64,000 nucleotides of DNA from Takakia lepidozioides (GCA_030704615.1 CM060733.1:23064001-23128000); one strand, 5' to 3'; numbered from the stretch's first letter, positions 1 to 64,000 are shown. Notes: generated by a model not told the origin, from the sequence alone. Translations and numbers: made by a program.

Positions 1-2480
1 TCCCTTCGGCACGTAGAGACGTCTTTGCTTATACCGGAGCAGTCCATTGTGCAAGTGGAACTACGATTTAACCCCCAACCTCAAGTCCCGCATCACGGCC
101 TTCGCCATCTCATCCTTTCGGTAAGCCTTCCAGATCTTCCTTTGGAGCGTCATCTCGCCCCTGTACACCAACATGAGCTGTTGCTTTCTACTTAGAGCAT
201 CGGCCACCACATTGTCCCGTCCCGGTTTGTACTGGATATCCACGTCAAACACTGCCAAAGTGTCTTGCCACCAAAGGTGTTTTGGGGACAACTTAGGCTG
301 TGTGGCAAAATACTTCACCGTGACATTGTCCGTGAACACTTTCACCGGGTTGGAACCAACATAGTGGCTCCAAAGCTAAAGGCAATGCACCACCGCCTTC
401 ATTTATTTCTCGTGCGTAGGCCACCGTCGCTCCACTTCATTCAGTTTCTTACTTATGTAAGCCATTGGACGTCCATCTTACATGAGCACACCCCCAATTG
501 CGAAGTCCGACGCATCTGTATGAATCTCAAATGGACGGTCGAACTCCGGGATTTTCAGGACTGGAGCTTCCGCCATCCGCTGCTTCAACTCGGCAAAATC
601 TTGGCCACAAAAAGTATTCCATATCCATACCTTGGACTTACACAGAAGATCTGACAGCGGTCCTGCGATCTTGGCAAAATTTCTCACATACTTTCGGTAA
701 TAGGAGGCAAGGAAGGATCGCCCTCACGGGACCGAAGTCGGAGGGGTGCGTTGGTGAGCCCAAAAGGCATCACCAAGAACTCATATGAACCATATCTTGT
801 CCTGCACGTGGTCTTCTCCTCATCCCCTTCCGCCACTCGGATTTTATGGTAACCTGCGCGCAAATCGATCCGGCTGAAATACTTTGCTCCTGCCAACCAA
901 TCGAAGAGGTCGTCGATCTTTGGCAAAGGGTACCGGTTTTTTATAGTCACCTTATTCAGAGCCCTGTAATCGACACACATCCGCAGTAGCACCGGGGCTC
1001 TGTAAGGTGACTTACTCGGCCGGATGTACCCCTTTGACATTAGATCCTTGAGTTGGGCCTTCAGCTCGACCAACTCTCTGTGGCTCAACCGGTAGGGCGC
1101 CTTGGCAGGTGGCTCCGATCTCGGTATCACCTCTATCTTGTGGTCACCTCCTCTTCGCGGTGGCAAGCCGCTTGGTAAATCCTCCGGCATCACATCCTGG
1201 TATTTCTCCAAGATCCCCTCGATCCAATCTGGGCTTGGCTCCCTATCGACTTCTCCTTCTACTTATCTTACGTAAAGCAAAAACTGGGGTTCGTGTGGCT
1301 CCTCCACGGCCCACTCCTTTGCTGTCACCAGGTTTATTCGCCCTCTCACTCGGTTGGGCGTTTTTTACACCCGTAAAACTTCATCACCATCCCCACACGG
1401 TAGCGTGACTACTCTCTTGCGGCCATCTATGACCGTTCCGGATTTGCTCAAAAAAATCATCCCCAAAATGAGATCCACTCCATCGATCTCGCAAATGGTG
1501 AAGTTCTCACGTCCCTCCCAACTCCCCAGCTGAAGAAGAACATCGAACACCAACCTCGTCGCCAGTTGTGGTTCTTCTTTGGCAGAACGCACTTCAATAG
1601 AGGCCCCCACATCACTTGTCGGGAGCCCCAACTTCCGTGCCGTTGTCGGTGTCATGAAGGAGTGCGATGTTCCTGTGTCCACCAACAACGACACGTTAGT
1701 TCAGAAAATTATCCCACTCACGAACATTAACTGACTCCTTTTACGCAAGGGGCCAGTCTCCCGATACAACTCACAAGAGTAGTTGGCTACCTTGCAAGTC
1801 TTGGCAATAATCGCTTCCACCAAGCGGCTGATGGATCTTCGGACAGGTCCGTGGTCGCCCGAGTCATGTTCAATTGTCGGGGTTTTGCGCACTTCTTGGC
1901 GCTGTGCCCGGGCTCCCCGCACTTAAAGTACATTCCATCGAAGGTTGTCTTCTGTCCACCATAAGCCGCCGCACCTGATTTTCCTTTCGGAGCACCGGGT
2001 GCCGCCTTGACGTGTGAAGGCCCTCCCTTCGATTTCCATGTGCCATTGTCGCCACGTGGCCTATCCCACTTCTTTTCCGGTCGGAAGGAGTCACCCTCCC
2101 GTCGGGTCTTCTTGTAGTTCAGCTCCGACGGCTTTCGCTCCTAAGGACATCCGAGAAACATGCAGCCTTTTCAATTGCCTCGTTCAAAGTCTTAGGTGGC
2201 TTCTCTTCCAATTTCCGTCTGGCCCATGGGGCCAGTCCCGCCACAAAGTTGAAGACTATTTCTGGTTCTGCCATATCCGCGACACATTGAAAGCCTGAAC
2301 ATATCTCCGAATGTCATCCGTTTGCTTCAAATTCCTCATCTAGTCTCGGGCAAGCCAGGACGCGTTGAGGGGCACAAACTGTCTTTTCATAAGTTCCTTG
2401 AACCCACTCCAGCTCAAGGTTTCTGGGTTTGGACCTTGGTCATGAAGGCGTTTCTGCCACCATTGTTGAGCATAGCCCCT
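1..2480 (-). mobile_element. Ty3/gypsy LTR retrotransposon (family A), degenerate gag(C-part)-protease-RT-RNaseH; continues off the left edge
   Basis: Fragmented minus-strand ORFs: gag (QQWWQK..WSGFKELMKRQFVP; degenerate zinc knuckle FKCGEPGHSAKKC), protease (LLVDTGTSHSF..DLILGM), RT ([26 protein letters not shown], with the YxDD region deleted), RNase H (HTDASDFAIGGVL, VFTD, YKPGRDNVVADALSR). Multiple stops and frameshifts. Confidence 0.95.
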
Positions 2481-4217
2481 TGTCGTGCACCTAAGCATCG
2501 TGCCACAACATACATCGCTGTCCACCACACAATCTAAGCACACAATCCTAGAAAGCTATACCACAATCGCCCCCCTAGCTGGTGGTTAGGTCCCTCTAAC
2601 TCCAGATAGCTACAAGATGTAATAGCCACAGCCATACTAAGTCCTCTATCACTGTCCCTATTGTACTCAAACTCTATAGACCAAGAGGCCGGGTACAAGA
2701 GCAACCCCATCGTTAGTTGCCGTCTTGCAATCTGTGAACTTGAGTCAGGATCTCGTGTGTTGGTCTCCTAGTAGCTTGGCCTTGCATTTCTTGTTAGCCT
2801 TCTATGGTTGTATCCACTCCCACTATCCAATCCCCATCAAGAACCATCTCAAGAGGTGGAGTCAAGCATCCCATGCCAACCTCTAGAGCATTGATCACAC
2901 ACCAGCATGGTGGTTGCCCCTCTAGTAGACCCACATAACATGCACCTCAAACTTGCAGGTACCACTGCCAGGTTTGGGTCAACCCTTCCATCAACATTTG
3001 GAAGGTGACATGGCGCGCAATTACGCACATGGTCCTTCCAAATCATGCCATCCCGACCCTCCAAGATCAGGACTCCTGAGGGCAACACCTCTCGAACCCT
3101 CAAAATAGTACGTCATGTAGTCACATCCAAGGTCGTAGGAGCAGTCTGCTGCAGATAAACATAGTCACCAGGGTTGAATCTCCGAACCCCAGGACGATAG
3201 CCCCCACCACGTATGGTAGCATACCTCAACGTATCACGATGTTGTGCAATGACAAGGTTCTCGAAAGCCATGGGCATGACTTTCTTGAACAACTCTGCAC
3301 GTTACTCACATGCACGTGCCCACACGTCCGGATCGTCAAGGTTAAGAACTGTAGCAGCTTCTCTGCGAATGGATGTAGGCAAATCCGGCTCTCGGCCAAA
3401 GAGAAGAAAGTATGGTGAGAAGGAGGCAAGTGATGCTTGCTTGCTGAACTTGTAGCCCATGGCTAACTAGGGTAACTGAAGGTCCCAATCTCCTATGTGT
3501 CCCTTCTGCAAGCCATACTTGCGCAAACCCCTCTTTATTGTCTGAACAACTCTCTCTGCCAAGCCATCGGCCTCAGGATGATCCCGAGAAGTGGTGCGGT
3601 GATCTATCAAGGCCTTGTCACACAAAACCTGAAACTCCCCCAAGAACTCTCTCCCTTGGTCCATGAGTACCTCAGCTGGAGCACCGAATCGGCTAAGCAC
3701 ACAATCCAAGAATGCATACGCAGCTACAAGAGCTAAATTCTCCTAGCTCTCAACCTCTTTAAAATACAAATGCAAAACTAATCCTTACACTCCGCACTCA
3801 CAAGCATAAGGTGATCTTCTTGTAGTGATAAGAGATGAGAAATGAGAGAAGTAGAAGACACATGAAGAACAAGCCCTGGTCCTTCCAAGTGAAATCCACT
3901 TTATCACATAAACTAAGTCAAGCCAATAGCACCTTTGCTAAATGAATCCACCCTACAAAACCCTCAACACACTCTCTCTCAATACCTAGAGCTATGGAGG
4001 TGAGAGAAGCTCATGGAGGCTCAACTACAAGAAGATGAGCCTCCTCAACACTCACAAGGGGAAAACCTATCTCCATGTCTCAAGTGAGGCTCGACACCTC
4101 ACTTGGCATGTGAGACCAAATGAAGTCCCAACACACAAAATATAAATATAAATATCTAAAATGTCCTAGTTAACTAGAAGTAGGTAATTCTAGATAACCA
4201 TGACTAAAACCATGACA
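2481..4217 (-). mobile_element. Family B insertion (copy 1): LTR-like sequence plus integrase C-half with PHD finger, inserted in the family A gag
   Basis: Plus-strand ends TGTCGTG...CATGACA flanked by 4-bp direct repeat CCCT (2477-2480, 4218-4221). Removing it restores in-frame gag TYLRGYAQQWW. Contains integrase (DQGREF..HPEADGLAERVVQT, RFNPGDYV) and a PHD-like CMLC..LVCDQCSRGWH. Confidence 0.85.
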
Positions 4218-4671
4218 CCCTCAAATAGGTGGGAGCCACTTCCACCCGACCCTCATCACTCAACTTGGCCGCCCGGAAGTACTGCTCTAGCTCTAAGAAC
4301 TAGGTGTTGAGTGCCTTCCGATTTCGGACGTCCTCGAAGGTGTCGAGTTCCTTAGGCTTCACCTTAAACTTTGCCTTAGTGGAAGTGGCATTAGAAGCCC
4401 TCAACACGTCTTTCAACGTCCCGCCAAACTGCGCCAACAACCCTTCCCAAAAAGCTGCCGGCATGGGAGGCATCTGTTGGTCTGGCAAAGCCTCTGGGAA
4501 GTCATCGGGCTCCGACTCCCAAAATTCCTCCCGTTCTTGAGCGGCCTCACTTTCAAAAGCATGAATCGCCTCTTTCAATTGCCGCTTCGGTGACACGTCG
4601 CCCCCATCGGGCTCACCATGATCATCATCTTTCGGGCCGTTCCGCTTTCGCTTTGTCTTGTCCGACCCCAT
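4218..4671 (-). pseudogene. Family A gag, N-terminal part
   Basis: ORF MGSDKTKRK...KVKPKELDTFEDVRNRKALNT*FLELEQYF lies directly downstream of the PBS and has an in-frame stop. Confidence 0.8.
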
Positions 4672-4712
4672 GATAAAGCTGATCTCAAGGACGATCGCAT
4701 ACTGAATTCTAA

Positions 4713-4724
4713 GCTCTGATACCA
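4713..4724 (-). promoter_or_regulatory. Primer-binding site complementary to initiator tRNA-Met
   Basis: TGGTATCAGAGC on the minus strand, 2 nt after the LTR end (...GCGACA at 4727). Confidence 0.92.
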
Positions 4725-4726
4725 AG

Positions 4727-5410
4727 TGTCGCATACCTCACTTTGGTAAGCTCTCCTTCAAGTCATAGTTACTCGCTTTGATGCGCGCGCCTAACTCCCA
4801 AACTGGCCGCCGAGCCAACTCTGAGCTTCGGCTGCTCATCGGGACATAACGGTCCCCCTTTGCTCCCCCACAAGACCTCGCTCACTTTGGGCCTAGTGGA
4901 ATTCCCTTTGGTTGTTGGCAGTCCGGAACAGCTTCCCCACACCTTGCTGCTTTCGGCTCGCACGCTTACGCACTAGTTTTTGGTCACCAACGGGCTTGCC
5001 CCGTTCTCGAGGTACTACTAACTATATATACTTCTGTGACTGTCCGCACGGGTTGAACAAACAACCCAGTCATTTTTTTTATGGCGAACCACCACGAAGA
5101 CCCTGACTCTCGGTGATGAGTCGCGGTGAGTCTTGGCCCCACCCACCACGGCCCCAATGACCGCTATGAGCCAAGACTCCCCACGACTCCCCACCACAAA
5201 GGTATCCGCCCCATGGTGAGTCTTATGCACCCCCACTAAGACCCACTAAGCTACCACCACCCATCGTGGAACCAACCCCACATCAGCAACCCGGTGTGCA
5301 GGGCTCCACCTAGTGAGCGCCTCCGCCTCCTTGAGTGCCTTGGACACTCAAGGGTGCTTCAGCCCCCGTACCTATTGTTGCCACTGCCCCCACCACAGGG
5401 GCAGCTCCTT
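4727..5410 (-). repeat. 5' LTR of family A (its first ~37 bp displaced to 5692-5728 by an inversion)
   Basis: Reverse-complement homolog of the solo LTR at 5816-6552; ends in CA next to the PBS. Confidence 0.88.
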
Positions 5411-7848
5411 TTAACTAGAATTACCTACTTATAGTTAACTATGACATTTTAGATATTATATTTTGTGTGTCCGGAATTCATTTGGTCTCACATGCCAGTG
5501 AGGTGTCAAGCCTTCACTTGAGAACATGGGGATGGGTTTTCCCTTTGTGAGGGTGAGGAGGCTCATCTTCTTGTAGTTGAGCCTCAATGAGCCTCTCTCA
5601 CCTCATAGCTCTAGGTATTGAGAGGGCGTGTGTTGAGGGCTTTGTAGGGTGGATTCCCTTAGCAATGGTGCCATTGGCTTGACTTAGTTTATGTTGCGGC
5701 CCTTCGCCTTGAGGGCAGGGGGTCGGGACATGACTAAAACCATGACAGCTGTCGTGCACCTAAGCATCATGCCACCAACTAACATCGTTGTCCATCACAC
5801 ATCCTAAGCATACAATGTCGCGGCCCTTTGCCTTGACGGCAGGGGGGGGAAAAAGGAGGGGCTGCCCCTGGGTGGGGGCAGCAGCTGAGTGATAGGTATG
5901 GGGGGGCTAAGCAACCCTTGAGTGCCAAAGGCACTCAGGGGGGCGAAGCGAAGGCGCTCATAGGATGGAACCCCGCACACCGGGTTGCGGTGGGGTGGGG
6001 GTGTACACAAGGGGTGGTGGTAGCTTAGCTGGATAGTGGGGGTGGCATTGGACTCACCCATGGGGGCGGAGACTAGTGGTGGGAGTTGTGGGGAGTCTGG
6101 GACTCATCACTCATGGTCCATAGGGGCCGTGGTGAGTGGGCCAAGACTCACCGACGACTAATCACCGGGAGTCGAGGGTTTTCGTGGGTGGTTGCCATAA
6201 AATGGCATGGCTGGTGGTGAACCCCCCGCGGACAGCTACAGAAGTATCTATAGGGGAGTAGTGACCCCGAGAACGATGCAAGCCCCGTGGTGACCAAAAA
6301 ATAGTGAGTAAGCGAGCGAGCCGGAAAGCGACCAAAGAGTGGGGAGCTGTTCCGGACTGCCATCTACAAAAGGGAATTCCACTAGGCCCAAATAGGTGGA
6401 GGGTTTAGTGGGAAGCGAAGGGGGGACCGTTATGTCCCGGTGAGCAGCCGAAGCTCCAAGTTGGCCCGGCGGCCAGGTTGGGAGTCAGGCGCGCGCATCA
6501 AAGCGAGTAACTATGACTTGAAGGGGAGCTTACCGAAGTGAGGTGCGCGACATACAATCCAAGAAAGCTATGCCACAATCGCCCCCCTAGCTGGTGATTA
6601 GGTCTCTCTAACACCGGATAGCTGACAAGTATCCACCCTAATAAGATCACTGATTGGTCTTCAATCGCACAAGTCCCAGTATCCGAAGTCGATAGATCAA
6701 GAGGCCGGATGCAAAAGTAGCCCCATCGTTAGTCGCATTCTTGCAATCCATGGCTTTTACTGGGGTATCCATGGCGTTGAACCCCCACTAGCTAGACCTT
6801 GGGTCCTTGTCAACCTCATCATTGTCATGTCCACTGTCTTTGTCCAAGGCATCATAGACACAACCATTCTCCACTAGGAACCTCCTCAAGTGGCAGTGTC
6901 AAGCATCTCATATGCCACGTCCCCCTTGAACATCTATCACACAGCAGCATGGTGGTGGCACCACCAGCATGCCCACATAGCATGCAATGCAACCCTGCAG
7001 GTACGACTGCAAGGTTAGGGTCTATCCTCCCATCCACGTGTGGAAGGTGACATGGCGCACAATTACCCACATGGTCCTTCCATATCATGCCATCTCGACC
7101 CTCCAAAATCAACACTCCTGAAGGCAACACCTTCCATTCTCGTAGAATCACACGTCCTGCTGTGACATCCAAGGTTGTAGGTGATATCTGTTGTAGATAC
7201 ACATAGTCCCCAGGGTTAAATCTCCGAACACCCGGTCGATATCCGCCTCCACGTATGGTGGCATACCTCAATATGTCTCGGTGTTGGGCAATAGCAAGGT
7301 TCTCAAAAGCCATAGGCATGACTCTCTTGAACAACTCTGCCCGCTAGTCACACGCTTGTGTCCACACATCCGGATCATCAAGGTCAAGGACTATTGCAGC
7401 CTCCCTGGAATAGATGTAGGTAAATCTAGCTCTCGGCCGAAGAGAAAAAAATAAGGTGAGAAGGAGGCAAGTGACGCTTGTTTCCTGAACCTATAGCCCA
7501 TAGCCAACCAATGCAGCGAAGGTCCCAATCTTTCATGTGTGTCTTCTGCAAACCGTACCTACGCAAATCCCTCTTGACTATCTGAACAACTTTCTCCGCC
7601 AAGCCATCAGCCTCGGGATGATCCCTAGAAGTAGTGCGGTGATCTATCAATGTTTGCTCACACAAAGCCTGAAACTCCCCTAAGAACTCTGTTCCCTGGT
7701 CCGTGAGTACCTCGGCTGGACCACCAAATTGGCTAAGCACTCGATCTAAGAATGCATATGCAACCCCCTCACTTGCCTTGTCAGGCAATGCCACCAGTTC
7801 AATCCATTTGGAGAAGTGTTCCACTATCACCAACACATACGTGTTACG
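5411..7848 (-). mobile_element. Family B copy 2: integrase core, PHD finger, PPT-like tract and LTR-like sequence
   Basis: ORFs 7426-7836 (LVIVEHFSKWIELVAL..LTDQGTEF..HPEADGLAE) and 6852-7334 (CMLC..LLCDRCSRGTWHMRCLTLPLEEVPSGEWLC). AGGGGGGCGAT is followed by TGTGG at 6577. Homologous to 2481-4217. Confidence 0.85.
5816..6552 (+). mobile_element. Solo LTR of family A (737 bp)
   Basis: TGTCGCG...CGCGACA termini, perfect 5-bp TSD TACAA (5811-5815, 6553-6557). The empty site is visible in the paralogous copy at about 2530-2560. Confidence 0.93.
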
Positions 7849-7929
7849 GCGAATTTACAAAGAATTAACAAATTATCAAATGTAAACCAACATTTATCTC
7901 ATAATTCTAATATTGTGGGCAAAAAGTGC

Positions 7930-10900
7930 TCAACCTTCCCTCTGCCAATTTAATGGAAAATTGACTAATTGCACTTCATCTTTCAGTGCCCATGCTACTA
8001 CCATATCCAATTGTTCATCTTTACTCAGTTTCATGTGACCTTTGAAAATTGCAGAAGATTTCTTCCCTTTGCAGCCTTTGGTAGCATTCAACTTGTTCTC
8101 CATTACGATGAAATTCGGCAATTCTTTGAGAACCTCCGATGTATTTTGAACTCCCATAGCAAACGTAGCTATAGTGAGTTTATCTTGTCTGGTGAGATTT
8201 TTGAAATCTTCTAAACACCACATACAGTGGATGAGAAATAATCACACCAACACATAACATTATTGAAATACTACATAGTTGTTAAAATCCATCTTACCAT
8301 TTGATGCTTGTTTTCAGTTGTAGGTTTTTCTCTGTTTGAGATGTTTGCCCCTTTTCTACGTGTTCGAGCATCCGATTTGCAATTCTCCTAGAACGCTGCA
8401 TCAAACATAAATAAACTGTGAGAAAACAAGTAATAACATTATACACATATTACAGTTACAGATTCATGATAAAAAAAAACACATCAGTGGCTTAGCGGTG
8501 AGCCACTTGTGTATTGACCTTTAGGTCTAAGGTTCAACCCCCTATCATCTATCTTTCTACCTTCAGACTGGGTTTTGCCCCTATGATAATGGGCTCCACT
8601 GTCGGAAACAAAAGAGAACTAAAAAAGACAAAAAAAAAACAGTATTTAATTTTAATATTTTGAAGGTAGGTCTATGATGGAAGGATACATTTACCTTAAC
8701 AGATGGAGGAAGACAATCTGAAACTTCCATCTCTGTATTACAGTGTTCTTCTCCATCAATGTTCAAAACAGTAAAAATGTTGATGCCCCGCTCTTCATTC
8801 ACCTCATGTACAGTACATTTCTTAATATTAATACAAATCAATAGAACATGTATAAAGAAACAAAGATAAAAATAATAATAACATTCCATCTAAAATACCT
8901 ACATAGTTGTTGAGGTTTTTGTTGTGTGTCCCTTCTCTGTTTGAACTGTTCGCCCCTTCGCAACTTGTTCAAAAGTCTCATTTGCAACTTTCTTACAGCG
9001 CTGCACCATACAAAAAATAGATTAATGTAAGGAAAGATATGATTGAGTAGGTTACTACCAGTGATAACAGCGTTGTACCCTACAAAAAGATGATTAATGT
9101 AAGAAAAGATATGATTGAGTAGGTTGCTACCAGTGAAAAAAATAACTTAAAATATTTAAACAGATATCTACAATTTAATATATATTACCTTCATAGATGG
9201 AGCTGTATTTTGTGCATCAATATTGAGCACCGTAAAAAGGCTGAGGCCTTGTTCTTCAGTGACCACCTGGAAGAATATTCTTAATAGTATTAGTACATAC
9301 CATTAAAATGACACATCTCCTTAAAATCTACCCTCTATTTCTATCTTACAACTAATAGATACAACAAAATATGATTCAAATGAAAACATATAAACAATAT
9401 ACCTCTGTGGTTGACTCTGGATATTTGATACATTATCAAATGCTTTGTTAGCTTTTGTTGAAAAAACCTCATGTAGTCCTCCAGCATTTTTTGGTCTCAT
9501 GTTCCACTCATCATTCTTACATGTCTGTTTCTGGTGGTGTAAATCACTATTGTCGTTTTCGTGCCAATCCCCTTTCTTTCCGTACGTATACCTATTAGAA
9601 AGTATATAAAAATATATAATTTTATATCATATTCATACTAGTATACTATTTATAATAAAGATTTACTCACAAGTACACTTTGTGGAGTTGACTCCAATAG
9701 AATAGTAGTACTGGTATGCTTGAGTACAACCTCTGGAACTTCAATTGTTTCTTCACCCAATAGCTCTTCAAATAGAGCTGGGGAGTTGGCTCCAGCCTTA
9801 CATATGTAGTAGGAATTTCAATTTCATCACCCTGCAAAAATATATTGCAAAAAATAAAGTAATAAAATACTACATATAAGTTTTCCAGACAATATAAACA
9901 AAGAAAACTTGATAATAAAATAGTGAGAGTATTCCATACCTCTGAGAAATCTTTGATCTGGAGTTGTGGATGCTTAAACTGTTCTCCCCTTGGAATATAA
10001 AAATTCCCAACATCCTCAAGAATGTTAATAATCTTCACACTCCACACCTTGTAAGGGTTCAACCTTACAACCTTCAATGGTTTTCCATACCCAGAACAGT
10101 GAGCCTCTTCCACTAGTCAGCCGTGTTGTTTTGTTGAATCGATAAATGATTCGGATAAACACTATGTATCCCTCATATTGAGCCTTGTAGTTGTTGTAGG
10201 TAATTTTAACCCTATCAATGCAAGAGTATAATTACCACTGCTACACAACTCAATACATTTTGCATCTTCTACAGAAGACTCCACCTTGGTTGGAAGCAGT
10301 TTTTTGCGACATTTTGAAGGTGGTTGAAATGTATCTGAAACTGAACCTCCACCATTGCTTTTTTTGAAAGCTTCCCTCTTGACCTTTTTCCCAATCACGT
10401 AGTGTTTTGTTTCCAAAAATGATTTGTAAATATCCTCCACTTTCCACCTCAAAGTGGTTGAAGCTTCTAGAAACACCAAACTGGATAAAGCAGATTCTTT
10501 GTCCTTTATAAAACGTTGTAGTTCTTCTTGGGCTTCTTTGCTATGCCTGAAGTTAGCATTGTAAAAAGACTCAATGACAGGGTCTGTAGTATTTTTAAAC
10601 CAAAGCCGCACCTGAGCTTGATTGAAGTTGAAAACTTGCTGAGCTTGGGGGTGGTATTTAGCTAAATACCTCCTTCCATACATATGACCTTCTTCAAATG
10701 GCACATGTTTGGGACGACCTTTGAATATCATGTCGTATGTAGGACTTGGATCATCTTGAGTCCTACTTGTACTTCTAGGTTCACTTTGTGTCGTTGTGTC
10801 ACTGGATTTTTGTTCTGCCCCAGTCTCGATACATCTACTCGCTTGTTTGCTTCCACCACCATTGACACTTACTTTCTCTGCAATGTCTGTACAATCCACA

Positions 10901-11247
10901 GTGACAGCAGGAATAAGTTCTTCACCTGACAAAACTTTCTGGGCCACTGAGTTTGCTGGACTCTTCAACTCCATTGAAAGATTAATATGACCATCTATAG
11001 GGGTGGTCTTCGACACATTGTATGTAGCAATCCATGATAGTATTGCCTTCAAATGTTTGAGAATCTTCACTCCCAAATCTTTCAGATCTTTCCTTTCAAG
11101 ATCTAACAAATCACCCCCATCAACTTCTGCTTCCACAAATGCTCCAATATAATCTTTACAATCTAAAAACTCTGAAATATACTCTGTCACTTCAAAAACA
11201 GACCACTTCAATACTGTACCTTTAGATGGGTATCCCTCCATGACCAC
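7930..11247 (-). CDS. Multi-exon transposon accessory ORF with N-terminal SAM domain (likely second gene of the CACTA-like element; intactness uncertain)
   Basis: ORF 10162-11247 begins WSVFEVTEYISEFLDCKDYIGAFVEAEVDGGDLLDLERKDLKDLGVKILKHLKAILSWI, a SAM pattern. Further exon-like blocks run down to 7930 between AT-rich introns. Confidence 0.6.
8482..8630 (+). mobile_element. tRNA-derived SINE-like insertion
   Basis: A-box TGGCTTAGCGG and B-box GGTTCAACCCC at tRNA-like spacing, A-rich tail, and flanking direct repeat AAAAAAAAACA (8471-8481, 8631-8641). Confidence 0.6.
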
Positions 11248-11859
11248 TATCTTCAGACACTACTTACATACTATCCTTAGACACTTCCTACAAAAAAACT
11301 ACACTTGCTCTCTATGACTACTCTCCCCCTACATTCCACACATTCCATCGGGAGTGAACATCAAAACTGATAACTAGAACTAAGAAGACAGATACATGGA
11401 AACTAGGGTATCCACTACAAAACCTAAACTGACAAAGGCGGGAAAAAGTATAGTGGATAAGATTTCAATTTGAATATTTTAAATATATATATTTTCCATC
11501 AGTACATTTTAATTTTAAAACATTATTCACTTCTAATGATAAAATAAACTATTTGAATAAAAAAATATTTAAAGTGATCGATTTCCATACTTCTACTGCT
11601 GTATTTTAACTATACAAATGGTAAAATATACTAATTAAATGAATATTTTAATATTATATAATACTATATTATTTATATAAATTTATAGATATTAAAAAAA
11701 CCATTTCAATATTGAGATGGCCATCTCAACCGTTCAAATGATCATCTCAATATTAATTATATGTAGAATTCTTGTATTGTTTTATTTTCAAATTTAGATA
11801 ATTGGTTTGATATTTGTCAATCTGTATATTCCAATGTAAATTTGACAAGTGTCCATGAG

Positions 11860-13974
11860 GGTTTACTGTGAACTTTTCCCGCTTCCACAGGTGCACTTGG
11901 TGAGCTCCCGCCACTCCTTGTCACTCCCACTCCTCATACTCTCGCCTCCCCTTCCTGTACCCCAGCCTCTTTCCACTCTGACCCTTCACACTTATTTTGT
12001 ACTTTTTTTTTTGATGTGATAGAGTTGTTATCTGTAAGCTGTTGAAAAAAAGAGTCAGTATATATGATTTTTAGAGTTCATTTTTTATAACTGAGGTATT
12101 ATTAGATGGATGGTTGAATACATTGAAGTTCTTTCAACTTTTCGGAGTCTAATACCAGACCAGCCAAGTTTTGAGAGTGCTAGCAACACTCACCTGCAAT
12201 GTTGGGTACCTTGTTGGCCACCCGCTGCCCTGCCCACATTTGTGTGGCTGGTTTGCTTTGGGGTTGTTCGTCCTGTGTGCCAGCTCCATGGGGGGTTATT
12301 TTTCCCCCTCCTTTCTAAGGGCCTGAATAATTATTATAGCTCAAACAACACCATTGCATCATGCATATTCTCGATTGTCCTCTTTGGTGGTGGATACCTT
12401 ACTTGCCTTCGGTTTTCTGTATACTCAACTGAAGCACCTACAACACCCCTTGTACTAGTGTTAATTTTTTCAGCCATGTGATGTCTCCTGCAAGCAGAAT
12501 AGCCCCCATCCTTAAGGCCACCAACTTTACACTGCGTCGGGTAATCACCGGTAAAAAGCATCAAACAAGCCCTTATTCTGTACCCAAAAAATTGATCCCA
12601 AAAGTCAGTATACCATCAGAAGTACAAAAAGAAAAGTAAAACTCAAAAAAATATAAAATATCATTCTAATATTTTAAATGAGCCATCTTATTATTGGAAT
12701 GACCATTTCAATAGTTGAAATGGGCCATTTCAATAGTTGAATGGAATGTTTAACTAGTTAACTATCAAACTTAATTATTTCAACTTTAAAACAGATAGTG
12801 TATGGGAAGAGTATTACGAATTGTAGCCCCTGCTTCACACTGCGGAAGGTGTCGGGAAATCAACTTTGATGGGTATCCATACTCAACTTCAAATCCATCC
12901 ACAAAAGCTGCATCAAGTTCTTCAATGAATGGCTCCAAAAAAGGACTCAGCATATTAACTTTTATCTGTTTCACCAAGTTTTGTAGGGAATAAATAAAAC
13001 AGGGATAGGTCCCAAAGAAGATAGTTTTCCACCATTCATAACCACCACTTCGACTGTCCAACTACAGTTGTTTTTGCAGCTTGGAATCCATCCCAATGAG
13101 CCATCAATGCAATATTTCTTGGATCACCCTGTATTAGTTTTCTCTTCCCTGTCACCATTGTTGAACAATCAGGACAAGGAAATATATATTCATTTTTTGG
13201 GGAATCCCACCCATCGAGCATTTCTTTACACTTATAATTTGCAGGAAACGCTCGAAATGTTTTGTGACATGGCGAATTTGGGCAAACCAGTGGGAGTTCC
13301 CATTCAGTAGGAGGATTCCAAAAATCTTGCCACTCCCTCATTTTTGCTCCATCCCAAAATTCTTGGATAGTTTCTAGTTGTTCTTCTGATGTAATTCCCA
13401 ACCATTTGTCGCTGTTTCTCCACGTTGTAAGAAATTCATGGCAATGGGTTCTACTCCGACACAATGCTGCAATCTGGGCAGTGAAAGGTAAGTAATCAAA
13501 AAATAATGCATATTGTCTCCACCTTCCACAGATCACACATTTTTCACAGCAATTTTCACAATCTTTTTTTAAGAAGCTTTACTTGTCGTTCCGCTGGTAA
13601 AACACTTACACTTCAAGATATTTCGACCTTCATAAATATCTTCCTGAGATGGTTGCATGAGGTAAGGGATATGTGGTAAAGTTGATGTTCCAGTACATAA
13701 CTTCCACATGATTGGATTGACCATTCCCAATGAACTGTACATACCTGAAAGTTGTTTGAAAGAGGTTGGTACTTGTAAGCCGTCTAAATCTCCATTCCAG
13801 TCACCTGGTACTTGACAAAGTAATTCCCCCAATGACTTGAACCTGTAATCATCTGTCTGTATTTCACAAGTACTCGTATTTGTCAGTGACTCAAATAATC
13901 TCTTCAACATAAGATCTTGGAGTTCAATGGGAACTTTGTATAAATCCCAATCCGCTTGTATCTGAATAATACGG

Positions 13975-14013
<39 letters not shown>

Positions 14014-14698
14014 GTTTTAGAGTTAGTTTTGATTGAACAGAAACTTCATTTCTAAAATGAAGAGGCGGACTTCTTGTAAAATCCCTTCCATCATGCCCAC
14101 GAAGTAATCTTCCACAATCTATCACCCCATTGAAATCTCCCACATTCGTCATGTGATCACCACCATGAAACCCTAAATCTGTAAAGTCATAGTTCCGGTC
14201 AGAAATTGCATTATCCAACAGAAGAAGTGCTGGTACTCCCATAAATACTCTGTTGAGGGTATCAAGTGCCCTATGTTTATAGAATGTTGAACGACCAACA
14301 ATTTTTTTTCCATCACAAAACCTGCATAAACATAATAATCTATTTCCATCCATGTCTACATTTCTATGTTGTCTTTCCATAGAAGTATCAACATTACTTC
14401 CACCAGCTTCTCCTTGCCCTCCTGTTCGATTATCATCTTCATGTCTTCCCCTGTGTGGTTGATCCTTTCCAAAGTTGACACCTCTATTTCTAACAGATTG
14501 AATACTTTCAGAACTATCGACAATATTCAAGCGATGTTGATAATATGTAGCATCCCTAGCGTAGTATATCTTATTCTCCTGTGAAGCTTTTTTATGTCTA
14601 GAGTATGTACTTAGTGGTATATAATCAAACCCTCCTAGTTTATGGCTACACTTATATGTACAGTCACATCTCACTCTTTTTTTACCCCCACTCATCAT
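11860..14698 (-). mobile_element. CACTA/EnSpm-like (Tnp2/Transposase_21-type) transposase, intron-containing, disrupted
   Basis: Motifs QEFWDGAKMRE, GDPRNIALMAHWDGFQ, FLEPFIEEL..GFEV, LFTGDYPTQCKVGG..GYSACRRH, plus N-terminal CxC modules. No terminal CACTA repeat found. Confidence 0.75.
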
Positions 14699-16650
14699 TC
14701 TAACTCATCTACAAATATGATACAATGGAGTACTTGGGGATGATACATAAATAGTGACATATAAGTTCTTACAAACAAAACATATAACTAAAAGCAAAGT
14801 TTTCTAAGCTTGTGGAGAATAGAATAGAGGGTCTGGAATGAAAATTTTAGAAAACAGAATAATGGAAAATGGAACATAACAGAAAAGGGTAAACATGACA
14901 CCTCAAAAAATCTTACATCGATCTCAAAAAGAATGGAATGATGAAGGCCTACAACAATAGAGATGACAAACTATGATCACTGAGTGAAGCAGCTCCACGC
15001 TTCCGCCACTAAAGCTCGCGCCACTCGAGCACTTTGGGGAAGTTTCACGCACCAAAAATATCTCCAAGTTTCTACTTAGGTGACTACGTGGCTAAATAAC
15101 AAAATTTTATTGGTATGCAGACAACTTTAGATTTTCCACGAATGAGGGTTTGCCAAATCAACCTATCTTATCAACTTTGAAGTATAATATAAAAACTTTC
15201 CGGCTTATAGAATTATCTTTTATCATCTGAAAAATGTTCTCGTATATAAGTTTTTGTACTTCTTGGTTGTCCCGTTGAAGAGCCTTCATTCCCAAATATT
15301 CCCTACATCTCTATGGGAATATATAAGTCCCACTCTTCTATATATGTCTACATGGGAATACCTTGAAAATTCCCAGCGCTTCTAGCAGGGACTATAACAC
15401 AAGCTCTTTGTGTGCAACACCTTGTACTGAAGGATCTCTTGAAGGATTTGTGGGCATTGATATGCAATAAGCTTTCAATTCCAGGTGGTAGATGAGTTTC
15501 TGTTGTTTGTGTCTTCGGTATCCTGACATACCACAGGGTTAGGACTTGGAACGTTGTCATCACACCCACATCTTTAACTTCATGTTAGTCACAATAAAAT
15601 CTAGTTTTCTGATACAAAGGAAAGGAAAGCATATTTTATGACGTCCACAAAAAGCTCAAACAGTTTTTCGGACAAGAGAAAGAAAGAAACAAGAAAGAGA
15701 GATGGACCCTCCACAACCAACCCAAAAGCAACTTTTGCTCAAGGGAGAAGAGAAGAAAGGTATAAAGGAAAAACTCTAATGTCCACAGGAAGCTGAATGA
15801 CTTCACAGAACAGAGGAAAGCATGGTACAGGGAAAAAACTGGGGCCGTCAACAGGCAGCCCAAAAAGTACAATTCAACTTCAAGAGGTTCTCCAAGCTAA
15901 AGGGCCTCATTTAGATATGCCCAAAGAGAAAAATGAAATGAAATGATACTTTATAACGTTTGAGGAAAGCTCAAAGAGCTTATGGGACGAGAAAGCAAGA
16001 CAGTGGGGCCCTCCCGAAGCAGCCCAAAAACTACTAGAAAGAAAAGAACTTTAGTGGAGGGCTAGGAAACCACTAAGATTCATGGAGCAATTGACATGGT
16101 TAGCAATGAGACCAGGAGCCAAATTGCATGACAAGATCAATAACCTAAGCTAAGTTGAATGTTTGATCCCCACATCAATGAGGGAAGAGAACATAGAATT
16201 GTTGTTTGAACTCCTAAAATTTCCTCCCGAACTCAAGTGGTTTGTGGTTCTGGGAATCTCAGGGTGCGGGACTTCTAAATGGAGAGACAAAGGGACATGG
16301 TTCCAGGGACACTTGGATGCTGGGGTTGTGTCCAACCACTGATTCACCTTCATGTCTACCAGGAACCACCCACTCCTTTACTTCGCAACGTGTTCGAAAA
16401 ATCCTACAACTGGTTCCACAAACTTTTCACACGTCTGTGGTAAGTGAGTCATCTTGTGAACTCTGCCGCAAGGGCCTCCTTGCAGATCCATCATCCACAG
16501 AGCCATCCATTGGTCAGTTATGGTCGGTATGAGATTTTGTGGCCGTTTTGGAAACATTGTTGAATCATGTTGGAATTCAGGTCATTGAATACATTTATGC
16601 ATGAGAGTTAGGCCTATTAGCTTATTAATCTGAACGTTTTTTTTTCACAG

Positions 16651-17125
16651 GAGAAAATGGACGCAATCCCTGCAGTGCTCGAAGAAGCTACCAGCCTGAG
16701 CGCTTTTGTCAAGTGGGAAACCCTCTCAACCCAGGCAAAAAGGTCCCGCATCAAGTCAACAAAGGATGCTCAAGACTGCCTTATTTCACATCACCCATTT
16801 GTGCAGTTCTAGGGGGGATGACAGCAAAGAGGCAGAGAACAGCTTAGCAACTATAGACCATGAGCTGGATCGCAACATGGGTGCCAACAGTAGCCATGTG
16901 CTGGAGGAGTGGAGGCGACGTAAGACAAATGACGCTCACCAGCAATCAAACGTCCTTAGCTCACTTCGCTAGTCAATATTGTGACACGAGGAATGATTCT
17001 TGTGCATGCATAGATGGACAAGGCATCGATTCTCGGGGATGCGATCGAGTATGTCAGGGAGCTGCAACTGCGCATTCACTAGCTGGAAACTTGTAACAAG
17101 GAAATGCGAGCACCGGTTGAGTCCG
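16651..17125 (+). pseudogene. bHLH transcription factor pseudogene (subgroup III, TT8/GL3/MYC-like)
   Basis: QRMLKTALF..., SHVLEEWRRRK, then MDKASILGDAIEYVRELQLRIH*LE. In-frame stops and a damaged intron donor. Confidence 0.8.
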
Positions 17126-17402
17126 TAAGCCTCCTGTCGGACAGGACAGGCGTAACAATATACATAAAGCAAACAACACGGCATGCTTATAACTGGACCG
17201 TGAACATTTGAATATGTACAGGGGGCAAAGATGCCCTTTCGAAATACACAATTAAACTACTCTCTAGCTTGAGGAATGCATGTGATAAATTTGTGGCAGA
17301 ATGTCATGAGTTGTATTGATTCATACAGTGATGTCAAACCACAAAGCAAAACATTGATCTCATCTCGTTTTACCTGCATTTTGCTCTCTCTCTCTCTCTC
17401 TC

Positions 17403-17583
17403 TAAATTGGGCATGGGGTCTAGGTTGATACTCGTACGAAGGGGATATCTAGAAAGCCTTAACTAACTGTCTCTATCTTGGTAATTCCGACTACCGGAGT
17501 GTGCCTGTCTCCTTTTGTTCCGCCCAAACTAGGGGCGGGGTCTATGGCCATAAGGCTACAGCGAAGAATGTCTTGTGAGTACA
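17403..17583 (+). mobile_element. 5'-truncated LINE 3' end (same family as 40462-40969)
   Basis: Shared tail TTGTTCCGCCCAAACTAGGGGCGGGGTCT...GTCTTGTGAGTACA; flanked by (CT)n on the left and (CA)n(CT)n on the right. Confidence 0.65.
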
Positions 17584-17595
17584 TACACACACACA

Positions 17596-17630
<35 letters not shown>
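17584..17630. repeat. Compound (CA)n(CT)n microsatellite
   Basis: Directly visible dinucleotide runs. Confidence 0.95.
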
Positions 17631-17634
<4 letters not shown>

Positions 17635-17989
17635 GTGTTTTGCTTGCTCGGTTCTGTGACCTGTACAGGATGGGGGGTAGTTTTGCCCTTGCTTTCTCCG
17701 AAATCGTTGTTGAATACCTCCCAAGAAGCCCTTCCAGAGCTGCTACGCAACAATGAGGCCAGATGACTCTTATTTGAAACTGCATCAGCTCCAGCATGTG
17801 GTAGAACATGGTTGTTTCAATAGTAGGCTATTCTGAGCGAGATGAAAGCAAGACTGTTGTGATTTGTTTTAGCTTTTGTTTTAACTAATTGTACATCCAT
17901 CAGTCATGCTTCATCAAAATACAACAGAAACTTGGTGAAAGTTTGTCAAGTCTACATGGGACTTTGGAACATCCATCAAGATGACAAAT

Positions 17990-18600
17990 GATGAGTTGTC
18001 TATTGCTATTGGAGAGATTCTTGTCTTTAGTATACAGAGAAGCTCAATCGGTCTCCAAAGTTGTTTTTAGGATGAGACGTCCGCAAGAGGCATTACCGAC
18101 TTTTCTATGTCATCATCATATTGACCTAGCCGAGGAGGTCGATCCACTAGATGTATGCCTCTTTATAGGAGTTCTTTGCAGCGCCAGTTCTTGACGATTA
18201 TGAAATGCAGGTCGAGAGCCTGGTTTGAGGATTCTTATAATTTGATGATGAGCGATGGCTGCACATTTCATTGGTTGTGCAACACCATTGCACCGGTTGT
18301 ATAGATGTAGGATACCAAGTACTGGAAGAGCATATCTGTACCTATGAGAGTAGAGGCAATGAATACTGTGACCAGCCACAACGTGATCAAAATTTTCGAG
18401 GCAATTAGAACTGGTCGTTCAACCTTGTATGATCTTCTTCAACAAGTGATCCTACCACTCTCTCTCTCTCTCTGGTAGCCACCTACAATTGCACAGAGGT
18501 GAGACTCTCAAGACATCCATGCTCAAAAACCGGATGAGATCAAGGATTCCAAAACGTTCTCGGTGCGATTGATTGTACACAAATTAAAGTCAAGGCCCCC
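17990..18600 (+). mobile_element. PIF/Harbinger transposase remnant
   Basis: FRMRR..LC motif, ISVPMRVEA..GRSTLY helix-turn-helix-like stretch, and GFQNVLGAIDCTQIKVKAP (18544-18600), matching the Harbinger GAIDGTHI first-Asp motif. Confidence 0.75.
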
Positions 18601-19252
18601 ATAAACTACTGCATAACTGGCAGCTGCAGCCACCGCGTGCCTAGCAACTACATGCCCGGAAAAATGTATAAATATTTCTTTTCTAATTGAACAATAAGAT
18701 TTATTCTACTAGCCTGGAGACCAACAATAATATTGAGCACATGATGGTTTTCATTCTGATTTGCATTCGTTAAAAATGCCAAAGTTGTACTATCTACAAT
18801 CACACAATTCACCACAGATATAGGAACACACAAATATCACATGAGGAAGGTTGAATATTGTTGTAATATACAATCCAAAAATAACAAATAAAAAATAGAG
18901 ACAAATCACATCCATAGTATTGGCAAGGCCAAACATTGATAAGCTATGGCATTTTAATTCAAAGACTTTAATTTCGCTCAGAAAACCAATAGATCTCCAA
19001 GTCATGTCCTACCGAACCATGGGAGCAACAAATGGGCGTGATCGTTCAAAGAGCTCGTGGGTTCTCTCCTCCTTGCACTGCCTTTGTTCCAAAGTGGCCC
19101 AACTAGTGCCATGAAGCAACAAGACTTTGGTTGTTCAACACGCTCTAACTTGGTGGGAAGTCATGGACGTCATATCATCTATATATAAAAAACTCACGGT
19201 TATGATTCAACATGGTTCCTTCCGAAGTGAGTACCATCGATGCAACTTAGCT

Positions 19253-19639
19253 TCAGAAAAGTATGATCTTCAGACTATTATCCTCGTTCGTATATTGATA
19301 GCCACCAGAAAGTAATGCCCCATCGATGGACTGTGCGCAAGTGTCTGTTATGGTTCTCAAGTAGCCCCCTACGATGAGACAGTCTTGACAGTTAACGTCT
19401 CCACAAATTCCAGCTTCGCAACTGCCAGAAGTATACATGGTGGTGCAGCGGCTTCCGAATGCATTCCAGTTACAACAATCCAGTCCAGCACGATTTTCTA
19501 TGTAAGTAACCACTCCCGCACAATCTGTAGTTAGTCCACTACGTCCAGAAGTCTCACAGACAGGCTGTGTTTGGGCATGTGCTCCTGATACAACCACCAC
19601 CCGCACACAAACGTAGAGCGATATTTCAGCTGTGAACAT
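19253..19639 (-). CDS. Small cysteine-rich, probably secreted protein resembling fungal KP4/Ecp2(Hce2)-type proteins
   Basis: Intronless 128-aa ORF with a hydrophobic N-terminus ending AHA|Q and 10 Cys in a ~106-aa mature part (CETS..DC..CCNWNAFGSRCTTM..SC..ICG..C..C..TC..SGG). Confidence 0.7.
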   Translation of the reverse strand: MFTAEISLYVCVRVVVVSGAHAQTQPVCETSGRSGLTTDCAGVVTYIENRAGLDCCNWNAFGSRCTTMYTSGSCEAGICGDVNCQDCLIVGGYLRTITDTCAQSIDGALLSGGYQYTNEDNSLKIILF

Positions 19640-20377
19640 GTCCTCGATAGGAAAGTTGGTGGGATGGATTGAACAATTTTTCTCATGGCCGGAACAAGGA
19701 AATCATCCCAATTTGTGATGTGTAACACAAATTAATATTGAATTAAGCAGTTTAGGTGCTTACACGACAAACAGGCAAGTCATGACTCGTTTTAGTAAGC
19801 GACATATATCCAAATCAACATCCAGTACGAGATTGGTAGAAGACACATTGTGACAAATGATCTAATTTCATGCCAATCGCAATCAGAGGAGTCATAACGA
19901 GACTTGCTAAAGTAATAGAAATGAGGTAGAAATATGGACTACTATGTGTGGAGGGGATTCAGACCAATAGCCACAAGAAGCAATAGAAAGACGCCAAAAT
20001 TGATCAAAACAACTCGGGGTAGTGCCATGATCGTTTTTTCAAGAACTTCGAATAAATGCACCTGCAAGAAAATGTGGGCATGTTATCAGCTCGAATATTG
20101 TAGACCTACTGACATTCTATATATCAGCTATACATAAACAAGACCTCTTGACAACTAACAAACGCTGTAGGTAGTCACCATAAATACTCGCAAACCTCAA
20201 GTTATTGCCCACATACCGTCTCAACGCAAAGAGATGCAAGTTGGGGTTGTGAGAGTAGAAGACTTGGATATGAGGTCTCGTGTAATGTATATATATTAAC
20301 GTTTCTTGCCTCATACCCAGGCCACACATGACATATGCGTTGAGGCAACACAGTTCCCATAACGCGGGCCCCTGGCA

Positions 20378-22619
20378 CAACAGTGAAGCGAGACGTTTGT
20401 TTTGTTTTGATTGTTTTGTTTTGTAGCGTTGTTGAGATCTCCCAATCCGCAGGGCCCAGCCCCGGTGCTTGGTGTCGTTGGAAAGCCCTCGATGAGGAGG
20501 GGTGCACCGGCTTGGTCTCATGATTTTTGGACCCGCGGTGTGGGAGATATCAGATTTCAAGTACTTTCGGTCGCTGAAAATTCGCGAAAATTAGAAAGTG
20601 GGCTTTCATGGGACAATGATTGGAGCCTCGACCGGAGATATATCAATAATGATTGGATATATTACTACTCAATAAATTCATTAATAAAAATGGGCGTTGA
20701 TATGGAAACGTACTTGGATATATCGAAGATTGTACTTGGGCTTAGATGACACTAGACACTTGGGCCTCTACATTGGAGATGCAGTTAGATACATGAACAG
20801 AGGATTGCACTTGGGTTTAGATGGGCCTCGCCATAGGAGACGCATTTGGATACATAAGATATTGCACTTGGGCTTAGATTTCAATTCTTCACACATGGAC
20901 CTCAACATAGGAGACGCACTTGGATACATAGGAGATTGCACTTGGACTTAGATGACACTGGACACTTGGGCCAATGGCATAGGCTACCATAGTATCAATA
21001 ATGATTGGATATATTACTACTCAATAAAGGCATGGAAAAAATAAATGGGGCCTTGACATGGGAGACGTACTTAGATACATAGGAGAGTGCACACTGGGCT
21101 TCGATGGGCCTAGACATAGGAGACGCACATGGGAGGTGCCCTTGGATGCATAGAAGATTGCACTTGGGCTTAGATGGGCCTCGACATAGGAGACGCATTG
21201 GGATACATAGGAAATTGCACTTGGTCTTAGAGTTCAGTTCTTCAAACATAGGCCAATGGCAGAGGCTATCCTAAAGGTCGCACTTGGGCCTAGACATGGG
21301 AGACGTACTTGGATACATAGGAGATTTCAATTGGTCTTAGATTTCAATTCTTTACACATTGGCCAAAGGCACAAGCTACCCTAGGGGTCGCACTTAGGCC
21401 TCGACACATGAGACGCATTGGAATACATAGAAGACCTTACACTTGGGCTTAGATGAGAGTGGACACTTCGGCCAACGGCACAAGCTACCCTAGCCAAAAG
21501 TAGTTGAAATTCTATATCTTCCACACTGTAGGTCCAAAACTCATGATACCAAGCTGGTGCACCCCTCCTCATCGAGGGCTTTCCAACAACACCAAGCACC
21601 AGGGCTGGGCCCCGCGGCTTGGGAGATCTCAACGATGCTACAACAAAAAAAACCAAGCGACTCATCGCGTAATGGCTCCTCTTAGTTGATGAGATATGTT
21701 AATATCGAATAATATAATCCAGTAATTTAAAAACAATATATACAAGTTTATGGTCTGTCCAACATGCCCATTTTAACACTAGACTAGGGTAGCCTGTGCC
21801 GTTGGCCCTGCAAGTGTCCACTGTCATCTAAGCCCAAGTTTAAGATCTTCCATGTATTCCAGTGCGTCTCCTATGTCGAGGCCTAAGTGCGACCCCTAGG
21901 GTAGCATGTGTCTTTGGTTGATGTGTGAAGAATTGAAATCCAAGACCAAGTGCAATCTCCTGTGTATCCAAGTACATCTCCCATGTCCAAGCCAAAGTGT
22001 GACCTCTAGGGTAGCCTCTGCCGTTGGCCCATGTGCGAAGAATTGAAATCCAAGACCAAGTGCAATTTCCTATGTATCTCCGTGCGTCTCCTATGTCAAA
22101 GCCAATCTAATTAGCCCAAGTGCAATCTTCTATGTATCCAAGTGAATCTCCCATGTGGAGGCCCAAGTGTCCACTGTCTCGACTAAGCCTAAGTGCGATA
22201 TCATATGTATCCAATGGCATCTCTCATGTGCATCTCCTATGTCCAAGCCCATCTAAACCCAATGTGCAATCTCCTATGTATTTAAGTACGTCTCCCATGT
22301 CAAGGCCCCATTTTTTTTTTCATGAATTTAATATATCCAATCATTATTGATATATCTCATGTCGAGGCTCCAATCATTGTCCCAAGAAAGCCCACTTTGC
22401 TATCTTTTGCGAATTTCCAAAGACCAAAAGTACTTGAAATTCCATATCTCCAGGTCCAAAAATCATGAGACCAAGTCGTTGCACCCCTCCTCATCGAGGG
22501 CTTTCCAACCGTACCAAGCACCAGGGCTGGGGCTCCGCGGTTTGGGACATCTCTACGCTAGAAAACAAAACAAAACAAACAAACAAACAAACAAACTACC
22601 TTGCTTCATATATTGATAA
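20378..22619. repeat. Unclassified foldback repeat with long inverted arms and internal ~45-bp degenerate subrepeats
   Basis: 20440-20700 is the reverse complement of about 22296-22560. Repeated GGAGACGCACTTGGATACATAGGAGATTGCACTTGGGCTTAGAT units switch orientation near 21700. Further fragments at 27283-27760, 28515-28620 and 29297-29360. Confidence 0.8.
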
Positions 22620-23206
22620 ATAATGTCCGTGAGGCACATTTGTCCAAACATGACTAATTGAGAGCCATAAATTGTACTACTTATAATTTTGAAAATCCAA
22701 TAAGTACATGGATGTATACACGTTGAGTCGTAAAACCACCCTATCTGTAGTCATTTCTAGCCATTGGTAGACCTTAAATAAACCACCGGATTCTATCCAT
22801 CCATTCAAGGACCTCTGTAGTCACTTTTATACGCAAAAATAGGGGTCCGTTCAAAGTCGCGCTCACATTTAGGTGTTTCTACTTTATGCTCCTGCAACAG
22901 CCACACCCACTAGTGAGTTGCTTTTCAACCCAGTGACAATAGTAGAACTATCTAGAAAGTCAACTAATGAACTAGGGAAGATGGCTATACCAATTGGCTA
23001 TACCTACTTTGGCCCGCGAGTAGCGGGTTTAACGAGTTATGGACCTAGCTGGCGGGTCTGGTTCCGGTTCCGGGTTCATTTTTAAAATGAACCCGGGTCA
23101 GGGTCCGAGTTTTTGGTGATGGCACGGGTCCGGATCCGGATAGGTAACCCAGACCCTAACCCGCCGGGGAATCCGGACCCGCACAACACTGTCGTCGATG
23201 TCGTCA

Positions 23207-23410
23207 ATGATCATGAAGAAATTGAGTGCGTTGACGCATTCAATTCTCCGCGGGAGGGGGGCGTGGGGGGGGGGGGGGGGGGGGGGGTAAAATAAAAAAA
23301 AACAAGTTTTCTTTTTTCTTTTTCTTTTTGTTTTTTTTTGTTTTTTTTTTCCCCCCCTCCACCCCGCGGAGAACTGAGTGCGTCAACGCACTCAATTTCT
23401 TCATGATCAT
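23207..23410. repeat. Near-perfect hairpin
   Basis: 48-bp arms (23207-23254, 23363-23410) with 2 mismatches; the loop consists of G, A, T and C homopolymer runs. Confidence 0.9.
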
Positions 23411-23514
23411 GATTTCATGATGATCATCGATGACATCTACCCAAATGACAGAGAAAATAAATAAATTCCTTAATTATTTTTAAATTGTTTTTAATTCTCA
23501 TGTGCTTGACACTC

Positions 23515-23831
23515 GCTTAATTCCCAACCCTGTTTCCTTGCACGAACATGGCAATTCGTTAAGGGTTAGGGTTAGGGTTTGGGGTTATGATTTGCAGTGT
23601 TTCCCCGGTTTGCCGTGTTTCCGCGGTAATGACGTCAGCTTAATTCCTAGCCTGTTTCCCTGCACGAACATGGCAGTTTGTTGAGGGTTAGGGTTAGGGA
23701 TTAGGGGTTGCCGTGTTTGCCTTATTTCCGCGGTAATGACGCCAGCTGAACTCCCGGCCTATTTCCCTACACGAACATGGCAGTTCGCTAAGGGTTAGGG
23801 TTTGCCGTGTTTGCCGTATTTCCACGGTAAT
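23515..23831 (+). repeat. About three tandem ~90-120-bp units containing TTAGGG motifs
   Basis: Unit CCTGTTTCCCTGCACGAACATGGCAGTT..AGGGTTAGGGTT..GCCGTGTTTCCGCGGTAATG; a partial inverted copy lies at 27232-27282. Confidence 0.85.
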
Positions 23832-23959
23832 GGGTGTTCATCTACGGAAATACACCCTGCATCTTCCCCCATTCTCGTGTCAGGTGGACTGGGCTCACGT
23901 TAGGCTCTTGGGCTCACAGGCTCCTAGGCTTACGTGGCTAGGCTCATTCTCTAGCATTC

Positions 23960-26869
23960 CCCTATCCCATGGAGCGTTACTTGAAAGATCTCAAGGGGTG
24001 TGTTAGGAATTTAGCAAAGCCAGAAGGGAGTATGGCTGCAGGGTATATTCTTGATGAGGCCATGGGGTTCATGACTGAGTATATGCAATTATTTGATGGA
24101 ACTCAACGGTAGATTTGGGATGCAAATGAGGACGAAGGCGTTGAGGATGAGGTCTTGGAAGGTGGAGGCAAAAAGCGGGACATGAGTGGAGCTGAGAGAG
24201 ATGCAGCACATTTGTATGTGCTGAACAATACCAATGTCATGGCATGGCTCATTGGGTGTAGTGAGTACTTCTTTTCATTGCTCCTTATTCATATCAAGTT
24301 CAATTTCAATTCTGACTGTCGCCAGTGGTTCAATCCACCCACAAAGTCACAAATGTCGGTAAGTATCAGTGGTTCATTGTGATTATAACCACTTCTGTAG
24401 TAACTTAATGTCTGAGTGAGTGGATTTTTGTAAGAGCATGTTCATTTACAAGTGATTTTGCTCACTCCTCTAGTGGTTTGAAACAGTGGTTTTCAAAGTA
24501 TCATTCATACTAAGTACTTTTTGTTAAGTAATGCAACACTTCATTGCTAACATGTGTCATTCTTGTTGCCATTTTGTGACAAAAAGTATGCAACGGAGAA
24601 GGCACAGTTCACAGCAGACAGAGAGGCATGTGGTCGTGAGTGGCGTGCCAATCGAAGTCACCGCAACCTTCCGGTGCAATACCCTCATCATTTGTTGGAG
24701 TTTCCACCCCTACCGGTATGGATACGCCGTGCAGTCCAGGCCCATGTCTCTGAGCACAGTGTTGAGGATAGGGATCTCGTTCATTTGTCTAGTCTCCCCT
24801 CATTGAGATCAGTTTCATTTCGTGGCATGAAGGCATATGGAAATCATTATCGAGTGGACGACACGGAGAGTCATCTTCTTGTCTCTTTTGATTCTGGAGT
24901 TGCATCTGTCTCCCACCAACAGAGTAGAAATAGTGTGCGTGATAGAAATCCAGTCATGTCACCATTAGTGTACGTTGGGGTTATCAAAGAGATCTTGAAA
25001 CTGGATTGTGGACGAGTGCACCCCATTGTATTTCATTGTGCTTGGGTGAGGGCCAAAATGCTACAATGAAGCAGGATTCGTACGGTTTTCTACTTGCGAA
25101 TTTTGGGAGGATGTTACCTGAAAATGAAGAGCCGTTCATCTTTCCATCTCAAGTTGAATAGATGTTCTTTTCGGATGAGTCCCCAAGTTCGGAGTGGAAG
25201 GTAGTCCTTCAGAAAGCAATAAGGATTGTGGCGGACGTAGATCAATGTGACATTGGAGAAAATACAGATTTCGATGGCATTCGGGCACCGTCTACCTTAT
25301 CAGATCATCCAATACCTAGGTCATTAGATGGTGTCACGGCTCTAAATAAAGAAGAGCTGGCTATGTTGGCTACCATTTAAGCGGCATTTATACAACCAAC
25401 CGCTATTCCAGTTGAGGAAAGTGATTCAAAGAGTGACGAATATGATTCAGATTCAGAATACAGTTTATTGTTGGAACCATTTGTTCAATAGCATCATCCT
25501 ACGATGGTCTGGACCATTGTTGTACTGGTATGTCCATTTTGATATACCAGACTGGTAGTGGTAGGTCCAACTTGGCTCTTGGGTCCAACTGGTAGGGTCC
25601 GGGGTAGATTAGGACTAGCCAGGGTAGGTTATAGGATGGGTATGGGTTTTCCGATTTTGATATACCCTGGTCCCAGGCATGGGTATGGCAAAAACTCAAA
25701 TGACATATGGGGGCAGCATGTGCAATGGTATGGTATACCCTAACAGTCATCATGTTGTATTCAAAGCTCAAATTAAAACCAGATTGATGGCAACATACAA
25801 AAGGTAAAAAAAAATTTCAATCACACATGCCATGCAAACTAGTTTGTATTGCTCATAAATTAGCGAAGGTCTTTGTATTGTAAGGCTGGAAATGGGAGAA
25901 AAGCTCGATGCCATGACAAAAACTGAAGAAATCTTGCATATTGTACCTTGTATGCTGATCATTGTACGCCATACCTTCTACCCCTATTGTATCATTACAC
26001 ATACCCATGCTAGCTTGGGTTCATCAATCCTCAGTACGGGTCTCAAGCGGAATATGAAAGTAGTTCATACTTAGACTGGTATGGTAGGTAGGGGGTTAGG
26101 TCCAGTGTTCGAAACCCGGGTCCATGGTATAGCCGGGGTATATGCCCCAAGACATATCCAACTGGTATGTTCTACAATACATTTACTCATACTAGTGCAC
26201 ATACCCCGGCCTATTGGCACATACCAATACAACACTGGTCTGGACACTTGTCTGTTTTTCAAAGTCTGTCACAGGTGCACAAACCACTTAAAGTTTTTCA
26301 TGTATCACCACAAAAGTGGTACCAATTGTCACTGTTGTGTAGGTAACCACTCGTGAGCGACCACTAAAATAGTGGTTCCACTTATTGTAGTGTCTTTCAC
26401 CACCCACTCTCCACCACTGTCCAAGTGGTACAAATCAATGAGGTGACTTTAACCACTCAAGATCAACGTGCATTGTCCCCGTCCACGTGGAATATTATAT
26501 TTAATAATTAAAATATATTTCTAAATCATAAATCATGAATAAAATCTGAATTATTACACGTGGAGTAGCAAGTGGTTTCAACCACTTCCCATCACTGAGG
26601 TGTCTATAACCACTCACAATCTACCACTGTACCCGTCCACGTGGAATATAATATTTATTAACTAAAATATATTACCAAATAATAAATAATAAATAAATTA
26701 TTACACGTGACTACTGAGTGGTTGAAACCACTTCCAACCACTGTATGTGATGCCACCGTGGCATTTCATCGGGATTAACCACTGGCAAGTGGTTACTAAT
26801 GGTTTATAGAGTGGGAAAAGACAGTAGTGGTTAAAGGGCCAGTGGTTATTCCGCGTTTTCCTTCTAGTG
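23960..26869 (+). mobile_element. CACTA element, 3' half: transposase C-terminus (DUF4218/DUF4216-like) and right terminus
   Basis: PMERYLKDLKGCVRNLAKPEGSMAAGY, GMKAYGNHYRV..DSGVAS..YVGVIKEILKLD..FHCAWV, EPFIFPSQVE with stops. Terminus ...CCTTCTAGTG at 26869 and dense ACCACT/AGTGGT subterminal repeats at 26280-26850. Confidence 0.88.
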
Positions 26870-29800
26870 AAAAAACCAAGGCACAAACGCGAATTTCATA
26901 GATAGTTAATTTTTTATGAAGAGGTGAAAAAAATGTGGGAGTGTCATCATGAAGCTTAATGAGAGTTTAATCTTGAAGAAGAGGTGAAAAAAATTGGAGT
27001 GACATGGTGAAGGTCAGTGAGGGTTGAATTTCGAAGAAGAGGTGAAAAAACCGGAGCAACAAAGATGACCAACGATGGTTCGATTTTGAAGAAGAGGTGA
27101 AAAAAAAACGTATGATATCTTGAAGATCAATGAATATTCTCAGAGAATTAAGCTTGTATTGACGCAAGCTTAATCCCAGCCCCTGTTGGCATATGGGAAT
27201 TCAAAAATAAAATAAAATAAAATAAAACTGAGTCCTAGCGAACTGCCCTGTTCGTGCAGGGAAACAGGCTGGGAATTAAGCTTGCACTTCGATCTCAATT
27301 CTTCACATATGGGCCAATGTCACATGCTACCCTAGATCTCCCAAACTGTATGGCCAAAGTGGGCATGTGAACATACCGAATTTCAGGTACTTTTGGTCGC
27401 TGGAAATTCGTGAAAATAGCAAAGTGGGCTTTCCTGGACAATGCTTAGATATATCAATATATGAAGCCTCGACAGGAGATATGTCACTTTATGAAGCCTT
27501 GATAGGAGACGCACTTGGATACATAGGGGGTTGCACTGGACAATTTGTTGGTCGGTCGTTGGCCTAAGTGTCCAGTGTCAACTAAGTCCAAGTGCAATCC
27601 CCTATGTATCCAGAGACCCTGCAGTTTGGGATTAGATCTCCACGTCATTGTTCCAAGAAAACCCACTTTGCCTGTGTTGTTGGCCCATGTGTGAAGAATT
27701 CAAATCTAAGACCAAGTGCAATTTCCTACGTATCCAAGTGTGTCTCCTATATTAAGGCCCTGTGGTGTGAAAGAAAGGGGCTAAAACATAAACCCTTGAC
27801 ATTAACACTAGTTTATTAGAGTAGTTACATATCCCACCCATGCCACAGCGGAAGGGAAGATATAGGCGGGTGTCCAACTGATTTCATAAACCAATGGCAT
27901 GAACATGTGATTACGCATCCATCCCTCGGACCAGGATTCCTGTTTGAAATTACAATGCACTACAAGAATTTGCGAGGGGAAAGAGAAGCCAGAAATGACA
28001 CTTTGACAAGCTGCAGATGGTTGCATCGTCTTGCGTTTTGTGACAGTGCAAAACGGCGTGGTTGAAGCTGTGGAACTCCGACCTTGACTCAAGGAACAAA
28101 TTGAAATTCCCCATCCTGAAATCATGTCCCGAGACAGCTCTGGGCGACTGGTTGGACAAGGCAACATGGTGGTGGCAGGTAATGCGCCATTGTGGAGCTG
28201 TTGTGAAGGTATTTGCGGGAGTGGTCCAGCTTACTTCCGCCTTTGTTTTTGGTTTTTCAATTTCAGGCCTTTATGCAATTTTTTGCTGTTGGATTGTCCG
28301 TAGGAAGGAGGCCGAGCGACAGCTGAGGCTTCTTGTGGAGGTTGGACATTTCTCGTTGCCATTGCGAGAGGAGGCCCCAGACATGGTAGGGCTGCAGGGA
28401 ATGGGTACAGGATTTCCGCGTCACATACTGGTCGCAGCTTTTTCCTTGAGAGATGGCGGATGGTCCTCTTTGGAGTGTTTTCATCCTGGAGCAGCCGGGG
28501 AAGCTGTAAGTAATACATCCAATCATTGTTGATATATCTCTTGTCGAGGCTCCAATCATTGTTCCAAGAAAGCCCACTCTGCTATTTTTTGCGAATATCT
28601 AGAGACCAAAAGTACTTGAAAAAATTAACTTATGTTTTTTGTTCAAATATATTTTTATATTGATAGATAATGATATGCCTAACATTTTTAGTAAGGGGGT
28701 CCATCCTAAATATTTGATATTATTTATTAAAAATATTATTCTATAATTTAAAAAAAATAACTAATTTGTAGGTCCCCAATTCTATAGGACATTTGTCCAT
28801 CTAGTTATAAGAACTTGCAGATAATTATAATCTTTAATCATTGAAGAGTTCTATCCAAATATAATTTTTTTTGAACACCATGGACTTTTGAAATTTTGGG
28901 TATATAAAAGTCCATAACACACTAACAAATGAATGAAATTGTCTACAGATTCATCCATGTCTCTTATTCATCGAGACATTTTTAAGGTAATCTATATTCA
29001 GAGTCCATGTGTAAAATGGCTAAGTCCAAGTTAGTGTTTGAGAGTCCAATTGTGAACAAACTGGGAATGTGACAGCCTAGAGTGCAAGTCCTAAAAAATC
29101 CATAGCTCCATGAAAAATCATCTAATTTGCAAAATAATCATACCAACATGTAGATATGGTAGATGACTAGCAACATTCAATCTCATTTGGGATGAAGATA
29201 AACTTATTTGCACAATGTTATAGATAATATGAAGAGCACCCATTGAAAAACTGCAGTGCGACGTCCAAATTGAGCCACCTTAGCCTGCACTCACCCCTCA
29301 ACGATACAAAACAAAACAAAAGAAACAAACAAACTATCTTGCTTCATATGTTGATTAGATACGATAATCAGTAATAAACATATATTACATTTCAATGGTA
29401 TTGCGAGCACACAATTCAATTGAATTGCAACTGCACCTTAAATTGAGTTGAAGGTATTTTTGGCAAATCAACTGATATCTGTATGTGATCAATTAATTTG
29501 CAAATTAATACCTTTTTGGAATTCTCTGTATACACATGTGTTTAGAAAGTGCTTGGATGTTCGGAGGCCCAAAGAATGTCCATGTGCAGCCAATTGTCAG
29601 ATAAAAAATAAAGATAATTGGTATACAATTAAGATACTAGTTAATCCCAATTTACCAAAGTTAAATTAGCCTAGGACTAGATAACATGACAATGATAGCT
29701 TCCTCAACTTACATTGTACTTCCCAATTTTGTTGTGCATCTTCGTCTGATAAGCTGCTAGGTTCTTCTCCAGCGCGACATCGATTATTTTGTCACTCTCT

Positions 29801-31510
29801 GGTGTGTCGGGAAAATGTGCATATGATGCAAAGGTTATGTTTGTGGTTTTTTTTAGTCCCTATGCGCCCATGTACTCAACCAAATCCTCTTGAGTTAGAG
29901 TCATCCAACTATCACGCTTGTTCTTGCACTTTTTATTATACAGTTCCGCGGAGAAAGACTTCTCGTAGTCTTCCAACAGTGTCATTGCTACAAGCTGGAA
30001 GTAGTACAGTTTGTGGGAGAGGTCCGACTTCACATTGCCCTCTGATATCATGCTGCATACAGACAAAATATGCACCACAATTGTGAATGCATGGAACACA
30101 ATGCAGGGTAACCACCTGCAAGTCGGCGCCAACTTACAGATCACCATCATACATAGACAAAAGCTTTGTTGCACCACAGTGACATTAATGTCGCATCCAC
30201 GGGTCCAGGGTGGTGGATCTGACTCTCGGAACAGGTGCTTCTTTTGATTTGACTGTCAGTTTTGCATTGCCCAACTGTGCTTTGCATTGCATTTGTTTCT
30301 TGGTAATGGGTTGCGTTCAATCATCGTGCATCTTTCCATGCAAGGGCTTCATTCCATGCGTGCAAGGCAGCAAGAAGGCATCTGTTTGCCTTTGAGGCCG
30401 ATGCGGAGCTTTACAAGGAGGTCATAGCTCATCTTCATGAGGGCTCGTCTTCTAGCACATAGACAGATAAGGAGGCGGTTGTGGCAGTAGCCTTGGATCA
30501 CGAGGATATGGAGATTGACGACGATTTTGAGTGTGAGTAAGTCTTGGCCATGTACTGTTGTGAATCATTTTGTCTTTGCTTTTTGTTCATGACTCTACCC
30601 TCTACAGTGCTGTCCATGTGCTTAATTGACTAGCAACTTTGTGCTGTTATTGCAGGATACTTGAGACGCCCAGGAATATCCCTTTCTTTGCCAACCAGGA
30701 CTTCTTCCCGAGTCCGCCGACCATCCTGAAGTTGCCATGCTATGCGGAGGCTGCAGCCACAGAGTTTAGTCTGCAGGCATCTCCCCCTCCTCTGCTCTGC
30801 GACCGTAGGGCAAATGTGCGCAGCAGAGCTAGGGTCTACATAGATGGTAGCACTTTCAGAGTCGGATGCAAACTCCAGTTGCAGTGGATAGTGGCCTTTT
30901 TCGGAATGACTCACATTGTCTCGAAATATCTATCTATGACCCTGTGAGGGGGCATGTTTGTTTTGTGCCTCTCTTTCTGTTGCTGTCTCCATAACTCATT
31001 TCATGCATACAACTCCTTTAATCCAAATTCGCAACTCAATTCCTTCATTTTCTATGGGTCGATAATACATGCGGAGGTTATCCACTCATGCATTGTTCAT
31101 GCATCGCTATGAATATTCATCCAAAAATCATCTTCCATTCATCTATTATTCTATTACTCATTAGCCACTCATCCACTATTCATCCTTCATTCATCCAACG
31201 TTCATCCAACTTCCATCCAACATTCATCCAACATTTGTCCAAGTATACACAATATGTATTGTGGAGAATTTTGCAACACTTGTTTGTATGCACTCATTCC
31301 CTCAAAAATAGGTCTCCCGGGGCTTCCGCATCCACGGTTGTAGGCCCATGCATCCTATTGTGTGAGAATCTTCCCACTCACGGATTGGCATCTACCCGCT
31401 CACGGATCTTCCCGCTCATATGAGCCACTCATGAACTAGCACTCCCCGACTGCTAGTCATGAGGGACTTACGATGACTCAAAAATAGTCGTCAATCTCAA
31501 TTGCAAAACC

Positions 31511-31527
31511 CTGTTTCTCTTGTAGTG
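31511..31527 (-). mobile_element. Isolated CACTA-type terminus (CACTACAAGAGAAACAG)
   Basis: Canonical terminal motif at the boundary with LINE sequence; no partner end with matching TSD found. Confidence 0.5.
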
Positions 31528-32640
31528 GAGGCAAGGGTGCTGGTCCAAAGGTGTTTGATTTGAGAAAGACCCCTTGATACCCACGCCGCCCAGCGTCTGG
31601 CCTAGCTTTCCTCTAACGGAGTAGGATTGTCTGAATTGAGGAACAAATGATGCCTCATTGTCTCATGATAAGAGGAGGGTTCATATTTTCTCAAAAAGGG
31701 TCGAAACCTATTCCATGCTTCCATATTGATCTCCAAATTAGTGGCGAGCCAACATCTTTGTGGTTGAATCCGTGGGTTATCCATCTGGTAGAGTCAGATT
31801 TCCATTAAGTGTTTTGAAGGGGAGAACTCATGGAGATTGGGCTGGTCACCAGCAATTTCCACCAGCGCCCCCTTTCAGGGCCTAGAAATCCGGGGGAGCC
31901 ATTCCCCCAGCAGTGTATGAATCTGAGTTTCAAGGTCTAGTACTCCTAGGCCACCTTTTTTTTTTGGAAGACATATTTGCTTCCAGGAGACTTGAGGTCT
32001 TTTGTTCTAGTTTGAGGCGCACCCCAGATAAAATTCCTTATGCATTTCTTGATCTCATTTACGAAGCTGGAGTTGGGCCCCCATGTCGATGCGAAGTACT
32101 ATATTCCGGCCATTAGAATCTGATTCGCAGTGAGTGCTCTCCATTTGATGGAAAGGAAGGGGAATCCCTAGTATGCTAGTTTCTATTTCAATTTAGAGAT
32201 TGTGGGTCTCATCCTTTGTTCATAAGTGAGGTCCAGGCCGAAAGTATGCCCCAACAGAATTATAGGCTCCCCCTTTTGGAGCCATACTAAATCGAAGTTG
32301 TTACCGCAAGTGGGGATGCAGAGGAGTCCCCCACCAAGAGTGCTTTGGTTTTAGACCAGTTAACTCTGAATCCAGAGACCTGATAGAACTGTCGGAGGGC
32401 TTCCTTCGTTGTCCGTAGAGTCGAAGGGGATGAAGAGAAGGGTGCCAAAGGGCACCCTTGTCCCACCGATCTTTGTAACGAAAAGGGCTTGGACAGATGA
32501 CCATTATAAATGACAACTCTGCTTGTAGAAATATTGAACAAGAATATCTCTACCCAGCGGTAGAACCCTACTAGAAGACCTGTTTTGTGGAGGTCAGCCA
32601 AGAGGAAGGACCAATCAACCTTGTCAAAGGCTTATATTTA
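31528..32640 (-). mobile_element. L1-type LINE reverse transcriptase remnant
   Basis: AFDKVDWSFLL..GFYRWV..NGHLSKPFSLQRSVGQGCPLAP and FYQVSGFRVNWSKT; deleted and degenerate. Confidence 0.85.
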
Positions 32641-32684
32641 GGAGTAAAATCCAGTTTTGTCCATGTTATGCTGAGAGTTTGAAC

Positions 32685-33490
32685 AAGTGTTGTGTGGGTA
32701 AATAGATTTTTGCTTACCCTCCGAGTAAGGGTAAATAAAAATCAGATGATTATTTATCCTCCGGGTAAGGGTAAATGATTTATATGTCCATTTATTTATC
32801 CTACGGATAAAGGATAAAGCTAATATTTTTGACCGGATAAGGATAAATACCGGGTAAGGATAAATGATTTACCCTTTCTATCAATTTTTGGTCTATGGTT
32901 TGAGGCTGATTGTATCATATATTGTGAATAATATGAGGGATGATCATGAGCGTATTTCTTTACACCAAAGATAATAATCAAACAAACCCAATTAAGACCA
33001 TGTACGAGTGCTTCGTCCACGAAACTAGTGCCTCCGAGATCCAGTTTGAGTTGATAGCACTGGAAACTACCTGCCCGTGCACTCTTAAGCAAAGTGACTC
33101 TTGCTTTTCATAGAGATGAAGCCCACATGAGAATTGTCCCCCCCCCCCCCTATATGGTGCACGACAATGGTACGCCCTTGGAGATGGTGATAGAGGGAGG
33201 ATGCTTGCACAAGGGACCCTTGAGTGAAGGCCCTCCTACTTAGGGATGAAGGAGAGTTTTTTTATTTACCTTTTTGCTATTTACCCTCCAAAAATCAATC
33301 TTTATCCACGGGTAAAGGTTATATGGAAATTATTTACCCATCAGACGGTAAGGGTATCTCAGATTATTTACTCGTCTGAAGGGGTAAGTGTAAGGGTAAA
33401 TGAAATGGGCCAATCCGGGTAAATCATTTACCCTTATCCCGATTTCCCCGCCAGGTAAATCCGGGTGAATGTTTTACCAGCACAACACTG
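32685..33490. mobile_element. Non-autonomous hAT element
   Basis: TIRs (A)AGTGTTGTGTGGGTAAA / TTTACCAGCACAACACTG, many GGGTAA/TTACCC subterminal motifs, degenerate 8-bp TSD GTTTGAAC / GTTTGAGA. Confidence 0.75.
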
Positions 33491-34037
33491 GTTTGAGACC
33501 GAAGAGTGGGAGGGGAGGGAGAAGACCTAACAGAAACCCGTCCTGTTACCAGTCAGAGCCAACAGGCCTAGGACGACGGACCATTTAACAGAGATAGAAT
33601 TGTCGTTTGATATGCCAAAGATTCCGGTCAATCATCCATCCATGATGTATTGGATGAGTAGTGCTGATTGAGGATGATACGTCGCGATGGATGGAGAATC
33701 TGGATTCATGTCGGTCGTTGTAACTGGATGGACTAAATCAGCTTTCCATCTGAATGGATGAATGAATGTATAATAAGGGGGCGACAATAATAAAAGCTCC
33801 ATTGAAAAGGAAAAATAGTTTTTAATTCGTGTATTCGTAATTCGTGCCGGCTAACTAACTGAGAAAAGAAACCAAGGACTCAGGTAGTTAGGGTAACCAA
33901 AACGAAAGGAAGGGAAGGGAGGGGATGGGTGTCGTCCAGATGCGGACCGGTTGGGGGAGACGGTGGACGGCGCGGGGCGTCGTTGGACGGAAGCAGAGCG
34001 TTCGTCCACAGAGAGGGCGAGAGAGAGAAGGGCAGCC

Positions 34038-36882
34038 ATGGAGGAGGAGGAGCTGGTGGCTTGCGAGCACCACGACCTGGGCACGCCCGAGAGCCAGCAA
34101 GAGCACCATCACCATCACGATCACACAGTAGATGTCGATGAGGAGATTCTAGGAGGTAAGCTTGAGATCGTGGTGAAGACAGGGGGCCGGGAGCCGGCAA
34201 CAGAGTGGAGCGAAGCGGCGACGTCGGTGTTGATAGCTGCGTTCAGGTATGGTGGTCTTTACTCGCTGAAGAGCGAGGGTTTGGGAGGTGAGCGGGATAG
34301 GATGTGGTTCTTGGTTGTGGGTGGGGGTTCTGCTCGTGGTGCTGAGGTGGCCGTGAAAGGCGCGGCACTGTTGTGGGAGATCGGGGTCTGTTGCCATGTG
34401 TGGAATCAATTCTTGTGTGGCCTGGCCTATTGTGCGCAGGACAAGAAGGGATTAGCCGATGTTCTTTGTGGGGGATATGTGTTTTGGCACCTTTGCGGTT
34501 TGGAGAGAGAGATATTGAAGCCTGGTTTTATGTTGTTGGAAGTTGCTTAGAGGGCCGCTGGGCGTGTTTTCTTGGCTTGTCGCTCTTGGTCGGGAGAATC
34601 TGGGTTTCCGGGACGAGTAAGAGCAGAACTAACGTATTAGGTGACTGGTTGGAGACAGGGATAAATTTCATGCGTTGGACCGCAACAATTTCCGTAGCAA
34701 AGACTGGGCAGACGTAGCCAAGAGTGTGAATGCGCGATGTGGAAATGAGAAGACTCCTAAAACCCAGGAGCAATGCCGCATGAAAGTGGACAGCTTGAAG
34801 AAACGCTATCGACAGGTTTGGAACTTTCTTCATGATTAGACAGAGAAGATTTTTTTCATAATGCCAGGCCTGTTCTTGGCAGGACGGCTTAGGCTAAGGA
34901 CATACACAAGACAAGAAAGAAGGGTATCGCCCCTTAGTCCTGTCATGTCTAGCCGCCTGGATGTACTGGAATCTCCCATCCCAGTAGCATGTGTTTTGTC
35001 GTGACACTGAGTTGGAAATCGAGAAACTGATATCAGCTTGGAGTATGTGTTAGTAGTGTCTTGCTTTCTTGAGGTGTGCTATCCATTGGTGTTCTTTTGA
35101 TGCTCTCAGTCAGACAACGGTCATAGTGAAAAATCCAGAAATCTCTATACTGCATCATACACCAGCTTTTACTGGCTTTGTAAGAACCAAGGAGCTCAGC
35201 CCACGAGTAATGTGTTACTTTGCAGGAGAAAGATAAGCTGGCTGGTAATGTTCCCTGCAAATGGCCTTGGTTTGAGGTCTTGGACGATCTGATAGGTGGC
35301 AGTCCCAAGCAGTCACGGATCGGCTCTGGTCGGAAGCAACGCTACTTACGCTCCCCTACCCAAGGTTATGGTAGTGGGGAATCTCCTCTGTTTCCCTCTC
35401 TGCTGCAATCTTCTTCGTCATTATCTTCTGGATTTATTCTGTTATTGCTGGTGGGCTTTTTCCCCTCCTTCTAGTGATGGTTTCTGTTTTCGGGTCCAGT
35501 TTTTCACTTCATCTCTCAAACACGGTAATGGGTAGATTCATCGTCTGGTCGGCTAAGTGGTTGGTTCATCCAGTTCATTACTTTTTTGTGGTCATTCCTG
35601 ACCAAGATTTGAGTAGTCAGTGCTTTTCTCTTGTCCAAGTCTACCAGCTTATTTGAAAGCAAGACATTGGGTGGCAACGACAATGTAAACTTCTTTAGTT
35701 AGTTACAAATAGAGCAGTACATGTGACCAAGGTGATAGAGCAACCAAAGAGCAACTTCCGTCCACCTACAGCTCAATGGCTTCTGTGTTGGGGTCTGTGC
35801 AGGGATCTCACCAAGTGTGTATCTTAAGAAGAAGTTGGCAAGGGTGGTGAATTTACAGGACGTGGTGGGGCAGGCACTGATGGCAGGGTCATTGGAGGAT
35901 AATATTGTTGCGCTCCTTCACAATTTTTTGGAAGAGGAGACGGCACGAAATTTTGCTAAAAAACTGGCCTCCAGCAAGTATACAGTAGCCACTCTCCTAG
36001 AAATGTCAGAGAGGGAGCTTGATGAAATTTTGGCGGAAGAGTTCCCAGAGGCTGCTAGAGGAGAGAGACGTGGGTTCAAGGCTGCCATCTGGTCCAAGAA
36101 AAGGAAGCTTGCTCAAGGTACAAAATTATGCTCTTGCATTGGGTGGTTGAAGAGGTAGTTACTTGGGTGCCTTTGACAGAACTATTGGGTGATTTGGAAT
36201 TGCAACGCGACATCTGTGCATGGATGTAGGTAATTGTAACAAAGGGGGTATAGCTTCAATTTCACTGTCCCTTGCTCTAAGTATGTGGTTGTGTGGTTAA
36301 TGTGGCAGAGTGTGGAGATGAATTAGATATGGCGAATGCGAGTGGGTCGATCATGGAGATCTCTGACAATTTTGCAAAGAAGGAGAGGAAGTCGGGTTCG
36401 TTTGTACGGTAGCTGTTTTCATGTCAAGTTTAACACGAATTTATCTTTCTTACTGAGAGCTGGTGAAATGCGCCTCGACCCCACTTTATTCTCATTGTTC
36501 AAGGGGACCATGCGTTTTCTGTAACTGTATCATGAGATTTCTGTACTCCTCACTGTAGATGGAAAAGGCTTGAAAATTGTATTCTTATCCTTGAAATCAA
36601 GTGTTCTTTACACAGCTTGGGTCTCTCTGGTTGTCTGACTGTCAGTCTTAGTTACAGGCATTTTGTGCATTGACATTCCCTTGAGCTCTCCACATGTAGT
36701 ATCGCACCGGGGGTGAGAGTCGCATAGACGTGGGGTGGTGTAGTGGGCCAAGGTCAAGGTCTGCTGTCTGCTTGCTGTGTAGTGTGAAGGATCACCATGT
36801 TTTCTTTGAGATCTGTTTAGTAGCAATAGAGATAGATCTACCCTCTGAGTGTGACGATGAAAACACACCAGCTCTTGTCAAG
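34038..36882 (+). CDS. Trihelix (Myb/SANT-like, SIP1/ASIL-type) transcription factor with a LEAFY-like SAM domain; 3' end uncertain
   Basis: Phase-consistent GT-AG exons 34038-34246, 34659-34815, 35226-35364, 35803-36117, 36309-36408 and tentatively 36783-36882. Trihelix: EWSEAATSVLIAAFRDKF..KDWADVAKSVN..KTQEQCRMKVDSLKKRYRQEK..WPWFEVLDDLIG. SAM-like: YTVATLLEMSERELDEIL..GERRGFKAAI. Confidence 0.85.
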
Positions 36883-37265
36883 GTAATGGGTATTTCCTAC
36901 ACACACCAAATGTTTTTGCCAATTACCCAATCTTTGGATAATTACAAAATCCACTGTTCAGCATTTTCAGTACTGCTTTACTAAAGTCTTTTCTGGATTT
37001 CATTGTGCCTGCAAAATCTATCGAGAACTCCTTTTAAGAAGGTTTTCCCAAGCCGACACTGCCACGGTTTACCGATCTCAGATTGGCACAGGCCACCCTT
37101 TCTCAAATAATGAACATTGCCATGGCTCACAGAGAATCCATTCACTCAAATGGTGCCATTGAATGGTACAGATTGTTCCTCCGAAATCACTACAAAAGTG
37201 AGACCAGTTATGACACACTGCATCCTCAAAGCTGATGTGATGTACTCTTCATGCATGTTGCTTAT

Positions 37266-37612
37266 TCACCAGGAATGCCGACAAGGAAAAACCAGTTCTT
37301 GGAAGTGGTGAAAGCAGTTAACAACTGTTTTGCCAACAACATGAACTTGGTTGCCACACACAGGGCTGTGTTGATCAACCAAAATAATTGCCAGCTTCTC
37401 ACTGAGTGGCAAAGCTTTTGCTCCAACCCATGATTCTGTAGAAAGGTCTGTGTCAGGTATGTACCCAGACCCAGACTTTCAGCTCGGCAAGGATTTTCTC
37501 AATCAGTTGCAAATTGGTCTTCTACAATGAAAGTATGCATCCAGTCGTTCTGGCTCCCTTCTGACACCTGTCTTACATTATTTCTCTCACTTGTGGTGCA
37601 TTGTCCCACCTG
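37266..37612 (-). pseudogene. Degenerate E+/DYW deaminase domain downstream of the PPR stop
   Basis: Across frames: RWDNAPQVREIM, HTFIVED, GYIPDT, SEKLAI and FHHFQELVFPCRHSW*, in canonical DYW order with indels and stops. Confidence 0.8.
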
Positions 37613-39877
37613 TCAGCCGTGACATGAGTCAAAAGTGTGACTGGGATCACACTTAAGAAATCCTTTAGCTGCCCTTTCTGCTACCTCCACATTCCCATGA
37701 ATTCTAGAGGCACCAAGCAAGGCCCCCCACACCGCAGCATCTGGTTTGATTGGCATTTTGTGAATGAAGTCCTCTGCCTCCTCCAATAGCCCTGCACGGC
37801 CAAGAAGGTCTACCATGCAGCCAAAATGCTCCAGAGTAGGAGTGAGACTATATTCTCGACTCATGGAATCAAAGTAGTGCCAGCCTTCATCCAGTAGGCC
37901 GGCATGGGTACATGCAGAGAGAACGCATATGAAGATGATTCTGTCTGGCTTCAAGCCTTCTTGTTGCATTTCTTCGAAAAGTTGCAGGGCCTCTGTACTG
38001 CAGCCCTGCTGAGCATACCCTGCAATCATTGCAGTCCATGACCCCACATCTCGTTCATGCATATTGTCAAACACTTGGCGTGCATCGTTTATGTTCCCAC
38101 ATTTGGCGTACATGTCCACAAGGGCATTCTCCAGAATGGTATCTGGTGCGATACCCACTTTCCTAATGTCAGCCTGAACTCTGATACCCTTTCCCAGGGC
38201 TGACAGACCGGCACACGCATTGAGAACACAAGTGAATGTGACCTTGTCAGGCGTCTCTCCTGCGCATATCATCTGCTCATAGATCTCCAAAGCCTGCCTG
38301 CCATACCCATGCTGAGCATATCCGGCAATCATTGCATTCCATGTGACCACATCTCGTTGACACATTTTGTCAAACACTTGCCGCGCATCTTTTATGCTTC
38401 CACATTTGGCATACATGTCAATAAGGGCATTCTCCAGAATGACATCTGCTGCGATTTCTGCTTTCATGATGTCAGCCTGGACCTCTATGCCCTTTTCCAG
38501 GGCTGCCAGGTTTGCACACACGTTGAGAACACAAATGAACGTGACCTTGTCAGGCAACACCCCTTCCCGTATCATTTGCTCATACGTCTCCAAAGCCTCC
38601 CTACCACACCCATGCTGAGCATATCCTGTGATCATTACACTCCATGAGACCACATCTCGATGGGCCATCTGGTCGAACACTTGACGCGCCTCCTTTGAAC
38701 TGCCCCAGTTGGCATACATCACAATTAGGTTATTCTCCAGAATGATATCCGGTACAATTCTAGCTTTGATGATGTCAGCATGGATCTCCCTTCCCTTCTC
38801 CAGGCTGTCACACGCATTGAGAATGGAAATGAACGTGACCTTGTTAGGCACCATCCCTTCCTGTTTCATTAGCTCAAACATTTCAAAAGCCTCCCTACTG
38901 CACCCATGCTGAGCATATCCTGCAATCATTGCGCTCCATGAAATTACATTTCGTTCAGCCATATTGTCAAATACCTGACGTGCATTCTTCATGTCTCCAC
39001 ATTTGGCATACATATCAGCAAGGGCAGTCTCCACAATGATATCTGGAGCAATGGCACATTTCATGATGTCAGAATGAACCTCTTTGCCCTTTTCCAGGCA
39101 ACCTAGTCTGGCACATGCATTGAAAACACAAATAAATGTGACCTTGTCTGGCACAATCCCTTGCCGTATCATTTGCTCATACATCTTGAAAGCCTCCATT
39201 CCACACCCATGCTGAGTATATCCTTTGATCATTGTATTCCATGAGACCACATCTCGTTGAGCCATACTATCAAAAACTTGACGAGCATCCTTCAAACTCC
39301 CGCATTTGGCATACATATGAACAAGGGTATTCTCCAAGTTAACATATGAGGCAATTCCAGCTTTGACTATATAAGCATGGACCCCTTTGCCATATTCCAG
39401 GGCTCCTAGGCTGGCGCATGCCTTGAGAATGCAAATGAACGTCACCTTGTTAGGCATCACCCCTTCCCTTACCATTTGCTCATATAGTTTGAAGGCATCC
39501 CTACCACACCCATGCTTAGCATATGCTGCTATCATTGTATTCCATGCAAACATATCTCTTTCAGGCAATTCGTCAAACACTCGGCGTGCATCCATCACAC
39601 TCCCACACTTTGTATACATGTTGACAAGGGTGTTGACTAGAAAGATGTTTGGCTTGAATTTACTTTTGATTATGTGAGAATGCACCTGCTTTCCCTCTGC
39701 TAGGCCCTGCACGTTGATACACTCCCACAATAGAAGAACATAAGTATCAGTGTCTGCCAGAATGCCTGGTTGGTTCAAAATGTTGAGTGCCTCTTGAAGT
39801 TGCCCTCCCCTGCATAGTGTCCCTATGTCACCACATTGTGCTTGACCTTGTATCATGGCAACCGGCTTTGCTTTCAC
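37613..39877 (-). CDS. PLS-class pentatricopeptide repeat protein with truncated E domain (organellar RNA-editing factor type)
   Basis: Intronless ORF with repeated P-L-S triplets (ALVDMYAKCG..ARQVFD, DVVSWNAMIAGYAQHG, PDKVTFICVLNACA) ending HFGCMVDLLGRAG..WGALLGASRIHGN. First ATG at 39856; the true start is uncertain. Confidence 0.95.
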   Translation of the reverse strand: MKAKPVAMIQGQAQCGDIGTLCRGGQLQEALNILNQPGILADTDTYVLLLWECINVQGLAEGKQVHSHIIKSKFKPNIFLVNTLVNMYTKCGSVMDARRVFDELPERDMFAWNTMIAAYAKHGCGRDAFKLYEQMVREGVMPNKVTFICILKACASLGALEYGKGVHAYIVKAGIASYVNLENTLVHMYAKCGSLKDARQVFDSMAQRDVVSWNTMIKGYTQHGCGMEAFKMYEQMIRQGIVPDKVTFICVFNACARLGCLEKGKEVHSDIMKCAIAPDIIVETALADMYAKCGDMKNARQVFDNMAERNVISWSAMIAGYAQHGCSREAFEMFELMKQEGMVPNKVTFISILNACDSLEKGREIHADIIKARIVPDIILENNLIVMYANWGSSKEARQVFDQMAHRDVVSWSVMITGYAQHGCGREALETYEQMIREGVLPDKVTFICVLNVCANLAALEKGIEVQADIMKAEIAADVILENALIDMYAKCGSIKDARQVFDKMCQRDVVTWNAMIAGYAQHGYGRQALEIYEQMICAGETPDKVTFTCVLNACAGLSALGKGIRVQADIRKVGIAPDTILENALVDMYAKCGNINDARQVFDNMHERDVGSWTAMIAGYAQQGCSTEALQLFEEMQQEGLKPDRIIFICVLSACTHAGLLDEGWHYFDSMSREYSLTPTLEHFGCMVDLLGRAGLLEEAEDFIHKMPIKPDAAVWGALLGASRIHGNVEVAERAAKGFLKCDPSHTFDSCHG

Positions 39878-40461
39878 CCAAGGAGGGTTCGACGAACTCT
39901 CAATCCAAAGGGCCTCCTTTGTGCACTTATGTCTAAAGTCTGCTGATGTTGGACTTCCCTGTGAAATCCACCAGTAGGCTGCTAAGCAGCCATAGCTTCA
40001 ACCACACCTGGCATAGACCAGCCTACTTCAAATAACAGTGACCAACATTCAGCAAACCACTCTCATACGCTTCTAACAAGGGAGAGCAAAACACTGATAG
40101 CAACAATCAGAAGTGCGTTTTTGCTGCTTTTGTCATTGATGTCAGTAACTGGAGATAGAATCCAGTCGACAAAACATCCGCATCACAGCTTCAGTCATAA
40201 ACCATCCTTGACAAATTCTTATCGTAACAATCGAAAATGCTCTCACCTTATCAAACCTGTTGTCCGACCACAGTGAAGGAGCTGAGAAGAACTCCTGCCA
40301 AAGTGCCCCTCTGCTCATTGTTTGGCCTGCATGCAGACGTTACTTTAATATAGATTTTTATCTGCTCCCAGTGGCTCTTTCTCCTCACTCAATAAGAGTT
40401 TTATACAGGGTCCATGACCTGAATGTAAATTCCTCTCTCTCTCTCTCTCTCTCAACCTGAA

Positions 40462-40969
40462 CTTGTTTCCAGTCAGTGACATGGGGGAGGACATCTTGGA
40501 TGACCTCAAGGGTCTACCCACTCTCGGCACTAGACTGAAATTTAAACTCAGGGCAGGAAGCCTACCTTTGAACAGCAAACAGAAGCAGAGAGGAAAGGGA
40601 GAGTGCAATTGCCCGCTGTGTGGGCAATCTGAAGACAGTATTCACTTTCTGATACACTGTCTGGGGTTCTCTCACCAAAGAGACGCTCTCTTCAATTCTA
40701 TCAAGGGAATTGTGCCTGTACCCCTGTTTAACAACTTTGAAAGTCTCGAGGCTGAGCCAAAAGCCCAGGCCCTCCTGAGGCCTAGTTTTTGGGCAAATCA
40801 CACACAGCAGATTGATGCTTGTGTGAAGGGATTTCTAGAGGATATCTGGAAAACCCGGATTAATTCTATATATGATGGTAAGTCACACTACCAACGTCAG
40901 CCCCTGACAGAGGTAGGTTCTGTCCCTTTTGTTCCCGCTCAAACTGGGCGCGGGGTCTTATGAGTACAA
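40462..40969 (+). mobile_element. 5'-truncated LINE (ORF2 C-terminal CCHC region plus 3' tail)
   Basis: LKFKLRAGSLPL..CPLCGQSEDSIHFLIHC; 14-bp TSD TCTCTCAACCTGAA (40448-40461, 40970-40983) at the edge of a (CT)n run. Confidence 0.85.
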
Positions 40970-42194
40970 TCTCTCAACCTGAAGACTATCCATTTTCTGT
41001 CCGGGGTATTCTCATCAGAGAGTGACCCTCTTCAGGGAACACTCCACATCCATAGAGGTGATCGGGGTGGGTGGTGGTGTACCTGTATACAATCAAATGC
41101 AGGTTTCCCCCCCATCTTAGACTGGCCACAGTGGTAGGCAGAGCTTCATGGTTTTTCATGAATTTCTATGCTGCACTGCACCCTATCAAGTCATTGCAAG
41201 CTTACCACACATGTGTTTTGCTGAGTCTGGATCAAGAGGGAACGTGATGGTGCCTTCCTTGAAGGCTGTTGTTGTCTGGAATACACAGATCCTTTCTTGT
41301 CAAGACAAGTCAAGCCCTATCTCTCTCTTGCAATTACTGATAAAGACATCAGACAATTCAAAATTTGCGCACATTCTCAGTAAGCTGATGGAAGGGGCGT
41401 CGATTACACTTCTGTATGATGGCTGGAGTTGTTGTTGGAATGCCTCAGGACAATTTCTAGCCTCGATCCTCGAGCGATCTGACACATACAGAGACCCACA
41501 AAAAAATTACGCAGAGAGTTAAGGATCCATACCTTTCTCCGGTATCCCTTGCGGCATGATAGTCATTACAACCAAGGGTCCAGAACCAGATTTCACCAAG
41601 CTGCGTACCCATTTCACGTCTGCCACCTGGCCAGTTAATTTCTCGCATGATTTCAAGGACCTTGGGCATGGCTCTCTCTGCGCGCTCGGCAGAGCAGCGG
41701 AGTGCGCTCCCATCCATCCCTGCGTTTCAGGAGAAATCCAAGGCGACTGCTGAGAACAGGTGCTGTGGGCACTGGAGCCCATCATGTGACAGGGATACAG
41801 CGAATGTTTGGGTTTATTTTCCTGAACATCTTCATTTCTTCAGTGAAGGCCATGAATCTTTCATTTCTTCCTTTCTCCTCGCTGAACTGGAGGGTGTTGA
41901 GATTCCGAGGGAGAAAGACTCCTTATAAGTCTCAAGAACATTCTGATAGAGACTACCACTGTTAAGGTAATTCCAATGGACCAGCGGAATCCCACAATTC
42001 CGAATAGAGAACAACATCCCCATGAAACAAGATGCAGAAAAAACAAAAACAGTTCACTTGTATCGCTCACGAGATTCTGCCAGAAATTTGTACTAGAAAA
42101 ATCCTCAAGCCGGAGAGTCTGTGTTTGAATTTGCTTCTTGCCCACTCTCTAACTATGATGCTTGCCATTTTCATTTGATGGAAGAATGACCGAG

Positions 42195-42276
42195 GTCTTA
42201 CAGAATCAACCAGTGCTCGCATTTCTTGCTACAGGATTCCAGTTGCTGATTGCGCAGTTGCAGCTCCTTGACACAT
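42195..42276 (-). pseudogene. Short bHLH helix-2 fragment paralogous to 17050-17128
   Basis: TGTCAAGGAGCTGCAACTGCGCAATCAGCAACTGGAATCCTGTAGCAAGAAATGCGAGCAC closely matches the first pseudogene. Confidence 0.65.
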
Positions 42277-44033
42277 CCACAAGAATGGAACTAGATCCGC
42301 GAGGGGTACTGGACATTTTTAGTTTTCTTTTGGTTCTTGTGAGGTATGGCGCCTACCTTCCCGTTGGTTACATTGGTCTCTGCACAAATGAGCATCTTGT
42401 CTGGACTGGACGGGCCAATGTTATCTCCGGCCGGTGTAAGAATTGTAGTCGCTGGCCATAAAATCGCGCACTCTAGCCAGCCAATGGGACGGTTCTTGGA
42501 TTCGCTCAGACACTCATACAAACGTCATGGACTCTCTCATAGCACTCTTCAAATTGAGAGCCATCTCCCTCGACGTATTGTCTGAATTGCAAGGAGGTTG
42601 TGATGAAAGAAGCAAACATGAAGAACGACTTTCAATTTCGTGGTCGCCAAACATCACTCATTCCTAGAAAACAGGAGTAACAGCGGCAAGTTGGACACAG
42701 TCCCATACAGCATGGACAACAGTTTTTCCAACAGATTTTTCGATTCACCATTGTCCCCACGTTCTACCTCGAGCCAAGTCTCGTTTTGGAAAAGTGCACA
42801 ACGTGCTCTAATTTTCCTATCTCAACCTCCAGATTCTAATGGGCTTTAGATAAACACAGGTCACAATCATAGTATACCACTACAGGGATAACAGAAGCAT
42901 ACTCTACTTATGGGCGAGTATGATCAGAGAACATTGGGGTGCGCATCTTAGATGAAAGAGGACGTCAAATGGAGAGAGCCTTTTCCACTTGCAGGTTCTG
43001 CCCCCTTTTGGAGGTGCCAGGAATGCTAATGTATAGCTAGATTCTTCTCGGCTGATGACAACGTGATCAGCAACCCTTATGTTTCAAGTTCCTCATCTTG
43101 CCAAAGTTTTTCCTGCAGCGGTGTGTGTTGTGAACTTCGTGACTGAAACAGATGGTGCTGTTCATACACGTGGAAGAATCTTGGAGCTTGCTATTGCATT
43201 TCCTTCTTGCATTGAAGTCTCAGTTCATCATCTTGCATTTTCTCCTCATTGTCATAGGTAAGGTAAAGTCTCTATTGTACAGGGACTTTCCAAGATGTCT
43301 GGAACTGTGAGTTAGACGCAAAAGCATCAAGTGTGGTGTTCTTGGCATGAGCTTTTCAACTTCCATTTGCAAAATTAGTATCTGCAATTGGAAATAGCTC
43401 TCATAATTGTCACAAAACCCAAATCTGGACAAGAAACTTATTTACATCTCAAGTTCAGCTGTCCCTTTGTTGACTGGATGTCACAACCCCCTTTTCAAGT
43501 CATACATTCACTTGAATCCTGCAATTTCATCTTCTTCCTCACCCACAGGCTTCTACAACGGTCTAAGCAGGTTTGTTGAAACTGACAGCAAGTGGATCAT
43601 ACTAGTAAGCTGCCTCCAGGGATTTCAATAAACTGTTCGTAGACTGCTTGGCTTAAGCATCTGCAAAGCTAAGTTTTTGTATGGTTTCTACATCATGACC
43701 TGCTCAGTATCTTGCGATACAGCTCATGACAGGTTCCGATTGTTGCATTGTCCTAATAGTGGATGCAAATGAATAAAAAGCCCCCAGGAGAAAGGAGGAA
43801 TAGTGCACAAGAGGATGAAGCCCAATATAACTTGACAGAACTATCAGCATACCTGCACCACAAAGTTATTCACCAAGAAGAATTGGAATAATATCTTGTA
43901 ATATCCCTGCACTCTTCTCAGTGAGATCTAGCCCCATTGTGCCTCCAATCCACGTTTTCCAGATACATAAAAAAAGAGGATGACCTTCAGAGGAAAATTT
44001 GTCAAACCAGCATAAGAATTCCAGCTGCTGAAC

Positions 44034-47000
44034 TCAACAACGCATGAGAGGGATGAGGAGGTACTCGGCGTAGAAAAGCTGCGCAAAACAAACGGGTTTT
44101 GACAAAGATTAGGCAAACTTGCAATCGAGAAAGCAAATCTGTGCTCCTTGAGAAGCCAGTATTTAACATGGTGCGACAAAAAAGGTCTGCAATCAACCTT
44201 GCCAGAAGAAAACAAGGAGGGGTGGAGCAGGATTGAATGAGCAGTACTGACCTTCCAAATGAACAAGTACCATGCAGCAATGGCACCTCTACTCCTCAAA
44301 TCCACATTTTGAGACCGGACCCACAGTGTGCTTGCTAGCGCAATATGGCCAATACCCTGCAAATAGAGCCACAAGCCAGAACTATTAAGAAGAGTCCACC
44401 ATGCACATTTTGACGCTGTCAGACATGAAGACATTTAGTCAGCATTTTGGACAGAAAGGAGATACATTCCCACCTGTGTTTCCAATCGTAGCTTTTTATG
44501 TCAAGCATGCATTGATCATTTAATCTCTCGACAAGCTAAGCCCCTTAGAATAGTAATAGAAGCATAGAGATAAGTGTTGACCATTGCAATTTTACTCCAC
44601 AATACTGGAGATGTCATCCCCACAACAAAAGCCGCTGCATATGCTGCCAGCAGCAACCAAACACACATCCAGAAAACCTGCTCCATTCCCCATGTCCAAG
44701 AAACCCTGCATCTTAGCAAAAATAACAGAGTCCTGTGGACATTAGAGCTCCTTTCTTTTCTTCCTCCCTGCGGATGTAAAATAATTCTTCATTTCAGTAC
44801 ATAGAGCACCACAATTTCTTTTCTTTTCTTGCCAACTTAAGGATCCGAGGGGTCGGTATTAGGGTGGTTTGCAATAGTTCAAACAGCCTAGAGCCTCATT
44901 TGCCATCAGTTCATCAAGCAGTAACTCGATACATTTGAACCCCCTACCCCCCGGCCAACAAACAGGGTGCAGAATATGGACTTCCTGATGCTACAATTCT
45001 GCATGACAAAATACTGATTCACTGCATGTTTTTCAAATAAAACAGCAATTTAACATTATACTCGAGAAGCGGAACACACTGATGAGATGAAATGACTCCT
45101 TGAACGGCTCCTCCAGCAAGTATAAGCTTTTAGTAATGTCTCTTTAGAGATTCCCAATCTTTAGCAGAGGCCTTTACACTTCAAAGATCTGAAGTGCATC
45201 GCAGCCTTCCGGAAACATCTGTAGTTCTTGGTTTGTTCTATCCTGTCGCATGGGCCCGTGTGTGATTTTGTGGGCATCATAACGTTTCTTTCTTTATTAC
45301 TTTAATTACGAAACGATGAGATTTAAGGTGACACTGAAAGCTGTAACAGATGCCACGCCTTCTATAATGGTGAAGTCATGACGAGCATGGCATGAAGGCC
45401 ATCTTAACACTTAAACTGACTGAGTTCTGTTGCAAACAGTTCTATGGCAGTATCAGCTTCCCACTTACCCGGGTTTGTCCAATTCGAACACTAAAAGATT
45501 GAATTCCAAAGACCTTGTCTCCTTCCACATCTGGAATATCCTGAATCACATTGCCACTTTATTGTGATTAACTTGCAGACCTCTAGCATTGGCTGCATAT
45601 TGGAACAGTTGCTATAACATCCTTAGAAATCAACGCACAACTTGCAACCAGGTCTTCAGGGGCCACTCACTCCTGGATTCTCAGCATTGTTGACCAATAT
45701 CACAGTAAGCTCGTTCAGATGGAAATACCTTTGCAAGAGCTATGACAATAGAGAAGAAGCACATGAAGCCTGTCGCAAACCACAGTGGTCTGGTCAACAC
45801 TGCAGCTCTCCCAAATACAGAGGCCTGGAGCGGCCCACATGGAATTACCAGTATTAAAAGCTACAACATGCAGACAATGAGGCCTGCACTAGCCATACTG
45901 AATTCAAACATGCATTGAAAGGAAATATTCTTGTGAGAAGAAACCCTAGATACTTTGCCACAACACATCATAATCACAACTACAGAGAGTTTAATAATTT
46001 GTGTAGATCATCCTGACACCATTGGGGAGTCCCTGTCTGGACAGACTCAAGTAACATGACATTGTTGTTGGACTACATACACAAATAAACATGCAACGTT
46101 CATATACAGATTGGCAAGACAACATCTCAGGTGCCAGGTGCCCTGGGTTATGTTACCTCCGTTAAGGTGACCCGTACCTGCATATGTAGGTAGAAACCAA
46201 GCTGCACTATTACAGCTCTCACGGCCAAAATGCAGCTCGCAGCTGCGACCGCTGATCTCTTCCATCTCAGGAACGGAAGCTGTAGAAGAGGGAGAAGAAA
46301 AATTTAGTGAGAGAACGAAAGAAATAGACCACGTCACATGCAACTACTGCCTCCCCTTTCTAGACTAAAACTTGTTTCAGAAGAGCTTAGTGATACATTG
46401 AACTTCAAGAGAAGGAAAATTGCACTTCATGCGGATCTAGAAACTAAGAAAACAGTGTCAGCGTGGATTGATTGGTTCTTTGCAGACTGCATCATAAATT
46501 GAGCTAAATTCAATTTTAGCAAATAAGAAGCTCTTGACATACATCAACTGGGTATGCAGTCCCCAACACCAGGCTGACAGTAAGAGCCCAAAGCAACGGC
46601 CTTGAGCCCACGTAGACCCCTATCGCGGTTCTTTGCAGAGTGCATCATAAATTGAGCTAAATTCAATTTTAGCAAATAAGGAGCTCTTGACATACATCAA
46701 CTGAGTATGCAGTCCCCAACACCAGGCTGACAGTAAGAGCCCAAAGCAACGGCCTTGAGCCCACGTAGACTCCTATCGCCAAACTCTGCGGCCAGCACTC
46801 ACATGTCTCATATCAGACTTTCTGTATACAACAAAACTGGGCTTCCACAAATAAACAATACCATTCCATATGCTACAGTCAGATCCAAAAAGTGATACAT
46901 TTCCAAACTTCCAAGTGTATGCTGTAAAATGTTCCTGGGAGTTTTCTGGCATAGTCAACACTGATACAAATATACAAATATCCCCTACACAACTTCATAT

Positions 47001-49075
47001 ATGTTCAGTATACCTACACCAAATTCACTAAGGCCTGGACTTGAATTCTAGTTTCTATTTAAGAAATCTGCTCTAGTATAATGCGGGGGCTTCATAAATG
47101 GTTGAAAGGCATACCACAGCAGCAAAGAAGGTGACCAATGCTATGCCAGTGGCCAAAGAATATTCACCCGAAGCAAGTGGAAGATATGGCTTGTTCACCT
47201 GCACATTTAAGTTCATGATTATGTGACAACTGGGACTACCATGCCATTCAAGCTAAATCTACTGCCACTGCTGCTGCCTGCTGACGAAACTCCAAACTGC
47301 CTTGCCCCTGAAAGTCATGCTGCCCTTTCCAAGATGCAAGAGCATTCCATATGTATGGAGTCGGAGAGCAGAAAGCACAAATGAAAGAAGGCAATTGGAG
47401 AATTGACAGGAAAAGAGCACATTGTCAGAAAGGAGGACATGAAGACACTGGAGATTAGATCTCAAGCTCCTCCAAACAGCCAAGGCCAAAATAGCCCCTC
47501 CATGCTTAAAGCAGGGCGACCCACTTGTGCCAGACAGCAGTGTAAAAGGCACCCATATACAACCAATGCCACATTACTGCCTTGAATTTCAAGCAATCAC
47601 CTTATCAATATCAATGTCATAGATTTGATTCAATCCAACAATGTACACATTCATACAAAGAGCCGGGATCACAGCCTGCACAGCATGACAAAAAGGACCA
47701 CAATTAATGGCACTCATCCACATTTGTTTTGGAGATCAACAGGGCCCAACCTCTAAAGCCATGACTGGATAGGAAAGCACACAGAGAATCCTGTCCAATA
47801 TTCGTTCATCTGAATAGCAACTATTTGTAATACATTGACAACGCAGGGATTTCTCTCTGTAGAATCTATCACTGAAAAGGATACTACTTGCCTGGAGTAG
47901 TCCAACCAGAAATGTTGATGAAAAATCAGCTGGACTTTGGATTGCCAGCATTGACACTGAAATTACACCCACAGCCTAGAGACCAAATATAATGTTAGAA
48001 CGTACAGAGACTCCACAAGCAGATTTTTGGTTGGTAATACCTTTCTCTTCTGTTTCCAGCAAACACAACAGCTGGGTAACACAGTCACTCTAGTCTGAGG
48101 AGCTTTTAACAAGCTCACTCACATGATTCCTCAGATGGGAAGTGTTGTCACAGCAGTCATCAGTGACAACGAAATCATGAGAGAGTGCCTACTTAAAATA
48201 CCTCAAGTGATTCATGCCTGTATCCCAGTCACGGTGGGAATGATCTCCCCATGTCATGTTTCATGAACTACGAAGAATGTTGTGTCATGCAGTCATCCGA
48301 AAATAGCTCATATTTAGTCGTGTCTAAAGAAAAGTTGTAAGAAGGCGTAAGAGGCGCACAGTTAGCGGACCAGATTAGCAGTATGGCTCACAAAGTATTG
48401 CAACTCACAGAGCCTAGGATTGTGTGAGGCCGGGAGAATCGATAGAAGGCATCGAACCAGCCTACGCTAGCGTCCACTAGACTCTTGGCATCTCCTGGCA
48501 CAGAAGAGCCATCGTCCACATCCAGAGGCCTTGCAGTGGCCGAAATGACATACTTCCTTCCCGTTTGGATTCCTGCTTTTGCAGCATGATTGTTGCCGGA
48601 TGGTAAGTGCATTCCCCGCATATCACCATGACAGCTGCCAACCGGCCTTCCCCAAAGGCCGACCAGATTCCACTGTGTCCGTGACCTGCAGCTGGCACAA
48701 TGATCCCTCCCTGTATATAGGCACAGATATCAGAGCAATTCAGCTGGAAAAAATCATTGGGTCTCAATGCACCAAAGGTACCAAATCATATACGAAAATG
48801 CTCTACAATTAGACAGCACTGGAGATTCCAGACAATTCTTCCCCTGAATCAAAACCCGTGTCAAATACTCCCATAGAACTAGATCCTGATAGAAGAAAGG
48901 AAAGAAGGCATTAATTTAAATCAATCAATACCATGCAGTTCCGCGACAGCTTACATTGTGACACGATCTGATCAGTAAACTGATATCGACCGCTGAATGC
49001 CAGTTGAGAATGGGACCGGGCCAAAGAAAACCTTGTTCCCTGAAAAACCTGCCATTGAATTGGCCCAGTGGACAT
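44034..49075 (-). CDS. VTE2: Homogentisate phytyltransferase (tocopherol biosynthesis, UbiA family), about 423 aa
   Basis: 12 phase-consistent exons: 49075-48955, 48710-48409, 47975-47892, 47675-47601, 47198-47115, 46785-46696, 46279-46178, 45824-45729, 45540-45469, 44677-44582, 44356-44252, 44078-44034. Motifs [56 protein letters not shown]. Confidence 0.93.
46474..46779. repeat. 153-bp tandem duplication covering most of VTE2 exon 6 and adjacent intron
   Basis: 46474-46626 and 46627-46779 differ at 4 positions. Confidence 0.95.
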
Positions 49076-50730
49076 TTTAACAGTCTCGGAATTTTCGCCC
49101 AAAAACTCTCAAGTGTCCAACAAACAGGCTCAGCAGCTCCACCAGCAGCCGAGTCTGGGACTGCGAGTATCCTGCATGTCAGCAATCACCAATCCCCTCC
49201 GAGCATTGACACCCTGGTAAATGTCCCTCTCCCAGACAGCTCCGACACAGAAGACCTTCCCTACCTTCTACACTTCCAAGCATCCCCGAGCTCCACAGGC
49301 GAGAGCGCAAGTAGGGCACGAAGTGCGGAGTCTTGAGGATGGGGAAATTGTTCCTTTTTCATAACTTCACTGCCGCGTGGAGAATCCGTGAAGAATTGAA
49401 GGCTACGACTTCGTGGTCCTTGCAAGAGGCGACAGGTGCAAAATCTTCAAAGTGGGCCCGGGTACAATACGGGACAGGCAATGAAGGCAGCGGCCTGCCC
49501 ACCTAATGCCAAGATCCATGTGTTAATTCGACCTCTCCCTCTCTCTCTGTAGGCATCTGTCTACATGCATTTAGCATCCATCCTGGGACCAGCCCACTTA
49601 TTACCCAGCCTACACTAAGTTATACGCCTTTCCTTGATCATTCGATTCGGGAAGAAAGGGAGATGCATCTTCCACTGTCAGGTCATTGCACCAAAGAATG
49701 ATTGATTCACACTCCGATACATGATGTGCAGGCATCCTCATAAATGTGGAGTGTGACATCGTCAATGTCAATGCTTCCAAGCTACTTATGCCTTAACACT
49801 GCCTTGCACAATCGGCTGCAGGAGTGACATGGCAAGGCAAGGTCTGGCAGCACCCGAGGCCCCCAATGAAGGCCCACTGTACACAGTACTTGGTGCTCCT
49901 GTGGGGCCACGCCCATAAGTGGGCTACACAACACCAACACAAACAACAAAAAACCCAAACAAGGCAAGGCCTCTCACCCCGAAGTATATTCTTAAAATAT
50001 TATGTATCCTTGGATGAAGATTCTGTTGTGGTTGAGGAATATTTATAGGAATCCATTATTGGCTGGAAAGATTCCTCACTAACCTTGCTCCTAAGAGCCC
50101 TTCCATGTGGCCGGACCGAACCTAATATCAAAACAACATAATGGGGATAAATTGCGGGTGTCTAGTGTCAACACCAGCAGTCTTAGCCCTCCCTCCCGCT
50201 TTGGACATCATTGCGGTGGACGAAGAAACGGTGTTTCCATGTGTATGTTGTTGCTCGGGGTCCATGCCCGGGTCGAGCACATTGAAGGCCCAAAAAACAC
50301 GGACTTTTCATCTCCACCGGTTGGCTAGTGGTTGGTGCCATTGATAAAAGGGTAGGTGACCTCGAATAGCAAGTCTTTTTTCCGATGTTCTACACCATGA
50401 AGTTGATCATGCACCCAAGGACGACGAAGTCAAACCAAGCGGGCTTATGTCGTCGATAGGGAGATGGGCCTAATAAGGACTAGGTTTCATGGGCACTCCC
50501 AATCAGCCCCCTAATGGAACCACCCCAAGATGGAAAAGCCCCTCCACTCTTACATCAAGGGATGTGGTTCCACGTGGATCCTTGTAATCGCCCCTCCTTA
50601 ACTTGAACAAGCAGCTCCGCCACAAGAGGCTCTGTCCTTGCTCTTTCCTTCGGTGATTTTGGGGTTGTTGTTTCATACTTTTCCACGGCTTCATGAATCA
50701 TGCCCATCAACCCTCCATAGACTAGGCTTA

Positions 50731-51362
50731 GGGCTGGTTTACACGCGAGCCCGGCCAAGACCAAGAGAATGACATGGCTACCTACATGACATGATTTATG
50801 GCGCCAAATTCTTGGGCCCAGCCCAAAGGAAGGCTCTTGGGATAGAGACCCAACTCTTCCCCTTGGCCCCAAGAAACCTAACATTATTATTATTATTTTT
50901 AAAGCCTATCACAGCCGTATGATTGAGACATAGATGGGTTGTACGCAGGTACTCTCGACACCCACCTCGCGGCAACACGACGTAGCTTTTGCCACTGTAG
51001 AATCGGCGTAGAATCATCAGCTTACCAGCTGGTTTGTTGCATCTTGAGTACAGAAATGGAAGGTGAAGATTTGGCTGAGGGCTATTGTGCTATATTATGC
51101 TTTCTTGCTGCTTCCATGGTTTAGGGATTCAACATTTGTTGAAGACAAAGTGAAGCAAAGAAAAGAGAGAGTAGAAGCGGGGGAAGAGCAACATTATTGG
51201 TGTCCGTTGGGCCTTAGGCTTGGGCCCAATAGGTTTACACATAGAGGGCCCAACTTCTTAAATATCATATTTTAATCAGTTCATTCAGCCCAATTGTGGG
51301 CCCAAAAGCTCTAGTCTTGGGCCCATGATTTCTTGGGCCCGGGCCCTTGTGTAAACCGGCCC
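50731..51362. mobile_element. Tourist-like (PIF/Harbinger) MITE
   Basis: TIR GGGCTGGTTTACAC / GTGTAAACCGGCCC with TTA on both sides. Confidence 0.8.
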
Positions 51363-51365
51363 TTA

Positions 51366-51761
51366 GAGCGTCCTTCCATGTGGGAGGAGCCTGGCCCGCA
51401 GCAAGAGGAGTTTACAGACCGCTGGGAGAAAATAGCCGGGCTCTTGAGTGCATTTCCACCAATATGTAGAGCAAGGCGAGGGGGTGCTCTTTTTGGACTT
51501 TAGCATGAGGTGGTAGAGGACACTGCAAGTAAGTGGGACTTTAATGTGACATGGCAGGCAAGTACATGCTGCAATCAATTCGCGGTACTGGGCGGACAAG
51601 CTCAACTTTCAAGCTCTCTTCCCATTTTATTGGGCTACTCTACCCACACAAGAACTCGTCCACCGCCCCGCCGCCCCATGCATGGAAGTGAGAAGTATAC
51701 CGTGGCCATTTTTGCCCCTTTCCTCCCTTAAACGGTGGGCCGGGTACATGGAAGGCTGCTC
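51366..51761. mobile_element. Second Tourist-like MITE
   Basis: TIR GAGCGTCCTTCCATGT / ACATGGAAGGCTGCTC with TTA on both sides. Confidence 0.75.
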
Positions 51762-51967
51762 TTAATGGATAAGCCTAGTTCTCCATCTAGGCAAGATGTT
51801 TCCACAATGCCTCTATCCCTTGTGAGAGAGAGCCAATAAAAGGACTTCAATGAGGTTGCAGGCCTCGCAAGAGAAAAAAATAAAAGTAATTGACATGGGT
51901 CGCAAAACTTGATCGCCCCTTTGTGAAGTGGTGATTTGCAAGCGGTGCCCTGGTTGCAAGTTACAAC

Positions 51968-52309
51968 CAGTGTTGGGAGGTTCTTTGATTCAGCTACAAA
52001 CCCCCGGAGGTTATCAAGAAGGTTATATGGATATATAACCCTGGTTCTCAAAAAAACAAATAACCGGCAAAGGCTCATAACCGCCGGTTACGTAGTTTTA
52101 AGATAACCAGCCTGAAAACCGTCAAAGATCCGCCAAAGACCCGCTGGTTATTTGATGAAAACCGCCGGTTCTTTGAGGTTCTTACAATTAACTGGAACCG
52201 GTGGTTCTTTCCATAAAAAAATCTGAAAAAACCAGAACCGGGGGTTCTTTGATCCTAAGATTTGTGAGGAACCGGAGGTTGAAAGAAATCAAATAACCGC
52301 CCAACACTG
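51968..52309. mobile_element. hAT MITE (342 bp)
   Basis: 23-bp TIR CAGTGTTGGG(A/C)GGTT(C/A)TTTGATT, perfect 8-bp TSD GTTACAAC, internal AACCG/CGGTT motifs. Confidence 0.92.
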
Positions 52310-53268
52310 GTTACAACCTTGGAGGCAATTCACTTTGGGGCGACTAGGGGTGCCCCAGGAACTTGGCCCTAAGACACCTCCATCCTAGCCACAGAATAGC
52401 CATACTAGGCTATAGAATATTTCTAAAAATTACCCCGGGCTATGGGAATCTTTTCCGGGCTGGGATCATGTGACAAGACTGAGGTTTTTTGGATTCTCTG
52501 GTGGTCACCTTGCCCCGCCCCATTGGATTCACATCCACCCATACTCTTTATTTTCCTGGCAAAAAATCGCCATATTTTGACTTGAAAATGGGTCAGCTAC
52601 TTGTACAAAAGAATTACATGAATAAAATCTGAAAAACAAATCACCAAAAAGCGCCCATAGTTGAATTTTGATTTTGCCAATGTGGACCCGTTAAAACGTG
52701 CCACCTCGTATATAGCCCACTTTTCTAATGTTGCCCCCGTGGTTTCTCGCCACATGGACGCTGGGCAGAGTTCATATGGAGTGGCCCCTATGGTCATCAT
52801 AGAACAATGAAAAAATAAAAATAAATAAAACACTGCTCAAATCCAAGGGATCGCCTTTCTTTCTGATGCGGATTGTCCATTTAATGGTCTTTGGGTTGTT
52901 TTGTATGGGAGGAGGCATTTGGGTAGTTCACTGATTTTCTGATGCAACTGTCTACAATGGTCCTTGGGTTGTTTTATATAGGGGGAGGCATTTTCCTGAG
53001 CGGGTTACGCTGTGTGAGGTGAGGAACTTGCAAGATTAGTGTTGTATAAATATTTTATATAATTATATATTATATATACATACATTGGATTTTACAAAAA
53101 CAAAATTCGTGTTTGTAAACAACATGATATTTGATAAATTCTTAATTAAAAAAAACACTTGAATGATACCAATATTGATACTTGAAACCCAGTTGGTATT
53201 GTGATCATGATATTCAATACTCATATTATTTATCTTCTGTCATTACATATATCACACTACCATAGAGG

Positions 53269-53741
53269 TAGAGGCCGCTCTATTTCAACGGACCCCTGCC
53301 GAAATCATTAAATACATGCATGTCGCCAGGTCGGCAGGCTTAATGACAATATTAATTATTTCGTTCAGGCTTCATCCAATTTTTCAAGAATTGGACACCC
53401 GTGGGTACTTTTTTTCATTAAATTAGGTGGGCCATGTCAAGATTCACTTATAGTTGACATTCTCTCTTGGAAGTCATAATTATGGTTAGCCATAACTCTC
53501 TGTCAAGCCATAGTCATGGCTAATGGTAAATATTTTTAATAAGTCTCAAACTTTGTTTTTATTATTATTTTATTTTCCAAACTTGACGTTTAGGAGTTAC
53601 CATATTGCTACCTTTTGTTTTCAAAGTTCATCTTTTGAAGTGCAGATTATTCCCATATTTCGTCTACTCCCATGGCAGAATTTTAAAAATTTCATTCTCT
53701 CTTAAAGTGATTTAATTAAAGACGAAATAGAGCGACCTCTA
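53269..53741. mobile_element. MITE with 18-bp inverted termini (possible TA target)
   Basis: TAGAGGCCGCTCTATTTC ... GAAATAGAGCGACCTCTA with 1 mismatch. Confidence 0.7.
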
Positions 53742-55104
53742 TGGTCATATGAAAGTTTTGCAAGACCTTTGGTACTATACCAGTTTGGCATGTCCTAAAC
53801 TTGATACTACAGCAACACAGAACCACACATTCTAGCCGTGTTCTATAATGATCTCAGCCATACATCACCTGCCAATTTCAAAATACTCATACCAGAACAA
53901 ATGAGCAAGACATTATGGGAGTACTAATATGGCGGTTGTGTATAAAAATCTTTACCAGTCTGGTTTGGTATCTCACTGAGTCCAACATGTCTCTATGGCA
54001 CCTCTATGGAGGTTATTTTTTCCTCCTTGTTCTCCTTTTGCCACTTAATAAAATCCCCAAGGCCTCTGTTCCCTGTTATCAAAAAAAAAAAAAACATGTT
54101 TACATACTAGGCTAGTTTATCAGTCCATATACCAATATTTATACCAATCTTTGTCAATATAACAGACCAATAGTGGTGCGGTTGCAATGTCCTTGTTGAT
54201 ATTCGAATTCAATTTGAGCTCATGGCGCAACTTTTTGGATTGGGATGGATGGGATCTAGCTATTCTGTGAAAAAATTGATGAGATTTTGAAGTTACCTGC
54301 TTTTACTAAATTTTCAGGGATCGAACTTGAGCTTATCCTGTGTTGCTTCGACGTTATCAAGACTCACCAAGACGAGTCAACACTTTTACCAATAAGAGGG
54401 AATGTTGATGAAGCCATATTGAAATTTCAACGGTATTACATAAATTATGGAATTATTTTCAAACCCTACAACAGATGGTTGGGCTTTTCCAACATCAATA
54501 TTACCAATTTTCTGGTGAGTTCATGCATTTCTCTGTCATGATATTATATTTTGTATGCTTGCTTTGGACTTAGAAATTAAAAAATTAAATTATCGAATTT
54601 TGGTTTTTTTTTTAAGGTGACCCAGACGAAGGAGCTTCAAGCTTTCAACCCTCAATGGAATGTTATCAACATCAAACAACCAAATGTTAAATGTTCTTAC
54701 TCCAACCACATCGTAAAAAATGGACTATCGATGAAGATGGTTTGCATGATGCATGACTCACAAATACTTGGAAACAATTCTGGTCCACTTCTTATGTAAG
54801 CACTACATATAAATTACTATCATGTCTTGAGATTATTCATAATCATTTGTTTATATTGTACAGTGTTCATAGTTGATTGAATTTTTGTTGTTGGACTCTA
54901 TGCACAAAGTTTTGAATGGTGGTAAAGACGAATGATTTTGTTCTTGGTTTACATAGCTACAATTCCATATTTGAATACTCTGACAATCTTCAAGGAAATT
55001 TATTGCATCCAAAATTGGATTTTGAGGTCATACGCACCGACATTCATTTGGATACGATACGATTTGGATTGCAAACTCATTTGTTTTATATTGGCATATA
55101 TAAA

Positions 55105-55352
55105 TTGTTCTGAAGTCTCCCAAAACCTCGAGGCTGGCCCTGCTGGGGTCCAATTGCTGGGCAGCTCACGCAGAGCATTGTGTGAAGGGCTTTCTGGAGG
55201 AAATCTGGAAAGCCCAAATTAATGGTTTATATCAAGGTAAGTACTGGAGTGAGCCCCTCACAAAGGTCGTATCTGCTCCCTCTTGTTCCACCCAAACTGG
55301 GCACGGGGTCTATGGCCACAAGGCTACGGCAAATGTTGTCTTATGAGTACAT
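55105..55352 (+). mobile_element. LINE 3' end, third copy of the 40462 family
   Basis: WAAHAEHCVKGFLEEIWKAQINGLYQGK matches WANHTQQIDACVKGFLEDIWKTRINSIYDGK; same 3' tail ending GTCTTATGAGTACA. Confidence 0.8.
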
Positions 55353-58300
55353 TCTTTGCCTCTCCCCCTGGCTCTTCTGTGGACAGCCAGAATAAATTTC
55401 CTCTTCTCCATTCTCTTCTCTCTCTTATCATTCCAAAGCCATCTTGAATTACAAGTTTATCAAATAGCAAGTAAGTGAAAACAAATGAAATATACTTAAA
55501 GAAGTAAATGTACATAAGTACAAGTATGTAGGCATATGTACACATAAATTAATATCATACACATACTAGAGTAAGTGAGGAAGAGGGGAGGGGGGGGAGT
55601 ACTGGTATTGTGGCTAGTATGAAAAAATTGATTATGATATATGACCAAGTATTCCAGTGCATATACTAGTATATATATCAATCCTTCACCTATATACCAG
55701 TCCAACACTGGTATCGTCATTTTGTCTAAGTCATTGAAGGCTCAATGTCCTGAGGTATGTATTGCTTTCCAATGTTTCGAAGTTTCAAGAATGCCAGATG
55801 GAGGGCCATCTTGTCATAAATATAATTTCCAAGAACAAAATTGAGAAAATTAAAATCTGAACAAGTGAGGGGCTTATTTCACACATGCCGGGACTCGTTT
55901 TGGGTAGCAGAGGCAGGGTCAACAACTAAAAGTAACAATAGACAGTATTTAATGCAATACAACAAAAATGTCATACAAAGCAGAGTTTTTTTCTTAAAAT
56001 TCGAAAAATAGCACGAGTGGCTGAAGAGTTTTGCAAAAATTAGGCATATATTCTGTTCATCCATTCAAATTAGGACAGAATCATCCACATCCATACTTTC
56101 ATCCATTCATATCATCCATATTTGGCGAATTCATCCATAATTTTTACTTATTTTGCGATTTCATCCATGAAAAAACATGGAATTTGCTACGGAATATTCT
56201 TTTCTATTTTTTGAGGTCGCTATTTGGCGAAAATTCGCCAAAAAAAAAACGATGATACAAAGAAGTGAAAAACACACATGATAATGTTTGAATCGTTCAT
56301 AAAACAACATAAAGTCGAACAAGACCATTTCAATGAACACGAGACAAATTTAATCTATTGAAACCCAAGGCTTTGGCACTCTATTCAAGTAGGAATCAAG
56401 CTGAAATAAATTGGCAAACTTTTAAGTGACAAGATATTGTTACTGATTTTGTTCAAACTTAACATTGGCGATCATTGCTACAATATCACTCATGTTCTAT
56501 TTAATTAAAAGACCACCCAAGATTGCTCACATTACAATAGGCCTTTTTTCTTTTGGATTGAAAGCCTTGAGAGTTTTATTGAGGATTATTGACAATAGGC
56601 CCTTCCCATTTGGTGAGAGCGAAAAATAATCTGCTTTCATTTACAAGCTAGACTTTGATGCCACAAAAACTGAAGGAATTGGACCCAAGACGACAAGCTC
56701 TAACCTTTGGCAACCAACTTCACTATTGTGATTATTCTCACACTTGAAAACACCGCAATAAAAAATAAAAAATAAAATTATAAGAAAAATCAAAGGGGAG
56801 GGAGCCCTGTAAAAGCCTTTTTTCTTTTCTTTTTCTTTTTGAAAAGTCGATAATGTGTGTTTTGTTTCTTAATCTTTTACTAAAGGGGTGTAGTGTAGGT
56901 ACTACCTCAAATGGCCCACCACAAACAAAGAAGTCACGAAATCGAGGTAAAACAATCTAGGTCAAAACATTCTAAGTGTATGGTGCACCAAAATAGTTTG
57001 TTGCTAGTAGTGCGGGCCCCACTCTTTGAGGGGTTGCATGGACTTGCATGGAGGACACATGGAGCCCCATTTTGGTCCACCCCATCTTGTCTTTACCCAT
57101 CCCAAAAAGTTGATATGTAGCTCAAGTTGCTACATACCACAGAACAGGCCAGCTGCAGCCCATTCCAGCACGCCCCCTAACGTTCAGAGCAGGATGACAG
57201 CCACGTTGAACCTCCGTTGCCAACGATTCGGCATGTTGAATCTGTCTCTGTGGCATATTCGATTCTGCAAGCGGATTTCGGCAATCACCTTGCCCCCCCT
57301 TTTCTGCATAACAATTCGTCTAACGCCCTAGCCTGAGAATACCCCTCTCGGAGACATTCCTGTGTATAATCATTTTGTATAAGCTTAATAAGATCCACAA
57401 CAGTCAAGAATAATCGGCAGTAAGTTACCTGCTCATTACTTGGGCCGATTCTGACACTTATTCCGTGATACGTACAATCCACCGCCAAAACCCACACTTA
57501 AGTTAAAGTTAATAAGCCGCTCGTCCTTGAACATGCATGTAAGCGAAACAAGCGCAGCAAACATGATTGCGAAGTATTTATAAAAGATCTAACACGGATC
57601 CCAACAGCCCTGCAGGCGTCCATGTTAAGGTATGTACACGGTAAATATAGATGTCAGTAAAGTCCCGAATACGAGCGGAGAAGCCAAAGCGGTGTGTCAG
57701 CAACCCTGCAGCCCGCTTCGCACACTTGGCTGCAGGGCATGCCCACCCGCCACACGTCAGGGACTGTCCCCGGGTTTTGGGCGTGGGGCCTGTTCAGGCA
57801 ACTCTTGCAGCGCAGCTCATTATGGCCGCCGATTCCGCATGCCGCCACTCACCTTCTCCCGCCTATTCTGCACATTTATTAGTCACCCCTTCGGAAACTT
57901 CCTGAAATCCGATTGAAAAGCCCAGGGCAGAAAGTCCCTTCCAACGCCTCCGGCCTGCGCTTCATTGGGCGTTAAGAGCACCACGCGTCTGATTCTGCCG
58001 TTTTAGAGGCTCATTGTGGAGCGGAATAGGCGGGCTGCATATTTGGCGGCCGGAGGCTGTCTGCATAATGCATTATGCATAATCCGCTGCGTTCAGAGTG
58101 TAAGAGCATCCCCACCCCACACTGAACCAGCATGCCAAGGGAACATAAGGGTATGGTGGGCGGGACGTCCCACACCCTTGCGCTGAACCCTATATCCCGT
58201 GACAAGCTCGCACTGAATATGGTTCCGTGCACTGAACCCGAGCGGTGTATTCTGCGCACAGAAAACGTCCCTGAATCCAAGTCAACGTGACCAAGCGCGT

Positions 58301-60619
58301 GCGTGTCAGCATCTTGGCAGAGATCTCGCCCCTTCCGGCCAATGGGAGGTGAGGTGCGCGGGGATGGCGTGGGCGATTCCGGGACAAGGGTGTGCGCGAG
58401 TGGGGCTGCCGCGCCACAGAACTCAGCAGGCGCACTGAATAGATGACACTATCTTTTGTGTTACGTAGAGTTTTTCGGGCTCAAGGGTGGGGATGCTCTA
58501 ACCCTAAGCGAGGGAACGGCCCCTGTACAAACAGGGACAAAAATATGGGTGCTAATATCCAAATATCACGAAATGGTATGGGAGTCGGGACTACAGCGAG
58601 GGATTTTTGGCAGTTTGCACGTTGCCTGAATGTGGCTTGCCTTATGAGAAATAAGAGGTAAGCCCGACCGGCGGAGCGAGGGCTGGGGTGAGTGAAATTG
58701 GAGGTCGCTATGGGTTCCCTTGCATGGATTTCATGCAAATTTTATCGGCTGAATTTTGTTTAAATGTAGCATTGGGTTGTGAGAGAAACATGGTTTCCGT
58801 TGTTTTGTATATGACAAGGGTAACTGCCTGCCGAACGACATCCGGCCGGGCCCTTGTAGATTATTTCCCGTTCTGAAATTTTAGAGACAGGTGGACAACA
58901 TTATGAGGCAGGTTTAGTAGGGTATTTGAATTTTGTGTGATTTGGGTTTTCTGTTTACGGAGTTCCCTAGTGCTGGGTGGTCCAGTTCTTAGGGCCTAAA
59001 AATAAGTTGAATTCCAAGGTACAGCTCACAAAACAATTACTACATAGATCAGGTGATTTGAAAATATGTGGCCAGAAAGGTGACATTGGGTGAGTAATGA
59101 ATCTACAGATTTTTGGTGGAAACTCTGCTTGATATATCCCATACAGTTTGCCGATTTGCGACCGTCTCCAGGGTATATACACAACCAAGTCCTAATTTCC
59201 TTGGGTTGGGATTAAGGACACGCTTTGCTAATAGAATTCCCCCTACATTTTTGGTTGGTAGTCCCACAACCAAAATAAACTGTACCTGCACCATGACCAC
59301 AATCTAGTGCCCTTGGAGAAGTACAGAAAGCATAAAGCTGCTGGAACTATGTCTCAATGTAGCCACCAATGTTTTTTTTACCCTCTGTGAAGCTTGTTCA
59401 AAACATTGCCGGTGGCAAAGCTGCTGCCTCTTTCACTGTCCTTACTCAACTCCTCTGGCTCCCTGCAATTACAATTGAATGCTAGGGGCCCTCTTTGGAA
59501 GCATCAATCTTGCCTGTGACTGGAACTATTTGGCACTGTTCCTAAGCTCGTGTTCTCTCTTGGCTGCGGATCCACCTTTGGTGAGTCTGATTTCTGGGGC
59601 AAATCCTTTCTTGTATAAGACAGATGCAGTTGTGAAGGGGGTTACTGGCATCAAACTGATGCTATCACATGTGAGACTTGAATACTTACTACCAGCACCA
59701 GGGGACGAAGTCACTGCCATAAAAAATTTCACAAACTTGTTCCAGCCAGGACCATGAGGTCTTATTAGGAATACAATCTTACATTGCAGCTACCTGCTGC
59801 TTTGGGGGATATGCTCCTGCCACCGTCCACCCAAGACTGTTTTGCTGCCTTCAATCCCATAGTTAACAGGAAATCATTGAGCATCAAACTATGCATGTGT
59901 TGGTCTCTGTGAGATATCTACCTGTATCCATAACATTCTACATCCACTGGACCTCTCACCTTCCCACCAATTACTCTCATATTCCAGCAAGGTGCTCCTG
60001 CCCGGCGCTCAGTACTTGCCTGGTCCAAAACCCTTCTCATTAAAAGCCGCATGTTTGCCAGTTCCCTTGCAAATGTAAGAAAGCAGGTCGTTGCCTCTGG
60101 CAGTCTACACCTACAACATTCTTCCATGCTCAAAAAAGCAGCCTCCGTCGACCAAGACCCTTTTCATTAAACCTTCAAATGTACCCTTGTGAAGCGATCC
60201 ACAACGCATCACATCCCACACACTGCAGTCCAACCTGTCCCTTTGCACATTCCTCTCTAATACCAGCAAAATCCAGCAGGAGCTTCTTTGTTCCCATACA
60301 TAAAAAAGTGGAGTGAATCTCCCTTAGCTGTAAATGGAAGGAAGAGATGGAAGCTTGGGAGTGGTTCACTCCTATGCCTAGAAGGGGCACTCCTCGGGAA
60401 AAACTCGTTTCCCTGCAGCCTACCTCTGTTTGACGTACCGCACTGCTATTTGAGGACAATTTGTTACTTGATTTGAGCGCTAGAACTCAGCTGTCAAGCA
60501 TGCATCACCAACCAAATGCTGCAAGACTGTACACACCCGATGTTTCATCCAGCTTACAGACTTGATTGATCCTTTCTTGATTGACTTTGAAACAACAAAA
60601 TGAAGACGGCTCTTGGAGC

Positions 60620-63600
60620 TCATGACTTGTCCTTCTTTGCCATCGCCTCAGCCTTATGCTCCGTACCACCACCAACAACATAGCCAGCGCCAACCTGAAG
60701 TAAGTTGGCAAAGCAGTTAGGAATAATTGCTTCAGGACATAGTACACCGTGTAACTGCAAACAAACTGAAAATGCACATGAAGGGGGGTGGGAAAGCCAC
60801 CTGGCAGTCTTTCAGGATAGATCGCTCCTGCAAGTGTACGTTGCTGCACACTATAGAACCTTGAATCAGGCACCCATCTTCCACATTCACATAATTCATC
60901 ACAACAGAGTTGATTATCTTGACATTTGAGCCAATGCGGCAGTGCCTGCCAACAACTGACCGCTTTACACTGCACTTGTCCCCAAGTGTGGAGCCCTCTC
61001 CAAGCATGCACTGGGGACCCACCGTGGTCTTTAAGCCAATTTCTGATGTTTGATGAATGACGTTGTTGTGGTTTGAGACTGTGTAGCCCGTAAGATGGAT
61101 TGCTTCTCCTGCAACATCTCTGTTAATGTCAAGAAATGCCTGCATCCAATCATGGAGTTGCATGACGTGAGCATGTGAGGACCCAAGTCATGAAATGTAG
61201 GAGCGCCTGGAATATACAAGAACAAGATAAGTGGGGTCACAAGAATCTTCTAAGAAGTTCCTTTCTAATACCATATGATCCAATTTCATTAGTCAATGCC
61301 AAAGCAGCAATTAATGATACAGAAGTTCATTGAGAACTCCATCTGCCAGGGCAGAACGAACTTCTGCGAAGGGGTAAGCCTCAGACATCCCTTCTCAAAT
61401 AAATGGCATGATGACAGCGGCCGTCAGATAACCAATCACATCTTCAAGTAGATTAGCTTCAGATAGAATTTTCTCAAACATGAGCAACCATCCCTGAATG
61501 ACTTTTTGTATTTCAATTCAGCATTGGTGATCTTGAATGAGTTGTCTTTAGTACTCTAAAAACCTGATCCATCTGTGTTCAAGAAGTGACCAAAATCACT
61601 TCATCAAGGGTCCCATAACCCTTTAGAGTGAACCTAAGAAAGTTTTAAGCACACCCTTACCAGCAGTGAGTTAACTCGAGTGCAAAATTGGGCCTTCGTT
61701 GCTATGTAAGTGCAGCATCTCAATGGAGAGGCAACCACCCGATGTCCTCCCTGGGCTGCCCGAAATCGAAGCGCAAATGTCTCAGCATCGGGAAGAGGAT
61801 GCTGGAGGGCTCCAACCCCTTCACCAGCAGGTGATCCGACTGCCGTTACTGGCACATCTAATCGGAGTTGGGATCTAACCAGATAAGGAACCAGATCCTG
61901 TTTGATGCTCTTGATGCCTGCCCTTGATTCCAGAACCCCCTTGACAAGCAATCTGTTGAAGGCATAGAGGTGGGCATCTACTAGGTCAGTTCGAATCTCC
62001 AGCTGCCCAGCTGCACGCAGCAGGGAGCGCCGCACTCGCAACTCTCGGTCACTCTGCCCATTGCGAACGGGACGGGTTTAGATTTCTGTATGATTTTTTA
62101 CTAGTCAAGAGACTGATGGATAGAATCAAAGGGACAATGCTTGTTACCTCGGCATGAGGAAAAAGCAGATTTGAAACCTCCATATGGAAACTATACAGCA
62201 GCCTTACCCCTTGAAAATTGTGTTAGGTTGCTGAGTGAATGCTAAGGAAAGACTGCTAATGGAGTGTTCCTTGTTAAAATGTGTCATGAAATTCCAAACC
62301 TCACCTGAAATGTCCTAGAAATTTACTAGTCAAGAGACTGGTGAATAGCATAAAGAGAGAATGGTTGTTACTGTTGTTCAAAAGCACTATATGGAAACTA
62401 TACAGCAGTCCTGCCCCTTCAAAATTGTATTGGGCAGCCAAGTGAATTCTAAGGAATGAATGGGTTGTTCCTTGTTAATGTATCAGAAAAGTCCATATGT
62501 CACCTGAAGTTAGCTTCAACCCAAGGCAACACTGACCTTTGTGTCAGAAGCCATATACAAAAGGGATGAGTGTGTCGAATCCAGGGCAATAATGTCGCAA
62601 GGTGCCGGTTGCTTGGTCTTATCACCGGAGCCTGTCTCACTGGCACAAGGAGACGGGCGGGTGTAAAGTAGGGCAGTAACCAGTGCTCCCTGCCGCCTGT
62701 GGGCAGCTGCCACAGCCCCCACTGGAACATCGCAAATCAAATCTCCACTCACCACCAGGAAATCTTCAGCTGTGAGGCGGTGTGTTACTGCCCGCAGCGC
62801 ATCTGCCGTGCCTACATCCTCTGGTACTGCAGCTACCTAGTCCAGGAAGATTATTCTTGTCAGTTTTTTGTGAATTTTTTTGTATCTCAGCTAATCTCTG
62901 ACAAATCAAGTATTTGGACATTGCTGCTAATTTCTTCAGATTTGCAGAATGTCTAGTTACATGCTGACAACTGGTTAGAAATACTGGCATTCCCTTTCCA
63001 AAATGTTCCTATGAGATGGCTATACCACCTACATTGCACGAAAGGGCTATGACCTACATGCAACAGGTGCTCATACCTACTACTTTTTTGGGATAATTGT
63101 GCAACAACTTTTTACATGCTATAGGTTCCTAGTCAAAGCTGGATATAATTCACAAAGAAACACCTGACTCTAGGCTCTGTAGCAATCTACAAGCTAGCCT
63201 TGGGTCCTCTTCTTCATCTTCCTGTGTGCTTCCCCCACCCTCCTCCTCTTTGTACTTTCCAGAAACTGAGCGTGAGGTTTCAGGCTGACAATATGGAAGC
63301 TGATAGATTGCTTGCATTCACCAGGAGTACAACAAACTGGGCAGGTCACATACCCAGGTTGCTGTGTGAAGGTTTTGAAATAAACCCTTTCCACTTGCTA
63401 CAAGGAACTTTCGAGCACCTAATTTCTTGTAATTCATCCTGTGACCACGGCTAAAATCTAGATGCTAATATGAAAGCTACAGTATCCATAATCCTATGGG
63501 GCCAAACACAACTCTGTAGGTGCAGAGGACGATCCACCGTGCTCAGTAGTTTCAAGGACATCCCTCTCTGTGGCATAAAAGGACCCGTAGGCTCTTACGT

Positions 63601-64000
63601 GGTCTCAAGACCCTAAAATTCTGGAATAGCAGGACATGCCAGAAATTGGTGAGGGAATATAGAGAATTGTAAGCCGGTGTCTACGCATTAATCCCCAGTT
63701 ACATTAGCAAGCCGATATGCCCGTGCGCATCTCCCTGATGTGCCCTGTGTAGGTGGCCTTTCGGTCCTCCCAGGCCAGAATCTGACGCAACAAATCGCAG
63801 TGACACATTTGAAAGAGAAAGTGAGACCCACCCACGCCAACAAGGTAGACGCAAACCTCAACACGCAGGCGATCGTGAAAAGCTTCGGCAATCCATCCGC
63901 CAACTTGCAATGCTGCATCGTCCCCGGCAACAAGAACAATCATGTCCTTGAGTCCGCTGGCCTCTAGAAGCTCCAACACATACGATAGCACCGGCCTATT
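60620..64000 (-). CDS. EIF2B3: Translation initiation factor eIF2B gamma subunit (5' end outside window)
   Basis: Exons >64000-63857, 62836-62537, 62053-61661, 61139-60801, 60694-60620. Nucleotidyltransferase-like motifs (NRPVLSYVLELLE, GTADALR, VVSGDL, IRTDLVDAHLYAF, SIKQDLVPYLVRSQ) and C-terminal hexapeptide beta-helix. Confidence 0.93.

What the first reader, a model, noticed from the sequence alone, without database searches (positions are those of the whole stretch)
34038..36882. Trihelix DNA-binding domain fused to a LEAFY-type SAM oligomerisation domain
Seen: exons 1-3 encode a trihelix domain, and the symmetric phase-1/phase-1 exon 35803-36117 encodes KKLASSKYTVATLLEMSERELDEILAEEFPEAARGERRGFKAAIWSKKRKL. 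Established: the LEAFY N-terminal SAM reads roughly KIAELGFTVSTLxxMxxEELDDMM..LLVGERYGIKAAVRAERRRL, drives head-to-tail oligomerisation, and is normally paired with the LFY DNA-binding domain. SIP1-type trihelix proteins usually carry a coiled coil at this position. Inference: exon shuffling produced a transcription factor that polymerises like LFY but binds GT elements, and it may hetero-oligomerise with LFY. It could also inform the origin of the LFY SAM. I cannot say whether this architecture is already published.
Basis: partly seen in the sequence, partly recalled or inferred. Interest (0 to 1): 0.82.

Follow-up and report, generated by a model that had tools for sequence, protein, structure and literature searches.

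The report
Moss trihelix factor with LEAFY-type SAM
This is a real, expressed moss gene that joins a trihelix DNA-binding domain to a self-association (SAM) domain of the kind so far described only in the plant developmental regulator LEAFY; it is conserved across mosses, sits unnamed in public protein sets, and no paper I could search describes it.

Summary
Transcript contigs from two studies splice five exons (34038-34246, 34659-34815, 35226-35364, 35803-36117, 36309-36412) into one 307-codon frame. Exon 2 passes Pfam Myb_DNA-bind_4 (32.5 bits). Exon 4 passes Pfam SAM_LFY (28.4 bits, cutoff 25.2), while the best generic SAM model reaches 14.6 bits. In the PDB, the Ginkgo LEAFY SAM (4UDE) is the only significant sequence hit (family profile E 5.6e-6). 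It is also by far the best structural match (Z 12.2, 1.3 A over 72 residues; next SAM Z 7.3). Orthologues with both domains exist in Sphagnum, Ceratodon and Physcomitrium, all unnamed, and a full-length spliced P. patens mRNA contig carries the fusion. The SAM fold evolves at dN/dS of about 0.05. A liverwort has two copies of the SAM exon plus tail, with no trihelix nearby. Four of five LEAFY interface residues are kept; the fifth, R112, is W. A three-copy model gives a head-to-tail chain (0.40 against 0.00 for controls), which is support, not proof. Binding to LEAFY, the DNA target and the origin from LEAFY are untested. The scan had not noted this gene before, but it holds unchecked notes of other LEAFY-type SAM pieces in this genome.

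The parts
34021..34037 (+). 5' UTR, at least as far as the transcript contigs reach
   Evidence: The contigs of X2 begin at 34021 and those of X1 at 34033.
34038..34246 (+). Exon 1 coding part: Met, His/Glu-rich low-complexity N-terminus, and first helix of the trihelix (EPATEWSEAATSVLIAAF)
   Evidence: Joint 34246|34659 with GT..AG in both runs. 54% identity to Sphagnum P0001 residues 43-92.
34659..34815 (+). Exon 2 (157 nt): helices 2-3 of the trihelix domain
   Evidence: Pfam Myb_DNA-bind_4 32.5 bits against a cutoff of 27. Joints seen in both runs. The matching exon in Physcomitrium is about the same size: mRNA block 1306-1465, 160 nt including a few bases shared with neighbouring blocks.
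35226..35364 (+). Exon 3: fourth amphipathic helix of the trihelix (KWPWFEVLDDLIG) and a basic linker
   Evidence: Joints 34815|35226 and 35364|35803. In orthologue P0001 the Pfam match runs 79-168 and covers this part.
35365..35802 (+). Intron 3, retained in part of the transcripts; alternative donor after 35450
   Evidence: Unspliced contigs 35336-35830 (X2) and 35422-35830 (X1). Joint 35450|35803 in X1 only. By my reading of the frame, both variants end the frame before the SAM domain.
35803..36117 (+). Exon 4 (315 nt, phase 1 to phase 1): linker plus the complete LEAFY-type SAM domain
   Evidence: Pfam SAM_LFY 28.4 bits, E 1.6e-6, cutoff 25.2. 4UDE is the top PDB hit by sequence. The homologous exon is the same size in Sphagnum and Physcomitrium.
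35886..36116 (+). Core of the SAM fold: five helices, residues 28-104 of the exon-4 translation
   Evidence: AlphaFold2 pLDDT above 90 with five helices. VIA-align Z 12.2, rmsd 1.3 A over 72 residues to 4ude_B. dN/dS about 0.05.
36309..36412 (+). Exon 5 coding part: conserved C-terminal tail (SGSIMEISDNFAKKERKSGSFVR) and stop TAG 36410-36412
   Evidence: Joint 36117|36309 in both runs. Translation. 85% identity to the C-terminus of Ceratodon P0038.
36413..36614 (+). 3' UTR, at least to 36614
   Evidence: The X1 contig runs unspliced from 36307 to 36614.

Best explanation
A five-exon, expressed moss gene (307 codons) encodes a nuclear transcription factor with four parts. These are a His/Glu-rich N-terminus, one SIP1-like trihelix (Myb/SANT-like) DNA-binding domain, a short basic linker, and a five-helix SAM domain of the LEAFY type, followed by a conserved 33-residue tail. 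The SAM domain lies in one symmetric 315-nt exon, at the place where other trihelix proteins carry a dimerising coiled coil. Shown: the splicing, both domain identities, the conservation of the architecture across mosses, and strong purifying selection. Inferred: the SAM domain links copies head-to-tail through mid-loop and end-helix surfaces, as in LEAFY. Several trihelix domains would then bind clustered weak sites cooperatively. The family most likely arose when a SAM-plus-tail gene, still free-standing in a liverwort, was joined to trihelix exons in the moss lineage.
For: - **Splicing:** GT..AG joints for all four introns in contigs of two runs from two studies. An uninterrupted 414-codon ORF lies on a P. 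patens mRNA contig, L005, that maps in six blocks to the genome locus L004.
- **Domains:** Myb_DNA-bind_4 scores 32.5 bits on exon 2 alone and 57.1 bits on orthologue P0001. SAM_LFY scores 28.4 to 29.9 bits, above the 25.2 cutoff. 10 of 11 family members match SAM_LFY; 7 match SAM_KSR1 only weakly and 1 matches SAM_1.
- **PDB sequence search:** 4UDE (Ginkgo LFY SAM) is the only significant hit, E 0.0093 for the single sequence and 5.6e-6 for the family profile.
- **Structure:** residues 28-104 fold with pLDDT above 90 as five helices. The two top Foldseek hits are the 4UDE chains. VIA-align gives Z 12.2, rmsd 1.3 A over 72 residues, against Z 7.3 for the next SAM.
- **Conservation:** orthologues with both Pfam domains occur in Sphagnum species, Ceratodon purpureus and Physcomitrium patens. 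dN/dS of the SAM fold is 0.046-0.047, with synonymous sites saturated.
- **Interface residues:** those named for LFY in PMC4844672 are T72, T75, E83 and R116. They correspond to T60, T63, E71 and R100 of the exon-4 translation, by the alignments.
- **Self-association model:** three copies score 0.40 against 0.00 for the best of 3 controls. The tool's mark was reached by 21 of 30 proteins solved as pairs of one chain and 0 of 23 solved as single chains. The runs agree in at least 86% of contacts and partner pLDDT is at least 86. The chain is head-to-tail, with residues 57-67, 71, 75 and 78-79 touching 40-46 and 84-97.
- **Liverwort copies:** Calypogeia fissa proteins P0007 and P0048 carry the SAM exon and tail. 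No trihelix was found in the 8-10 kb upstream by tblastn or a family HMM.
Against: - The LFY end-helix residue R112, whose change to E abolishes LFY oligomerisation (PMC4844672), is W in all moss members. The end-helix surface is therefore not the LFY one.
- The complex model may pass from memory of 4UDE. It used three copies, while the calibration used two.
- No DNA-binding or oligomerisation experiment exists.
- The exon 3-exon 4 joint in the window's species rests on short unitigs and coexists with intron retention.
- The SIP1 clade assignment is from residue patterns only, not a tree.
- The liverwort genes could have lost trihelix exons, rather than mosses having gained them.
Confidence: 0.7

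Rival explanations
1. The gene and both domains are real, but the SAM domain does not polymerise. It serves as a monomeric or one-sided docking module for another protein, for example capping or recruiting LEAFY or a co-regulator through its intact mid-loop face.
For: R112 of LFY is replaced by W in every moss member, and by R, Q or G in the distant members. The mid-loop residues T, T and E are conserved. Many SAM domains do not polymerise (established knowledge, as summarised in PMC4844672).
Against: The three-copy model places both faces in contact and passes its controls, 0.40 against 0.00. W96 lies in the predicted contact. Both faces are under strong constraint.
Confidence: 0.22
2. The LFY likeness is a chance or convergent match of a generic helical or SAM region, and says nothing of a specific relation to the LEAFY SAM.
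For: The single-sequence scores are modest: 28.4 bits in Pfam and E 0.0093 against 4UDE. Identity to 4UDE is only about 26%. The structure model could lean on 4UDE from training.
Against: The family profile raises the 4UDE match to E 5.6e-6, and no other SAM chain among 177,635 PDB sequences is hit. 10 of 11 members hit SAM_LFY. The structural Z of 12.2 stands about 5 units above every other SAM.
Confidence: 0.04
3. The fusion is a gene-model or assembly artefact: two neighbouring genes, a trihelix gene and a small SAM gene, joined only by read-through or mis-assembled contigs.
For: The exon 3-exon 4 joint is carried by unitigs of only 57 letters. Intron 3 is also found unspliced. A liverwort has the SAM part as a separate gene.
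Against: The same joint is seen in two studies. One P. patens mRNA contig carries the whole 414-codon ORF, and the index lists that protein in 74 blocks of the collection, 71 of them with contigs under 2 kb. Independent annotations in four moss genera give the same architecture. The frame is kept across the joint in all of them.
Confidence: 0.02

Closest known systems
LEAFY/FLORICAULA N-terminal SAM domain (Pfam SAM_LFY PF01698; structure 4UDE, Sayou et al. 2016, PMC4844672)
   Same: Five-helix SAM fold. Passes the Pfam cutoff. It is the best PDB match by both sequence and structure. Mid-loop residues T72, T75 and E83 and end-helix residue R116 are kept. A head-to-tail chain is predicted.
   Different: About 26% identity. 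R112 is W. The domain sits C-terminal to a trihelix domain instead of N-terminal to the LFY DNA-binding domain. No C_LFY_FLO domain is present, so the protein is not a LEAFY family member.
SIP1-clade trihelix factors (ASIL1/ASIL2, 6b-interacting protein 1)
   Same: A single Myb_DNA-bind_4 trihelix with W, W and an aliphatic residue in the three helices, plus a fourth amphipathic helix.
   Different: The C-terminal long helix or coiled coil said to mediate dimerisation (PMC6686422) is replaced by a SAM domain. The third-helix residue is V, not I. Clade placement was not tested by a tree.
SAM/PNT-containing transcription factors of animals (ETS family TEL/Yan; polyhomeotic)
   Same: The same logic: a DNA-binding or chromatin protein coupled to a head-to-tail SAM polymer. 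The polymerising SAMs of Caskin, tankyrase, PHC3 and BICC1 are the next structural matches.
   Different: No sequence relation beyond the fold (Z about 7). A different DNA-binding domain and a different kingdom.
Calypogeia fissa small SAM proteins (P0007, P0048)
   Same: Homologous SAM exon with the same 5' border (SVYL...) and a similar tail; 37-43% identity.
   Different: No trihelix exons within 8-10 kb upstream. Position 112 is R or Q, not W. Only 130-159 residues long.

Membership tests
LEAFY-type SAM domain (Pfam SAM_LFY, PF01698) | Score at or above Pfam's gathering cutoff (25.2 bits) | tested here: met
   28.4 bits, E 1.6e-6 for exon 4. 28.8 and 29.9 bits for P0001 and P0002. 10 of 11 members match.
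LEAFY-type SAM domain (Pfam SAM_LFY, PF01698) | Five-helix SAM fold closest to the solved LFY SAM (4UDE) | tested here: met
   Model pLDDT above 90 for residues 28-104. 4ude_B gives Z 12.2, rmsd 1.3 A over 72 residues, against Z 7.3 for the next SAM. 4UDE is the only significant PDB sequence hit.
LEAFY-type SAM domain (Pfam SAM_LFY, PF01698) | Mid-loop surface residues T72, T75 and E83 (AtLFY numbering, PMC4844672) | tested here: met
   T60, T63 and E71 of the exon-4 translation align to them. They are conserved in all the near-full-length moss members; the outliers P0004 and P0006 differ at some of them.
LEAFY-type SAM domain (Pfam SAM_LFY, PF01698) | End-helix surface residue R112 | tested here: not met
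   W96 in the window and in all moss members; R, Q or G in the distant members.
LEAFY-type SAM domain (Pfam SAM_LFY, PF01698) | End-helix surface residue R116 | tested here: met
   R100 aligns to it and is conserved in mosses.
LEAFY-type SAM domain (Pfam SAM_LFY, PF01698) | Head-to-tail oligomerisation in solution | tested here: inconclusive
   In silico only. Score 0.40 against 0.00 for the best of 3 controls. The mark was reached by 21 of 30 proteins solved as pairs of one chain and 0 of 23 solved as single chains. The pass may come from memory of 4UDE.
LEAFY/FLORICAULA transcription factors | C-terminal LFY DNA-binding domain (C_LFY_FLO, PF17538) | tested here: not met
   No such hit in any exon of the window or in the full-length orthologue P0001. 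Precomputed Pfam for six orthologue clusters lists only PF13837 and PF01698.
Trihelix (GT factor) family | Myb_DNA-bind_4 (PF13837) domain above the cutoff | tested here: met
   32.5 bits on exon 2 alone, cutoff 27. 57.1 bits over residues 79-168 of P0001.
Trihelix SIP1 clade | Third conserved tryptophan replaced by isoleucine (PMC6686422) | tested here: inconclusive
   By my reading of the helix-3 sequence CRMKVDSLKKRY, the position holds V. That is aliphatic like I, but no clade tree was built.
Trihelix SIP1 clade | C-terminal long helix or coiled coil for dimerisation | tested here: not met
   The region after the trihelix folds as a five-helix SAM bundle, followed by a 33-residue tail.
Trihelix (GT factor) family | Binding to GT-type DNA elements | not testable with these tools
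   Needs DAP-seq, EMSA or ChIP.

The most novel reading that the evidence does not exclude
Mosses have a second transcription-factor family that polymerises through a LEAFY-type SAM domain, and its conserved mid-loop face lets it co-assemble with LEAFY itself. Trihelix and LEAFY DNA-binding domains would then be mixed in one oligomer, so that LEAFY action (in P. patens, the first zygotic division) is tuned by a partner that reads different DNA sites. The free-standing liverwort SAM proteins and the SAM-less splice forms would act as natural caps of such polymers.
Probability: 0.15. Interest if true: 0.85.

Novelty: new variant of a known kind. Interest (0 to 1): 0.62.

Why it matters
The paper that solved the LEAFY SAM structure reported that the LFY N-terminus has no sequence homology with other SAM domains (PMC4844672). 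Here is a conserved, strongly constrained non-LEAFY family that carries that domain type, joined to a different DNA-binding domain. This gives three things. First, it is a natural domain-swap experiment on what SAM oligomerisation adds to a transcription factor. Second, it is a candidate partner or competitor of LEAFY in bryophytes. Third, it is an outgroup for asking where the LEAFY SAM came from. The family is present in Physcomitrium patens, where gene targeting is routine, so all of this can be tested directly. A practical point: surveys that collect LFY homologues with PF01698 alone will pick up these trihelix genes.

Tried and rejected
rejected. There is no transcript cover, and the contigs read through to the stop at 36410-36412.
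- **Splice donor at 36395/36396:** considered from the sequence and rejected for the same reason.
- **Word-index searches:** a search with the trihelix part of P0001 returned only the same six moss clusters. It therefore gave no information on the trihelix clade or on vascular-plant relatives. A search with the SAM alignment added only fragments and a second Calypogeia protein.
- **Exhaustive phmmer with exon 4:** only 7 representatives at E up to 0.001 among 1.84 billion. LFY itself lies below that threshold, so absence from other plant lineages holds only for close relatives.
- **Trihelix exons upstream of the liverwort and L002 loci:** none found by tblastn or a family HMM run without filters.
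- **Literature:** seven searches (trihelix + SAM domain + LEAFY; the LFY SAM paper itself; trihelix + sterile alpha motif; SAM_LFY; PF01698; trihelix + SIP1 + moss + SAM; plant SAM-domain proteins) found no paper describing the architecture. The LFY evolution papers and the trihelix evolution paper that I opened do not mention it.
- **Earlier scan notes by sequence:** blank.
- **Not done:**
  - The window's own exons were searched one by one by reference and never joined. Full-length checks used natural orthologues (P0001, P0040) and the P. patens mRNA contig.
  - No LFY sequence was available by reference. So there was no tree of SAM_LFY domains, no profile-profile comparison with LFY, and no LFY co-complex model.

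Full report
**What is in the sequence**

- Reading 33800-37200 gives a + strand gene with canonical GT..AG introns.
- I laid the contigs of two public runs from two studies on 33500-37600. The runs are labelled 'RNA?' and hold about 45% of the sampled words, which fits exons only.
- The contigs show joints 34246|34659, 34815|35226, 35364|35803 and 36117|36309. They then run without a break from 36309 to 36614.
- The coding exons are therefore 34038-34246, 34659-34815, 35226-35364, 35803-36117 and 36309-36412. That makes 307 codons, ending at TAG 36410-36412.
- The exon 3-exon 4 joint, which links the two domains, is seen in both runs, but only in short unitigs (27+30 letters).
- Contigs that retain intron 3 (35336-35830) are also present. 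One run has an alternative donor after 35450.
- By my reading of the frame, both variants stop before the SAM domain. SAM-less products may therefore exist.

**Method note**

Every full-length statement rests on natural orthologues and on a Physcomitrium mRNA contig.

**Domain identities**

- *Trihelix.* Exon 2 alone passes Pfam Myb_DNA-bind_4 (32.5 bits, cutoff 27). In the Sphagnum orthologue P0001 the same model scores 57.1 bits over residues 79-168.
- *SAM, by Pfam.* Exon 4 passes SAM_LFY (28.4 bits, E 1.6e-6, cutoff 25.2). The best generic SAM model, SAM_KSR1, reaches 14.6 bits. Across 11 family members, 10 match SAM_LFY, 7 match SAM_KSR1 weakly and 1 matches SAM_1.
- *SAM, by PDB sequence.* The Ginkgo LFY SAM, 4UDE, is the top hit for the single sequence (E 0.0093). 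It is the only significant hit for the family profile (E 5.6e-6, next 0.12).
- *SAM, by structure.* An AlphaFold2 model built on the family alignment folds residues 28-104 of the exon-4 translation with pLDDT above 90, as five helices.
  - Foldseek ranks the two 4UDE chains first, followed by polymerising SAM domains.
  - VIA-align gives 4ude_B Z 12.2, rmsd 1.3 A over 72 residues. The next SAM scores Z 7.3.
- *Not LEAFY.* No LFY DNA-binding domain is present. The protein is not a LEAFY.

**Relatives**

- An exhaustive phmmer search of 1.84 billion representatives with exon 4 found only 7 at E up to 0.001.
- The best is a 345-residue Sphagnum compactum protein with both domains.
- Word-index searches and cluster look-ups add several more, all 'hypothetical', 'unnamed' or 'Myb/SANT-like domain-containing'. 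All carry precomputed PF13837 plus PF01698:
  - several Sphagnum species;
  - Ceratodon purpureus M758_3G167500 (425 aa);
  - Physcomitrium patens (414 aa).
- In P. patens a 2276-nt Logan contig (L005) carries the whole 414-codon ORF uninterrupted. It maps in six blocks onto the genome locus L004.
- The index lists that protein in 74 blocks of the collection, 71 of them with contigs under 2 kb. The fused mRNA is thus independently shown in a second species.
- The SAM exon is about 315 nt in the window, in Sphagnum and in Physcomitrium.
- Its SAM fold has dN/dS of 0.046-0.047, with synonymous sites saturated.
- The window's sequence matches none of these exactly. It is 88% identical to Sphagnum, 87% to Ceratodon and 78% to Physcomitrium in exon 4. 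It therefore comes from another moss.
- An earlier scan note suggests Takakia. I did not test that.

**Homologues without a trihelix**

- The liverwort Calypogeia fissa has two paralogues, P0007 (130 aa) and P0048 (159 aa).
- Both carry the homologous SAM exon, with the same 5' border (SVYL...) and a similar tail. Each lies next to a thiolase gene.
- tblastn and an unfiltered family HMM find no trihelix in the 8-10 kb upstream.
- A further distant member, P0006 on L002, is similar.
- So the SAM-plus-tail unit exists on its own. Either mosses joined it to trihelix exons or liverworts lost them.
- The symmetric phase-1 exon fits exon shuffling. The direction is not shown, and neither is a direct derivation from LFY.

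**How it probably works**

- Sayou et al. (PMC4844672) showed that the LFY SAM forms head-to-tail oligomers. These join a mid-loop surface (T72, T75, E83) to an end-helix surface (R112, R116). T75E or R112E abolishes the oligomers.
- By the alignments, the window's protein keeps T60, T63, E71 and R100. It has W96 in place of R112, as do all moss members.
- A three-copy complex model passed its controls. The score was 0.40 against 0.00 for the best of 3 controls.
  - The mark was reached by 21 of 30 proteins solved as pairs of one chain and 0 of 23 solved as single chains.
  - The runs agree in at least 86% of contacts, and partner pLDDT is at least 86.
- The modelled chain is head-to-tail. Residues 57-67, 71, 75 and 78-79 of one copy touch 40-46 and 84-97 of the next. 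This places the equivalents of T72, T75, E83 and R112 in the contact.
- The tool warns that a pass may come from memory of a solved relative, and that three copies differ from its calibration. This is support, not proof.
- In other trihelix proteins a C-terminal long helix or coiled coil is said to mediate dimerisation (PMC6686422). Here a SAM domain sits in that place.
- I therefore infer a trihelix factor whose self-association module has been exchanged for a polymerising one. That would favour cooperative binding to clustered sites.
- The main rival, a one-sided or non-polymerising docking SAM, remains open because of R112W.
- Hetero-association with LFY could not be tested.

**Novelty**

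- The architecture is visible in public protein sets through automatic Pfam labels.
- None of seven full-text searches found a paper that describes it.
- The LFY evolution and trihelix evolution papers I opened do not mention it either.
- I rate this a new variant of known kinds (trihelix factors; SAM-coupled transcription factors), real and conserved, with a directly testable link to LEAFY biology in a tractable model moss.

**Earlier scan notes**

These notes are unchecked. They mention two other items in this genome: a LEAFY-type SAM spliced to an F-box/kelch protein, and a LEAFY SAM-only fragment judged a pseudogene. If they hold, LFY-type SAM modules have moved more than once in this lineage.

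Noticed in passing
window 37613-39877 (- strand): Intronless P-type pentatricopeptide-repeat gene, a 754-codon ORF (Pfam PPR_2 377 bits). It converges on the 3' end of the trihelix-SAM gene. Low-depth transcript contigs cover 37062-37600.
   Followed up: partly
window 35365-35802: Intron 3, between the DNA-binding and SAM parts, is retained in contigs of both runs, and an alternative donor after 35450 shifts the frame. Both would give SAM-less trihelix products. Sphagnum magellanicum has three annotated isoforms of the orthologue (P0011, P0013, P0015), which differ in the first exon and in the exon-3 donor.
   Followed up: partly
window 40463-40963 (+ strand): A 166-codon ORF with a Cys/His-rich stretch (CNCPLCG...HFLIHC) and no Pfam hit. 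It looks like the tail of a retroelement protein, but this is unverified.
   Followed up: partly
L001 7857-8862 and L003 10001-11610 (Calypogeia fissa, one 14.8-Mb contig, about 0.55 Mb apart): Two paralogous small SAM_LFY-like genes, each next to a thiolase gene, which suggests a segmental duplication. Retroelement debris lies upstream of the L001 copy.
   Followed up: partly
window 34038-34160 and orthologues P0036-P0040: All family members carry a His-rich, acidic low-complexity N-terminus of very variable length (about 40 residues here, about 150 in Physcomitrium and Ceratodon). Its role is unknown.
   Followed up: no
window 8001-16000: A block of low G+C (33-38%, against 43-52% elsewhere in the window). 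I did not examine it.
   Followed up: no
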